58,028 nucleotides of DNA from assembly GCA_001002765.1 (NCBI GenBank), contig LCMS01000008.1:1-58028 (forward strand). The letters run 5' to 3'. This stretch comes from Candidatus Uhrbacteria bacterium GW2011_GWE2_46_68 (GTDB lineage: Bacteria; Patescibacteriota; Patescibacteriia; UBA9934; GWF2-40-263). Shown here piece after piece: positions 1 through 58,028 of this stretch (its first letter is position 1; every line of letters starts with the position of its first letter). The notes beneath the pieces were generated by a model. It did not search any database. It had not been told where the DNA came from and was given only the letters and a program-made list of their open reading frames with translations. The position numbers and the translations under genes are program-made.

Positions 1-17
1 CACAAAAAGTGAAAACT

Positions 18-66
18 GTCCCTCCGAAGTCCCGCCAACGGCGGGACGAAGGGGGACTCTGTCTTC
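18..66. repeat. Nested palindromic repeat, copy 1 (second copy at 35241-35290)
   Basis: gtccctcc-gaa-gtcccgcc-aac-ggcgggac-gaa-gggggac followed by tctgt; closely similar sequence lies between the two tRNA-Ser genes. Confidence 0.7.
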
Positions 67-103
67 TGAACCTCCTTTATCCGCTACTCTCCACGAAGCA
101 ATC

Positions 104-1279
104 ATGGATTCGGTTTCAAGTGTTCGTGATTCTCTTCCCAAAGAACACCGCGCGCATTTTGAAACTCTACGACAAGAGATCATTGATTTTACAAAAACTC
201 ACGGGATTTCCAGAGAATCTCTTGGTAAGCCCGATCTCCTCCGCGAGGCGACCGGCAAACTCTCCATTCCAGATCTCGAACGACTTGCCGATCTTCTTGA
301 GCGTTTTGAATATCTTCTCAAGAATGGGGAACCAAAGAAAGAAGACTATACCGAAGCCCTTGAGTATGCCGAAGAGTTTTATCATCTTCGCGAGCAATAT
401 GATTTCCAAGTCTCCCTTCTTGAACAAGTTGGGCTTCTCGAAAACGGAATGATCACGGGTATAGATGGTCATGAATATTCCATTCCAACTCTCGAACAAA
501 TTGCCATTCGTCTCTTTGAACGCCGTAGCGAACTTTTCACCAAACACGATCAAGGCTTTACCAAACTCCTCCTTGTTCCATTCGGGATGAGCCTTGATAC
601 TCTCCGAGAAACACTCAAACAATTCCTTCTTTCCCACAAGAAGTCCCATCCTTCCTTTGATCTTGATACTAATAATCCTCTCTGGATGCGTGAAGACTAT
701 CAAGGAGCAGACATAGGGGATTCTCCAAAGCTTGTCTATTATTCACAGTCTTTTGATCCGAAAGATCATCAAGGAAAGACAAAGATGGAGATACTTGAAG
801 AACAAGAAGACAATCAAGATTCCTTTCCTGGTTGGACTGTTCATCTTCTTCAGCCTTCTGATCCTTCCGATCCACATTCCCCGGGCTTTGCTTCCATTCC
901 CCGTGAAGGCCGAGGAACACCCCAGGGAGACCTCGTCGCTCGACCTCCTCTTGAAGCAGGTAAAACCCCCAGTGAATATCTTTCCATTTTTCAAGGAGCT
1001 CAAGGTGATAAAGACTCTCCCTATCATGGTGAAACAGGCACGACTCCCGAAGATTGGATCACAGCCTTTATGATTCATCTTTTGGAAACAGGAAAACCAA
1101 TGGATAACTGGCAAAATGACAAAGAAAGCATTTCTTACCTTATAGGAGCTTTTTTTCATTCCACCGTTACTGTGCCGCGTGCGTGTTGGGGTCGTAGTGC
1201 TCACCATGTCAGTCTTGGCGTGGATGTTCCTTGGCGTCAGACCGGAGGATTCGGCTCTCGTTTTTCGGTCATGATTTAA
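104..1279 (+). CDS. Paralog 1 of repeated protein family; putative DGR target (CLec-like variable C-terminus)
   Basis: Near-identical to ORFs at 51555, 52818, 54141 and 57658 except the last ~40 codons; TPEDW motif and terminal G-x-R-x-S-V. The frame is open back to base 2, so the true start may lie outside the window. Confidence 0.8.
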   Translation: MDSVSSVRDSLPKEHRAHFETLRQEIIDFTKTHGISRESLGKPDLLREATGKLSIPDLERLADLLERFEYLLKNGEPKKEDYTEALEYAEEFYHLREQYDFQVSLLEQVGLLENGMITGIDGHEYSIPTLEQIAIRLFERRSELFTKHDQGFTKLLLVPFGMSLDTLRETLKQFLLSHKKSHPSFDLDTNNPLWMREDYQGADIGDSPKLVYYSQSFDPKDHQGKTKMEILEEQEDNQDSFPGWTVHLLQPSDPSDPHSPGFASIPREGRGTPQGDLVARPPLEAGKTPSEYLSIFQGAQGDKDSPYHGETGTTPEDWITAFMIHLLETGKPMDNWQNDKESISYLIGAFFHSTVTVPRACWGRSAHHVSLGVDVPWRQTGGFGSRFSVMI

Positions 1280-1288
1280 TTTGCTCAT

Positions 1289-1310
1289 TCCGTGCAGCTT
1301 ACTGCGCGGA
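1289..1310 (+). other. Stem-loop just downstream of putative variable repeat
   Basis: tccgtgcag-ctta-ctgcgcgga: 9 bp stem (one G-T) with 4 nt loop, 9 nt after the stop codon; position resembles the DGR cis-acting hairpin. Confidence 0.4.
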
Positions 1311-1324
1311 GATTCATTTTTTCT

Positions 1325-2260
1325 ATGCCTCAAAAATATAAAACAGCCTTGGTGACCGGAGGAGCGGGGTTTATCGGATCCCATATCGTCGATGCGCTCA
1401 TTCGTCGGCATATAAAGGTATATGTGGTGGATGATCTTTCCCGCGGGCTTACCAAAAATGTGAATCCAAATGCACATTTCACCAAAATGTCTATTTTGAA
1501 TCCACAGTTACCAAAGCTCATGGAACGGATCAAACCTGATATCGTTTTTCATTGCGCGGCCCAGATTGATGTGCGCAAAGCTGTGGAAGATCCCGCCTTT
1601 GACGCCGAGGCCAATATTTTAGGCACGCTTAAGGTGGCGCATCTTGCCGGAAAACTTGGCGCCAAAAAATTTATTTTTTGCTCCACAGGCGGAGCCATGT
1701 ATTCCGATACCGCACGTCCTCCTTATAGTGAAAAAATTTCCGCTGACCCCATTTCTCCTTATGGCATTGCCAAGCGTTCAGCGGAAATGTATCTCTATTT
1801 TGAACACATGGTGCATGGCATGCCGTTTGTGGCGCTTCGATACGCCAATGTGTATGGGCCGCGTCAACGCTGCGATGGGGAAGCGGGAGTCATCGCGATT
1901 TTTGGAAAAAAGATGCTCGAAGGAAAACAAGCAGTGATCAATGGAGAGGGAAAACAAACACGCGATTATGTGTATATCGATGATGTGGTGCGCGCCAATA
2001 TGCTTGCGATGACTCATCCTGTCAGCGGCATTTATCATATTGGCACAAGCATACAAACAAGTGTGAATACGCTTTTTCGTAAAATCAAAAAACTCACCAA
2101 GTCCTCCGTACCTGAACGCCACGAGTCGGCTTGTCCTGGTGAAGTCATGCGTTCCGCGCTCGATTATCGCAAGGCAAAAAAAGAATTAGGATGGGTGCCG
2201 CAGGTATCATTGGATGAGGGATTAAAGAAAACGATTGCGTGGATGCAAATGCATACGTAG
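1325..2260 (+). CDS. NAD-dependent epimerase/dehydratase (UDP-glucose 4-epimerase-like)
   Basis: TGGAGFIG, YGIAK (YxxxK), RYANVYGPRQ and QTRDYVY motifs. Confidence 0.9.
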   Translation: MPQKYKTALVTGGAGFIGSHIVDALIRRHIKVYVVDDLSRGLTKNVNPNAHFTKMSILNPQLPKLMERIKPDIVFHCAAQIDVRKAVEDPAFDAEANILGTLKVAHLAGKLGAKKFIFCSTGGAMYSDTARPPYSEKISADPISPYGIAKRSAEMYLYFEHMVHGMPFVALRYANVYGPRQRCDGEAGVIAIFGKKMLEGKQAVINGEGKQTRDYVYIDDVVRANMLAMTHPVSGIYHIGTSIQTSVNTLFRKIKKLTKSSVPERHESACPGEVMRSALDYRKAKKELGWVPQVSLDEGLKKTIAWMQMHT

Positions 2261-2284
2261 GGGTGAACGGCCGTTCACCCCTAC
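2257..2284. repeat. GTAG-type REP, perfect 28 bp palindrome
   Basis: gtaggggtgaacgg|ccgttcacccctac; its TAG is the stop codon of the epimerase. Confidence 0.8.
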
Positions 2285-2310
2285 CGGATATTGGATTGAA
2301 ATTTTATAAC

Positions 2311-2931
2311 ATGCCCCACATCACCCAATCACAATTGACGCGAGCGGTGCAGATACTCAAACAAGGCGGCGTCGTTCTCTTTCCCACCGAGACAGTGTAT
2401 GGCCTTGCGGCAGATGCAACAAACAGAAAAGCTCTACGACGTTTGCGCTTACTCAAGGGTCGCGCTAGAGAAAAAACGTTCCCCTTGATTGTTTCAAGTT
2501 TTGCCATGGCAAAACGTTATGCGATTTTTTCCCCGCGACTTTTAGCGCTTGCAAAGCGTTATTGGCCGGGGGCGTTGACCATCATCGCTCCCGTACGTCC
2601 TCAATCCGGATTAGCACCAGATGTTATTTGTCATGGCACGATTGCGATTCGTGTTTCCTCTCATCCTGTGGCAAGATCGCTTTCCCGTCGCTTGAACGGG
2701 CCGATCATCGCCACTTCGGCCAATCATTCGGGCGATCCGTGCGCATATACCACCAAAGAAGCTCTGGCCTCGCTTGGAAAATCCGTAGAGATACTTTTGG
2801 ACGCGGGGCCTCTTTCTAAACGCGCATCCTCGACTATCATCAAAGAAGAAGACGGAAAGATCACGGTGTTAAGGCGAGGGAGCATTAAAATACCAAAATG
2901 GTATGTGGCCGAGAGCAAAAAAAAGCTATAG
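2311..2931 (+). CDS. tsaC: L-threonylcarbamoyladenylate synthase (Sua5/YrdC)
   Basis: PTETVYGL, KGR, YWPGALT and ATSANHSG motifs. Confidence 0.93.
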   Translation: MPHITQSQLTRAVQILKQGGVVLFPTETVYGLAADATNRKALRRLRLLKGRAREKTFPLIVSSFAMAKRYAIFSPRLLALAKRYWPGALTIIAPVRPQSGLAPDVICHGTIAIRVSSHPVARSLSRRLNGPIIATSANHSGDPCAYTTKEALASLGKSVEILLDAGPLSKRASSTIIKEEDGKITVLRRGSIKIPKWYVAESKKKL

Positions 2932-3715
2932 CCAAAATTTTCTTAAAGATCGCCATGTGCTCGCGAAGATTATTGAAGCTTCCGAAATTCAAAAAGGGGA
3001 AAGAGTGCTTGAAATCGGATCGGGAACCGGGGAGTTGACCCAAGTCTTGGTGGACGCAGGAGCGCAAGTGCTGGCCGTGGAATTAGATCATGATCTCATT
3101 CCCATTCTGACAAAACGCTTCGGAGCATCTATTGATCTTGTAAAAGGAGATATTTTTGACGTGATTCCATCGGGAATCTCGGTAGAAATAAAAACGTCTA
3201 CAAAGACTATCACTTTAGAAGAAGGGAAGTATAAGATCGTGGCGAATATTCCCTATGCGATCACTTCTCCTATTTTGGAAAGATTTTTATCAATTTCCCC
3301 GCGACCATCAAGTCTTATTCTCACTATTCAACGAGAGGTCGCGGATAGGATCATGGCAGAACCTCCTGATATGAGTTTGTTATCCGTTGTCTGTCAACTC
3401 TATGGACAATGTCGTCGCGTCCTCAAAGTCTCCAAAGGCGCATTTGCACCTGTACCAAAAGTGGATTCTGCGGTTATGCGGTTCGATCTTTTGAAAGATC
3501 ATCAACCAAAATATATTGAGCCTGTGGTTGCGTTAGCCAAACAAGGATTTTCTGCCAGGCGTAAGCAATTACACCACAATCTTCATGGCTTCCAGGGAAT
3601 AACCGAAACACAGGTCAAAGAGACCCTTGTAAAGATGGGACTCGATCCGCGTGTGCGCGCGGAAAATCTTACGCCACCACAATGGATGGATTTACACGCA
3701 CGATTATTTTTTTAA
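2903..3715 (+). CDS. rsmA: 16S rRNA dimethyladenosine transferase KsgA
   Basis: QNFL, LEIGSGTG, VANIPYAIT, F-x-P-x-PKVDS and RRKQL motifs. Confidence 0.95.
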   Translation: MWPRAKKSYSQNFLKDRHVLAKIIEASEIQKGERVLEIGSGTGELTQVLVDAGAQVLAVELDHDLIPILTKRFGASIDLVKGDIFDVIPSGISVEIKTSTKTITLEEGKYKIVANIPYAITSPILERFLSISPRPSSLILTIQREVADRIMAEPPDMSLLSVVCQLYGQCRRVLKVSKGAFAPVPKVDSAVMRFDLLKDHQPKYIEPVVALAKQGFSARRKQLHHNLHGFQGITETQVKETLVKMGLDPRVRAENLTPPQWMDLHARLFF

Positions 3716-3825
3716 AACCTGTGCAAAACTTTTTAAAAACTTCTGGGGTTACCGGAGGTTTTTTGTTATACTGAGAAAGCAAGCAATCCTCGTGAGTTCA
3801 GTGAAAAATCACAGAGGATGCGGAT

Positions 3826-4500
3826 ATGCCAAAGAGTTTCCAATCGGATCGGCAGCATCACGAACTTTCCTCCGAGCAGAAGGTCGGTTTTTTGTTATTG
3901 ATGATTTTAGGTGTGGGGGGATTGGTACTCGGATTTCGTTCCATGCGCTCCAGTTTATATCGCCCATTTGAAGAACAAGTGATGGAATATGCGGGCCAGG
4001 ATTTCTTGACATCCAGTGAAGCGGAAGAAAAACAAAAACAAGAACAAAAAAATATTGATACGGATGGAGATACATTAAGCGATTACGATGAGCTCTACGT
4101 CTTTAAGACAAGTCCTTATCTTCCTGATACAGATTCTGATGGGTATAGCGATGATGTGGAGGTTTTTTCGAGCAATGACCCCAATTGCCCCATGGGATCG
4201 GACTGTACTGTGATTTCTGCCGAGACGGCAGGAAGCGATGAAGTGGACACAGCCGAAATGCTCGAAGGAGTGGGAGTGGATGGAGAACAAGTAGAGTCTT
4301 TGCAAACACAAGAGGAAATCATGGCCTACTTTATGAGCATGACTCCTGATCAAATTCGGGAGATGCTTTTGGAGGCCGGGGTTACAAAAGAAGAGATTGA
4401 TGCATTAAGTGATGAAGAGATTCAAAGTTTGTTCGACGCTTCGCTCACCGAGGCTCTCGCTTCCGGATCGCTCGATCAAACACAAATCGAAACCGAATAA
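3826..4500 (+). CDS. Membrane-anchored acidic protein with Ca-binding DTDxDG repeats (bacterial TSP3-like)
   Basis: N-terminal TM helix; DTDGDTLSDYDE and DTDSDGYSD repeats; directly upstream of the giant gene. Confidence 0.75.
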   Translation: MPKSFQSDRQHHELSSEQKVGFLLLMILGVGGLVLGFRSMRSSLYRPFEEQVMEYAGQDFLTSSEAEEKQKQEQKNIDTDGDTLSDYDELYVFKTSPYLPDTDSDGYSDDVEVFSSNDPNCPMGSDCTVISAETAGSDEVDTAEMLEGVGVDGEQVESLQTQEEIMAYFMSMTPDQIREMLLEAGVTKEEIDALSDEEIQSLFDASLTEALASGSLDQTQIETE

Positions 4501-4503
4501 CGT

Positions 4504-6837
4504 ATGTTTGGCGTTTTCAAAATAAAAATAAAAAGGGCAGGGAAAATAAGCGTCTTTAGTATTGTATTGACCGTGCTTTTGTTTGCCGGTTTTTTCCAAC
4601 CGATTTTTGTGCAAGCGCAAGTGGACCCTATCGCCACCACCGAGGCTGCACTTGAAACAGCATCCGGGGCTGTTCCTGGAATATACGCGAATCCTCCCGA
4701 AGGCGCGGCAAAGGCATTGGAAACCACGGATGAAAAAATCATCAAACCTACCATTCAAGTCGCGCTTTTAAGTGCGCTTCTCAATCTGGGGACTTTTGTA
4801 TTCGATCGTCTTGCCTATGATGCGGCCATGGCGGTCGCCACAGGAGGTGAGGGTCAATCACTACTCATTTGGGACAAGTCGGCTGTGGATAATTGGGCGC
4901 AATTTGGTTTGGATGTGGCAGGGGAGGCGATGGGATCTTTATCCGAGCTTTCCGGAGAGTTGCTCGACATCAAGTTTAATCTTTGTACACCCGAAGATCC
5001 TTTGATTCTTTTGGCTTTACAGCTTTCAATCAAACAAGCCTATCAACCCGAAGAGCCAAAATGTGATTTTCGTGATATCCAAAAAAATTGGAGCTCTTTT
5101 CTTTCCTCCACAGTGAGTCGTTATGTCACTCCCGAGGGGATCAGCCAGACGGTACTGGAAACATTTGGCAAAGGATTGCGGCCGGGAAATAACGAGCTAA
5201 GCGCAGCCATTGGTCTCAATATCAAGGTGCATGAGCAAGTGGCTCAAGCGAAATGGAAAAACTTTTTTACTCAAAATGCTTCGGATGGATTCCAGGATGT
5301 GCGGGATTTTTTAACCGGAACCGTCAAAACCCCGGCCTCCATTTTAAAGACAAAGTTTGAAGAAGACGTGGTCAAAGCGGAAGATAAAAAAGTAAATTTG
5401 ACCATGAGCGCGGTTTTGGAAAACACCCATCTTATCTCTGGTATGTTTTTGCAGGCAGCCAGTGTGTTTACCAATACGCTTTTATCCCAACTCCTCAACA
5501 AACTATATACAGGGTTGTTTGATATTGAACCTACGGAAATTGATTTATCCGATTATGAAGGCGTGTCGGTTGGAAGCATGGAAGATGCGGAGGAAAGTTT
5601 TTCACGCATCGTGACAACAAATCCCATTTCTGTAACCGAATATAATGCGTTGAGCGAATTTGTCGTATGTCCAAGCGGGGGAGTCATGAACCGCAATCTT
5701 AACAATTGTGTCATGGATGCAAATCTCGCGGCTGCAGTAGCGCGCGGGGAAACATCCGGAGAAACTTCTCTTACGGTGCAAGAAGCGATCGATGAAGGGT
5801 TGTTGCGCGGAGATTGGCCGCTTATTTCCCCTGAAGATTTGGCACGCAATCAAGACCCCTATTGCTATACCTATGGGTATTGCTATGGCAATGTCGTTAA
5901 AATGCGCAAAGCGCGCATTGTTCCGGTTGGATGGGAAATGGCTGCCATGCGCAACAGTTCTTCCAATCCTTCCACGCTTCAGGAAATTGTGGATGGATTC
6001 GATGATTGTGATGCAAACGGGAATATTGATGATGACACGCACAAGTGGTGCCATTTGATTGACCCCAATTGGGTGCTCAAATATCCAGACACACAATGTC
6101 GCGCTATAGCCATGGGTGAGATTATGACAACTTCACTGTCGTCCGGGCGTGCAAGTTCTTGTGTGGATACCCCAAGTTGCATTGAGGAAAATGGAGAAGG
6201 ACAGTGTATCGGCGGGTATGGGTATTGTGTGCGTGAGAAAAATACGTGGCAGTTTCGCGGGCAAGAATGTCCAAGCGAGTATGCCACATGTCTCTCGTTT
6301 ACCGAAAATTATTCCGGTGAAAAAGTGAATTATCTTTTGGATACCGTGGACTTTAGCGTGTGTGACAGCGAAAACGCGGGGTGCGAGTGGCTACGTACCA
6401 ATCAATATTATAACGATGGGGGAACACTTTCCGATACAAGCGATGATTCCTATGGTTGGCTTGGGCCAAACGAAACATTTGATACAGCCGCGCGCGCGGC
6501 ATCAGTGCAGTATGCCGGCACCTCACGATCCACAAGTCCCATCACCTATATGGCAGACTCCGGAACGGCCTATACATACAACCGCTATGCTTATGAGGAT
6601 CGCGTGTACTTTAATCATGAAGTCGAGGCTTGTACCTCAAGTGATGCGGGATGCGGTGAGTTTTACGAAATTGACAACGGGCTTACCTTAAACGTCATTC
6701 AAAATTCCAGTTTTGAAGATGATGAAGATGATGACAATGTCCCTGATTCTTGGAGCCGGATTATGTTTGGACCGATGAAACCGCACAGATCGTGCAACAA
6801 GGAATCACGCTTTCACCACACGCTTTTTATACCTTGA
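4504..6837 (+). CDS. Giant Cys-rich exported protein, N-terminal part (frameshift near 6750)
   Basis: Signal peptide ending VQA, hydrophobic helices, then Cys-rich modules; composition degrades after DDDNVPDSW, where the next frame takes over. Confidence 0.8.
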   Translation: MFGVFKIKIKRAGKISVFSIVLTVLLFAGFFQPIFVQAQVDPIATTEAALETASGAVPGIYANPPEGAAKALETTDEKIIKPTIQVALLSALLNLGTFVFDRLAYDAAMAVATGGEGQSLLIWDKSAVDNWAQFGLDVAGEAMGSLSELSGELLDIKFNLCTPEDPLILLALQLSIKQAYQPEEPKCDFRDIQKNWSSFLSSTVSRYVTPEGISQTVLETFGKGLRPGNNELSAAIGLNIKVHEQVAQAKWKNFFTQNASDGFQDVRDFLTGTVKTPASILKTKFEEDVVKAEDKKVNLTMSAVLENTHLISGMFLQAASVFTNTLLSQLLNKLYTGLFDIEPTEIDLSDYEGVSVGSMEDAEESFSRIVTTNPISVTEYNALSEFVVCPSGGVMNRNLNNCVMDANLAAAVARGETSGETSLTVQEAIDEGLLRGDWPLISPEDLARNQDPYCYTYGYCYGNVVKMRKARIVPVGWEMAAMRNSSSNPSTLQEIVDGFDDCDANGNIDDDTHKWCHLIDPNWVLKYPDTQCRAIAMGEIMTTSLSSGRASSCVDTPSCIEENGEGQCIGGYGYCVREKNTWQFRGQECPSEYATCLSFTENYSGEKVNYLLDTVDFSVCDSENAGCEWLRTNQYYNDGGTLSDTSDDSYGWLGPNETFDTAARAASVQYAGTSRSTSPITYMADSGTAYTYNRYAYEDRVYFNHEVEACTSSDAGCGEFYEIDNGLTLNVIQNSSFEDDEDDDNVPDSWSRIMFGPMKPHRSCNKESRFHHTLFIP

Positions 6838-9800
6838 GTTTTTATGCGCGTGAGGAGGAAACCAGTGAAGTGGATTTGCAAGTGTATCTCACCTTGGTGG
6901 ATGCACAGGGGGATGCCGTGGATCTTTCCGGCTATTCGTACGGAGGAGACTGTACGCGTTTAGCAAATATTTTTACGATCGGAGCATCGATTGATGAAAG
7001 CGAATGGACACGTTATTCTTGCACCTTTACGACCGCCGATGAGACAACCTATGCCGAGGTTTCAGTCGGTTCTGATGAAAACATCTTTTTTGACGCAATC
7101 CAGCTTGAGTATGGCGAAAACGCGAATGATTTTGTTGAAGGTTATAATGACAATACCCTCACCTCCACGTACTTGATCGCTCCGCCCGATTATCTCGGAT
7201 GTGAAGGAGATGAAGATGATCCAAGCGCTTGTGACAACTATGCGCAAGTGTGTGCGTCCGCGGAAGCCGGATGTTTGTTGTATACGCCGCAAGATGGTGA
7301 TCCGTCGGTCCCGGCCATTTTATCCTCAAGCGACGAATGTCCGGACGAGTGCGTGGGTTATACCACCTATAAGCAAGAATCCACCCTGTACGACAGCGAA
7401 GAATTTCCCTTGTATTTCATTGAAGATCGCGCTGTCGCTTGCACCGAGCAATATGCGGGTTGTGAAAGTTTTACAAATTTAAGCGCCGTGGAAACCGGAG
7501 GAGAAACAGCCGAGTCTTACACCTATTTGCGTCCCTGTCTGACCGAGGAAATGTCAGACGGCACCAGCGACAAAGAATCCTCCACATTTTTTACATGGGA
7601 GGGGTCAGATGTGGAGGGGTATCAATTGCGTACCTGGCAACTTCTTGAATCCAATGGAAGCGATAGCGCCACCCTGACATTCGTTGCTTCTGCGGAAACC
7701 GAACAAGATATCGGTCAGGCTCCTTGTACACAATGGAATGTCACATCAGAGACAACGATCGCTTGCGATGACATAACAGGTGCACATTTGGTGGACATTG
7801 CCAGGGATGATACATGCGATCAGCATGACGACATTTTTGAAAATCCCGATTGTCGCGAGTTTTTTGACAGCGAAGGAAAAGTGCACTATCGCCTGTGGTC
7901 ACAAACCATTTCGGTGACCGATGCATGTGTGGCTTATCGTTTGGATAATGCCGAGCAATTGGATTGCGAGGATTCGGGCGGGTATTGGACAAGCGCAGGC
8001 GCATGTCGTTATTTCGGTTTTTCGGAAGAAAGCACACAGTGTCCTGTCTCTTCGGTTGGGTGTCGTGAATATACCGGCGGCGCCGGACGCAATGCTTCCA
8101 CGGTTTTTTCCGATACATTTGAAGACGGTGATGTGGCCGGATATGAAACCACTTATGCGATATCATCTTTGAGCAACGAGTCCGTTGCCACAGACGGTCA
8201 CTCTCTCAAAATCGTTATTCCTCCCTCCATAACTTTGGGGTATGTAAAGACTCTTCAGTCCTACGCGGTTTCCGCCACTCCATCAACCATTTTTGATTCC
8301 ACAGATGCGACGAGCTGTACTTCCGGATCCATTGTGGGTTCTTTCTGTGAGATTGATGCGGACGGAGATGGAACAGTGGATTGTTCGATTGAGGAAGCGG
8401 ATAATTCCTGCGGAACCTTGGATGATACACTCGTGGAAGGTAAAACTTTTGTGTTGAGTTTCTGGGCCAAGGGAAATGGAAATCTTTATGTGGAATTGGT
8501 AGAGGCCGGAGGGGGCGGGACAGCTCATGATTTTGTGGATGCCACTGATGCCACAGTAACGTCCATTGCCCTTGACGGTTCTTGGCAGTTGTATGAACTG
8601 GGACCCCTGGACACCAGTGACTTCACAGATTTTGATGACAGTGCGGTTTTGCGCTGGAGCGCGGATGCAAACGTTACTTTTTACCTTGATAATATCTCGC
8701 TCAAACAAGCGGAGGAGAACATTACTCTTATAAAAGATTCCTGGGTCGTGCCTTCCACATGCGATCAAACTCCCACGGGTGTGGATGCGGATCAGTATTA
8801 CCTCGGCTGCGAAGCGTATACCGACAGCGAGGGAGAAGATGCGTATGCCTATCAATTTTCCGATTTATGCCGCGAGGATGCAGTGGGATGCAAAGCTTTT
8901 TACGATACGCAAGAGAGTGACTCGGAATATACTCAAGTCTTTAGCGCGCGTTGCGAAAATCACACGGCAGGCGATCCCGCCGATCCGGTTGCGGTTTCTT
9001 CCACGACAAATTGTGTCGTGGACGGTGTCACTTATTGTGCGATTACCACAGGACGTTCTTATTGTTTGTTTGATTTTGACGGTTCGCTGCCTGTGGATCT
9101 TCCTTCCGATTCCACCATGAGTGTGATTTTGGGTCCTGAGGCTGTTGTGGTTACAAACGACACTCCGCGTCATTTGATCGAAAGCGATAGTATGACATGT
9201 TCAGACGCAGCAGTCGGGTGTCAGGAATTGGGATTTCCAACGTATTCCCAAGATAAAACCGAAGTGACGGAGTTTACCTCGGTTTACTTTATCAATGACC
9301 CCGAAAGTTACGGAGACATTTTGTGCGATGATGAAGCGTTGTTTTGTGAGGCGTGGACAGGGACCGAGCAGGGAACGTATTACTACAAAGACCCTGTGGA
9401 TCAAACGTGTACGTATGAAACCGAAGTAACGGTTGGAAGTGTGGAGTATTCGGGGTGGTTTAGATCTGATGCACAAGAACCTTGTTATTGGACAGATGTT
9501 GATGGGGATGAGGCTTTTACCTCGGCCGATACTGCGTATTTGATTTCCGGAACCCAGGCCGGTATTTGGCGAAATGGGGATGATGCGTATGTGGGCTGGG
9601 TTGCGGAGTGCAAATCAACTTATGATTTGTGTTCCGAGTTTATTGATCCTATGGATGTGGCCGCCGGGCTGTATGAGGATGGCATGTCCTATTATTATCT
9701 TGATGATGAAGAGCTTGATGAAAGCACTTTGCGCGACAGCGAACGTTGCAGTGGGAAGGTGAGTCAAAAAGAAGGCTGTGCGCTTTTCTTAAACACTACA

Positions 9801-12800
9801 GATTCAGAGTTAAGTTATAACGCCTCAGCGAGTTACATGGCTTCCGCCCATGCGGATGAGTTTTTTAGCGATGAGGCCGATTCTCTCCAAGATCCCATTG
9901 ATTGTGAGGGGACGGGCGGGGGGGTGGTGACCACGGCTGACGGGACGACATCTTATGATTTGTGCGCCAGGCGGTGTGTGTATACCACGCAAACCGACGA
10001 CGCGATCAACTCGCCCATGGCCATGGCTTATACGGGTATCGAGGTTGCGGGCACAGAGCGATTTATGGAACGCTCTTGCTATACGAGCGATGATTGCATT
10101 GATTTACAAACCACAAACGGGGAAACGGTTGCGGGTGTTTGTACAAACACAGATGACCTTTGCAGCGGAGCCATGTATTCCATGGATCTGGGCGCTTGTG
10201 ACCTCACAAATGACACCAATACGATTTTGAAAGTGGATCGCGATCGCGCATGTGCGGCCTGGTTGTCGTGCTCCAGCAGCCAAGTGAGTTGGGATGAAAC
10301 CTCCTCTACCTATCAAACGATTTGCAATGATGTGTCTTTATGCTCGGAATATACGGCGCAAGGAGACTCAAGTTTTTGTGATGAATATATTTCGACCCAG
10401 GCTGACGTGCTCACACCGGCTGTCTATGCGCAGCGCGATACGTCTTGGAACGGATGGGACTATGCCGGTTACGCGATTGCGCAACAATTACCCATTGAAC
10501 ATTATGGCCAGTTTAATATCGCGCCAACCAAGTGGTGTGTATCAAGCGAAGGGTACGTGTTGAGTCCTGGAGCCGGAAGCGACATTCCTTTTGATGAGTG
10601 CAGTGAAGACAGTGATTGCGCAAGCGGAACATGTGAACCTGCCGATGACATGTATCGATTATCTTATGTGGCAGGGACTTGTGATACAGACACGGTTGGG
10701 ACAGGCGGTACTTGTTATGTCGGTGCGTGCGCGGATGACGGATCTTCTTGTTCAAGCGACGATGAATGTGATGGAAGCCAATGTGTGGTCGGCTATTGTC
10801 AGGTGGTGTCAGATACGGATTGTTCCAAAGCCGCTGATTGCGCGGGGGTGAGCTATGGCGGGACATTGACTGCGGTTTGCGACACCCTTCAAGGGACGTG
10901 TGTGGACGCGCTTGTTCCAAACAGCAATACCTGTGTGGAGACAAGTGAATGCAGCGCGTCGGCAGCTACCTGTACGTTGACGGCAAACACCTATACGGGC
11001 TCGTGTTTTAGTGAAGCGTGTTTGACCGATATTCGCGATGCCAACGAAGACGGCATTCCCGATCCGTTTGATGCTTATGGCGCGCGTGAAAAAGAATGTC
11101 GCGGATATCCGGAGGCCACATCGCCTTACTCCGCATCCCAAGAAACAGGAATTGTGGAAAGTTGGATCAGTGACGAAGGGAGTTCGGAAAGCACTCCGAG
11201 CGGATTGGATTCACGACCCTATACACTGCGATACGGATTCCAGTCCGCCGACGTATGTGCGCCCATTACCAATGTGGACGGATCGGATTATTTTGCCACC
11301 GATGATTGCACGTGTTCTTACAAAAAAGCGTCGTATAGCGATGGAGCGGCTATACGTTATTATTCGGTTGATTATGCGGAAAGTGACACCTTGCCCGGCG
11401 TTTGTTTGGGCGGGGACAATGACGGACTTTATTGTGATTCCAATGACGATTGTTCCGATATCGACGAGGACTTTACAGGCATTTGTGGTAAGCGTTCACA
11501 ACTCGATACCTATTATGGATGGGAAGGATATTGTTTGGAAAAAGATACATCCATTCAAATCTTCGGCAGTTCTGCGGAAGAAAACCGCGCCTGTTTGACT
11601 TGGCTTCCGGTTGATCAATTAGTGGGCTCTACCGATTTGTACGGCAAATACACTGAGGCAGGGTATGACGACGGAGACACCTATTATTGCGCGGATATCA
11701 GCGGTTCCTATTCTCTTCGCACAACAGCGTCGGCGGATGGAACAGGATTGTCTTGCGCAGAGACCGTGGGTGTATGTGATGATGGACATGAAACTTTTGG
11801 GGATTTCTTGGACGAGATAGAAACAGATGGGGATTGTCTTGAAAGTGTCCTGTGTCCTGATGGTTATTTCGGGGTTATGACCGGATGTGGAGGGTTGGGA
11901 TATGATACAACTGGGGAGGGGGATGCGGATGCTTGCACAGTTGGTAATGACGACTGCTCTTATTTTTGCGTGCCCAAAGGTTCCTTTCATACCGATACCG
12001 GAGAGCCTTGCCAGGATCCGGGGACCGAAGGGGAGTATGCGAGAAAATACACGATAGACAACGGAATGGTAGAGGGGACCTCCATAACGCGTTACGAATG
12101 GTTTGAATCAAGTTTTGAGGTTTACATGACGGCAAATGCGAGTTTTATAGATTTGCTTAGCGCATACGATGATTGTGAAGTAAGTGGAGTCACAGATTCG
12201 ATCAATGATTTTCTTCATCCTTATACTATCGGAGACGATTTCCCCAGTACAAGTTACGGAAGCAATCGAGGGTATTATAATTTTAACCTCACTGATTCCA
12301 TAGATTTGGACGCAGCATGCACCAGTCTTGTACAGGTTGCGGTTGAATCGGATTACATCAATAAAGCATGGACTAATCGTGTGTGGAACGAATCAAATAG
12401 TCCTGATGCGGACGGCTATATCATTAATGACGCAAGTACACATTTTACTTATCCTGTCAGTCTTGAGCATGAGGTTTTTGGAAAGCTGGGAGGATCCATT
12501 GATACAAGCGGAGCAGGTGGAGATGGACAACCCGCCATGGCAGTGACTTGTGAAGATGAGACAGATATTCGTAATGCTCGTTCATCTATCACGTGTGCCG
12601 AAAGGTACGCCATAACAGGGGATGGAAGCGATGACGCCTGGCCATATCTTGAAATAGCGACCTCCGAGGGTTTTTATATGGACACAACGTACTGTCTTGA
12701 TTCTGATTGTGCATGCGAACAAGATACGGTTGATGTGGATTGCAACAGTGTGGGAGGTGTGGCTCCAACATGCAGTTCTAGCACTTGTGACATTGGACCA

Positions 12801-13874
12801 AACATGGGTGATGGATGTGATGATGATTCGGATTGTCTTATTTATGAATGTATCGAAGTTGGGAGAGATACAGGAGAAACTGGTGTTGGGGATTATTCCT
12901 ATCCGGTGTATGGGTGCGGAATAGAAACAGGAAGAAGCGTTGTTTCCAGTGAGACGGAATCCGCAGCGATCAGTCGTCTTGCGCAGATTTTTGCAGAGTC
13001 CTATCTCGTTTATTCATTTGATGATGGGTATAGCGGTATCAATGATTTGACTGTCGATGCGGCCTCTTCTTTGGGACATTATGGGAGATATGGAGAAAGC
13101 AGTTCGGTCAGTTGGATTTGGGAAGATTTGATGCGCGGAGACGATGATACAACGTATACATCTTTCAATCCCGAGCCTCCGGTGGTTATATCAGTTGGGG
13201 ATTGTTCGGGGACCGTATGTGAGGAGGGGGAGGAGGATGCGTTTAGCGTGAACGAGCAGGATCAGGGAGAAGTGCGGGGAGCGGAGGGAAATTTGCACGC
13301 GACTGCGCGGTTTTATACCAGTGCGGATGAAAACCAAATGCCGATTCGTACGATTTTGGTGGACTGGGCTGATGATGAGACCGGGTTTGGAACCTATAGT
13401 GGCTCCACAGCAGATGATAATTTTTACAAGAACCATCGTGGAGTAAGAGATATCAGTAATCCGGTAAACCAATGTTCGGCAGGTGCGGACACATGGGATT
13501 TATACTCGGATGCTTGCGATAGCAGTTATGTGGCGTTTACCCATGACTATGTTTGTTCGGAAGGCGTTGTCTCTGGTCTGGAATCTTGCGATCAGGATGA
13601 GGAAGGGAATGTCACCAATTCGCCATGTGTGAACGATGAGGGCGCCTGTGTCTTCCGTCCGCGTGTGTTTGTGCAGGATAATTGGGGATGGTGTACGGGG
13701 GTATGTGATGCAGGACTTGATGGAACATCGGGGTGTTATGAGGATGAATCTATTGATACTGGATATGAGGATGAATGTGATTGGGAGAATTGTCCTGGTG
13801 GGACAAGGTGTGGCGCAACCTCCGGAATAGACCCATGGGTTTACTTTGATGGAGAGATTGTGGTGGAACCGTGA
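6750..13874 (+). CDS. Giant Cys/Asp-rich surface protein, C-terminal part (2374 aa)
   Basis: 7.1 kb open frame with no signal peptide of its own; CxxDxDC repeats, DxDxDG motifs and CBM-like segments (YTLSFYA, FVLSFWAKG). Confidence 0.85.
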   Translation: MEPDYVWTDETAQIVQQGITLSPHAFYTLSFYAREEETSEVDLQVYLTLVDAQGDAVDLSGYSYGGDCTRLANIFTIGASIDESEWTRYSCTFTTADETTYAEVSVGSDENIFFDAIQLEYGENANDFVEGYNDNTLTSTYLIAPPDYLGCEGDEDDPSACDNYAQVCASAEAGCLLYTPQDGDPSVPAILSSSDECPDECVGYTTYKQESTLYDSEEFPLYFIEDRAVACTEQYAGCESFTNLSAVETGGETAESYTYLRPCLTEEMSDGTSDKESSTFFTWEGSDVEGYQLRTWQLLESNGSDSATLTFVASAETEQDIGQAPCTQWNVTSETTIACDDITGAHLVDIARDDTCDQHDDIFENPDCREFFDSEGKVHYRLWSQTISVTDACVAYRLDNAEQLDCEDSGGYWTSAGACRYFGFSEESTQCPVSSVGCREYTGGAGRNASTVFSDTFEDGDVAGYETTYAISSLSNESVATDGHSLKIVIPPSITLGYVKTLQSYAVSATPSTIFDSTDATSCTSGSIVGSFCEIDADGDGTVDCSIEEADNSCGTLDDTLVEGKTFVLSFWAKGNGNLYVELVEAGGGGTAHDFVDATDATVTSIALDGSWQLYELGPLDTSDFTDFDDSAVLRWSADANVTFYLDNISLKQAEENITLIKDSWVVPSTCDQTPTGVDADQYYLGCEAYTDSEGEDAYAYQFSDLCREDAVGCKAFYDTQESDSEYTQVFSARCENHTAGDPADPVAVSSTTNCVVDGVTYCAITTGRSYCLFDFDGSLPVDLPSDSTMSVILGPEAVVVTNDTPRHLIESDSMTCSDAAVGCQELGFPTYSQDKTEVTEFTSVYFINDPESYGDILCDDEALFCEAWTGTEQGTYYYKDPVDQTCTYETEVTVGSVEYSGWFRSDAQEPCYWTDVDGDEAFTSADTAYLISGTQAGIWRNGDDAYVGWVAECKSTYDLCSEFIDPMDVAAGLYEDGMSYYYLDDEELDESTLRDSERCSGKVSQKEGCALFLNTTDSELSYNASASYMASAHADEFFSDEADSLQDPIDCEGTGGGVVTTADGTTSYDLCARRCVYTTQTDDAINSPMAMAYTGIEVAGTERFMERSCYTSDDCIDLQTTNGETVAGVCTNTDDLCSGAMYSMDLGACDLTNDTNTILKVDRDRACAAWLSCSSSQVSWDETSSTYQTICNDVSLCSEYTAQGDSSFCDEYISTQADVLTPAVYAQRDTSWNGWDYAGYAIAQQLPIEHYGQFNIAPTKWCVSSEGYVLSPGAGSDIPFDECSEDSDCASGTCEPADDMYRLSYVAGTCDTDTVGTGGTCYVGACADDGSSCSSDDECDGSQCVVGYCQVVSDTDCSKAADCAGVSYGGTLTAVCDTLQGTCVDALVPNSNTCVETSECSASAATCTLTANTYTGSCFSEACLTDIRDANEDGIPDPFDAYGAREKECRGYPEATSPYSASQETGIVESWISDEGSSESTPSGLDSRPYTLRYGFQSADVCAPITNVDGSDYFATDDCTCSYKKASYSDGAAIRYYSVDYAESDTLPGVCLGGDNDGLYCDSNDDCSDIDEDFTGICGKRSQLDTYYGWEGYCLEKDTSIQIFGSSAEENRACLTWLPVDQLVGSTDLYGKYTEAGYDDGDTYYCADISGSYSLRTTASADGTGLSCAETVGVCDDGHETFGDFLDEIETDGDCLESVLCPDGYFGVMTGCGGLGYDTTGEGDADACTVGNDDCSYFCVPKGSFHTDTGEPCQDPGTEGEYARKYTIDNGMVEGTSITRYEWFESSFEVYMTANASFIDLLSAYDDCEVSGVTDSINDFLHPYTIGDDFPSTSYGSNRGYYNFNLTDSIDLDAACTSLVQVAVESDYINKAWTNRVWNESNSPDADGYIINDASTHFTYPVSLEHEVFGKLGGSIDTSGAGGDGQPAMAVTCEDETDIRNARSSITCAERYAITGDGSDDAWPYLEIATSEGFYMDTTYCLDSDCACEQDTVDVDCNSVGGVAPTCSSSTCDIGPNMGDGCDDDSDCLIYECIEVGRDTGETGVGDYSYPVYGCGIETGRSVVSSETESAAISRLAQIFAESYLVYSFDDGYSGINDLTVDAASSLGHYGRYGESSSVSWIWEDLMRGDDDTTYTSFNPEPPVVISVGDCSGTVCEEGEEDAFSVNEQDQGEVRGAEGNLHATARFYTSADENQMPIRTILVDWADDETGFGTYSGSTADDNFYKNHRGVRDISNPVNQCSAGADTWDLYSDACDSSYVAFTHDYVCSEGVVSGLESCDQDEEGNVTNSPCVNDEGACVFRPRVFVQDNWGWCTGVCDAGLDGTSGCYEDESIDTGYEDECDWENCPGGTRCGATSGIDPWVYFDGEIVVEP

Positions 13875-13893
13875 ATCATGAAATAATTTCACA

Positions 13894-13919
13894 GGGGCTG
13901 GCACAAGGCCAGCCCCAAC
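13894..13919 (-). repeat. GTAG-type REP (degenerate)
   Basis: ggggctggcacaaggccagccccaac, same core as the copies at 14224, 15547 and 20288. Confidence 0.7.
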
Positions 13920-13931
13920 CAAAAATAATAG

Positions 13932-13961
13932 ATAAACCCCCTTAAAGTAAAGGGGGTTTAT
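13932..13961. terminator. Probable intrinsic terminator after giant gene
   Basis: ataaaccccctt-aaagta-aagggggtttat inverted repeat. Confidence 0.55.
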
Positions 13962-14664
13962 GTTTATACCATACACGAAAAGGAAATCACTACGTTTGAA
14001 GGAATGGAATTATACCAATCCCGGTGCCTATTTTGTGACCATATGTACACAAAAGAGAGAAATGGTGTTTGGAGAAGTGAAGGATGGAGAAATGATAATG
14101 AATGTCATTGGGAAAATGGTTCATCACATATGGAATGAATTGCCAAACAAATTTCCAGACATTGTATTGGATGAATATATCGTCATGCCCGATCATTTCC
14201 ACGGAATCATATGGATCACCGCCGTAGGGGCCGGCCTTGTGCCGGCCCATGGTCTTGTGCCGGCCCAATGTACCGTGTCCGTCCGGAATGCAAAATCCGA
14301 TCATTGTTCAAATGATAATGGAAACATGACAATGGATACGGGGGTGGACACGAGGGCGGAGAACGTAGGGGATGGCCTTGTGCCATCCCTATGCACCGTG
14401 CCATCCCAAAACGTAGGGGTGGACACGAGGGCGGAGAACGTAGGGGTGGACACAAGGTCCACCCCTACGTTGGGTGATATCATTCGGGTTTTCAAATCAA
14501 TGACAACGGTCGAATATATTGTTGGTGTCAAAAAACAAAATTGGCCATCATTTTCATGCCGTCTCTGGCAACGCGGATATTATGATCACATTGTGCGCGA
14601 TGAAAATGATTTATCCCGTATCCGAGATTATATTCGTAATAATCCATCTGTATCCGACATATGA
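13960..14664 (+). mobile_element. REP-associated tyrosine transposase (RAYT, IS200/Y1 family)
   Basis: RKSLRL, YFVTICT, MPDHFHG (HUH), WQRGYYDH and YIRNNP motifs; REPs both flank and interrupt the gene. Confidence 0.9.
14224..14468 (+). repeat. Cluster of GTAG REPs and direct repeats inside the RAYT coding sequence
   Basis: gtaggggccggccttgtgccggccc (14224), gtaggggatggccttgtgccatccct (14365), gtaggggtggacacaaggtccacccctac (14440); GVDTRAENVG repeated. Confidence 0.8.
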
Positions 14665-14694
14665 GCGGGAAAATTTATAGACGTGACATTTCAC

Positions 14695-14754
14695 ATGGGC
14701 GGGGGAACCCCGCCCGTACATCCGTGTCGTAGGGGAGGGGTTCCCCCTCCCATG
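14695..14754. repeat. Inverted REP pair downstream of RAYT
   Basis: atgggcgggggaaccccgcccgtac ... gtaggggaggggttccccctcccatg. Confidence 0.7.
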
Positions 14755-14816
14755 TGTCCATGTCCCTCCCATGCACAAACAAAAAAAGCCCGGCATGATG
14801 CCAAGCTTCGTAGTCC

Positions 14817-15497
14817 CTAATGGACGCGTCGCATATCCTCCTCATAGAGGAGTTCTCCCTCAAGATCCCACCTTTCCCAGTGAATGATCTCGAGGTCTTC
14901 CTGAATATAACCAGTCCACCGGCTGCCTCCGATTCCTTCGTCAGTCCAGTCGAAAGTATAGCCGGTGAGCGGAATGGTTCCATTAGGAAGTCCATGCAGT
15001 GCGACGTAATCATGACCCAGATCAGAAAGAAGACCATCAGGGGAACGGATTTCCGTCCAGATCATGTACTCATACCCATCCACGTCGCTGACGTACTGGG
15101 TCGGTTCTTCGATCTTCACCCCGTAGGCGTAGTCCTCGTCCCACTCATAGGTGAACGTGGCTTCATCGTCCTTGGCTTCCAGCTTCTGGGCCCAGGAGAT
15201 GTACCAGAAGACATCATTCTCGGCCGTGATCTGCCAAAGGCCGGTCTTGTGAACCTGTACCTGACAGGGCGCGGTGCAGGATTCGTCGCTGTCACCTTGC
15301 GCGGTCACGACAACGGGTGTGCCCGAGACCGGATCGAAGTCGAACGTCACGGTGTAGTCGTCCGGGACGTCGGTGTCGTCGGTGTCGGTATCGGTGTCGT
15401 CGGTCCCAGTATCATCAAAGATCTCACAACCCACCAACCCCGCGCACGAAGCGAGGGGCAGGAGGGCAAAGAGCACGTACGCGGTAGCGGTACGCAT
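14817..15497 (-). CDS. Acidic putative lipoprotein with DT-rich linker
   Basis: Hydrophobic leader with LASC/LVGC lipobox-like sites; DDTGTDDTDTDTDD linker; GC-rich codon usage; GAGG upstream. Confidence 0.75.
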   Translation of the reverse strand: MRTATAYVLFALLPLASCAGLVGCEIFDDTGTDDTDTDTDDTDVPDDYTVTFDFDPVSGTPVVVTAQGDSDESCTAPCQVQVHKTGLWQITAENDVFWYISWAQKLEAKDDEATFTYEWDEDYAYGVKIEEPTQYVSDVDGYEYMIWTEIRSPDGLLSDLGHDYVALHGLPNGTIPLTGYTFDWTDEGIGGSRWTGYIQEDLEIIHWERWDLEGELLYEEDMRRVH

Positions 15498-15546
15498 GAT
15501 GCACCTCATGATGCCCCAGCCGTTTGCACGGCAGGGATTGGTTGTG

Positions 15547-15577
15547 GTAGGGGCTGGCCTTGTGCCAACCCATGGGA
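15547..15577 (+). repeat. GTAG-type REP
   Basis: gtaggggctggccttgtgccaacccatggga; inverted partner at 20288-20318 (29/31 match). Confidence 0.8.
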
Positions 15578-15807
15578 TGGGATTTCTCCCATCATGGAAA
15601 GAGCAATGATCCCGTTGGGGACCAGGTGTCGGTAAGTTTTTGTAAACCCCACCAACATCCGGCCCTCAAAAAAATCGCCCAAAAGGGGCGTATTTAATTT
15701 CCCCCTACAGCTCTATGGGAACACAAGAAAGCTTCCTAGTCAATCACGATTTATCAACACGGTCAAGCCAATCTACCTTATTTTTGGCCAATTCTAGCGT
15801 TTATCCA

Positions 15808-15838
15808 TTGACAAAACCGTAAAAATACGGTTTACTAT
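15808..15838 (+). promoter_or_regulatory. Sigma70-like promoter with palindromic operator in the spacer
   Basis: TTGACA at 15808, aaaccgta-aaaa-tacggttt palindrome at 15814-15833, then TACTAT (19 nt spacer, long for sigma70). Confidence 0.5.
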
Positions 15839-15893
15839 TTCGTTCCAACAGACACATCAGATCTCAACCCGTGCCGATACAAGGAGGAACACC

Positions 15894-16217
15894 ATGGAGA
15901 GTGTCATCAGTTCACTCGTATCCCATCCATTCGGAACCTTCGCCGCTGTCTTCCAACTCTTGGCTATTTTCTGGGGTGGACCAAGCCAGATTTGGAAATT
16001 GTACCGGGAGAAAAATGCCTCGGCGTTCAGCTTGCCGATGTTCCTCTTTCCCGCCATGGCCAGTGCCAACTGGATGATCAACTCCATCAGAGAGGTACCG
16101 AATCTCGGTCTGTTCATCTCACAAGTTCCGGCCATAATCGTTTCGACGATCATTGTTGGCCAACTTCTGTACTACCGCCGCCGTCCGTCTGTGCCTGCTA
16201 CTTCCCATGCGAAGTAG
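15894..16217 (+). CDS. SemiSWEET/PQ-loop-like small membrane protein
   Basis: Three hydrophobic helices; PSQIWKLYREKNASAFS motif; AAGGAGG ribosome-binding site. Confidence 0.7.
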   Translation: MESVISSLVSHPFGTFAAVFQLLAIFWGGPSQIWKLYREKNASAFSLPMFLFPAMASANWMINSIREVPNLGLFISQVPAIIVSTIIVGQLLYYRRRPSVPATSHAK

Positions 16218-16237
16218 CTTTTTCGTTTGAGTCAAAC

Positions 16238-17165
16238 TGGGGTCAGGTCTTTACCTTTTACCCTTTTTTATTTTTTTCGATTTTCCCCTTGCGATAAGAC
16301 TTACTGTTGTAGGGCTAAGATGCAAAAAATGAGCGATAGTACTACCGGAATAACCGCAACATTCGCGCGCAAAACGTATAGCACTGTTTCGTTCTTCTAT
16401 CCCCCGAATATCTCTAAATAGTTCTTCAAGACTCGGCCTGCCGATAATTTTTTCTGCGCGAGATACCTCCTTTTTTTCGGAAGATTTTTTTGCGATCCTC
16501 CATACTTCATGAACAAATTGCGGAGAACCAAGAACGATTCCATCTTCCTTTCTCATTTTAGGCATCTCTCTTTCCAGCCCCTCCATCACAAATGTTCTAT
16601 ACATTTTGTACGCTTTAGATAACTGGGAAGAAAAGTAGTCGAGCGTCCAATTTATTGTAAGCCAAGGAGGGGATTTTTTCAGTCCGGAGGTAAAACAAAA
16701 ATTGCTCCATGGCCATTTTTCCGGAGACATGACCAAACCAGACCTTACAGGATTTAGTACGACATATCGGGACACCTCGAGCAAATATGATTCTTTTTCA
16801 ACAACAAATGCTTTAAATCTTCCTTGGAATACATGCCCAGTTGTGTTGTGTCTTTTGTTGAACCTTTGTGTGTAAATGCCGTTAAGATCACGCATACCGG
16901 AGGAAAGATTCGTCTCGGGGGTTTCTATAATCAAATGGTAATGATTATTCATGAGGCAATAGGCGTGGCAAATCCAATGATATGTTTTGATGACGGATGT
17001 CAGAGTTTGTAGAAAAATTTTTCGGTCTGTATTGTCAAGAAAGATGTCTTGTTTTCTGTTTCCTCTAACAGTAATGTGATAAATCGCTCCTGGATAAATG
17101 ATACGCAATGGTCGTGTCATAGTAGTAACAGTATAGCAGAGGTAAAAGGTAAAGACCTGACCCCA
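16238..17165 (-). mobile_element. Y1 transposase element bounded by perfect 25 bp terminal inverted repeats (TIRYT-like)
   Basis: tggggtcaggtctttaccttttacc (16238-16262) and its exact reverse complement (17141-17165). Confidence 0.85.
16251..17120 (-). CDS. IS200-like (Y1/HUH) transposase with C-terminal HTH
   Basis: RPLR...YHITVRGN, YCLMNNHYHL, GHVFQGRF and YVVLNPV motifs. Confidence 0.9.
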   Translation of the reverse strand: MTRPLRIIYPGAIYHITVRGNRKQDIFLDNTDRKIFLQTLTSVIKTYHWICHAYCLMNNHYHLIIETPETNLSSGMRDLNGIYTQRFNKRHNTTGHVFQGRFKAFVVEKESYLLEVSRYVVLNPVRSGLVMSPEKWPWSNFCFTSGLKKSPPWLTINWTLDYFSSQLSKAYKMYRTFVMEGLEREMPKMRKEDGIVLGSPQFVHEVWRIAKKSSEKKEVSRAEKIIGRPSLEELFRDIRGIEERNSAIRFARECCGYSGSTIAHFLHLSPTTVSLIARGKSKKIKKGKR

Positions 17166-17281
17166 ATGACCCCTATTGAGAAATATCTCGTGTCGTCTGT
17201 ACCATTGTGAATAGATCGGATTTGAAAAAGACCATCAGGATGATGGTCGAGAGGAAGCATCGAATTTTTTGAAAGGAAAAC

Positions 17282-17572
17282 TCAATCCTTGTCGTTTGAA
17301 CGTTTTTGTTCCCTCGTTGCTTTGTTATAGCGCGCTTTTTCTCCGAAGACGACCATATTCAAGCCAATGATGGAGACAAGGAAGATCATTCCCTCATATT
17401 TTTTATCTTGGGGGAGTGAGAGAAAATCAGCAAGAAAGGGCGGTAGCTTCAGATAGCCGTGAGAGAAGACATCACTCAAGAGAAGAAAAAGCATAGGTAC
17501 AACTATGGGAATGACTCCCAAAGAAGAAATCGTACTCCCATGGTTTTCGAACCATTTGGTGAAAGAGCGCAT
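17282..17572 (-). CDS. Small two-TM hypothetical protein
   Basis: Strong AAGGAGG 6 nt before the ATG; two hydrophobic segments. Confidence 0.6.
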   Translation of the reverse strand: MRSFTKWFENHGSTISSLGVIPIVVPMLFLLLSDVFSHGYLKLPPFLADFLSLPQDKKYEGMIFLVSIIGLNMVVFGEKARYNKATREQKRSNDKD

Positions 17573-17750
17573 GTTGACCTCCTTGTGTATAGTAAACTTT
17601 TTATTTTTTTTAGGAAAGCAGAAAAGAGAGACCCTCTTTTCAAAAAGGCCTTTTTGTGGTGCAATGCGACGTCTGTTCTTTCCAAATCAACTTTTTCTTT
17701 TTCGCGGTTTTTTCCGCCTTTCCTTCCAAAACCTTGCAGGAGAAACACCT

Positions 17751-18632
17751 ATGAAAAACAAGTCACAACCCTTGCTGCTCATCGGTTTTATTTTGTTTCT
17801 GTTGACTCTCGCATTTTGCGCAGAGAAAGCACATGGCGCCTGCGAGAGCCAGGCAACGGTAGAGGAAATCATCTCCTTGGTGCGCGAAGGCGAGAAGGCG
17901 TTTGAGGATATGGAACAAGCCTCCCTTCTTTCCGCGCGCGATCGCGCGCTTAGCGCCTTGCGGTGCCTCAACGCTCCCTTGACCCCAGCGGACGTCATCC
18001 ACGTTCACTGGCTTATGGCCTTGTCTTATTTCACCACTGATCGCTCCCGTGTAGGCGCCATTTTGCTTGCAATCCAACGTTTGGATGCCACGCGGCAAAT
18101 TGGAGAGAGCTTTGCTCCTTCACAAGAGCATCCGCTTGCCAAGCTTTACGCGCAAGCTCGATTTCTTCCCGATGGAGAGTTTGAGCCTGTGTATCCGCCC
18201 CAAGACGGATGGGCTCTTGTCAATGGTGTGCGTGGAGCGGATCGTCCTCTTACACAGCCTGCGGTTGTCCAAATTTTCGATGCACAAGGTACGGTCATGG
18301 AAACGCGCTACATCGAGCCTGGAGAAACCATGCCCATCTGGGGTCCCAAACCCCTCGATATTCCTTATGTGCGCATGAGTCCCAGACCCTGGGGCATTTC
18401 TGCGGGTGCAAGTGGAGTGGCCGCGATCGGTTGCTATGCCGTGGCCCTTGCCACCAAACATCAGATCATGGACATGGAAAATCCTGTCCCCGACGATAGT
18501 GTCCCCGCACTGCGCACCCGCGCCAATCTCTTCGGAGGTTTTGCTGTGGGACTTGGTGTTGTTTCCGTGGGCCTGGGTGCTGCGTCCACCTTTCTTGCCG
18601 TCAAACCTGCAAACGAAGGAGGAGGCCCATAA
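17751..18632 (+). CDS. Exported protein with C-terminal TM hairpin, translationally coupled to the kinase
   Basis: AGGAG RBS; signal peptide ending AHG/A; two C-terminal hydrophobic helices; TAATG stop/start overlap. Confidence 0.75.
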   Translation: MKNKSQPLLLIGFILFLLTLAFCAEKAHGACESQATVEEIISLVREGEKAFEDMEQASLLSARDRALSALRCLNAPLTPADVIHVHWLMALSYFTTDRSRVGAILLAIQRLDATRQIGESFAPSQEHPLAKLYAQARFLPDGEFEPVYPPQDGWALVNGVRGADRPLTQPAVVQIFDAQGTVMETRYIEPGETMPIWGPKPLDIPYVRMSPRPWGISAGASGVAAIGCYAVALATKHQIMDMENPVPDDSVPALRTRANLFGGFAVGLGVVSVGLGAASTFLAVKPANEGGGP

Positions 18633-20230
18633 TGGATTCCGTTTTACACGGCATTGGTCTTCTCGAACCTCAGACTGATGGTCGGTTTCGACCGATTCAC
18701 GAACTCGGCGAAGGGGCCATGGGATCAGTGTGGCTTGTGCGCGATAATACGCTTGGCGTTGATCGCGCGGTAAAGATTCTCAAAGCTATCATTGCGCGAA
18801 GTCCGGTGCTTTGCAGCCGATTTTTGCGCGAAGCGCGAACCATGGCTTCGCTCAAGCACGCTCATGTAGTCACTGTGTATGATTACGGCAAGATCAAGGA
18901 CGCAACCGTGGGAGGGGAGGAACTTTATCTCCCTTATATCATTATGGAATTCATCGAGGGCGGAAGCCTCGAGGAATATCTGGATCTTGTGGGAGGGCCG
19001 CTTCCTCCGCGATTTGCCATTACTGAGATTCTGCGTCCGATCTTGAAAGCGCTCGATGTTGTCCATAAGGCGGAGATCGTGCATCGCGATGTCAAGCCTG
19101 CCAATTTCCTCATTGATCATGGAGTAATCAAGCTCGGAGACTTTGGAATCGCACATGCGGAGATTGAAAACGCGACCAAAGGTTTGACCTCGGATCGTGA
19201 TGTGCTAGGCACCTTGATTTACATGGCGCCCGAGCAGTATCTCAGATCGGCCAAGGCAGACGCGCGCAGTGACTTGTACGCGACCGGGATGATCTTGTGG
19301 CAAGCGCTGCGTGGAGAGAAGCCAGAAATGCCCTTGTTGGGAACACGCTTGGCGCAAGACGTTCAACTTATGGAAGGGATTCACGAGGCGCTTCACCCTG
19401 TGCTTTTTCGCGTCATGCGCGCCAAGCCCGAGGATCGTTTCGAAACGGCCGAAGAATTTTTGCAAACGCTTGAAGATGCGCTGCCGCTTCTTCCCGAAGA
19501 TCCGCCCGATGTTCTTCCCCTGACTGCCTATGAGAAAAAGAAAAAGGAAGGGGATCACTCTCCTGCGATTGTGGAGGAACCTGTTGTGCCCGAAGATCCT
19601 GATCGTCCGGGAATGACGATCGTGGCTCCCGAAGAAATGGGTGATATTTCCGCCGGAAGCAATACATTTTTGGGACTGGATGAAAAAGAGAAATCTTTGA
19701 CTGTGATGGAGAGGAGAGCGGGTCGATCTCTTTTGCTTCGGCGGGGGATTGCAGGCGCGATTGTGTTGTCGCTTGCGGTTGCAGGAGGGATCTCCTGGTG
19801 GCTGTTCTCACAACCCGTTGGTGTTCCTCTCGATCCAGTGGAAGCGATCACTGAAGAGTCTGTTGCTGTTCCCGATCCTGTTGTTGAAATCAAGGTTCCT
19901 GATCCACCCCCTGTGGTCGAAGAGCCTATCGTCAAAACCGAGAGTAAGACAAAGTCCAAGGTCGTCAAGACGATCGCTCCTGTGGAACCCGATCCTTTGC
20001 CCCAGACGCCTGTGAAGGTAAGTGTGGGAGTAGACGGAGATGCCAAGGGGGTGTGGATTTCTGCGGGTGACGCATCTCATGCGCTTCCTGCCGAAGTCCT
20101 CCCGGGAACCTACACGATTGAGGCACAGTTTGATGGGGAACGTATGGTTGCGGGATCAGTGACGATTACGGAAGGTGCGTCAGCAACGATTGTTTGTCAA
20201 AGTACGTTTGCCAAGTGCAAGAAGAAGTGA
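18632..20230 (+). CDS. Hanks-type Ser/Thr protein kinase, single TM, Pro-rich stalk and extracellular beta domain
   Basis: LGEGAMGSV, AVK, HRDVKPAN, DFG and YMAPE motifs; TM segment GIAGAIVLSLAVAGG. Confidence 0.95.
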   Translation: MDSVLHGIGLLEPQTDGRFRPIHELGEGAMGSVWLVRDNTLGVDRAVKILKAIIARSPVLCSRFLREARTMASLKHAHVVTVYDYGKIKDATVGGEELYLPYIIMEFIEGGSLEEYLDLVGGPLPPRFAITEILRPILKALDVVHKAEIVHRDVKPANFLIDHGVIKLGDFGIAHAEIENATKGLTSDRDVLGTLIYMAPEQYLRSAKADARSDLYATGMILWQALRGEKPEMPLLGTRLAQDVQLMEGIHEALHPVLFRVMRAKPEDRFETAEEFLQTLEDALPLLPEDPPDVLPLTAYEKKKKEGDHSPAIVEEPVVPEDPDRPGMTIVAPEEMGDISAGSNTFLGLDEKEKSLTVMERRAGRSLLLRRGIAGAIVLSLAVAGGISWWLFSQPVGVPLDPVEAITEESVAVPDPVVEIKVPDPPPVVEEPIVKTESKTKSKVVKTIAPVEPDPLPQTPVKVSVGVDGDAKGVWISAGDASHALPAEVLPGTYTIEAQFDGERMVAGSVTITEGASATIVCQSTFAKCKKK

Positions 20231-20235
20231 TGACG

Positions 20236-20264
20236 AGAGACTCTACGACAGAGTCTCTTTTTTG
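20236..20264 (+). terminator. Intrinsic terminator
   Basis: agagactct-acgac-agagtctct followed by a T-run. Confidence 0.8.
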
Positions 20265-20287
20265 TTACGGGCTGGTGCAATGACATA

Positions 20288-20318
20288 TCCCATGGGCTGG
20301 CACAAGGCCAGCCTCTAC
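20288..20318 (-). repeat. GTAG-type REP
   Basis: Reverse complement reads gtagaggctggccttgtgccagcccatggga. Confidence 0.8.
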
Positions 20319-20382
20319 TTCCTTTCGGTTGATTTTTGAGGCACACTGTATGGGCGGGGAAATCCATATTTATTTTTGACTT

Positions 20383-21645
20383 ATGATTGATCCAAAACTT
20401 CTCATTGATGCGCCGGAACTTGTTGTTGCAAACAACCGTAAACGGCATAAAAATCTTGATATCGCAAGCGTTTCTTCCCTGTCTTCTTCACGCAAAACAT
20501 TGCTCGAAAAAGTTGAAAACCTACGAGCCAAAGCAAACGAGATCGCTGGCCGTATTCCAAAAACCGATGCAAACGATCGGCCTACTTTGATCGAAGAAGG
20601 TCGCCGTATCAAAGAAGAAGGAAAGATCCTCGAGGTCGAGCTTCAAAAAATTGAAGCCGAGTTTGAAGCAGCATGGCGCCAATATCCCAACATTTTGCGT
20701 GAGGATGTTCCCGAAGGCACAGGTGAGGAAGGTAATCAAGTCATTCGAACTTTTGGAACGCCTCCAACTTTTCCATTCACCCCCAAAGATCATTTAGAAA
20801 TCGGAGAAAAGCATGGATGGATTGATATGGAGCGTGCAGCCAAGGTTTCCGGCGCACGCTTTGCCTATCTCAAAGGTGAGATGGTTGAGCTTGAACTCGC
20901 ACTTTTGCAATATACGTTTAGTACCTTGATCAAAGAAGGATTCACCCCGGTTTTTCCTCCACACATAATTTTTACCAAAGCCATGGGAGCTATGGGATAT
21001 TTGGAACATGGGGGAGAGGAAGAAGTGTATCATCTCAAAAACGATGACACGGTGTTGATCGGAACTTCCGAGCAAGCCATGGGGCCCATGCTCACAGATG
21101 AGATGCTTGCAGAAGATGAGTTGCCATTGCGTTTTGCCGCATTTTCTCCTTGTTATCGTCGAGAGGCGGGAAGTTATGGAAAAGATTTGCGCGGCATTTT
21201 ACGTATGCACCAGTTTGATAAAATTGAGATGTTCAGTTTTACCGTACCCGAAGTGTCCGATGCCGAGCATGAGTTTTTGCTTGGTGCGCAAGAGAAATTG
21301 ATGCAAGGGCTCGGACTTCCATATCGTGTGATGAAACTTTGCGCCGGCGACATCGGTGCACCTTCGGCCCGCACCTATGATATTGAAACATGGATGCCTT
21401 CACAAAACACCTATCGCGAAACGCATTCCACCTCAAACACAACTGACTATCAGACACGACGATTGAATATTCGTGTGCGACGAGAGGGAAAAAATGCGCT
21501 TGCCCACGCACTCAACGGAACTGCCTTTGCCATGGGGCGCATCATGATCGCTCTGATCGAAAATAATCAGCAAGAAGATGGGAGTGTAAAGGTGCCAGAA
21601 GTATTGCAACCTTGGATAGGGAAAGATCAAATCGGAGTAAAGTAA
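20383..21645 (+). CDS. serS: Serine--tRNA ligase
   Basis: N-terminal coiled coil; GTSE, CYRREAGS, RMHQF-x-K-x-E and HALNGT motifs. Confidence 0.97.
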   Translation: MIDPKLLIDAPELVVANNRKRHKNLDIASVSSLSSSRKTLLEKVENLRAKANEIAGRIPKTDANDRPTLIEEGRRIKEEGKILEVELQKIEAEFEAAWRQYPNILREDVPEGTGEEGNQVIRTFGTPPTFPFTPKDHLEIGEKHGWIDMERAAKVSGARFAYLKGEMVELELALLQYTFSTLIKEGFTPVFPPHIIFTKAMGAMGYLEHGGEEEVYHLKNDDTVLIGTSEQAMGPMLTDEMLAEDELPLRFAAFSPCYRREAGSYGKDLRGILRMHQFDKIEMFSFTVPEVSDAEHEFLLGAQEKLMQGLGLPYRVMKLCAGDIGAPSARTYDIETWMPSQNTYRETHSTSNTTDYQTRRLNIRVRREGKNALAHALNGTAFAMGRIMIALIENNQQEDGSVKVPEVLQPWIGKDQIGVK

Positions 21646-21655
21646 TCCACAAGAG

Positions 21656-21685
21656 AAAACCCCAGTAAACACGCCTGGGGTTTTT
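21656..21685 (+). terminator. Intrinsic terminator of serS
   Basis: aaaaccccag-N9-ctggggttttt. Confidence 0.8.
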
Positions 21686-21686
21686 G

Positions 21687-21695
21687 TTATCCACA
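21687..21695 (+). promoter_or_regulatory. Perfect DnaA box
   Basis: TTATCCACA. Confidence 0.55.
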
Positions 21696-21714
21696 ATTTA
21701 TCATATAAAAACCG

Positions 21715-21742
21715 TTGACTTTAGCAAAAAATACCGTATTCT
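21715..21742 (+). promoter_or_regulatory. Sigma70-like promoter of the putative ncRNA
   Basis: TTGACT-N16-TATTCT, 6 nt upstream of the first helix. Confidence 0.65.
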
Positions 21743-21748
21743 GGATTA

Positions 21749-22415
21749 TTGTCGAGGGCAGGTAGGCTGTTCCCCGGAAGAGGATGCAGCCCTACATCGA
21801 CAACACGGACGCTCTTGTCCACAGTGGGATAATTCTCGCCAAAACAGATCAAGGCGCGCAAGCACCAGAAATCTGTTATGCGAGGAAAACAGACAGGTAA
21901 AGCCCCGGAGAGTCCGGGACACGAAGCCGGTTTGGCAAGAGGTTCAGTGTTTTTCTTGGCCGAGAAGGCCACGGATGTACGAGAGTCGAAACGGTTGTTA
22001 GCGGTACGGTCACGATGGCAAGTGAGAGACCCCCCGGGTCCCCAAGTGCCTCAAGCGTCTTCTCCAAGATATCCCGCGGGGGTGAACTAGGATAAAGTCG
22101 CGACCAAGACTCTCCGTGACGTAAACACGCGCCACGTTTGCAGCTTTATGCGAAAACCCTCCAGGGGTGTCGGCAACCACAGCTGCCAACTGGACTGTGA
22201 GCTTCACACAAACTGTGTGAGCGGATGGCCCTACACAGGCCGACCGCATGCACAGGAAGCGCACCCATCCGTGTGCGCTCCCCGCATCTTGTCGTCGTTG
22301 ACGTCCTCCCCTCTCTCCTTTTGGGACGACGGAAGCTTCGCTTGGCGGGGAGCGCCTGCCCAACCTTTGTTCCTTTTCCCGACCGTGCGGCACCCCAGGT
22401 GCCGCTTTTCTTTTT
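21749..22415 (+). ncRNA. Putative large (~660 nt) structured non-coding RNA of unknown family
   Basis: GC-rich block between AT-rich flanks; own promoter and terminator; many hairpins and long-range helices; no credible ORF. Confidence 0.65.
22387..22415 (+). terminator. Intrinsic terminator of the putative ncRNA
   Basis: gcggcacc-cca-ggtgccgc followed by ttttcttttt. Confidence 0.85.
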
Positions 22416-22462
22416 GTGGAATAAGTCCCATGGGCACCATAAGACCTATCATCGAGCAAAAT

Positions 22463-22471
22463 TTATCCACA
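22463..22471 (+). promoter_or_regulatory. Perfect DnaA box
   Basis: TTATCCACA, followed by an AT-rich tract. Confidence 0.55.
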
Positions 22472-23076
22472 ACAAAATGTTTTTTTCCTTCAACACAAAA
22501 GAGTTTGGCACGCTTTTTGTGTGCAGTTTTATTTTTTTGTCCGAATCATGCAAACAAAGATTCCTTTCCATATTATTTGTTCGGCGAAAAAGGAGAATGC
22601 ATTTTTGCAAAATATGTCAGCAGACGGGAAACACAATCACTTTTTTTCAAAAATAGAGAAACGATGAGAAAATTTTTTTCATTTTTGTTTTAGATACTGT
22701 TGATCGACCTCAACAAAATTCATAGCTCAACCAAGCTAAAAAAGTATTGACCCATGTTCAAATGTTTGATGATCTAAGGTTAGATCGTCTGCGCAAAAAA
22801 TTATCTGCCTTACGCGAACGGAAAGATGCACATGTGAGGTATCGAACATCTTTCTATCGCAAACGCGGAACACTTGCGCACAAAGGAGGGGAGGGGCGAT
22901 CCGACCAAAACGAAGAAAAGGGGATGAAAGAGCATGCGGGGGTTTGCTCCGTCATCCCCCTTCGCTTCCCTCATAAGCGGTGCGTCGAATATTTTCTGAC
23001 AAGACAGGAGGCCTCGTGTGTTGTCAGAGATGGTCGATGTCCGGCCTCTCGCGTTCATTCACAAGCGAGGTTTCCC

Positions 23077-25062
23077 ATGTCCGCGCAACTGTTCCGCATT
23101 TTTTTCTCCATGTGCCTGTGCGTTTTTTCTCTCATGGGTTGTCCGCCCGCATTTTTCATGGATGATGATACGGCAGAGGATGCCTATGGCGACGGCAATC
23201 GCGGCGGCGGTCTTGGCACCATTCATCTCCCGTTTGCCCAAGGTGGCACGTCGAAATGCGTGCAAGGAGCCTATGGTTCCTACAGTCATGATTTCGAGTC
23301 CACCATGTACGATCTTGATTTCGATACGTCAAACACCGGGGATGAAGAAGTCTATGCGCCTGTTTCCGGCACGGTTCATGTGCACATGGAAAGCGCGACC
23401 ACGAATTTCGGTTATCACGTCAATATCGATCTGGGCGACGGCACCTATGTTGTCCTGGCTCACCTTGCCGACATCTTTGTCCTGGACGGGGATGAGGTGA
23501 CGGCTGGTCAATTGTTGGGATACGAAGGGTGTACCGGAAACTGCACGGGTGATCATGTGCATATCGGTCTTCATGAAGGTGATGCCGATCACGAAGCGCA
23601 GTATGGCACCTCGATTCCGACCGAGTACTACTTTGCCGATGCCACTGCTGACGGATCGTATGAGACGATCTCAAGTGTGGATGTGATCTGCGGGATCCGC
23701 AGCGAAGGGGATCCAGAGGAAGGACACACCTATCGCTCTGCGCTTCCGGTTTCGCTCTGGCATCCAAACGGTTCCCTGGTTAAAACAGGGGATAATGCCA
23801 AGACCTATCTGATCGAAGACGGCAAAGCCCGATGGATCGAAACCCAGGATATTTTTTGGAGCTTTGGGTATGATTTTGACAATGTTTCCACGATTTCTGA
23901 CGAAGAGCTTGCTTGCCTTGGTGAAGGCGAGACGCTCGAAGACACCGGAAGTGTGGAAGCGTTTTTGGACGATGACGATGATATCTGGCTCTTTGTGAAT
24001 ACCGGAAGCGAACGATTCCGTATTTGGGTGCGAGAGGAAGGATCTGACGCTGTGCTCGCTTCCTGGGGACTTCGCTACACACAAAGCGATCCGCCTGCGC
24101 ATCTCCAAAACAGTGACAGTCAATGGACTTCCTATACACCAGCTAGCGGCTATGCCGAGTTGCGTGATGGTTCGCTTGTCAAAGAATCCGATGCCTCAGA
24201 CGTGTACTTCGTGACTGATGGCATCGCGCTTCCCATCGTTGACTGGTCCACCTATTTGCTCATGGGCTTTTATGCCCACGAGATCATCACTCTGGAACCC
24301 GATGAACTTGCCGAAATTCAAGAAGATGTCGGTAGCTGTCGGGCCGGAGTGTGGTGTTTGGATGAGGAGGCTGTGACCACTTGCGGTGGAGGTTTGGATC
24401 TCGGCAGCGGTGGAGATTATGGTGGTGATGATGAGGGGGAGGAAGAAGAAGATGACGATGAAGATGACAGTGAAGATCCGCCTGAAGAAGAGGAAGATCT
24501 TCCCGAAGATGAGGATGAGGATGATCCGCCCGAGTATGACGATGAAGATACGGACGAAGAAGGAGATAGCGGGTTTGAGTACGATGACAGCAATCCCTGT
24601 GATGGTGAGGATGCTTGTGTGGAAGATATGGATGGCGATGGTCAAGATGAAACCTTGATGATGGCCGACCATATGTGGCTTACCTCATGGATTGATGGGG
24701 AGCCCACATACGTCTATGCCAATGCGTCCGGATGTTTTGATGGAGTGTTGAGCACTTCCGATCTTTTCGAAAGTGATCCCTCGACAGGCTATTACCTCAT
24801 CGACTTCTCGTCTTTCGTGGCCGGGTGCACAAGCGAACTTTCGCTCATCAGTTCGGTTGGTACGGACGGACATGATCCGCAAAGTGATATGAGCAACTGG
24901 TATTGGTGGCAAAATGCAGATTTTTGCTCGCAAGGTCACGATTTGTGTGAGCTTGAAAACAATGGAACTTCTTGGGAAGAGTGGCTCATCCGCGTGTCAT
25001 GGATTCCGTCCTATGGCCTTTTGGCAGATGGAAACGGATACACCTCAAACGACGAACTTTAA
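23077..25062 (+). CDS. M23-family peptidase lipoprotein with GSLVK repeats and an Asp/Glu-rich linker
   Basis: LMGC lipobox; VYAPVSG, FGYHV, LAHL, GCTGNCTGDHVH motifs; two GSLVK-x-Y repeats; GAGG before ATG 23077. Confidence 0.85.
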   Translation: MSAQLFRIFFSMCLCVFSLMGCPPAFFMDDDTAEDAYGDGNRGGGLGTIHLPFAQGGTSKCVQGAYGSYSHDFESTMYDLDFDTSNTGDEEVYAPVSGTVHVHMESATTNFGYHVNIDLGDGTYVVLAHLADIFVLDGDEVTAGQLLGYEGCTGNCTGDHVHIGLHEGDADHEAQYGTSIPTEYYFADATADGSYETISSVDVICGIRSEGDPEEGHTYRSALPVSLWHPNGSLVKTGDNAKTYLIEDGKARWIETQDIFWSFGYDFDNVSTISDEELACLGEGETLEDTGSVEAFLDDDDDIWLFVNTGSERFRIWVREEGSDAVLASWGLRYTQSDPPAHLQNSDSQWTSYTPASGYAELRDGSLVKESDASDVYFVTDGIALPIVDWSTYLLMGFYAHEIITLEPDELAEIQEDVGSCRAGVWCLDEEAVTTCGGGLDLGSGGDYGGDDEGEEEEDDDEDDSEDPPEEEEDLPEDEDEDDPPEYDDEDTDEEGDSGFEYDDSNPCDGEDACVEDMDGDGQDETLMMADHMWLTSWIDGEPTYVYANASGCFDGVLSTSDLFESDPSTGYYLIDFSSFVAGCTSELSLISSVGTDGHDPQSDMSNWYWWQNADFCSQGHDLCELENNGTSWEEWLIRVSWIPSYGLLADGNGYTSNDEL

Positions 25063-25065
25063 CGC

Positions 25066-25096
25066 GCCCCGGGCACTCTCGCCCGGGGTTTTTCTT
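25066..25096 (+). terminator. Intrinsic terminator
   Basis: ccccgggc-actctc-gcccgggg followed by tttttctt. Confidence 0.75.
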
Positions 25097-25101
25097 CTGC
25101 C

Positions 25102-25238
25102 ATGGATCCTCACCTCCGTGGGGATGACGGAGGGGGTGGATTCAGAAGACGTTGGATCCCCGCCTCCGCGGGGATGGCAAATACTCACACCGCTCTCCAC
25201 TACATCACCTTGCCACCCCTGCGGAGGCAGGGGTCTAG
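25102..25238. repeat. Three CGTC-type palindromic repeats upstream of the GIY-YIG gene
   Basis: atggatcctcacctccgtggggatgacg, tggatccccgcctccgcggggatggca and inverted tgccacccctgcggaggcaggggtctag. Confidence 0.8.
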
Positions 25239-25266
25239 CGTATCTATCATTTACCTGTGCATTAGT

Positions 25267-25551
25267 ATGAAATCAGGTTTTGTATATATCCTCGCCAGTT
25301 GTCCGTTTGGAACCCTTTATATAGGGGTTACCTCAAATCTTCCAAAAAGAATTTGGGAACATAAAGAAGGAGTTGTAAAAGGTTTTACAAAAAAGTATGG
25401 AATCCGACATCTTGTCTACTATGAGATACACAGTACCATCACGGGCGCTCTACAAAGAGAAAGACAGTTAAAAAGATGGAAACGAACTTGGAAAATAAAT
25501 TTGATTATGAATATGAATCCACAATGGAAAGATTTATATGAAGAATTATAG
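25267..25551 (+). CDS. Small GIY-YIG nuclease (YhbQ-like)
   Basis: FVYIL...LYIGVT..L..RI.EH, LVYYE, REx.LK.W.R.WK and NP.W.DL motifs. Confidence 0.92.
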   Translation: MKSGFVYILASCPFGTLYIGVTSNLPKRIWEHKEGVVKGFTKKYGIRHLVYYEIHSTITGALQRERQLKRWKRTWKINLIMNMNPQWKDLYEEL

Positions 25552-25556
25552 AGGCG

Positions 25557-25580
25557 ATGGATCCCCGCCTCCGCGGGGTG
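25557..25580. repeat. CGTC-type palindromic repeat downstream of the GIY-YIG gene
   Basis: atggatccccgcctccgcggggtg. Confidence 0.75.
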
Positions 25581-25640
25581 GTTGTGGGGTGGAAAAATCA
25601 TCGCTCCCGGTGTGCTTTATGTGTTATACTAAAAGCAATT

Positions 25641-28589
25641 ATGAGACGTCTGCCACAATGTTTGCAGGCAGGGTGGTTCCGTTTACAGGAGGCTTTGCAT
25701 CCAAAAGATAAAAACACCTGGTGGAAGAGGGGAAGTGTTTTGGTTTTGATTCTCCTTGGAGTTTTTTTTGCGACAACACTTGTTTTTGCGCGAACACCGG
25801 TAACCACCGAACCGACTATATTGGACAGGCTCATGCTCGTCTTGGCCGGTTATGCCATGGGTGTGGCGGGCGCGCTCACTCAAGGGATTATCATCTGTGT
25901 TGATCTCGCCATTCGCCTCATGATGTATAACGGGTTTGTAACCTCACCTGTTGTGGGCGCTGGATGGGCGATTGTACGGGATGCCATGAACATGTTTTTC
26001 GTGATCATCCTCATCTACATTGCAGTGGTGACGATTTTTGGAAAGACAAAAGTCAATTGGATGCAGGCGGTTCCAAAGATGCTCATCTTTGCGATTCTCA
26101 TCAATTTTAGTCGTACACTTTGCGGCATCATGATCGATATTTCCCAAGTGGTCATGATGATTTTTGCCAATGCGCTACGCAATGTCGCGGCTGGCAACTT
26201 CATCCAAATGCTTGGGCTCAATGAGATTTATCTTTTGAGTGAAAACTCAACCGTGATCCAAGATGTCGCTGAAGGAACAGGCGCTCCTGTTGCTTTTGAT
26301 TGGTTTGCCGCCGGTCTTTTGTCCGTTTTTATGGTCGTGATGGTGCTTGCGGTCATTCTCGCTCTTGTCGCCATTTTAGCTTGGCGCATTGTAACCTTGT
26401 GGGTTTTGGTTGCCATAGCACCTCTGGCTTGGTTTATGGGAGGCATTGCTGGAGTATTTTCACAGGCATCAGGGTATGCCGAGTGGTGGAAGCGTTTTGT
26501 TTGCGCCACAGCCATTGGGCCGGTTTTAACATTTTTTCTTTGGCTCACCCTTGCCGTGGCCGGTGCGGGCAGTTTGGCTGCCCGCGGAGGATTTGTTTCC
26601 ACAACCGAGCAGGGCAATCTCAATTTGTCTGGTAACATGAGTTCTATTTTTGAAGTGGAACATTTGATTAGTTTTGTTTTGGGTATGGGTATGCTTATGG
26701 CCGGGTTTGAAGCTGCCAATTCCGTTTGCCAAGGGTCTTCCCCTTTTGTTCAAAAAGCTTTGGGAAAAGCAAAAGGTATCCCAGCGCAACTGACTGCAGG
26801 TTTGCAAAAGTTTGCGACAAAACAAGCTAAGGCCGCCGGTGGCGCCGCAGCAGGACTTGGACTTAAAGGTGCTCGTAAACTTGGTGCCGGAGTCAAAGCA
26901 GCCGGGGGTCGTGTCGGTCGTGATGTGGGTGAGTGGGCCGGAGGGAAAGCGGGAATAAAATATTTTACAAAAAGAGGACGCGCAGGTTTATATCGAGACG
27001 TGGCCAGAAAGACTCGCGGAGGGGGTATTGTGAGTCGTGCGCTTTCCAAGCGCGCGGATGTTTGGGGCGAACAGTTGGAACGTGCGCGCATGGGAGAGGT
27101 GAAAGAAATGGGCAAAGGATTTGAGGGAATGTCCACACAATCCAAAGTCAACGAACTTTTGCGTCAAGCAAAAGGGAAAACCGGTACATCAAAATTGCGC
27201 GCCCAAAATTTGTTTATGGAATTGGCTGCCACCGAGGAGGGGCGCCGTCAATTAAGTTTGTCAGGAGTGACCGATGACTTCTGGAAGAAAAATGGAGCCG
27301 AAATGAACGAAACCTTTAAAAATGATCCTGACGCAAAAGGGAAGTTGGATGCATTTAAGAAAGCGCGTGTGGATTTGTCGGGAAAGAAATGGACTGACGC
27401 TGTTTCCACTTGGAGCGATGTGCAAGCCATGGATCCGGAGGCAATGGAAGCATTGGTAAAAAAGCACGGAATAGGGGATGTACAAAAACATTTGGAAAGC
27501 ATTGGATCAGACAAAAAAGGAGTCAGTGCTTGGCAATCTTTGAAGGGGTATGAGAAGGATGGCAACATAGTGAAGAGTTCAAATCTTAATGCTCAAGCCA
27601 TCTTAACAGGAACATCCACTGCACGTGGTATTCGTTTTGCTTCTGCTTCTGCTCAAGATTTGGCCAATGTGACCGATGAAGATTTGGTGGAAAATGTGAC
27701 CGAGAAGGGGGTGGGAAACGAGCATATTCGCAACCGTTTATTACGCAGCCGTTCGGTTAGTCGTATTAAAAATGCAAAAGCCAGAGAGGCATTGGCAGAG
27801 AGCATGCTTACATCAGGAGCAGCAGAGGCGGGAACGGCTCTGCGAGCAAATCCGATTCTTTTGGGAGCTTTGGGAGATAAACAAATGGAAAAGTTTACAG
27901 AAGACAACGATCTGCTTGCCGCCGCTCATGCAGCCATGCAAGATAAAAAGACCCGCGCGCAAATGACTGCGGCCATTAAAGCGGATCCGAAGGGAAACGC
28001 TCAACTGCAACAAAATATTGCCCGTCTGTTGGCAATGCAAGTGCAAAATGCAGGTGATGATGCAACAAAACAATCTGCACAAAGTCACCTCAACGAGTTT
28101 ATTGCACAATCACAAAGTACACATACAGCGGAAGCAACAACCTTGCGCGATGCAGGTTTGGCGCTTAGTCACGCAACAGGAGAAAAAGTTCAAGTGGAAG
28201 GAAATATCAAAAAACACGAACAAGAAAAAGAGACATTAACGCAACGCAAAGATTCTCCGAAAGAGGGTGATGAGGCTCGCTTAGCGCAATTGGAAGCTCT
28301 TTTAAAATCCGCAAACAAAGAACTTACTGATATTGAGAGCAAAATCCAAAGATTGAGTACTGCTCATATTGCGGCTCAAGCTAATCATGATAAGGCAAAT
28401 GCTCCCGTTTTGATGGGAATGATGCAGGCGGAACGCAGCTCACTTGAAAAAGTAAAAACGAAGATAGAGTCAGATAAAACTGCGCCAACAAACATTACAG
28501 AACAAACAAGGTTAGAGGCTGAATTGCAAAAAGTTATAGGACAAATAGCAAGTTTGGACGAAAAAATGCAAGCCCTAACATCCCCCTAA
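25641..28589 (+). CDS. VirB6/TrbL-like polytopic membrane protein with long coiled-coil tail
   Basis: GWAIVRDAMNMFF, LINFS, RIVTLWVL..IAPLAW and WW motifs; Gly/Ala-rich then helical C-terminus; upstream of PrgI and VirB4. Confidence 0.75.
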   Translation: MRRLPQCLQAGWFRLQEALHPKDKNTWWKRGSVLVLILLGVFFATTLVFARTPVTTEPTILDRLMLVLAGYAMGVAGALTQGIIICVDLAIRLMMYNGFVTSPVVGAGWAIVRDAMNMFFVIILIYIAVVTIFGKTKVNWMQAVPKMLIFAILINFSRTLCGIMIDISQVVMMIFANALRNVAAGNFIQMLGLNEIYLLSENSTVIQDVAEGTGAPVAFDWFAAGLLSVFMVVMVLAVILALVAILAWRIVTLWVLVAIAPLAWFMGGIAGVFSQASGYAEWWKRFVCATAIGPVLTFFLWLTLAVAGAGSLAARGGFVSTTEQGNLNLSGNMSSIFEVEHLISFVLGMGMLMAGFEAANSVCQGSSPFVQKALGKAKGIPAQLTAGLQKFATKQAKAAGGAAAGLGLKGARKLGAGVKAAGGRVGRDVGEWAGGKAGIKYFTKRGRAGLYRDVARKTRGGGIVSRALSKRADVWGEQLERARMGEVKEMGKGFEGMSTQSKVNELLRQAKGKTGTSKLRAQNLFMELAATEEGRRQLSLSGVTDDFWKKNGAEMNETFKNDPDAKGKLDAFKKARVDLSGKKWTDAVSTWSDVQAMDPEAMEALVKKHGIGDVQKHLESIGSDKKGVSAWQSLKGYEKDGNIVKSSNLNAQAILTGTSTARGIRFASASAQDLANVTDEDLVENVTEKGVGNEHIRNRLLRSRSVSRIKNAKAREALAESMLTSGAAEAGTALRANPILLGALGDKQMEKFTEDNDLLAAAHAAMQDKKTRAQMTAAIKADPKGNAQLQQNIARLLAMQVQNAGDDATKQSAQSHLNEFIAQSQSTHTAEATTLRDAGLALSHATGEKVQVEGNIKKHEQEKETLTQRKDSPKEGDEARLAQLEALLKSANKELTDIESKIQRLSTAHIAAQANHDKANAPVLMGMMQAERSSLEKVKTKIESDKTAPTNITEQTRLEAELQKVIGQIASLDEKMQALTSP

Positions 28590-28613
28590 TGCCACAAGAG
28601 TGGGTATCGAGAT

Positions 28614-30467
28614 ATGGAGGACACTACACATAATCGAACATATGCCGATCTTCCCGAAGATGTGCTCTTGTTTTTGAGCGATGTGGATGCGGTAGATCAA
28701 GCGCAAGCATTTTTGAAAAAATACGGAGGCAAAGAGGAGGATGCCGCATTACTTTTAGGAACAGGAGAACAGATTGTACTTGGCGCAAAGGCTCTGGAGG
28801 ATTTACCGAAAATTTTAACTGATCTTTTTGGGATCGAGGAAAGCAAGGTGGCGGTTGCAGCGGCGGAATATGCAACAGTGCGATTACTTCCGATTGCCGG
28901 AGCGATCGGGGATGTGTCCGGACAAATCGTAAAATGGGGAGGAAAACTTGGTGATCTTTCACAAAATCAAGGCGCGATTTTGCCGCAAGTGACAGCCGAA
29001 CAATTTGTGGCACATGTGATAGAAGAGCTCAAAATCACCGAGGCCGAACCCGATCCCGCCGCGCAACATCGTCTCCTGCTTCTTTTATCTTCGTATGTGA
29101 AGGGTATTCGGGATTTGTCCGAGACAAAGGATGCGCTGATGCGTGGAGAAAAAATCGGTGGCATGGAATTACCCGAGGAAATTGCCGATGAACTCCTTTC
29201 TTACGTCAATGACAAGATGAAGTTCTTGCGCATTGCGGATGCAAAAAAAGAAGAGCCTTCTCACACATCAACAAAACCGGTTGTCCAAGCTTTGCCTCGT
29301 CCTCGTGTGCTGCGGGATATCAAACAGCCCACTCCTCCTTTGGCTCAAAAACCCGTGGAGCCAAAACCTGTTGTTCCACCTCCCGTTTCGCCCCCTGCCG
29401 TTTCTACAAAACCTCTTGCTCCCATCATCAAAAAACCAGAACCTGTGAAAGAGGAGGATTTTGGCAAAGCCGAAGAGCGTGAGGTAAAAGAAATCGCAAA
29501 CAAGCGCGCAGTTGCCACGTCATTTTCAAAAGAGACTGTACAGACAGATCAAATCGCGCAAATGATTTTACAAAAAATCAATCTTCCACTTACAGATCAG
29601 TTGCAAAAACGTTTTGCCGCATTGGTGGATGCGCGGCTTTGTGGTGTACGAGACGCCGATCAAACGCGTCAGCATTTGGCAAAACCCATTTTGCAAGGAG
29701 GACTGGGAATGGCAGGAGAGATGCTCGTGAAGGTGAGCGATATTTTGGAGGAAGAAGTGGGGCGCGTTTTTAAACCTCATGGGGAAAAGATTGCACAAGA
29801 AAAACAGAAATCTTTTCAAGAACAGAGACAAAAGAGCGAGCAAAAAAAAGAGGTAGATACGCGCGAGTCGCAACTTCTTTCAAAACGGTACGCGTCGATT
29901 ACAGGCAAAGCGCCCACAGAATCGGTTGAACCCATGCATGCAACGGGCGTGCGTGTGACCGCAAGCCAGTCCATTTCCGAACATTTAGATCGTCAAGAAG
30001 AAAAAATAGATAAAGCAAAAGTAAGACAAGTGATCGAAGCCGCAAAGCCTCCCGCTTTTGTCTCTACGGTTTCTCATTCCACACCAACCATTTTGCCTGC
30101 GGGCGATCGATCGAAAGTGCAGGATGTGCATTTCGCAAAACACTTGGAAGGATCGGTAGAGGAATTGAAACGTATGACGCTCGTGGATTTTCGCCGTCTT
30201 GCTTCGTCCGCAAGCGCGTCTGTTGATCGCGTCGTGGATAAAATCGAATTGTTGCGCGAGCAGGGGCCGGATCGAATGGTGGCGGGAGTGCAGGCATGGA
30301 AGCAGTCACCTTTATATCTTTCCTATGTGGCGCTTGCCAAAGAAGCGGTGTTGTCAGGACAGTCCATCAAAGCGTTACTTGCGGAGAAAAGAAAAATGGC
30401 GCCCGATGAACTTGGAAACGAAGAATTGGATGCGATCATGTCCATTAACGAACAGTTGAGATATTAG
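28614..30467 (+). CDS. Hypothetical protein with an internally duplicated domain and Pro-rich linker
   Basis: G-[IV]-RD-x2-[EQ]-T...GG-[ML] motif occurs twice; lies within the T4SS-like operon. Confidence 0.8.
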   Translation: MEDTTHNRTYADLPEDVLLFLSDVDAVDQAQAFLKKYGGKEEDAALLLGTGEQIVLGAKALEDLPKILTDLFGIEESKVAVAAAEYATVRLLPIAGAIGDVSGQIVKWGGKLGDLSQNQGAILPQVTAEQFVAHVIEELKITEAEPDPAAQHRLLLLLSSYVKGIRDLSETKDALMRGEKIGGMELPEEIADELLSYVNDKMKFLRIADAKKEEPSHTSTKPVVQALPRPRVLRDIKQPTPPLAQKPVEPKPVVPPPVSPPAVSTKPLAPIIKKPEPVKEEDFGKAEEREVKEIANKRAVATSFSKETVQTDQIAQMILQKINLPLTDQLQKRFAALVDARLCGVRDADQTRQHLAKPILQGGLGMAGEMLVKVSDILEEEVGRVFKPHGEKIAQEKQKSFQEQRQKSEQKKEVDTRESQLLSKRYASITGKAPTESVEPMHATGVRVTASQSISEHLDRQEEKIDKAKVRQVIEAAKPPAFVSTVSHSTPTILPAGDRSKVQDVHFAKHLEGSVEELKRMTLVDFRRLASSASASVDRVVDKIELLREQGPDRMVAGVQAWKQSPLYLSYVALAKEAVLSGQSIKALLAEKRKMAPDELGNEELDAIMSINEQLRY

Positions 30468-30515
30468 GGAAGAATTTCCGAAGTGAAGAATTGGAAATGA
30501 GAAATTTTTTACGCT

Positions 30516-30947
30516 ATGCCCGATCAATTCGTGGTTCCACAATTTATTGACACGGAAGACAAGATCATCGGCCCCATAACCGGTCGGCAGTTTATTATTT
30601 TACTCGTGGTCGTGTTGCTCGATGCTACTCTCTATAAGTTGCTTTTGTTTAATTATTTTCTTTTGGTGGGGATCCCTCTTTTTATCATAGGTGTGGTCTT
30701 TGCGTTTGCAAAAGTGAATGGCGTGTCTTTTCATTATTTTGTGTTGAATTTATTGCAAACCTTTCGCCGTCCGCGTTTGCGTGTCTGGGATAAACAAAAA
30801 ACCGACGATCAACTGCGGACATGGATGTTGCAAAAACCCGAGGAGGTTCCGTTGCCCGAAGTACGCAAGGCTCCTCCGCAAGGATCGCGTCTTCATGAAA
30901 TCACTCTTGTCGTGGATACGGGGGGGACTTATAAACCTGAAGAATAA
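30516..30947 (+). CDS. PrgI family (VirB3-like) protein
   Basis: QF-x-VPQFID-x-EDKIIGPIT-x-RQF motif and two TM helices. Confidence 0.88.
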   Translation: MPDQFVVPQFIDTEDKIIGPITGRQFIILLVVVLLDATLYKLLLFNYFLLVGIPLFIIGVVFAFAKVNGVSFHYFVLNLLQTFRRPRLRVWDKQKTDDQLRTWMLQKPEEVPLPEVRKAPPQGSRLHEITLVVDTGGTYKPEE

Positions 30948-30949
30948 GT

Positions 30950-31624
30950 ATGCTAAACAAAAAACCAACAAACGTCGCGCCTTCCACTCAGCAATACATT
31001 GATATTGCCGAGATTCGAGATGATCTCGTTGTGATGAAAGATGGAACGGTACGAGCGGTACTCATGGTGTCGAGCATTAACTTTGCGCTCAAATCTTCCG
31101 AGGAACAAGAAGCCATTGTGCAAGCCTATATTACTTTTTTGAACGGACTCGAGTACCCGCTTCAAATTGTGATTCAGTCGCGTCGCATGAACATTGACGA
31201 ATATCTTCTGCGTTTGCGCGAGCAGGAACGCAAAACACAAAATGAACTTTTGAAAGCGCAAATCACGGACTATCGGGATTTCGTTTCCGAACTCGTAGAG
31301 ATGGGGGACATTATGCAAAAACGTTTTTTCGTCGTAGTACCGTACGATCCGCTTTCCAATAAACGTCGTGGATTTTTCTCACGACTTTCCCAAGCCCTTT
31401 CTCCAATCGCCTCGGCGAAACTCAATAAAACTCAATGGGAAGATCGCAAAGTGGCCATGAGTCGTCGAGCTGAACTTTTGGGAGGACAATTGGAAAGCAT
31501 GGGGCTGACGGTTGTGCGACTCGATACACAAGGTCTTATTGAAATGTATTACGATGTGTACAACCCGGATATTTTTGGTCGTCAACCGCTACAAGATCTC
31601 GAAAAGATTCATCACGAAGAGTAG
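30950..31624 (+). CDS. TraC/VirB4 N-terminal-like protein
   Basis: SINFALKS..EQ...Y..FLN.L..P.QI...SR motif; lies between PrgI and VirB4. Confidence 0.8.
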   Translation: MLNKKPTNVAPSTQQYIDIAEIRDDLVVMKDGTVRAVLMVSSINFALKSSEEQEAIVQAYITFLNGLEYPLQIVIQSRRMNIDEYLLRLREQERKTQNELLKAQITDYRDFVSELVEMGDIMQKRFFVVVPYDPLSNKRRGFFSRLSQALSPIASAKLNKTQWEDRKVAMSRRAELLGGQLESMGLTVVRLDTQGLIEMYYDVYNPDIFGRQPLQDLEKIHHEE

Positions 31625-31629
31625 ATTTT

Positions 31630-33708
31630 ATGCCTATCGAGTTTGGACAATTGAAACAGTTAAGGCCACAGGTGCCACAACATGCCACCCCTCCTTTGAA
31701 AAAATCCGCAGAAGCGGAGCGCACACAACAAGAGAGTACGCTTTTGGAAGAGGAACGGATTTATCGGCAGGGGGTGGTGACCGTGCGCGACATGATCGCC
31801 CCGGCGTCGTTTGAAATCAATCCGACTTTTTTGCGCATCTCCGGCGTATATGCGCGCACCCTGTTTGTCATCACCTATCCTCGACAAATCGGACTGGGAT
31901 GGAGCTCACCGCTTATCAATCTCAATTACACATTTGATATCGCCATGTATTTTTATCCGGTAAAGTCATCCGTGATTTTGAAGCAATTGCAAAAGAAAGT
32001 GGGTATTTTGGAAGCGGGGATTGCAACCGAAGCAGAGAAAGGAGCAGCACGCGATCCCAAAAAAGAAACCGCTCTGCGTGATGCGGAATCACTGCGTGAC
32101 GCGATCACCCAAGGGGTGGAACATTTTTTCCAATTCGGATTTTATTTTACGATCTACGGAAAAGATAAAGATGATTTGGAGCGCAAGACCGAGGAGATCG
32201 AATCGCTTTTGGGAAGCAAACTCATCTATACCAAGGCGGGATTTTATCAAACCGAGCAAGGATTCAATTCCACGATGCCGCTTGGAAACGACGAGCTTTT
32301 GGTGTCCTATAACATGAACACGTCGCCGATTGCCGCCTCATTTCCATTTATCAGCTCTGATCTCACATCAGATAACGGTATTTTGTACGGGGTGAATCGA
32401 CACAATAATTCACTTATTTTATTTGATCGTTTCTCGCTGCAAAATGCAAACTGTGTCGTGTTTGCCACGGCGGGCGCGGGAAAGTCTTACGCGGTGAAGT
32501 TGGAAATTTTGCGATCGCTCATGATGGGACAAGATGTGATTGTGATTGATCCGGAAATGGAATACAAACATTTGTCCGATGCGGTGGGCGGCACTTACAT
32601 CAATATTTCTTTGGCGTCTGATGCAAAGGCCAATCCGTTTGATCTCCCGCGCGCTAAGGGTGAGGAAACAAAAACCGAAGACATCATTCGTTCGGCCGTT
32701 ATTACCGTGAAGGGGCTTTTGCGCATCATGATCGGCAAACCCTTGGGCCCGCAAGGACAAATCAGTTTTACGCCGGAAGAAGATTCGCTTCTTGATCGTG
32801 CGATTATCGAAGCGTATGCAAAAAAAGATATTACGTCTGATGTGCGCGATCTTTCACAAGTGGAACCGCCCATCTTGCAGGATCTTCAAGATATTTTGGA
32901 AGGCATGACCGGATCAAATGAACTTGTGGAGCGATTAAAAAAATATACTGAAGGCACGTTTGCGGGATTGCTGAATTCACCCACTACAGTGGAAATGAAT
33001 AATCAGTTGGTGGTTTTTTCCGTGCGCGATCTTGAAGATGAACTGCGACCCGTCGCCATTTACAATATTGTGACCTATATTTGGAACGTGGTTCGGTCGT
33101 CGCGCAAAAAACGCATTTTGGTGATTGATGAGGCCTGGTGGCTCATGCAATATGAGGATTCGGCAAAATTTATTTTCGCGCTTGTAAAACGTTGTCGAAA
33201 ATATTGGATGGGCGTGACCACAATCACTCAAGACGTGAATGACTTTTTGCGTTCACCCTATGGACAGGCGATCGTTACGAACTCCGCATTGCAACTTTTG
33301 ATGAAGCAAGCGCCTTCGGCCGCCGAGGTGGTGCAAAAAACATTCAATCTTACGGATGGAGAAAAATATTTGTTGATCGAGTCCGGAATCGGAGAGGGAA
33401 TTTTCTTTGCCGGGCAAAAGCATGCGGCGATTCGCGTGGTTGCGTCCTATACGGAAGATCAAATCGTGACGACCAATCCGCAACAATTATTGGATATTGA
33501 ACGAGCCAAGAAAGAATTTGAAGAACAGATGGAAGCGCAAGATGTGGGGGAAAGAGGGGAGCCTCTGGTGGAAACAAAAGAGGGAGCGTCCGAGACGCAA
33601 ACGCAAGCGTATCAACAAAAAGCGCAAGAGGCGGCTTCGGCTTTACTTTCCTCGGAGGAAAATGCAAAACAAGAAGCGGATCGCATTCGTCAATCTCTAT
33701 CAAATTAA
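31630..33708 (+). CDS. virB4: VirB4-like type IV secretion ATPase
   Basis: Walker A ATAGAGKS, IDPEMEY, Walker B IDEAW, RKY and ITQ motifs. Confidence 0.92.
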   Translation: MPIEFGQLKQLRPQVPQHATPPLKKSAEAERTQQESTLLEEERIYRQGVVTVRDMIAPASFEINPTFLRISGVYARTLFVITYPRQIGLGWSSPLINLNYTFDIAMYFYPVKSSVILKQLQKKVGILEAGIATEAEKGAARDPKKETALRDAESLRDAITQGVEHFFQFGFYFTIYGKDKDDLERKTEEIESLLGSKLIYTKAGFYQTEQGFNSTMPLGNDELLVSYNMNTSPIAASFPFISSDLTSDNGILYGVNRHNNSLILFDRFSLQNANCVVFATAGAGKSYAVKLEILRSLMMGQDVIVIDPEMEYKHLSDAVGGTYINISLASDAKANPFDLPRAKGEETKTEDIIRSAVITVKGLLRIMIGKPLGPQGQISFTPEEDSLLDRAIIEAYAKKDITSDVRDLSQVEPPILQDLQDILEGMTGSNELVERLKKYTEGTFAGLLNSPTTVEMNNQLVVFSVRDLEDELRPVAIYNIVTYIWNVVRSSRKKRILVIDEAWWLMQYEDSAKFIFALVKRCRKYWMGVTTITQDVNDFLRSPYGQAIVTNSALQLLMKQAPSAAEVVQKTFNLTDGEKYLLIESGIGEGIFFAGQKHAAIRVVASYTEDQIVTTNPQQLLDIERAKKEFEEQMEAQDVGERGEPLVETKEGASETQTQAYQQKAQEAASALLSSEENAKQEADRIRQSLSN

Positions 33709-33711
33709 TGT

Positions 33712-34278
33712 ATGGAACTTTCCAAACGCGTGAAAAAAATTTTGGTTTTTATCTTGATGCTTTTGATCGTGCTTTTGTTGATTTTGTATCTGGTGAGAAT
33801 TTGGTCATCGGTTCCTTCTCCTTTGGGATCACCTGTTGTGGAACAGCAAGAAGATCAAGTGGAAGAATCAGTGATAGATAAGGAGGCGGTGTCAGAACAA
33901 CAAGAAGCGGCAAAGGAGGTCAATGTCCGCACAGTGGTAAAAACATTTGCCGAGCGTTTTGGAAGTTATTCCAATGAGGCGAACTTTGCCAATATCACTG
34001 ATGTCTTGCCCATGATGACCGAGGCATATGCAACACAGACGCAAAGCGCGATAGACTCCTGGACGGCCTCGGATGTGTATTATGCGGTGACCACGCGCGT
34101 ATTGACGATGGAGATCACGATCGATGAAGAAGCGGGAACAGCGCAGGCCATTGTGAGCACACAACGTGAAGAAGCGCGTGGGGATGTACAAAATATTTCC
34201 GTGAGTTATCAAGAGCTTGTATTGGATCTTACACGTGTGAGCGGAAGTTGGTTTGTGGACAATGCCACGTGGCGATAG
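33712..34278 (+). CDS. Bitopic membrane protein, possibly VirB8/NTF2-like
   Basis: N-terminal TM; FAERFGSYS; C-terminal beta strands ending W.VD.A.W. Confidence 0.65.
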   Translation: MELSKRVKKILVFILMLLIVLLLILYLVRIWSSVPSPLGSPVVEQQEDQVEESVIDKEAVSEQQEAAKEVNVRTVVKTFAERFGSYSNEANFANITDVLPMMTEAYATQTQSAIDSWTASDVYYAVTTRVLTMEITIDEEAGTAQAIVSTQREEARGDVQNISVSYQELVLDLTRVSGSWFVDNATWR

Positions 34279-34280
34279 GT

Positions 34281-34991
34281 ATGGGATGCTTGGACGTGTT
34301 TTTTCCGAGGTTTTGCGCGGGATGCAAAAAGGAAGGAACGCTGTGGTGTACAACCTGTCGGGAAACCCATCCACTCCAAATGGTTGGCGGTTTATGCCCG
34401 TTTTGTGAGAGTAAAGGCTCCTGGAGGACATGTCAGTCATGTCACCGGGAGACTTTTTTAGATGGGCTTATGGCGCTTACCTGGTATGCGGATCCTGCGG
34501 TGCGTCGAGTACTTACAACATGGAAGTATGTGGGAGATCAGGCGGCAGAAGAAGTCGTGCGCTGTTGGATACGACAAAAGGCGGATCATTTGGACAGATG
34601 GTGTCGGGATGTTGTGATCGTTCCCGTACCTTTACATAAGAGGAAATGTCGAGCACGAGGATTTGATCAAGCGCAAGTGATGGCACAGATGGTGGCACAA
34701 GAGATGGGGGGAGAATGGGCGAATATTTTAAGTCGTGTACGATTTACCTTACCGCAAGCGCAGCGTGGGGGAGGAGAAAGGATGGTGGGAGATTTGGATG
34801 ATATTTTTGAGGTGGTGGGAGAGGTCCCTGATCACATAGTGTTGTGTGACGACGTGTTTACAAGCGGTGCCACCATGGATGCGGCGGCGAAATGTCTGAA
34901 GGATCATGGAGCGAAAGAGGTGAGAGGACTGGTGATTGCCAAGGGTTCGGTTGATCATGGTACGGGAAGTCATGTGGGTAGTCCTGCTTGA
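34281..34991 (+). CDS. comF: ComF competence protein (zinc ribbon plus PRTase)
   Basis: Four CxxC motifs; PVPLH...RGFDQ; DDVFTSGAT. Confidence 0.92.
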   Translation: MGCLDVFFPRFCAGCKKEGTLWCTTCRETHPLQMVGGLCPFCESKGSWRTCQSCHRETFLDGLMALTWYADPAVRRVLTTWKYVGDQAAEEVVRCWIRQKADHLDRWCRDVVIVPVPLHKRKCRARGFDQAQVMAQMVAQEMGGEWANILSRVRFTLPQAQRGGGERMVGDLDDIFEVVGEVPDHIVLCDDVFTSGATMDAAAKCLKDHGAKEVRGLVIAKGSVDHGTGSHVGSPA

Positions 34992-35108
34992 TTTTTTTCT
35001 AAAAATTTCGTATCTTTCACGCACCTGCTATCCCTGCAGAGGCATGGATCTTGTGTAGTTGATGGGCGGTCGCACGCAAAACAGAATGTTTTTTGCAAAG
35101 GCAATCAT

Positions 35109-35202
35109 GGAGAGGTACCCAAGTGGTTCAAGGGGACGGTTTGCTAAACCGTTAGGTCGGTTTTTAGCCGGCGCGAGGGTTCGAATCCCTCTCTCTCCGC
35201 CA
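35109..35202 (+). tRNA. tRNA-Ser(GCT)
   Basis: Cloverleaf with acggt-ttGCTaa-accgt, long variable arm, GGTTCGAATCC and encoded CCA. Confidence 0.95.
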
Positions 35203-35240
35203 TCCCATAGAGATCCAACTTCGTTGGAGTCATGTGGGAT

Positions 35241-35290
35241 GTCCCTCCGAAATCCTGCCCCATTGGCGGGACGAAGGGGAACTCTGTTTT
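35241..35290. repeat. Nested palindromic repeat, copy 2
   Basis: gtccctccgaaatcctgccccattggcgggacgaaggggaactctgt, similar to 18-66. Confidence 0.7.
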
Positions 35291-35311
35291 GGAACATGTA
35301 TTTTCGTATGA

Positions 35312-35400
35312 GGTGAGGTGGCCGAGTGGTTGAAGGCAGCAGTCTTGAAAACTGCCAGAGTGAATAGCTCTCGTGGGTTCGAATCCCACCCTCACCGCCA
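35312..35400 (+). tRNA. tRNA-Ser(TGA)
   Basis: gcagt-ctTGAaa-actgc, long variable arm and encoded CCA. Confidence 0.95.
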
Positions 35401-35457
35401 GATTACCAAGTTCGAACCGAGGTAAAATAAGGGTTATCTTGGAATAAATAAAGAAGT

Positions 35458-36132
35458 ATGAAAATTATTAACACATATTCATTTAAAGGTGGAGAGAAGT
35501 TTCTCAAGACTAAACATCCGAAAGAACTCAAAGAAGTTCAAGATGCTATCAAAGCATTGGATGCCACCCTTTGCTTAACTAAAGAGAGTAAAGAGAAAAC
35601 TAAAAAAGGTCAGGTTTTGTTTTCTCCTGTCGATATGAATAATTACCTGAAACTCGTTTGTCACCAAAAAGGATGGACAACAAAAGCCGAGGAAGGTAAA
35701 AAGAGAAAGTTTGTAGAACCACGCCACGCTTTTGGCAAAGGACGATTTCGTGAGATGGACGGCATCAAGAATAAAGTTGGTCTTGAAATTCAATTTGGAA
35801 AATACGCCTTCATGGGTTATGACATTTTCTCAAAAATGATTATTTTCAAAAACTTAAAATATATTGAGTGTGGTATAGAGATTGTTCCAAGTAATGAGTT
35901 GGTAAAATTCATGTCCACAGGAGTCTCATCTTTCGAGCAACTTCTCGTTGATTTTGAACACAGAGGGGAAAGTAATATTGATATCCCGGTCTTTGTAATG
36001 AGTATTGGGCTTACAGATGAGGAAAAGACAAAATCTCAAACTCTTAGAGAACTTTTTCGTACTAACAAAAAGGAGGCCCTCTTAAAGATTAAATTGCGTA
36101 AATATAACGGATCAGCTCCCGGTCCCAAATAA
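35458..36132 (+). CDS. BglII/BstYI-family type II restriction endonuclease
   Basis: EMDGIK..VGLEIQFGKY (D...ExQ) and GIEI.P...MSTGV..FEQ motifs; convergent with an MTase. Confidence 0.82.
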   Translation: MKIINTYSFKGGEKFLKTKHPKELKEVQDAIKALDATLCLTKESKEKTKKGQVLFSPVDMNNYLKLVCHQKGWTTKAEEGKKRKFVEPRHAFGKGRFREMDGIKNKVGLEIQFGKYAFMGYDIFSKMIIFKNLKYIECGIEIVPSNELVKFMSTGVSSFEQLLVDFEHRGESNIDIPVFVMSIGLTDEEKTKSQTLRELFRTNKKEALLKIKLRKYNGSAPGPK

Positions 36133-37701
36133 ACTCTCGCGAGCTTTTCTAAATTCATCTGGCAACTCAGCAAGTTTTACACTACTGGTTGGTTGATATA
36201 CCGGAGTCCCCATCATTCGGCGATTCAATGTTCCATCAGCGGCCGCTTTTACTCTTTCTTCAGCGATATCCAAATACTCTTTCATAATGTCTGATCCATA
36301 TCCTTTGCGATCATGAATGACTGCCGCACAAACTGAGCTTCCTACGCCAAGATAGGGATCAAGTACTGCGTCACCTGGGTTGGTCATGGATAATACTAAT
36401 CGTTCAATAAGCTCTATCGGGAATTGGCACGGGTGATCTGTCTTTTCTGGGTGATTATTTTTTACATTCGGAATATCCCAAACATCTTCGGGATTTTTAC
36501 CTAAAGGGTTACCCGACAAAGTTCCGTATTTTTCGTTTTTCTTAAAATTCTTTTTACCCGGATACTTTTGAGGTACACGTACTGGATCAAGATTAAATGT
36601 GTAGCTATCGCCTTTAGTAAACCAAACGATTGTTTCGTGGCGTCCTGAAAATCGTTTGGTGCAATGTAAGCCATGTCCGAATCGCCAAATAATACGGTTG
36701 CGAAGCTTAAGCCCATACTTTTTGCCGATCTGGTAAATCAACGCATCCAGCGGAAAGACTTCGCCATCTTTAGCAATATGATTCCCAACCTGCCAGCAGA
36801 TGCTTCCATCATCAGACAATATTCGAACGGCTTCTTCAAAGGTTTTTTCTTGCGCGGCGAGATATACATCCAAACTCGTTCGCTTTTCGTATTCTTTTCC
36901 AATGTTGTAAGGTGGCGATGTCACGATAAGTTTTACTGATTTATCTGGAATTGATTTCATCAAATCAAGCCGATCTCCTTGGAATAGGACAACATCTGCT
37001 TCTTTGCTGTATTTATTTGCAATTTTGATTTTTTTGTTTGAGGTAAACAATACACGCTGATCTGTAGTAATTGAAGGCTTTTGTTTCTTTGTATCTTTTT
37101 GTTCGATTTCTTCGCTAGTTTTTACAACATCTAAAACAATCCCCTGAATTGTTAAACGAGAAGGATGAATAAACTTTGGCTGTAAATCGGGATTAGCTGG
37201 CTGTAATCTTATTTGTCCTCTTTCTTTATAATACTTTTTGAGAGTAGCCTCGTTCTCGTCTATCAGAGCAACAATTTTTTGTCCATTTTCAGCAGTCGGT
37301 TGATTTCGCACAATCACCAAGTCTCCGTCATTAATATTTTCGTCAATCATGCTATTACCGGATACACGCAGAGCATAAACTTCCCCCTTGGGAACTTTAA
37401 ATTTAGGAATGGCTATAGTCTCTTTTTCCTGGATTGCCTCGATTGGTTCTCCGGCCGCGATAGTACCCAAAAGGGGAATTTTGACCATTGGATACTTAGA
37501 TGCAACACTGATCGCACGAGCCTTATTTTCTGTTTTTCCTAAATAACCACCTTCTTTGAGTTTTGAGATATGAAAATGAATAGTTGAAACAGAAGCAAGT
37601 TTAAGTCGCTTTCTAATTTCCTCAAAAGAGGGAGAGTATCCTTTCTTTATCGTATAACTTTCTATGAAGTCCAGGACTTCTTTTTGGCGTTTTGTGAGCA
37701 T
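36112..37701 (-). CDS. lexA: LexA repressor fused to a beta-class (N4-C/N6-A) DNA methyltransferase
   Basis: LTKRQ..PS..EI wHTH, IAAG cleavage site, GNSM serine and TLKK lysine; then TSPPY, HPCQFP and DPYLGVGS in the same frame. Confidence 0.9.
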   Translation of the reverse strand: MLTKRQKEVLDFIESYTIKKGYSPSFEEIRKRLKLASVSTIHFHISKLKEGGYLGKTENKARAISVASKYPMVKIPLLGTIAAGEPIEAIQEKETIAIPKFKVPKGEVYALRVSGNSMIDENINDGDLVIVRNQPTAENGQKIVALIDENEATLKKYYKERGQIRLQPANPDLQPKFIHPSRLTIQGIVLDVVKTSEEIEQKDTKKQKPSITTDQRVLFTSNKKIKIANKYSKEADVVLFQGDRLDLMKSIPDKSVKLIVTSPPYNIGKEYEKRTSLDVYLAAQEKTFEEAVRILSDDGSICWQVGNHIAKDGEVFPLDALIYQIGKKYGLKLRNRIIWRFGHGLHCTKRFSGRHETIVWFTKGDSYTFNLDPVRVPQKYPGKKNFKKNEKYGTLSGNPLGKNPEDVWDIPNVKNNHPEKTDHPCQFPIELIERLVLSMTNPGDAVLDPYLGVGSSVCAAVIHDRKGYGSDIMKEYLDIAEERVKAAADGTLNRRMMGTPVYQPTSSVKLAELPDEFRKARESLFGTGS

Positions 37702-37777
37702 ATAGATTGACTTGTTTACTATACGTCTATTATAATAGAACAAAAGTAGAAAATCAAATTTACTTATCCCCACCAAT

Positions 37778-38524
37778 ATGGATAAACAACAATCGAACTC
37801 AGCCGAATTCAAGACACTTATGGAATATGCCAAGGAAATGCACCATAGGTACTTCCGAGCAATTTCAGCTTTCTATGCCTTTGAGGCTCTAAAAGAGGTC
37901 AGAGCACCAAATATCGTTGGTCAGTCAGATGCAGAAGAAAACGCAAAAACAATGGCTAGATACAATGGGCTTTTCACTCCGGCGGAAGAGGCTTTGAGAG
38001 TATATTTTTTCTTAGAACTTGCAAAAATGTTTGATTCGTCAAAACAGGCCTTGCATATCAACAAGATTTTGAATTTTACCGCGAGCAATCTCAAGAAATT
38101 AACAGTTGATGCTTTTAAGGAATACAATCAGAGTCAGCCCCGTGCTTTTCTTGAGACATTGGTTAATGAATATAAAGGGATGGATCACGAGGAGTTGGTT
38201 GTGATAAAAGAAATGCTTAATAAACACGAAACCGTTCTCGAAAAATTGGAAACATATCGAGATAAATGGTTGGCACATGATGATAAAAAGAAGCCGAAGT
38301 TGCCATCCATTACAGGTGAAGAAATAAAAGCCTTATTTGAAGTATTGGCAAAAATGCTAAATACCATAACGGGGCGGCTGAACAGTGAATCATGGACTTA
38401 CTCGCATGTTGAAGGCGATGTAAAACACCACATCCGACTTGTTGTGGATCATCTGCGAAGATTCGAGCCTTACCGCCTAAAGGAGATTGAAGAAAAATAT
38501 CAAATTAAGTCAAAAGAAAGTTAA
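37778..38524 (+). CDS. HEPN-like (AbiU2-like) helical protein
   Basis: RDKWLAH (Rx4-6H) motif with upstream LAKMFD; located in the defence island. Confidence 0.65.
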   Translation: MDKQQSNSAEFKTLMEYAKEMHHRYFRAISAFYAFEALKEVRAPNIVGQSDAEENAKTMARYNGLFTPAEEALRVYFFLELAKMFDSSKQALHINKILNFTASNLKKLTVDAFKEYNQSQPRAFLETLVNEYKGMDHEELVVIKEMLNKHETVLEKLETYRDKWLAHDDKKKPKLPSITGEEIKALFEVLAKMLNTITGRLNSESWTYSHVEGDVKHHIRLVVDHLRRFEPYRLKEIEEKYQIKSKES

Positions 38525-38526
38525 TC

Positions 38527-39156
38527 ATGCAATTATCTAAAGAACAACTAGAAAAACTCAAACTTATTAAGGATTTTAAGATTGCTCTAAAAGACCTTGA
38601 GTTAGTGGTGAAAAATCCTGCACATTTATGGAACGGTCGGGATATGCAAAATTTTAGTCTACGACCTAGAGAAGCATGGGCAAATTGGTTAATCTGCGTT
38701 GTGCTCAGGTACATGCATAAAAGAGATATTACTTTTATGGAGGATGATAAAGGAGATGGATTTATTGTTGATAAGGAAAGAATAGTGATTGTTCCAACTG
38801 AGCATGTTTCTGCCCTAAACATTCCAAAGGGTAAAAAACTTCCATCCGGAGAACAGCGGGTCATTGATGCGATAGATTTAAAGATTGCAAAGGGCATTGA
38901 ATATGCAAAAGATAAACTTCTCGTTGTGTTTTTTGATGGTGCCGGAGAGTTTTACAGAAATAAAATCAGAGAAAACATATTCGGGAGACATGGTTTTGAA
39001 GCAGTGTTTTGTGTTGGTCTTTTAGATTCTAATGAAAGTGGATATTCTTACTCTGTAACAGAGTTTAGAGATTCTTTTGGAGTTCAATCGGTAACTCATA
39101 AAGTCGAAATAAATGGAGATTTTACCGACTGGAAAATTTCTCAAGTGATACGGTAG
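38527..39156 (+). CDS. Hypothetical protein, possible PD-(D/E)xK-like fold
   Basis: 209 aa ORF starting 2 nt after the HEPN-like gene; DGFIVD...TEHV acidic motif. Confidence 0.7.
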   Translation: MQLSKEQLEKLKLIKDFKIALKDLELVVKNPAHLWNGRDMQNFSLRPREAWANWLICVVLRYMHKRDITFMEDDKGDGFIVDKERIVIVPTEHVSALNIPKGKKLPSGEQRVIDAIDLKIAKGIEYAKDKLLVVFFDGAGEFYRNKIRENIFGRHGFEAVFCVGLLDSNESGYSYSVTEFRDSFGVQSVTHKVEINGDFTDWKISQVIR

Positions 39157-39559
39157 TGTAAACAATGACATCTATGGTTGATGTCTAAATGGAATAATCC
39201 ACTACATTTCGCCCCTTATCAGATTTCGGTTTCGGAACCTCAAACCATTCGGGGTGAATTTTGAAGATAGCTCGTAATTCCTGTATAATTGGATCAAGAG
39301 TCCAAATAGTTAGCCGTTTTACTTGATACTTTGGTTCTAACTTGCGGACATCGTGCCCGCCAATTTTCACTTTTTGTAAAATCGTAAGAAACAGCCTCGG
39401 CGCAAAGCGTGGAAGCCTGAAAAGAGAAAGACGGTTTTCCATAACGAATAGAATTCAAATGAGAAGAGTTTTGGGACCGAAAGGTTCCTACTTTTTTAAG
39501 GAAGACATGTGGCAAAGAAAATTTAACACGAGAGCGATTCGATTGACTCAGACAAAAAT

Positions 39560-39967
39560 ATGGCAAAAAAATTTGATTGGGATCGTGTTGGTTTGGATTT
39601 TGGAAATTGGGAAGAAGAAAAGATATGGGCTTTAGATCTCCCTGTTGTTGAGATGGATATCGCGGATTTGATTTGGCATTTTGATGCACCATTTTGGCCG
39701 AGCGATCATGGTGAGCGATGGGCCATAACTCCTTGGGATGTTATTCATGAGAAAGAAGGTACTTTGAATGAACAGAAAAATATGGAACATGCTGATCTAA
39801 AATATCCCATTGATATTTTACAAAATAAAGACAGGTGGCTCATCTTGGATGGAATTCACCGTCTCGCAAAATCATACAAGTTGGGATATTCCAAAGTGAA
39901 TGTCAGAATGATACCTCGAGAGAAACTTTCAGAAATTATTGTAAGCGATTCTATAGAATTGCCTTAG
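39560..39967 (+). CDS. Small ParB/Srx-like domain protein
   Basis: ADLKYPI...ILDGIHRLAK motif. Confidence 0.7.
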   Translation: MAKKFDWDRVGLDFGNWEEEKIWALDLPVVEMDIADLIWHFDAPFWPSDHGERWAITPWDVIHEKEGTLNEQKNMEHADLKYPIDILQNKDRWLILDGIHRLAKSYKLGYSKVNVRMIPREKLSEIIVSDSIELP

Positions 39968-40036
39968 GAACACTTCTCATTTCATTGAGTGATAACAAAA
40001 CAAGACATTTTTATTTTCTACTGACATCTAAAATCG

Positions 40037-40065
40037 TTGACGCACAAAAAAGTTTCCTGTATAAC
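40037..40065 (+). promoter_or_regulatory. Sigma70 promoter of tRNA-fMet
   Basis: TTGACG-N17-TATAAC. Confidence 0.75.
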
Positions 40066-40076
40066 AGAGACACCTT

Positions 40077-40153
40077 AGCGGGGTAGAGCAGCCAGGCAGC
40101 TCGCCGGGCTCATAACCCGGAGGTCGTGGGTTCAAATCCCACCCCCGCAACCA
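40077..40153 (+). tRNA. Initiator tRNA-fMet(CAT)
   Basis: ccggg-ctCATaa-cccgg with three G-C pairs, 1:72 mismatch and CCA. Confidence 0.95.
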
Positions 40154-40191
40154 CGTAAAGACACCAGCTCGTCTGGTGTTTTTACGTTTTT
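40153..40191 (+). terminator. Intrinsic terminator
   Basis: acgtaaagacaccag-ctcgt-ctggtgtttttacgt followed by a T-run. Confidence 0.75.
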
Positions 40192-40237
40192 CCTCTTCTG
40201 CTTCACAACGACATCGGGTATAATAATCGCGTTATCT

Positions 40238-41011
40238 ATGGCGCACATTGTTTCGGTCGTGAATCAAAAAGGAGGTGTGGGGAAAACGACAACGGCTTTA
40301 AATTTGGCCGCTTTTTTAGCAGAAGCCGGAAAGTTTGTGCTAGTGGTGGATTTAGATCCGCAAGCCAATGCCACCTCGGGTCTTGGTATTAATCATCAAG
40401 AACTTTCAGCCGGGACTTACGAGGCGCTTATCGGGAAACATCGCATTCGTGATTTGATTCACAAAACATCTCATGAGGGATTGAAAATTCTTCCGGCAAC
40501 ACAAGCCTTGGCGGGAGCCGCGGTGGAACTGGTTACCGTAGAAGATCGTGAACATTTTTTACGAAAAGCTCTTTTGGAAGTAAAAGGAGATTTTGATTAC
40601 ATTTTTATTGATAACCCACCATCTCTTGGTATCATCACGGTCAACGGATTGGTGGCATCCGATTCAGTTCTTATCCCTGTTCAAGCGGAATATTTTGCAC
40701 TCGAAGGGTTGGGACAGCTCATGGGGACAGTGCAACTTATTCGTGAAAATATTAAACCGGAACTCAATGTGATGGGAGCCGTCATCACTATGTACGACAG
40801 TCGCACGCGTCTCTCTAAGGAAGTATTGGAAGAGTTGTATCGTTATTTTCCAGATAAAATTTTCCGATCTGTGATTCCTCGCAGTGTTCGATTGGCCGAG
40901 GCTCCTTCTTTTGGTAAAACAATTTTAGGATATGATCCCGCATCCAAAGCGGCCAAGGCATATCAACGACTGGCGCGCGAATTTTTATTACGGGAAAATG
41001 AGTGGCTTTAA
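40238..41011 (+). CDS. parA: ParA/Soj ATPase
   Basis: NQKGGVGKTTT, DLDPQANAT, D.PPSLG and EAPSFG motifs. Confidence 0.96.
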   Translation: MAHIVSVVNQKGGVGKTTTALNLAAFLAEAGKFVLVVDLDPQANATSGLGINHQELSAGTYEALIGKHRIRDLIHKTSHEGLKILPATQALAGAAVELVTVEDREHFLRKALLEVKGDFDYIFIDNPPSLGIITVNGLVASDSVLIPVQAEYFALEGLGQLMGTVQLIRENIKPELNVMGAVITMYDSRTRLSKEVLEELYRYFPDKIFRSVIPRSVRLAEAPSFGKTILGYDPASKAAKAYQRLAREFLLRENEWL

Positions 41012-41023
41012 TTGAAGGAGGAT

Positions 41024-41884
41024 ATGCATGTCAAACCCGCATTGGGACGAGGACTTGGATCCTTGATCCCCGGTGTTAAATCAAGCTATATCGAACGTGC
41101 GCTTCCGGATATCCGGCAAGAAGTTTTGCAAGTGGAAGTCGCAAAAATTCATCCCAATCCTCGCCAGCCGCGTCAGCGCTTTTCTCCGGGGGAATTGGAA
41201 GATTTGATCGCCTCCATCAAAGAGCATGGTATTTTACAGCCGCTTATTGTTACGAGAGATGGAGAAGGATATGAGCTCGTTGCCGGAGAACGTCGTTTGC
41301 GCGCATCGCGGACCTTGGGGCTCACTCATGTGCCGGCGATTGTGCGCGAGGCAACCGAACAACAAAAATTGGAATTGGCGCTCATTGAAAATATTCAACG
41401 ACAAGATTTGAATGCTGTGGAAGAAGCCTACGCATACAAGGCGCTTATTGATGAGTTTCAGCTCACCCAAGAAGATGTGGCGCGTCGGGTGGGGAAAAAT
41501 CGTTCGACCGTGGCAAATATTTTGCGCCTTCTTGATCTACCCGAAGAAATTTTACAAGCCGTACAAGAGGGGAGAATAATGAAAAGTCATGCACGGACAT
41601 TGTTGGCTGAAGAAGATCCAAAAAAACAAGATCACTTGTTTCGTCTCATGTTGTCCGGCCACATGACTGTGCGTGAAGTGGAGGAGCGTACAAAGCCACA
41701 AGGAAAAGGGACACCGGCAAAAAAAGTGAAGGACCCCAACATCTTGGCTCATGAGGAACGGTTGCGTGAGATTTTAGGAACCAAGGTGGAAATTTTTGAA
41801 AAGCGCGGGCATGGGAAAGTTTCCGTTCATTTTTATTCGCGCGAGGAATTATTTGAACTTTTGGACAAGCTGAGCGATTTATAA
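41024..41884 (+). CDS. parB: ParB/Spo0J
   Basis: LGRGLGSLI, QPR, AGERRLRA, ENIQR and HTH; AAGGAGG RBS. Confidence 0.96.
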   Translation: MHVKPALGRGLGSLIPGVKSSYIERALPDIRQEVLQVEVAKIHPNPRQPRQRFSPGELEDLIASIKEHGILQPLIVTRDGEGYELVAGERRLRASRTLGLTHVPAIVREATEQQKLELALIENIQRQDLNAVEEAYAYKALIDEFQLTQEDVARRVGKNRSTVANILRLLDLPEEILQAVQEGRIMKSHARTLLAEEDPKKQDHLFRLMLSGHMTVREVEERTKPQGKGTPAKKVKDPNILAHEERLREILGTKVEIFEKRGHGKVSVHFYSREELFELLDKLSDL

Positions 41885-41915
41885 AAGAAGGCCGCCTTTC
41901 ATCGGGCGGCTTTTA
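41883..41915. terminator. Bidirectional terminator
   Basis: aaggccgcct-ttcat-cgggcggcttt between convergent genes. Confidence 0.65.
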
Positions 41916-43430
41916 AGTTGAGCGATGTTTGACGGATTTTTTTGCTTTCTCACGTCCTTGCATCACATGGGTAATCCATCCTTTGACCGTATGGCGGGTG
42001 GCATCACGAATTTTTTGGCGTGCATGACGCGTTTTGCAAAATTTTATCCAATCCGCATTTGGGGCTTTACGATTTTTGTCAGTAAGAATATCGACAATAT
42101 CTCCGGATTTTAACGATGTATCCAAATTGGCCACTGATCCGTTGATTTTGACTGATGCGCATTTGTTTCCGATATCCGTATGAATCGCATAGGCGAAATC
42201 CACAGGCGTGCCGCCTTCCGGAAGCTCGATCACATCTCCCTTGGGAGTAAAAACAAAGATGCGATCTTTGAACACGTCAATCTTCAAGATTTCCAATTGA
42301 TCCAAAAAATCTTTTTTGGTTTCAATTTCTTTTTGAATACCCACAAGTTCCTCGATCCATCGTAATTGTTTACTTGGTTTATTTCCCCCTTCTTTATAGC
42401 GCCAATGGGCGGCAATACCGTATTCGGCGATTTCGTGCATTTCCCGTGTGCGAATTTGGAACTCCACCACCTCTCCGTTTTCGGTAAAAACCGTTGTGTG
42501 CAATGACTGATAACCATTGGGTTTTGGTTGGGCAATATAATCTTTGATGCGACCGGGAACCGGACGCCACTTTTGATGCAATAGGCCAAGTACGGTATAG
42601 CACTCTTCCACATCTTGGAGAACAATGCGCACAGCCAAAAGGTCGTAGATTTTGCTTAAATCTCCTTCATAACGTACGAGCTTTGTGTGAAGACTGTAAA
42701 GACGTTTCACACGACCATAGACCGAGGCACTGGCAATGGCATTTTGCGAAAGGATATCTTCGGTTTGATGAATGATATGACTCACAAAGACCCCCTTTTC
42801 ACGCACCTTCATTTCCACAATGCTGCGCATGTGTTCGTATTCTTTTGGATCCAAATAGGCAAAAGAGGCATCTTCCAATTCTCCTTTGATCTCGTTCATG
42901 CCCAGTCGTCCGGCAATAGGGGCGTAGATTTCGAGTGATTCCTCAGCAATGCGTTTTTGTTTTTTCTTAGGCATGGCATAGAGGGTCTGAAGATTGTGAA
43001 GACGATCGGCGAATTTCATGAAAATGACACGCACATCAGAGGCCACAGCCAAAAACATTTTGCGCATGTTTTCCACATAGCGCTCCACACCTTGGTATTT
43101 CATTTTTTTAAGTTTGGTCACACTATCGACCAAGGTGGCAATGTCATCTCCGAATTGTTGACGAAGGTCATCAAGCGTAATGTCCGTATCTTCTACGACA
43201 TCATGGAGCAGACCCGCAGCAATCACATGAAGGTGCAGTTTCATTTGCGCAAGACGATACGCAACAGCCAGAGGATGGGTAATGACCGGATGACCGGTGA
43301 GACGATATTCATCACGATGCGCGCGTTTTGCCAGTTCAAAAGCGCGTTGGAGTAATTCCAAATCCGGTTGTTTATAATTTTGTTTGACGAGTGTTTCCAA
43401 GTCTTGGTAGGAGTAAACAATCTCGGGCAT
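41913..43430 (-). CDS. RelA/SpoT homolog (HD hydrolase, synthetase, TGS; lacks ACT)
   Basis: LLHDVVED, ADRLHN, KDYIAQPKPNGYQSLHT, EFQIRT and DFAYAIHT motifs. Confidence 0.95.
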   Translation of the reverse strand: MPEIVYSYQDLETLVKQNYKQPDLELLQRAFELAKRAHRDEYRLTGHPVITHPLAVAYRLAQMKLHLHVIAAGLLHDVVEDTDITLDDLRQQFGDDIATLVDSVTKLKKMKYQGVERYVENMRKMFLAVASDVRVIFMKFADRLHNLQTLYAMPKKKQKRIAEESLEIYAPIAGRLGMNEIKGELEDASFAYLDPKEYEHMRSIVEMKVREKGVFVSHIIHQTEDILSQNAIASASVYGRVKRLYSLHTKLVRYEGDLSKIYDLLAVRIVLQDVEECYTVLGLLHQKWRPVPGRIKDYIAQPKPNGYQSLHTTVFTENGEVVEFQIRTREMHEIAEYGIAAHWRYKEGGNKPSKQLRWIEELVGIQKEIETKKDFLDQLEILKIDVFKDRIFVFTPKGDVIELPEGGTPVDFAYAIHTDIGNKCASVKINGSVANLDTSLKSGDIVDILTDKNRKAPNADWIKFCKTRHARQKIRDATRHTVKGWITHVMQGREKAKKSVKHRST

Positions 43431-43545
43431 AATAAAATCAGCGTAATATAGGAACGGCGCTCTGTAAAGGAATTTTTCGTTTTAGAAATTGCGATTCCTT
43501 CTTAAACACGGTACCTTATAGTCATCAGATCATAATTTTTTATGT

Positions 43546-44310
43546 ATGCCTGAGAGCAGAGAAGGGTTTTCCCCACCAGAGAGGACAGATTCATCCACAA
43601 CCGAAAAAAGAAAAGGGCGAGGACGTCGGGATCGCCGAAGAAAAGATCGGGAAAGAAAAGGATCAGCAGGAGGATCGGATACGGAAAAAGTCACCGTGGT
43701 TCCTCGGCCGGGATCAGAAAAACATCCTGGTTCAACCCCGGATGTTTCCTCCACACCACCGGTCACCTCAGGAACAACTTCTTCTCCCGACAGATCTCGA
43801 TCTTCTGGTACGGCAAAACCACCTGACGCAACTAAGACGGACACACGTGCCCCATCGGTTGATACGTCAGACGATGACGATGATGATGGAGACGCTGCGG
43901 TGTCCACACCTTTAGATTCTCCCGCATCACCCACGTCTTCTCTTGATTCGGCCATTCCCGTCAGTGACAAAGATACCCGTGACATTTTTATTCCAGACGG
44001 AGAGGGGGTAGGCGACAAAGCAAAAAAATGGTTTCAAAAAGGTGGAAGAGGATTGGGATTTTTGGGGCTGGGGAGTTTGGGGGTGTTTGCTCATTTGTTC
44101 CGCATCACAGCAAGGACAGCACATCAAGCCTATGACAGCATCCTCTATTTTGCGGAAAAAGCTTTGTATGAGAACAGCGGCGTCAACAAAACGATTCCTT
44201 GGAAATGGTTTGTGAAACCACCGGAGGAACCGGAATATCTCAAAGCAAAAAAACGTTTGGAAGAAATGCAAAAACGCAGTGGAGGTGGGGGAGGAGATAA
44301 AAGAAGATAA
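43546..44310 (+). CDS. Low-complexity Ser/Thr/Asp/Pro-rich protein with one hydrophobic segment
   Basis: 254 aa ORF fills the gap between relA and topA and ends at a terminator. Confidence 0.65.
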   Translation: MPESREGFSPPERTDSSTTEKRKGRGRRDRRRKDRERKGSAGGSDTEKVTVVPRPGSEKHPGSTPDVSSTPPVTSGTTSSPDRSRSSGTAKPPDATKTDTRAPSVDTSDDDDDDGDAAVSTPLDSPASPTSSLDSAIPVSDKDTRDIFIPDGEGVGDKAKKWFQKGGRGLGFLGLGSLGVFAHLFRITARTAHQAYDSILYFAEKALYENSGVNKTIPWKWFVKPPEEPEYLKAKKRLEEMQKRSGGGGGDKRR

Positions 44311-44336
44311 AAAATCAGGGGCAAGCCCCTGATTTT
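44310..44336. terminator. Bidirectional terminator
   Basis: aaaatcagggg-caag-cccctgatttt. Confidence 0.75.
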
Positions 44337-46599
44337 ATTTTGACCGTTGTTTGAATCGTGACGGTGGTCTCAAACGTTTTTTTACCAAAAGTTCCATGGC
44401 TATCTCCTTGGTTACCTGTGAGGGTTCGAGTTTTTTTCCAAGCGAGGCATTGGTAATGCCGTCAGTGACATACGGACCGAAGCGACCGGATTTGAGCAAA
44501 ATAGGTTTATGGGAAACAGGATCTTCCCCGAACTCTGCCAGTGGAGTGAGTGCGGCTTGTTTTTGTGCAATCGCCTCTGTCACCAAGGTTTGTGCCTGTA
44601 CTTCCGTGATGGTCAAAAGATCAAATGGAGGTTTGAGTGAAGTGGAAAGTAATCCCGTTTTAAGATAAGGGCCAAAGCGGCCGATGGTGGCATAGATAGG
44701 CTCGCCCTCCTTGGTATGCCCAACAAGTCGCGGAAGAGCCAACAATCCTTGCGCCTGATCGACGGTAATCGTATCAAAGAAAAGATCTCGGGGAAGCGGA
44801 ACACGTTTGGGTTTAGGCACTCCTTTTTCTTTTTCTTCTTCTCCCAGTTGCACATACGATCCATAGCGCCCCGAGCGGACACGAATATTTTTTCCTGTGG
44901 CAGGATCGGTTCCCAAAATGCGATCGGGCAAAATATCTTCTCGTTTTAGATCTTCCATTTTTTCGGTGATGTTTTGATGGAAGGGGGTATAAAATTGTTT
45001 GAGCATGGGGATCCATTCCATTTCTCCTTCCGCGACTTCATCCAAATTTTTTTCCATCTTTGCCGTGAATTGATAATCCACAATATTGGGAAAATGTTGG
45101 ACAAGCAAGTCATTTACAATACAACCGATATCGGTGGGCTTGAGCTTTTTTTGATCATCACGCTCCACATATCCACGATCCAGAATCGTACTAATGGTCG
45201 GCGCATACGTGGATGGTCGGCCGATCTCATATTCTTCCAAGACTTTTACCAAGGTCGCGTCCGAATAGCGCGCAGGTGGTTCGGTAAAATGTTGGGTGGG
45301 CGTGAGGGAAGAAAGGGCAACAGGATCACCCACGACAAGCACGGGCAACCATTTTTCTTTGGCTCCTTGATAGATTTTCATAAATCCATCAAAGAGAACG
45401 CTGTGACCGGTTGAACGAAAGACAAAATCTTTTGCCATGATATCAACACTGGTACGCTCCACGCGCGCCGGAGGAAGTTGAGAAGCCAAGGTACGACGCC
45501 AGATCAAATCATAGAGTTTGACATGTTGCGCTTGAAGAGGAGATTTGATTTCTTGTGACGTCACACGAATATCCGTAGGACGAATGGCTTCGTGCGCTTC
45601 TTGAGCACCTTTCTTTTTTGTTTTGTATTGCTTGGGTCCCGTGGCATAGGCAGCACCAAGAGTTTGCACAATATACTGCTGGGTTTCTCCTAAAAATTTG
45701 TCCGCAAGTGTCAAAGAATCCGTACGCATATAGGAGATGCGACCGGTTTCATACAAGTCTTGCGCCAACTTCATGGTTTGCTTGGCAGAGAATCCCAATT
45801 TTTTGTTTGCTTCCATTTGGAGTGAAGCCGTTGTGAATGGAACCGGAGGTGCTTTGGAGACTTCCTGTTTTTCCACCTGAGTTACTTGATACGATGCGCT
45901 TGCAAGATCTTGCAGAACAACTTGGGCCTCGGCTTCATTTTTGATGGATAACTTCTCGAGTTTTTGTCCATGGGCATGAGTAAGTTTTCCTTCAAATGTT
46001 TGCCCTTCTTTTTCAAATAGCGCATCCAAACTCCAATACTCTTCTATTTTGAATGCATCGCGTTCACGTTCACGATCCACTACCAGCCGTACCGCGACCG
46101 ATTGCACGCGACCGGCCGAAAGACCGGATCGCACTTTGCGCCACAAAAGTGGGGAAAGCTCATATCCCACAAGGCGATCGAGAATACGTCGCGTTTGTTG
46201 TGCATTGACAAGGTGCATATCAAGCCAACGCGGATGAGCGATCGCTTCTTCAATCGCAGTTTTGGTGATCTCATGAAACGTGATGCGTTTTGCTTTTTTT
46301 GAATCAAGCTCAAGGGCTTGGGCAATATGCCAAGCGATCGCTTCTCCTTCGCGGTCGCTATCGGTCGCCAGATAGACCGTATCCGATTCTTCGGCGGCTT
46401 TTTTGAGCGCACTCACCACTTTTTTACTGTCATTTGGGACAAGATATGTTGGTGCAAAGTCATGTTCGACATCTACACCGGTTTTACTTTTGGGAAGATC
46501 ACGAATGTGTCCGTAGGAAGAAAGCACTTGAAAATCTTTTCCCAAAAAAGCGGAAATCGTTTTTGTTTTCGTCGGAGACTCGACAATGAGAAGTTGCAT
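44335..46599 (-). CDS. topA: DNA topoisomerase I with C-terminal GR(F/Y)G(P/S)Y repeats
   Basis: IVESPTK, ATDSDREGE, SAGRVQS, SYMRTDS and IGRPSTY motifs. Confidence 0.97.
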   Translation of the reverse strand: MQLLIVESPTKTKTISAFLGKDFQVLSSYGHIRDLPKSKTGVDVEHDFAPTYLVPNDSKKVVSALKKAAEESDTVYLATDSDREGEAIAWHIAQALELDSKKAKRITFHEITKTAIEEAIAHPRWLDMHLVNAQQTRRILDRLVGYELSPLLWRKVRSGLSAGRVQSVAVRLVVDRERERDAFKIEEYWSLDALFEKEGQTFEGKLTHAHGQKLEKLSIKNEAEAQVVLQDLASASYQVTQVEKQEVSKAPPVPFTTASLQMEANKKLGFSAKQTMKLAQDLYETGRISYMRTDSLTLADKFLGETQQYIVQTLGAAYATGPKQYKTKKKGAQEAHEAIRPTDIRVTSQEIKSPLQAQHVKLYDLIWRRTLASQLPPARVERTSVDIMAKDFVFRSTGHSVLFDGFMKIYQGAKEKWLPVLVVGDPVALSSLTPTQHFTEPPARYSDATLVKVLEEYEIGRPSTYAPTISTILDRGYVERDDQKKLKPTDIGCIVNDLLVQHFPNIVDYQFTAKMEKNLDEVAEGEMEWIPMLKQFYTPFHQNITEKMEDLKREDILPDRILGTDPATGKNIRVRSGRYGSYVQLGEEEKEKGVPKPKRVPLPRDLFFDTITVDQAQGLLALPRLVGHTKEGEPIYATIGRFGPYLKTGLLSTSLKPPFDLLTITEVQAQTLVTEAIAQKQAALTPLAEFGEDPVSHKPILLKSGRFGPYVTDGITNASLGKKLEPSQVTKEIAMELLVKKRLRPPSRFKQRSK

Positions 46600-46637
46600 A
46601 GAGATGTCAGTGATAATGCGGGATCGCATTTTTTTCG

Positions 46638-47738
46638 TCAAGCAAGAGAGGAGACGCGAATATAATATTGGCTCCCCACATGTTTAATGATTCCTTTCAT
46701 TTCAAGCAAGGTGAGAGTGCTCGAAACGGCGGAAGAAGAAAGATGAGTTTCTTCGATGAGCACATCAATGTGTTTGGGGTCAAGCGAGAGAGTGGTAAGC
46801 AGTTGTGATTCTTCCTGTGTGGAAGGAGTGTAGGCGACAGATGATATGGCGGGCGTTTGCAGGGAAGGCAAAATATCCGTGGGTTCGGTGACGGGGATGG
46901 CCCCCATTTTGAGAAGATTGTTGGGCCCTTCACTTAAGGGAGAAGTGATGGGACCCGGCACGGCGTAGACATCACGTCCGGCATCCAAGGCCGCTCGTGC
47001 GGTAATCAAGGATCCGGATTTTTTATTGGCTTCAATAATCAAGGTTCCCTGACACCATCCGGCAATTAAACGATTGCGAAAGGGGAAGTGTTGTTTAAGT
47101 GGAGGAGTTCCCATGGGAAATTCACTCACAACCGCTCCTCCTTGATCCACAATACGTTTTGCCAAGGAGAGATGCTCTTGCGGATACAGCGTTTCCTCAT
47201 CAAGTCCGGAACCGAGAATGGCCACAGTTGTCCCTTTTTCTTCAAGAGTGATGGTGTGAGCCAGGGCATCAATGCCATAGGCAAGACCACTGACGATGAT
47301 AAGAGGGGATTGTGCAAGAGGCGTGATGAGTTGTCTGGTGACAAGTTTTCCGTACAAGGAAGGATGTCGAGATCCTACGACCGCCAAGGTGTGTCGCGAA
47401 GGATCGGGGAGGGAGCCGCGCACAAAGAGCAAAGGAGGCGGATCGTAAATGGTGCGTAACAGAGTTGGATAGAGGGGATCTTTATAATGAACAACGTGGA
47501 TATTTCGCGTTTGGAGATCCACCCATTCTTTTTGCGGATCAATGTTTTTTCTTTCCTCACAAAACGTTTTTGCTATGGGTGGTTCTATGCCACAAAGGAT
47601 CAATTCTTCCAAAGGAGCTTCAAACGCTTTTTGCATGGACGGAAATCCTTTTTCCAGTCGTGTAAGACGAATCGCACCAAACGGGCGAAATCGGACAAGT
47701 CCGAGCCAAAAGGGAATATCGTTTGGAGAGATAGGCAT
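46638..47738 (-). CDS. dprA: DNA-processing protein DprA
   Basis: AVVGSR, VSGLAYGID, FPFRNRLIAG and SGSLITA motifs; C-terminal wHTH. Confidence 0.96.
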   Translation of the reverse strand: MPISPNDIPFWLGLVRFRPFGAIRLTRLEKGFPSMQKAFEAPLEELILCGIEPPIAKTFCEERKNIDPQKEWVDLQTRNIHVVHYKDPLYPTLLRTIYDPPPLLFVRGSLPDPSRHTLAVVGSRHPSLYGKLVTRQLITPLAQSPLIIVSGLAYGIDALAHTITLEEKGTTVAILGSGLDEETLYPQEHLSLAKRIVDQGGAVVSEFPMGTPPLKQHFPFRNRLIAGWCQGTLIIEANKKSGSLITARAALDAGRDVYAVPGPITSPLSEGPNNLLKMGAIPVTEPTDILPSLQTPAISSVAYTPSTQEESQLLTTLSLDPKHIDVLIEETHLSSSAVSSTLTLLEMKGIIKHVGSQYYIRVSSLA

Positions 47739-47752
47739 ACCAAGAAACCGCT

Positions 47753-48238
47753 TTAGGCGGTTTTTGGAGAAAGATGATTCAAGAGAACTTGAATCGCTTG
47801 ATCAAGAATAGCGGGCAGTTGTGTTTCCTCCTCCGGTGTCCAACGCTTTAGCACCCATTCATCAAGAGGGATATCGGGAAACGTTGGGCGACCAATTCCT
47901 ACACGCAAGCGAGCAAGCGATGTTCCGCTTGGGAATAGATCTAAAATGGATTGCATCCCATTGTGTCCTGCCGAGGATCCGCTGTCTTTAAAACGCAATG
48001 TGCCAAAAGGGAGGTCGGCATCATCATATCCACTGACATTCATGAAAGTTTGCGGTTTACACAAAATGATTTTTTCATGATCAATCACATGCTCGGCAAT
48101 TTCGGCTTGAAGGGAAGATTTTTTACGAAAAGAAATATTCCAGTGTTTGGCGAGCGCATCCAAAACCACAAACCCCATATTGTGGCGTGTGTGTGCATAG
48201 GTGGTTCCGGGATTTCCCAGGCCGATCACTGCTTTCAT
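47753..48238 (-). CDS. pth: Peptidyl-tRNA hydrolase with an apparent ~20 aa internal deletion
   Basis: GLGNPG, TRHNMG, FMNVSG joined directly to YDDADL, GHNG, RLRVGIGRP. Confidence 0.9.
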   Translation of the reverse strand: MKAVIGLGNPGTTYAHTRHNMGFVVLDALAKHWNISFRKKSSLQAEIAEHVIDHEKIILCKPQTFMNVSGYDDADLPFGTLRFKDSGSSAGHNGMQSILDLFPSGTSLARLRVGIGRPTFPDIPLDEWVLKRWTPEEETQLPAILDQAIQVLLNHLSPKTA

Positions 48239-48242
48239 AAAG

Positions 48243-48572
48243 TTAAGAAGAGACAGCTCCTGCGGCGCGCGCATGGAGGCGTATGGGAGTTCCTTCCAAA
48301 GGAAAACGAACACGCAATTGATTTTCGAGATAATTCAAATACATCTTGTGCAAAGAATCTGCGCGTCGGGCTTTTACAGTAAGCATAAAACGTGGAGGCG
48401 CGCCTTCCATTTGTTGCAGATCGATCAGTTTGGGAGGTTTCACATCACGGTTTGCAGGAATCGGTCGACGATGCTCAATAGCTTTTTGTAAAAAAGCGAC
48501 CAAGGTTTCGTGAGGAATTTGTTGCAAACGATGGTGCTGTTTTTGGCAGAGATAAAAAGTTGAGGCGCCCAT
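48243..48572 (-). CDS. der: Der C-terminal KH-like domain in a shifted frame
   Basis: PPRF...YLNYLENQLR..FPLEGTPIRL motif. Confidence 0.8.
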   Translation of the reverse strand: MGASTFYLCQKQHHRLQQIPHETLVAFLQKAIEHRRPIPANRDVKPPKLIDLQQMEGAPPRFMLTVKARRADSLHKMYLNYLENQLRVRFPLEGTPIRLHARAAGAVSS

Positions 48573-49564
48573 GTCAAAAAAGGGATGGAGCGTTCGATGT
48601 AATCTTGATATTCATTGATCGTTGAGGTTGTTTTGCCTTCCACCAAATCCCATTTATTCACCACAAAAACAAGACCCGCGTTTGTATCTTTGAGAAGTCC
48701 GGCCAAAGTGCGCTCCTGATTTCCAAACGGTTCGGAAGCATCCAAAATAAATAATACGACATCGGCTTTTTGAATGGCGCGGATCGTGCGTTCTACACCT
48801 GCTTCTTCCAACCCTCCTGTTTTTCTGATTTTTTCTTTTTTGCGAATGCCGGCCGTGTCAATAAACAAATACGGCTTTCCATCATGTTCAATAAGGACGT
48901 CGTTGGGCTCGCGTGTAGTATGAGAGATAGTGCTTGTAATAAAACGTTCTTCTCCCACAAGGGCATTGAGCAAAGTGGATTTACCAACATTTGGTTTTCC
49001 AATAACCGCAATGCGCGTTGCTTCGATGAGTGCCTGTTCACCAGGAGGTTTTTGCAGGGTGATCAATTGTTCATAGACGACCTCCAAAAGATCTCCTACT
49101 CCATTTCCTTTAACCGCGGAAATGGGAACAGGGGCGGGGAGTCCAAGCATACGCCATTCTGGCTCATGAGCATTGGCGCGATGGCGCATAGTCTCTGCCT
49201 TGTTTCCAACAACGATGACCGGAGTGGATTGATGGCGCAAGAGGGTTGCCAGTTCCATATCCTGTGGAAGAGGCTCGTGTTGGAGATCAACCAAAAACAA
49301 AATAAGATCCGCTTTTTTAATGGCTTTTTTTGTTTGACGTATGGTGCCTTGATGAATTTCGTTTTGAAGATCCCCATCCATTCCGCCGGTATCAATCACA
49401 CGAATCACTTTTCCTTTCCACAGACAACGACCTTCTTTCCAGTCTCGGGTCGTTCCGGCCTCACGAGAAACCAAAGCCTTTCGTTCTTCTAAAAGACGAT
49501 TAAAAAGAGTGGATTTGCCGACATTGGTGCGACCGACAAGGACAACCGTAGGAAGAGAGTTCAT
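48440..49564 (-). CDS. der: Ribosome biogenesis GTPase Der/EngA (frameshifted near 48540)
   Basis: Two G domains: GRTNVGKS/DTGG/NKAE and GKPNVGKS/DTAG/NKWD. Confidence 0.92.
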   Translation of the reverse strand: MNSLPTVVLVGRTNVGKSTLFNRLLEERKALVSREAGTTRDWKEGRCLWKGKVIRVIDTGGMDGDLQNEIHQGTIRQTKKAIKKADLILFLVDLQHEPLPQDMELATLLRHQSTPVIVVGNKAETMRHRANAHEPEWRMLGLPAPVPISAVKGNGVGDLLEVVYEQLITLQKPPGEQALIEATRIAVIGKPNVGKSTLLNALVGEERFITSTISHTTREPNDVLIEHDGKPYLFIDTAGIRKKEKIRKTGGLEEAGVERTIRAIQKADVVLFILDASEPFGNQERTLAGLLKDTNAGLVFVVNKWDLVEGKTTSTINEYQDYIERSIPFLTWAPQLFISAKNSTIVCNKFLTKPWSLFYKKLLSIVDRFLQTVM

Positions 49565-51147
49565 AGAGAGGTGAGTGGATCAGGAGAGGTGGCTCCGAGA
49601 ATAATAAGGAAATCGAGAGGGGATTGTGTGGCCAAGTTTGGAAGGTCATCAACAAGAGCGGCGATTTCTTCTTGAGGAATGAGAGACCCGGAGGCAATCC
49701 ATCCGGAAGGGGAAACAATGATATCTGCCTTTATGACATCACAAATCGTTTGAAGATCACTCGCCTTGGCTCCATTGGTAAAATCATAGACCGTGGTATA
49801 GGCATAATCGCGCTTGGAGGCATTGCCGATTTTTAACACGGCCAGACCAAGAGCATCCAGTTTTTGTGAGGTGGCTGAGGCAAGACCAGCAGTGGTAGTG
49901 CCGTTTTGCACTTCTACCTTGATCGCGTTTGGATCATTCATGATCCAAGAAACCGTATCCGTCAAGCCTTGTGCAGCGATTTCCTCATCAGAAAGAAAGA
50001 TGGAAGAGGCCATGGCTTGGATCGGACGCCAGTCATTATTTTTAGGAAGGAGCACATAAGCGCCATCCATAATCGTGGCGTAAAGGGGAGAAGATTCCGA
50101 AGTATCGAGAACATGGGAGGCGATTTGGGAAGTGTCGATGGAGCGCAGGACTTTGGCCAAACGGACGATTTCCCAAACCGAGAGATTGGTGGCGATATTG
50201 TCTTCCAAGGTATTGAGAATGCTACTGATGCGGGAGGGGTTCAAAAGTGTAGAGGTGGAGAAAATTTTATTTTTGACGGCAATAAGGACTTGTTGTTGGC
50301 GGCGGCTTCGCGCAAAGTCCGATGATTCTCCATTGGTACCATGACGTGAGCGGACAAATTTAAGAGCTGTTTCCCCATCCATAGCAACCCAGCCTTGTTC
50401 AAACGAAATGGTTTCAAATCTGCAATCATAAGAAGGAGCCATGACCTCTTGAGCAGCTTCATCCACAAGAGTTTCTTCATCCATTATTTCTTCCGTCTCA
50501 GTTACGATTTCGCATTCCGCCATTTCCATGCCGTGGATGGGATACGCATAGTCGGCAAACGTTTGTTCGACATACACATCAATTCCTCCCAGGTCATCAA
50601 TGAGTTGTGCAAACCCGTCAAAGTCTACACGGACATAATAGTGCACAGGTTGGAGCAGAATATTTTCGACAACAGTGGAGGCCAAGGTGGGCCCATTGTC
50701 CTTTTGTTCCAATTCTCCATACGCATTGGCATGATTGATTTTGTACCAGCCGTATCCTGGGATGGGGACGGAAAGATCCCGCGGAACAGAGATGGTTCCC
50801 ACCGCGTCTGTAGAAGGTTGCCAGCTGGCAAAGATCATGGTGTCGGAAAGTTGAGGTCCTTCGTGACCCTCTCCCCCAACACCCAAAAGAAGAATGTTGA
50901 CGCGATCTTCATTTTCTCCGTCCAAGGTGCGCTCGCCTGTGCCAACCATTTGGCTTAAGGTGGAGAAAAAAGAAAAAGAAGAGTTGGCATTATTTGTTGT
51001 GGTGACTTGATAGGAAAATGCAGCGCTGAAGACCGCGCAAAAAATCAGAGCAGTCAAAAGAAATTTTCCATAAACAAAAAAAGGCTGTTTGCGTGTTGCA
51101 TCAAGCTGATATTTTTGTCGCAATAAATCCACTTTGATTTTTTCCAT
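49561..51147 (-). CDS. LCP (LytR-CpsA-Psr) protein with LytR C-terminal domain
   Basis: NILLLG, SDTM, SVPRDL, KINHA, SDFARSRRQQ and VEVQNGT..AGLA motifs. Confidence 0.92.
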   Translation of the reverse strand: MEKIKVDLLRQKYQLDATRKQPFFVYGKFLLTALIFCAVFSAAFSYQVTTTNNANSSFSFFSTLSQMVGTGERTLDGENEDRVNILLLGVGGEGHEGPQLSDTMIFASWQPSTDAVGTISVPRDLSVPIPGYGWYKINHANAYGELEQKDNGPTLASTVVENILLQPVHYYVRVDFDGFAQLIDDLGGIDVYVEQTFADYAYPIHGMEMAECEIVTETEEIMDEETLVDEAAQEVMAPSYDCRFETISFEQGWVAMDGETALKFVRSRHGTNGESSDFARSRRQQQVLIAVKNKIFSTSTLLNPSRISSILNTLEDNIATNLSVWEIVRLAKVLRSIDTSQIASHVLDTSESSPLYATIMDGAYVLLPKNNDWRPIQAMASSIFLSDEEIAAQGLTDTVSWIMNDPNAIKVEVQNGTTTAGLASATSQKLDALGLAVLKIGNASKRDYAYTTVYDFTNGAKASDLQTICDVIKADIIVSPSGWIASGSLIPQEEIAALVDDLPNLATQSPLDFLIILGATSPDPLTSL

Positions 51148-51271
51148 AGCGTAAGAACTGTAGGATAGCATAGCAAAAAAATGCGATTTTTCAAGCGAAG
51201 TTTTTGAGGCTTTCTATTTGGATAATCCGTTGCCCTCCTCATTTTCTTGTGTTATCGTGTTTTTCACTTGG

Positions 51272-51348
51272 GGACGCATGGCTCAGTTGGTTAGAGCGCT
51301 ACCTTCACACGGTAGAGGTCCGTGGTTCGAGTCCACGTGCGTCCACCA
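51272..51348 (+). tRNA. tRNA-Val(CAC)
   Basis: ggacgca/tgcgtcc acceptor stem, ctacc-ttCACac-ggtag and CCA. Confidence 0.95.
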
Positions 51349-51554
51349 GTCCGAATTTGTTAAAGAAGTTTCCTCGGGGCTTCGGGTGGCAGGCTACCCA
51401 CAACTATTCAAGATAGAGTAAAGGGCTGGTTATGCTACGCGAGAGAAGCGAAGGGTGTGCGGAATCGAAAATGTCAAAGACTTATTTTTAAAACTTCCAT
51501 ACGAAGTTTTTTTGTTTTTATTTAAAGAGTGAGAATGATAAGCTGATAATTACT

Positions 51555-52814
51555 ATGTTTCCTTTTTCTCGACCAACTTTTGAATCTTCTCCGTCTGCCG
51601 CCTCTGTGGAGGCAGGGTTCCAACGCACTTCGGAAGTCCTTGGTAAAGCCATCATGGATTCGGTTTCAAGTGTCCGTGATTCTTTGCCCGAACAATACCG
51701 CGCGCATTTTGAAACTTTGCGACAAGAGATCATTGATTTTACAAAAGCTCATGGGATTCCCAGAGAATCTCTTGGCAAGCCTGACCTTCTGCGCGAGTCT
51801 ACCAGAAAACTTTCCATTCCAGATCTTGAACGACTTGCCAATCTTCTTGAACGATTTGAATACCTCATTGTCAAAAAAGAACCTTGGAAGAATACCAAAG
51901 CCATCGAGTATGGAGAGAATTTTTATCACCTCAAAGAGCAATACGATTCCCAGGTCTCCCTTCTTGAACAAATAGGTATTCTCAAAGAAGGAGCCATCAC
52001 TGGTATAGATGGTCATGAATATCCCGTTCCAACTCTCGAACAAATAGCTTCTCGTCTCTTTGAACGCCGTGGCGAACTTTCCACTAAACACGACCAAGGC
52101 TTTGCTAAACTCCTCCTTGTTCCCTTTGGCATGAGCCTTGATGCTCTCCAAGAAACACTCGAACAATTCCTTCTTAAGTACAAGAAGGATCATCCCTCCT
52201 TTGATCTTTATACAGACTCACCTCTTCTGACGTGTAAAGACTATCAAGGAGCAGACATCGGAGATTTTCCTAAGCTTGTTTATTACCTACAGTCTTTTGA
52301 TCCGAAAGATCTTCAAGGAAAGACCAAGATAGAGATACTTAGGGAACAAGAAGACAATCAAGATTCCTTTCCTGGTTGGATTGTTCATCTTCTTCAACCT
52401 TCTAATCCTTCCGATCCACATTCCCCGGGTTTTGCCTCCATTCCCAGAGAAGGACGGGGAACACCCCACGGAGATCTCGTCCCTCGACCTCCTCTTGAAG
52501 CAGGTCAATCTCCCAATGAATATTTTTCTATTCTTCAAAAAGCTCGAGAGTATGAAGACTCTCCCTATCACGGTGAAACAGGTATGACTCCCGAAGATTG
52601 GATCACAGCCTTTATGATCCACCTTTCTGAAACAGGAAAACCTTTGGATGACTGGGAAAACGTCACAGAAAGTGACTCTTACCTTACAGGAGCTTTTTTT
52701 CGGTCCTCCGACCTTGTGCCAAGAGCGCACTGGAGTCGTGACCTTCATCGGGTTTTCCTCGTCCTTAGCGATAACTTTCCTAACATTGGAGTGCGGTCTT
52801 CGGTGATCGTTTAA
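51555..52814 (+). CDS. Paralog 2, putative DGR target
   Basis: High identity to paralog 1; variable tail at 52701-52814. Confidence 0.8.
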   Translation: MFPFSRPTFESSPSAASVEAGFQRTSEVLGKAIMDSVSSVRDSLPEQYRAHFETLRQEIIDFTKAHGIPRESLGKPDLLRESTRKLSIPDLERLANLLERFEYLIVKKEPWKNTKAIEYGENFYHLKEQYDSQVSLLEQIGILKEGAITGIDGHEYPVPTLEQIASRLFERRGELSTKHDQGFAKLLLVPFGMSLDALQETLEQFLLKYKKDHPSFDLYTDSPLLTCKDYQGADIGDFPKLVYYLQSFDPKDLQGKTKIEILREQEDNQDSFPGWIVHLLQPSNPSDPHSPGFASIPREGRGTPHGDLVPRPPLEAGQSPNEYFSILQKAREYEDSPYHGETGMTPEDWITAFMIHLSETGKPLDDWENVTESDSYLTGAFFRSSDLVPRAHWSRDLHRVFLVLSDNFPNIGVRSSVIV

Positions 52815-52817
52815 CCT

Positions 52818-54137
52818 TTGATATCTATGTCTCTTTCTCGACCAATTTTTGAATCCTCTCCGTCTGCCACCCCTGCAGAAGCAGGGGCCCAGCGCACTTC
52901 AGCAAACCTCCATGAAGCCATGATGGATTCGGTTTCAAGTGTTCGTGATTCTCTTCCCGAACAACACCGCGCACACTTTGAAACTCTGCGACAAGAGATC
53001 ATTGATTTTACAAAAGTTCATGGGATTTCCAGAGAATCTCTTGGTAAGCCCGACCTCCTCCGCGAGGCGACCTGTAAACTCTCCACTCCAGATCTCGAAC
53101 GACTTGCCGATCTTCTCAAACGCTTTGAATATCTACTTAAGAATGGGGAACCGAAAAAAGAAGACTATACCGAAGCCCTTGAGTACGGAGAGAAGTTTTA
53201 TCGCCTCAAAGAGCAATATGATTTCCAGGTCTCTCTTCTTGAACAAGTAGGCATTCTCAAAGAAGGAGCCATCACTGGCATAGATGGTCATGAATATCCC
53301 GTGCCAACTCTCGAACAAATCGCTTCTCGTCTGTTTGAACGCCGTGGTGAACTTTCCACTAAACACGACCAAGGCTTTACCAAACTTCTTCTTGTTCCCT
53401 TTGGCATGAGTCTTGATGCTCTCCAAGAAACCCTCAAACAATTCCTACTCAAGCACAAGAAGAAGAATCTTTCCTTTGATCTTGATACTAATGAACCCAT
53501 TTGGCTGTGTGAAGACTATCAAGGAGCAGACATAGGAGATTCTCCTAATCTTGTCTATGAGCCACAGTCTTTTACAAAAGAAGGTCATGGGAGGAAGACA
53601 AAAGCACAAATACTCGAAAAACAATCCAAAGGACAATGGATCCCTGCCCCTGTAGGAGTGTCAGGAGAGAAGGGATTGGGAACCCCCGGTTGGACGGTTC
53701 ATCTTCTTCAGCCTTCTGATCCTTCCGATCCATATTCCCCGGGCTTTGCTCCCATCCCCAAAGAAGGCCAAAGAACATCCCAAGGTGACCTCGTTCCTCG
53801 ACCTCCTCTTGAAGCAGGCAAAACCCCCAATGAATATCTTTCCATTCTTCAAAATGCTCAAGGTGATAAAGACTCTCCCTACCATGGTGAAACAGGCATG
53901 ACTCCCGAGGATTGGATCATGGCTTTTATGATCCACCTTTCTGAAACAGGAAAACCAATGGATGACTGGGAAAACGGTACAGAAAGCAGATCTTACCTTA
54001 CAGGAGCTTTTTTTCGGTACTCCCTCGGTGTGTCTTTCGCGTATTGGCACCTTGACTCTCGTCAGGCTCGCCTCAGCTGGCACGGTCCTCGTGGTCGGGT
54101 TATGGGCATTGGCTTGCGGTCTTCAGTGATGGTTTAA
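52818..54137 (+). CDS. Paralog 3, putative DGR target
   Basis: Tandem copy 3 nt after paralog 2 (first ATG at 52827); variable tail at 54015-54137. Confidence 0.8.
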   Translation: MISMSLSRPIFESSPSATPAEAGAQRTSANLHEAMMDSVSSVRDSLPEQHRAHFETLRQEIIDFTKVHGISRESLGKPDLLREATCKLSTPDLERLADLLKRFEYLLKNGEPKKEDYTEALEYGEKFYRLKEQYDFQVSLLEQVGILKEGAITGIDGHEYPVPTLEQIASRLFERRGELSTKHDQGFTKLLLVPFGMSLDALQETLKQFLLKHKKKNLSFDLDTNEPIWLCEDYQGADIGDSPNLVYEPQSFTKEGHGRKTKAQILEKQSKGQWIPAPVGVSGEKGLGTPGWTVHLLQPSDPSDPYSPGFAPIPKEGQRTSQGDLVPRPPLEAGKTPNEYLSILQNAQGDKDSPYHGETGMTPEDWIMAFMIHLSETGKPMDDWENGTESRSYLTGAFFRYSLGVSFAYWHLDSRQARLSWHGPRGRVMGIGLRSSVMV

Positions 54138-54140
54138 CCT

Positions 54141-55406
54141 TTGATTTTTATGTCTCTTTTTCGACCAACTTCAGAATCTTTCCCATCTGCCGCCCCTGCG
54201 GAGGCAGAGGGCCAGCGCACTTCAGCAAATCTCCACGAAGCCGTCATGGATTCGGTTTCAAGCGCCCGCGATTCTTTACCTGAACAATATCGCGCGCATT
54301 TTGAAACTCTACGACAAGAGATTATAAATTTTACCGAGGTTCACGGGATTTCCAGAGAATCTCTTGGCAAGCCTGACCTCCTGCGCGAGGTGACCGGCAA
54401 ACTTTCCATTCCATATCTTGAACGACTCGCTCTCCTTCTCGAACGCTTTGAGTATCTTCTCAAACACAAAGAGCCAAAGGAAATCACAGATCCTTTAGAA
54501 TATGCCGAAGAGTTTTATCATCTTCGCGAGCAATATAATTTTCAAGTAGAACTTCTTGAACAAGTCGGTATTCTCAAAGAAGGATCCATCCTAGGTATAG
54601 ACAGTAACATCTATCCCATCCCCACCTTGGAACAAATCGCCATGCGTCTGTTTGAACACCGCGAAAAACTCTCCATTAAACATGACCAAGGCTTTACTAA
54701 ACTTCTTCTTGTTCCCTTTGGCATGAGCCTTGATTCCCTCCAAGAAACCTTCAAACAATTCCTTTTAGATTATGCAAAAAAACATCCGGATTTTCCTCAA
54801 AATAAAAATTCTTTGCTTGCCGAACATTTTTATGTCGGAGCCGATGCGGGGGGTAACCCGAGACTTGTATATAATCCAGGATCTTTTCCACCAAAGTATC
54901 GTCACTATCAAACAAAAGAGCAGATACTTGACGGCCAATTAGCATTTCTATGTTTTGCTCCTGGTTGGAGAGTACTTCTCCTTCAATCTCCGGCAGATGT
55001 CAAAAAGGATGGTTTTGCTTCTATTCCTTTGGAACATTTGGGAACAACGCGAGGATCGAAAATTTTACGTCCAGATGTTGAGGCCCATAAAACAGCGGAT
55101 GATTATCTTCATCTTCTTTTAAAAAATCAAGATCGTCCCGATTCTCCTTACGAAGGAGAATCAGGTATGACACCGGAAGATTGGATTCTCGCCTATATGA
55201 TTCATCTCAGTGAGACAGGAGAGCCTCTCGACCGTTTTGAAAAAGGTGGAGCCGATAAGTCGATCCTCATAGGGGCGTATTTTTTATTTAAAGATGTTGT
55301 TCCCACTGCTTTTGGAGCAGTATCACCAGAAGTTGCACAATTAGGTTTTCTTGATTACAGATCAAAACACGATTTCACTGGTTCGCGTTTTGTACTTGAG
55401 GTGTAA
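54141..55406 (+). CDS. Paralog 4, with a diverged C-terminal half
   Basis: N-terminal half near-identical to the family; C-terminal half diverged but retains GMTPEDW and GSRF. Confidence 0.8.
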   Translation: MIFMSLFRPTSESFPSAAPAEAEGQRTSANLHEAVMDSVSSARDSLPEQYRAHFETLRQEIINFTEVHGISRESLGKPDLLREVTGKLSIPYLERLALLLERFEYLLKHKEPKEITDPLEYAEEFYHLREQYNFQVELLEQVGILKEGSILGIDSNIYPIPTLEQIAMRLFEHREKLSIKHDQGFTKLLLVPFGMSLDSLQETFKQFLLDYAKKHPDFPQNKNSLLAEHFYVGADAGGNPRLVYNPGSFPPKYRHYQTKEQILDGQLAFLCFAPGWRVLLLQSPADVKKDGFASIPLEHLGTTRGSKILRPDVEAHKTADDYLHLLLKNQDRPDSPYEGESGMTPEDWILAYMIHLSETGEPLDRFEKGGADKSILIGAYFLFKDVVPTAFGAVSPEVAQLGFLDYRSKHDFTGSRFVLEV

Positions 55407-55505
55407 TAGATTTAATTTCGAAAATGGGTCAAGCATTGCTTTTTCTCTTTTTCCGCGCTACACTGGGAACATCTTTTTGCTTTTTTAAGCGAATTTTAAG
55501 CAATT

Positions 55506-56132
55506 ATGATCAGACGCTTCTTTGAAAAGCGCGCCCGCATGCCCCTCGAACAGTTCTTCACTTCCAAACTCGGCCCCACCGTAGGAGCCGTTGTTTTATT
55601 TTTTTTGGAAGTCGCACAGGTCATGATCATCTCTGCTGCCATCATTCTTCCCATTCGTTATTTCCTCGTGCAACCGTTTTATGTCAAAGGCGCTTCTATG
55701 GAGCCTTCTTATTATGATCATGAGTATTTGATCATTGACGAATTGAGCTATCGTCTGCGCGATCCTATGCGAGGGGAAGTGGTGGTATTCCGTTATCCTC
55801 TGGATCCCAGCCAATTTTTTATCAAGCGCATCGTGGGTTTGCCCGGAGAAACGGTAGAGATTAACAATGGTCATGTCACGATTTACAACGAAGAGCATCC
55901 CAATGGGGAAATACTTGAGGAAGAGTATCTCCATCCCAATCTCACGGCAGGTAAGAAGATGGTAACGCTCGGGACGGACGAATACTACGTACTTGGAGAC
56001 AATCGAGATGAGAGTATGGATTCACGTAAGTTCGGCCCCATTACACAAGACGAAGTGATCGGGCGTGTGTGGATTCGTGGGCTTCCAATCTCGCGTATCG
56101 AAGTCATGGACATCCCTGTTTATAAATTTTGA
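55506..56132 (+). CDS. lepB: Signal peptidase I
   Basis: GASMEP, FIKRIVGLPGE and GDNRDESMDSR motifs. Confidence 0.95.
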   Translation: MIRRFFEKRARMPLEQFFTSKLGPTVGAVVLFFLEVAQVMIISAAIILPIRYFLVQPFYVKGASMEPSYYDHEYLIIDELSYRLRDPMRGEVVVFRYPLDPSQFFIKRIVGLPGETVEINNGHVTIYNEEHPNGEILEEEYLHPNLTAGKKMVTLGTDEYYVLGDNRDESMDSRKFGPITQDEVIGRVWIRGLPISRIEVMDIPVYKF

Positions 56133-56136
56133 TCTT

Positions 56137-57603
56137 ATGACACCAAAAAAGACCAACGAAGAAGAGGAGTTAACTTTTGAGGAGGAAATTGAAAAAAAGG
56201 CAGCCGAAGAAAAAGGAAAAGCGAAAGCGGCGGCCGAGGAAGAAGGAAGACGCAGACGATCCCTTCCTACCTTGTTGCGAGGTTTTCGAGATATTTTGCC
56301 TGATGAGCAAGGTAAGTGGAATTTGCTGCGCGATACTATACGACAGGTTGCAGATGCTTATAGTTTTGATCGTATCGAGCTTCCGATTTTGGAAAAAACT
56401 GATTTATTTACACGGACAATCGGGAAACAGTCAGATATTATTCAAAAGGAAATGTACGTGTTTGAAGATCAAGCCGGGGACAAGGTCGCGTTGCGGCCTG
56501 AAGGGACGGCTTCTGTGGCGCGCGCGTATATCAATCATGGCATGTTGAACCTGCCGCAGCCGGTCAAATTGTGGTATCTGGGCCCCATGTTTCGTCATGA
56601 TCGTCCACAAGCTGGACGCTATCGTCAATTTTACCAAGTAGGATTTGAAATGATTGGTAGCAATGAAGCGATTGTAGATGCACAACTTATCGTGCTCGCG
56701 CATCGTATTTTGAAAGACATAGGTATTCCCATAACCGTACAGATCAATTCAATCGGTACTCCCGAGTGCCGAAGAGAATATTTGGTGGAGCTTACCAATT
56801 ACTTCCGTCCATTTCGTAAAAAATTAAACGAGGATGATAAGCGTCGTTTGCAGAAAAATCCTTTGCGCATTTTGGATAGCAAAGACCCGGTAGTACTAGA
56901 GTTATTGACCGGCGCTCCGCAAATTGTGGATTGGTTGGACGAGGTGTCAAAAGCGCATTTTATGAAGGTGCTCGAGTTTTTGGATGAGGCCGAGGTGCCC
57001 TACGCCTTGAATCCTTATTTGGTGCGCGGACTCGATTATTATACACATACAGTATTTGAACTTTGGGAAGATGGAGATGGGGGCGAGCTTGCTCAAAATG
57101 CTTTGGGAGGTGGAGGACGTTATGACGGACTTTTGGAACTTTTAGGAGGACGGCCAACACCGGCTTGCGGATTTGCCATGGGTCTTGAACGTATCGTGCG
57201 TTCTATGGCCGAGAGAAACATCGATCCTCCAGCAAGACCGGCTTCAAAAGTATTTTTTGCGCAATTGGGAGATGCCGCCAGGCGCGTGGGGTTACGGCTT
57301 TTTGAAGAGTTTCGCAAAGCCAAGATACCTGTTGCTGAAGCAACCGGAAAAAATTCTCTTAAGGCCCAGTTGGAAGTCGCCAATAAGTTAGGTGTGTCCT
57401 ACACCCTTATTTTGGGACAAAAAGAGGTTCTGGACGGGACGATTATTATTCGTGATATGGATTCCGGAGCGCAGGAGATTGTGGATATCAAAAAGGTCAC
57501 ATCTATTTTGCAAAGAAAACTTGAGCAATCTGAAGGAGTAAACCCTCTGTCTCACACGCCCGTTGCTGATCAAAAGCAAGGGACGGGTATCACAATCGAA
57601 TAA
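56137..57603 (+). CDS. hisS: Histidine--tRNA ligase
   Basis: RGFRD, LRPEGT, RPQAGRYRQF, LVRGLDYY and GGGRYD motifs. Confidence 0.97.
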   Translation: MTPKKTNEEEELTFEEEIEKKAAEEKGKAKAAAEEEGRRRRSLPTLLRGFRDILPDEQGKWNLLRDTIRQVADAYSFDRIELPILEKTDLFTRTIGKQSDIIQKEMYVFEDQAGDKVALRPEGTASVARAYINHGMLNLPQPVKLWYLGPMFRHDRPQAGRYRQFYQVGFEMIGSNEAIVDAQLIVLAHRILKDIGIPITVQINSIGTPECRREYLVELTNYFRPFRKKLNEDDKRRLQKNPLRILDSKDPVVLELLTGAPQIVDWLDEVSKAHFMKVLEFLDEAEVPYALNPYLVRGLDYYTHTVFELWEDGDGGELAQNALGGGGRYDGLLELLGGRPTPACGFAMGLERIVRSMAERNIDPPARPASKVFFAQLGDAARRVGLRLFEEFRKAKIPVAEATGKNSLKAQLEVANKLGVSYTLILGQKEVLDGTIIIRDMDSGAQEIVDIKKVTSILQRKLEQSEGVNPLSHTPVADQKQGTGITIE

Positions 57604-57657
57604 AATAACAGGGTATCCATAAGATAATTTTTGGAGAACGAGAAACGTAATCAGTTA

Positions 57658-58028
57658 ATGATTTTTATGTCTCTTTTTCGACCAAGTTTTGAATCTTCTC
57701 CATCTGCCGCCTCTGCGGAGGCAGAGGTCCAGCGCACTTCGGAAATTTTTGGCGAAGCCATCATGGATTCTGTTTCAAGCGTCCGTGATTCTTTGCCCGA
57801 ACAACACCGCGCACACTTTGAAACTCTACGACAAGAGATTATTGATTTTACAAAAGCTCATGGGATTCCAAAAGAATCCCTTACCAAACCTGCCGCTCTC
57901 CGCGAGGCGACCAGTAAACTCTCCATTCCAGACCTTGAGCGACTCGCTCTCCTTCTCGAACGCTTTGAATATCTGCTTAAGAATGGGGAACCAAAGAAAG
58001 AAGACTATACCGAAGCCCTCGAGTATGC
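57658..58028 (+). CDS. Paralog 5 (partial, runs off the window)
   Basis: Manual translation MIFMSLFRPSFESSPSAASAEAEVQRTSEIFGEAIMDSVSSVRDSLPEQHRAHFETLRQE... Confidence 0.85.
   Translation, partial: MIFMSLFRPSFESSPSAASAEAEVQRTSEIFGEAIMDSVSSVRDSLPEQHRAHFETLRQEIIDFTKAHGIPKESLTKPAALREATSKLSIPDLERLALLLERFEYLLKNGEPKKEDYTEALEY

Follow-up and report, generated by a model that had tools for sequence, protein, structure and literature searches.

A candidate gene for a large structured noncoding RNA, probably of a new family, downstream of serS in a small-genome groundwater bacterium

Large structured bacterial RNAs of unknown function are few, and each of them is a source of new RNA biology. The OLE RNA, of about 600 nt, occurs in Gram-positive extremophiles and anaerobes. 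ROOL and GOLLD are large ornate RNAs that form homo-oligomeric complexes made of RNA only (PMC12286853). In a limited literature search, no large structured RNA of unknown function was found described for the candidate phyla radiation.

The window analyzed here is the whole stretch of 58,028 nt from Candidatus Uhrbacteria bacterium GW2011_GWE2_46_68. Downstream of serS (20383-21645) and before the next gene, it contains a block of about 700 nt with a GC content of 57% compared to 46% genome-wide; its 600-nt segment ranks 179 out of 10,390 for GC. Judged from the sequence, positions 21715-22415 of the + strand are probably a stand-alone gene for a structured noncoding RNA of about 660 nt that belongs to a new family. 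Metagenome contigs were scanned with SerS; in one of them, L052, whose SerS is 91% identical, the block follows serS directly and is 80.9% identical over 782 nt. The original prediction had described a stand-alone large RNA, possibly of a new class, retained in a reduced genome. The noncoding unit with its conserved promoter-like site and terminator and the lack of any Rfam match agree with the first part of that claim, but the idea of retention had to be given up.

The block resembles OLE in its size, its stand-alone gene, its multi-domain fold (predicted for the block), its conserved stretches between helices and its unknown function. It differs from OLE in having no Rfam match to that family and no partner-protein genes seen in its neighborhood, and OLE is present in many species whereas the block is present in one genus-level lineage. 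With ROOL and GOLLD, the block shares the size class, the lack of an associated protein, a GC-rich and, by prediction, highly structured character and a patchy distribution. Self-complementary stretches of the block, such as CCCGCGGG at 22073-22080 in its most conserved part, could in principle mediate self-association. Unlike ROOL and GOLLD, the block is fixed in the chromosome, with housekeeping genes on both sides. Neither of their Rfam models matches it, it has no phage or plasmid context, and a search of phages, plasmids and viral contigs with the block gave no matches.

Known RNA families were searched with Rfam 15 (4227 models, including OLE, ROOL, GOLLD, HEARO, group I and group II introns, rRNA and riboswitches), with the gathering score as the criterion. 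In the whole window only four tRNAs reached this score, all of them outside the block. When E values up to 10 were allowed, seven matches were obtained in 21600-22500, with E of 0.45-7.6 and 15-18 bits against cut-offs of 40-100, and they were judged to be junk. The L052 copy gave no match at E up to 10. The cmscan search that had been proposed as a check of novelty matched no family in either copy. RNase P RNA was rejected, the single match of the genome being located at 5913-6361 of another contig, C25 (165.5 bits), and tmRNA was rejected as well, since the tmRNA lies at 6107-6496 of contig C17 and ARAGORN finds nothing in 21500-22800. This agrees with the original statement that the block lacks the signature motifs of these two RNAs. 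Like the proposed RNA of the block, the type A RNase P RNA is large and structured, has a TTGAC-type promoter of its own (TTGACG-N17-CATAGT in this genome) and folds with a similar z, but the block has no match to its model. The 6S RNA model, a weak one that recovered 5 of 14 known genomes in the control, did not match either.

One hairpin near the 5' end of the block (21762-21795) carries a GGAA tetraloop and a 3' strand that we take to be reminiscent of SRP RNA domain IV. With the small and large bacterial SRP models, no SRP RNA was found in the genome or in 73 family genomes. The genome lacks Ffh, FtsY and any SRP54 GTPase domain, in agreement with a six-frame check that showed no DTAGR motif, and neither 60 relatives nor a sample of 100 genomes from the phylum gave a real match to the SRP system. 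An SRP RNA would thus have no partner in this organism. In view of the lack of a match to the SRP models and of a genome without Ffh and FtsY, SRP RNA was rejected; the block is also six times longer than the 4.5S RNA. The loss of SRP has already been reported for Parcubacteria (PMC4508563). The genome of 1.06 Mb, the groundwater runs and the absence of an SRP system are consistent with the earlier assignment of the DNA to the candidate phyla radiation.

If the block belonged to a known family but were too divergent or too expanded for Rfam to detect (SRP RNA, an RNase P-like RNA, a group II intron without its ORF or a transposon guide RNA), the GGAA-capped hairpin in a genome without a detectable SRP RNA would be explained. 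We consider this highly improbable, as neither copy matches any Rfam model at E up to 10 beyond the junk matches, the protein partners of SRP are missing, RNase P RNA and tmRNA are encoded elsewhere, and the adjacent genes include no reverse transcriptase, nuclease or transposase.

The serS gene is followed by an intrinsic terminator (21660-21685, +), the hairpin of which is kept in L052 and is preceded by an A run and followed by a T run; given these flanking runs, it could stop transcripts of the - strand too. Next comes a box, TTATCCACA (21687-21695, +), which lies upstream of the promoter, is identical in L052 and has a second copy at 22463-22471. GTTATNCACA follows serS in most family relatives too. 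A consensus scan found a promoter-like site, TTGACT-N16-TATTCT, at 21715-21742 on the + strand, and L052 has TTGACC-N16-TATCCT at the aligned place, so that both hexamers are kept while the 16-nt spacer between them has diverged. The -10 hexamer is weak in both copies. The body of the proposed RNA (21749-22386, +), with a 5' end inferred from the -10 hexamer, is 80% identical to L052:5363-6025. It is closed by a predicted intrinsic terminator (22387-22415, +), which consists of a hairpin at 22387-22405 and a T run and was also found by the consensus scan. L052 keeps this terminator, and in the 950-nt stretch scanned, the promoter-like site and the terminator are the only such sites. The gene would accordingly carry its own sigma-70-type promoter and its own intrinsic terminator.

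In 2.2 kb of this region, 6 promoter-like sites were found compared to 1.8 +/- 1.3 expected, and 4 terminator-like sites compared to 3.1 +/- 1.8 expected. Such sites are therefore common here and taken alone are weak evidence. The scan did recover independently the TTGACT at 21715, the TATTCT at 21737 and the 22387-22415 terminator, which had all been named in the original prediction, and the promoter hexamers, the helix strands and the GCAA at 21858 were each located at the positions given for them. Among the helix strands, ttgtcga starts at 21749 and tcgacaa at 21797, ctcgc at 21835 and gcgag at 21880, aacagat at 21843 and atctgtt at 21871, cccgga at 21904 and tccggg at 21913, tggcc at 21957 and ggcca at 21967, and tcacaca at 22204 and tgtgtga at 22214, while for the longer-range helices cacgg is at 21970, agagtc at 21982, gactct at 22108 and ccgtg at 22114.

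Two more sequencing runs also had contigs with variants of the block, about 90% identical in X11 and about 82% in X14, and the matches stop at 22416 and 22420. Over L052, X11 and X14, homology ends at 22416-22425, at most 10 bases past the T run of the terminator. The AT-rich spacer that follows outside the RNA (22416-22733, +; GC 0.32-0.37) cannot be aligned with L052 but can be aligned with a second contig of the X11 run. No RNA run was present among the sequencing runs listed as holding the stretch.

In BLAST searches of 60 relatives and then of all 72 other family genomes, the block gave only chance matches of 20-50 nt, the best of which sits within a 500-aa ORF. A covariance model of the conserved core (R1) detected nothing in the 72 other family genomes or in 150 genomes sampled from the order, and a model of the 5' domain (R2) detected nothing in the 72 family genomes. 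Over 80 metagenome loci, R1 found L052 and one match of 19.4 bits in contig L064, which was rejected as chance because it lies within a 656-aa ORF. An exact 21-mer of the block had no hits in all species genomes. An exact 19-mer had three, in a member of the Chloroflexia and two Muribaculaceae; these showed no further similarity and were discarded, about four being expected by chance. As nothing was found in the family, the order or the exact-word scans, a broad, ancient function is excluded. The RNA had been thought to be retained in a reduced genome, but this does not fit the searches of the 72 family genomes and the 150 sampled order genomes, in which it was not found. The order kinase-serS-M23 peptidase gene without the block is kept in 26 of 29 family loci, which points to a gain in one genus-level lineage.

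The block and the AT-rich spacer form an insertion between serS and a promoter/leader unit of the M23 peptidase gene that is present family-wide. The origin or insertion of the gene would thus belong to a single genus-level lineage of groundwater bacteria with small genomes, where it came to lie after the serS terminator and ahead of this ancestral unit. The promoter region of the block (21708-21731) weakly resembles the family M23 promoter motif (nhmmer E 0.52), and TTATCCACAA is present on both sides of the block in the window, the second copy being missing in L052. Together, the TTATCCACAA copies and the M23-like promoter region hint at a local duplication during the origin of the block. 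A target-site duplication made of the two TTATCCACAA copies is not supported, given that L052 lacks the second one. In a separate metagenome contig, L053 (SerS 84% identical), an ORF with an IS30-type HTH_38 domain begins about 70 nt after serS (1897-2328), and the contig ends within it.

The block and its L052 counterpart are 80% identical over 676 columns, with several 50-column windows at 0.94-0.96 and a core at 96% column identity over 190 columns. Neutral yardsticks between the same two genomes are lower: identity at four-fold sites is 59% in serS (n=172) and 63% in the upstream kinase gene (n=218). The spacer between the kinase gene and serS cannot be aligned between them. With 80-96% identity against 59-63% at four-fold sites, the block looks selected as a nucleotide sequence, and it appears to be under purifying selection. 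Conservation is patchy rather than uniform, with a core and variable hairpins.

The same comparison bears on whether the block is only a functionless remnant, made of foreign GC-rich DNA or of a decayed gene caught between two terminators. A remnant would fit an insertion relative to the family, with a GC content above the genome mean, in a very narrow lineage, and the IS30-type ORF at the same junction in L053 indicates that the site accepts insertions. Decaying DNA would not be expected to exceed the neutral sites of the two genomes in identity, to be conserved in patches or to preserve pairing on one strand, and the block has no phage, plasmid or Pfam match. We regard a remnant as quite unlikely, and a structured RNA gene remains our preferred reading.

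The M23 peptidase gene lies downstream of the block on the same strand. Its start is ATG 23077 and not TTG 22747, the latter TTG being part of a -35 box. The 771-aa ORF that can be drawn from TTG 22747 is over-extended, and the M23 lipoprotein begins at ATG 23077. In family loci, the serS-M23 interval contains four conserved parts: the GTTATNCACA box, a palindrome, a hairpin that contains TTGAC with the promoter motif, and a GC-rich leader of about 300 nt. In the window, 22734-23076 (+) is taken up by the promoter motif shared across the family and by the leader, which measures about 300 nt. An nhmmer profile of the leaders of 22 relatives matches 22723-22796 with E 9e-6, from which it follows that this genome keeps the ancestral M23 promoter/leader unit. 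The same leader profile gives only E 0.52 within the block, and the idea that the block is an expanded copy of the leader was rejected.

The leader shows features of its own. In 13 relatives it ends in a conserved GTCGAC...GTTGAC hairpin, of which the 3' arm can pair alternatively with a downstream GTCAAC just before the ribosome-binding site. This terminal hairpin covaries, 4 of its 18 pairs being changed on both sides among 13 sequences. No Rfam family reached the gathering score in 20 M23-leader loci (among L023-L050). On these sequence features, the leader may represent a cis-regulatory RNA, not yet described, that belongs to M23 peptidase genes.

A block directly upstream of the M23 gene and on the same strand could also be a cis-acting leader or attenuator, in which transcripts started at 21715 would traverse the block and the terminator at 22387 would decide on M23 transcription. 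The M23 gene of the family has a long structured leader anyway, and the block promoter region is weakly like the M23 promoter motif at the E of 0.52. But the M23 gene keeps its own promoter motif and leader about 320 nt past the terminator. In L052, the block is conserved although the M23 gene is replaced downstream by convergent genes (TrmB-like, Lgt and amidase), and homology stops at the terminator. A cis-acting function is unlikely on this evidence, although we would place it ahead of the other alternatives, and the preferred reading is still an RNA with a gene of its own.

The original prediction stated that the block has no credible ORF, and the comparison with L052 bears this out. The two copies differ by several 1-nt indels that shift the frame, and their substitutions by phase are 41:37:37, without three-base periodicity. 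None of the 10 ORFs of at least 20 aa in the block is conserved; in L052, nine of them are interrupted by frameshifts or stops, and the tenth has a different sequence. Nine of the block ORFs were compared with Pfam and gave no match at E < 0.08, and a 70-aa ORF of the block had no relative among proteins of 38-123 aa. When the 10 ORFs were looked up in public protein collections, four overlapping ones were found filed as proteins, at 21878-22090 (+), 22010-22459 (-), 22148-22693 (+) and 22225-22656 (+), all from the copy in the window; one of the four is recorded on 9 contigs. All four overlap the RNA block and very likely stem from erroneous gene calling.

The survey covers ORFs of at least 20 aa, and an mRNA that encodes a very small protein (<20 aa) and has long, structured UTRs would lie outside it. 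Such an mRNA would have to carry about 600 nt that are conserved without three-base periodicity, next to no conserved ORF of at least 20 aa, and we rate it as the least probable of all the readings considered. The noncoding RNA therefore stays the favored product of the locus.

The structure of this RNA was compared over the two full copies, from the window and L052; the X11 and X14 variants were left out, 40 of their 243 differences being listed. On the + strand, both copies fold better than shuffled sequences, with a z of -4.55 (20 shuffles) and, in a repeat, -3.9 for the window copy and -4.7 for the L052 copy. For comparison, the RNase P RNA of the genome has -5.7, the tmRNA -2.6 and seven neighboring coding windows -0.6 to -2.65. 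In the predicted consensus, long-range helices (21756-21761 with 22356-22361, 21803-21809 with 22269-22275 and 21981-21987 with 22108-22114) close the whole molecule and its domains, around a near-invariant core with variable arms. These helices would close a fold of several domains, in which the core is highly conserved and rich in junctions and the outer hairpins vary, two of the latter being GNRA-capped. No tRNA-like parts, tandem repeats or direct repeats were found in the block (ARAGORN over 21500-22800 and repeat searches).

The most conserved part is a multi-branched core at 21949-22136 (+), predicted to be closed by GAGAGUC/GACUCUC and described by model R1 with 60 pairs. At the ends of the molecule, gggcagg and cctgccc had been proposed to tie the RNA together. 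The two motifs are indeed located at 21756 and 22355, and in the consensus fold GGGCAG (21756-21761, +) pairs with CUGCCC (22356-22361); the helix itself is a prediction, both of its strands being invariant in the two copies. The 11-bp helix of 22275-22285 with 22345-22355 (+) is perfect, as had been claimed. It encloses an insert that is variable in length and poorly conserved (48% identical, with indels), and in L052 one of its C-G pairs is changed to U-G. The variable GNRA-capped hairpin at 21835-21884 (+) has a GCAA loop in the window and a GUAA loop in L052, where the stem is partly re-registered; in this helix (helix 6), 2 pairs are changed on both sides and 2 on one side. One proposed hairpin, tcacaca/tgtgtga (22204-22220), had to be abandoned, as it is not kept in L052; an alternative pairing of 22214-22220 with 22249-22255 in the consensus fold fits both copies.

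Folding energy alone cannot choose the strand of this RNA, since the - strand folds equally well, with a z of -5.8 that is lower than that of the + strand. The same is true for the fitted consensus. RNAalifold on the two copies gave 181 pairs for the + strand (157 invariant, 6 changed on both sides and 18 on one side) and 182 pairs for the - strand, of which 3 were changed on both sides; with fits so nearly equal, the consensus cannot decide between the strands. In a separate strand test, the substitutions of one copy were scored on the pairs of the MFE structure of the other, and the null was obtained from 2000 permutations of the substitutions among paired columns holding the same base. On the + strand, 21 pairs were broken with the first copy as reference compared to 33.2 +/- 2.1 under the null, and 29 compared to 42.6 +/- 2.6 with the second copy; in both cases none of the 2000 permutations was as good. 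On the - strand, the numbers were 37 compared to 37.9 and 38 compared to 42.0, neither of which is significant. The test uses one pair of related sequences and MFE predictions that are error-prone at 660 nt, and within these bounds it supports a fold conserved on the + strand. Differences between the copies are found in 63 of 438 paired columns compared to 70 of 238 unpaired columns. Covariation in the helices had been proposed as a check. It amounts to 6 of 181 pairs changed on both sides in two sequences, whereas the avoidance of broken pairs on the + strand goes beyond chance.

These results also apply to the possibility that the product is an RNA of the - strand, or that the block functions at the DNA level, for instance by binding proteins in connection with the TTATCCACA boxes. 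The z of the - strand, a serS terminator that could end a - strand transcript and the TTATCCACA-like boxes that flank the block would agree with one or the other. However, - strand pairs are broken at the chance rate, and the sole conserved promoter-like site and a unidirectional terminator are both on the + strand. We know of no precedent for a GC-rich DNA site of 660 nt, and a pair of boxes more typical of an origin is present on another contig, C3 (at 28817 and 28848). A - strand product or a DNA function is very unlikely, and the + strand RNA is retained as the preferred product.

The TTATCCACA box is presumably a match to the DnaA-box consensus, and it occurs in 45 exact copies in the genome compared to about 8 expected. 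On C3, the two exact TTATCCACA boxes at 28817 and 28848 are 31 nt apart in an AT-rich context, and by their sequence they may mark a replication origin. The block itself is unlikely to be the origin, given the closer box pair on C3 and the lack of a strand switch of genes at the block. A motif of about 30 nt that is built around TTATCCACAG, with CTTGTCTA to one side and TCTTTTAC to the other, was observed in about 20 copies on both strands of contigs C1, C3, C5, C10 and others, the 9-mer itself being present 45 times compared to about 8 expected. This TTATCCACAG-centered motif may serve as a promoter or a regulator site, or it may be a small repeat.

With regard to function, we suggest that the RNA would act in trans as a stably folded molecule, and we prefer this to regulation by base pairing or a role as a cis leader. 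It is possible, if doubtful, that it serves as a scaffold (of an RNP or of an RNA-only assembly) or as a ribozyme. As a tentative hypothesis, to which we give somewhat more credit, it could represent a new class of large ornate RNA, born or captured in one genus-level clade of ultra-small groundwater bacteria without SRP, and be a ribozyme or a self-assembling particle like those of ROOL and GOLLD, with no dedicated protein gene in its neighborhood.

The narrow range of the block limits its general importance and what comparative analysis can prove. Its youth means that close relatives with and without the RNA are present at the same locus, so that its origin could be traceable. If the proposal is true, an RNA of 660 nt was gained recently in a genome of 1.06 Mb, and strongly reduced genomes would still invest in new large RNAs.
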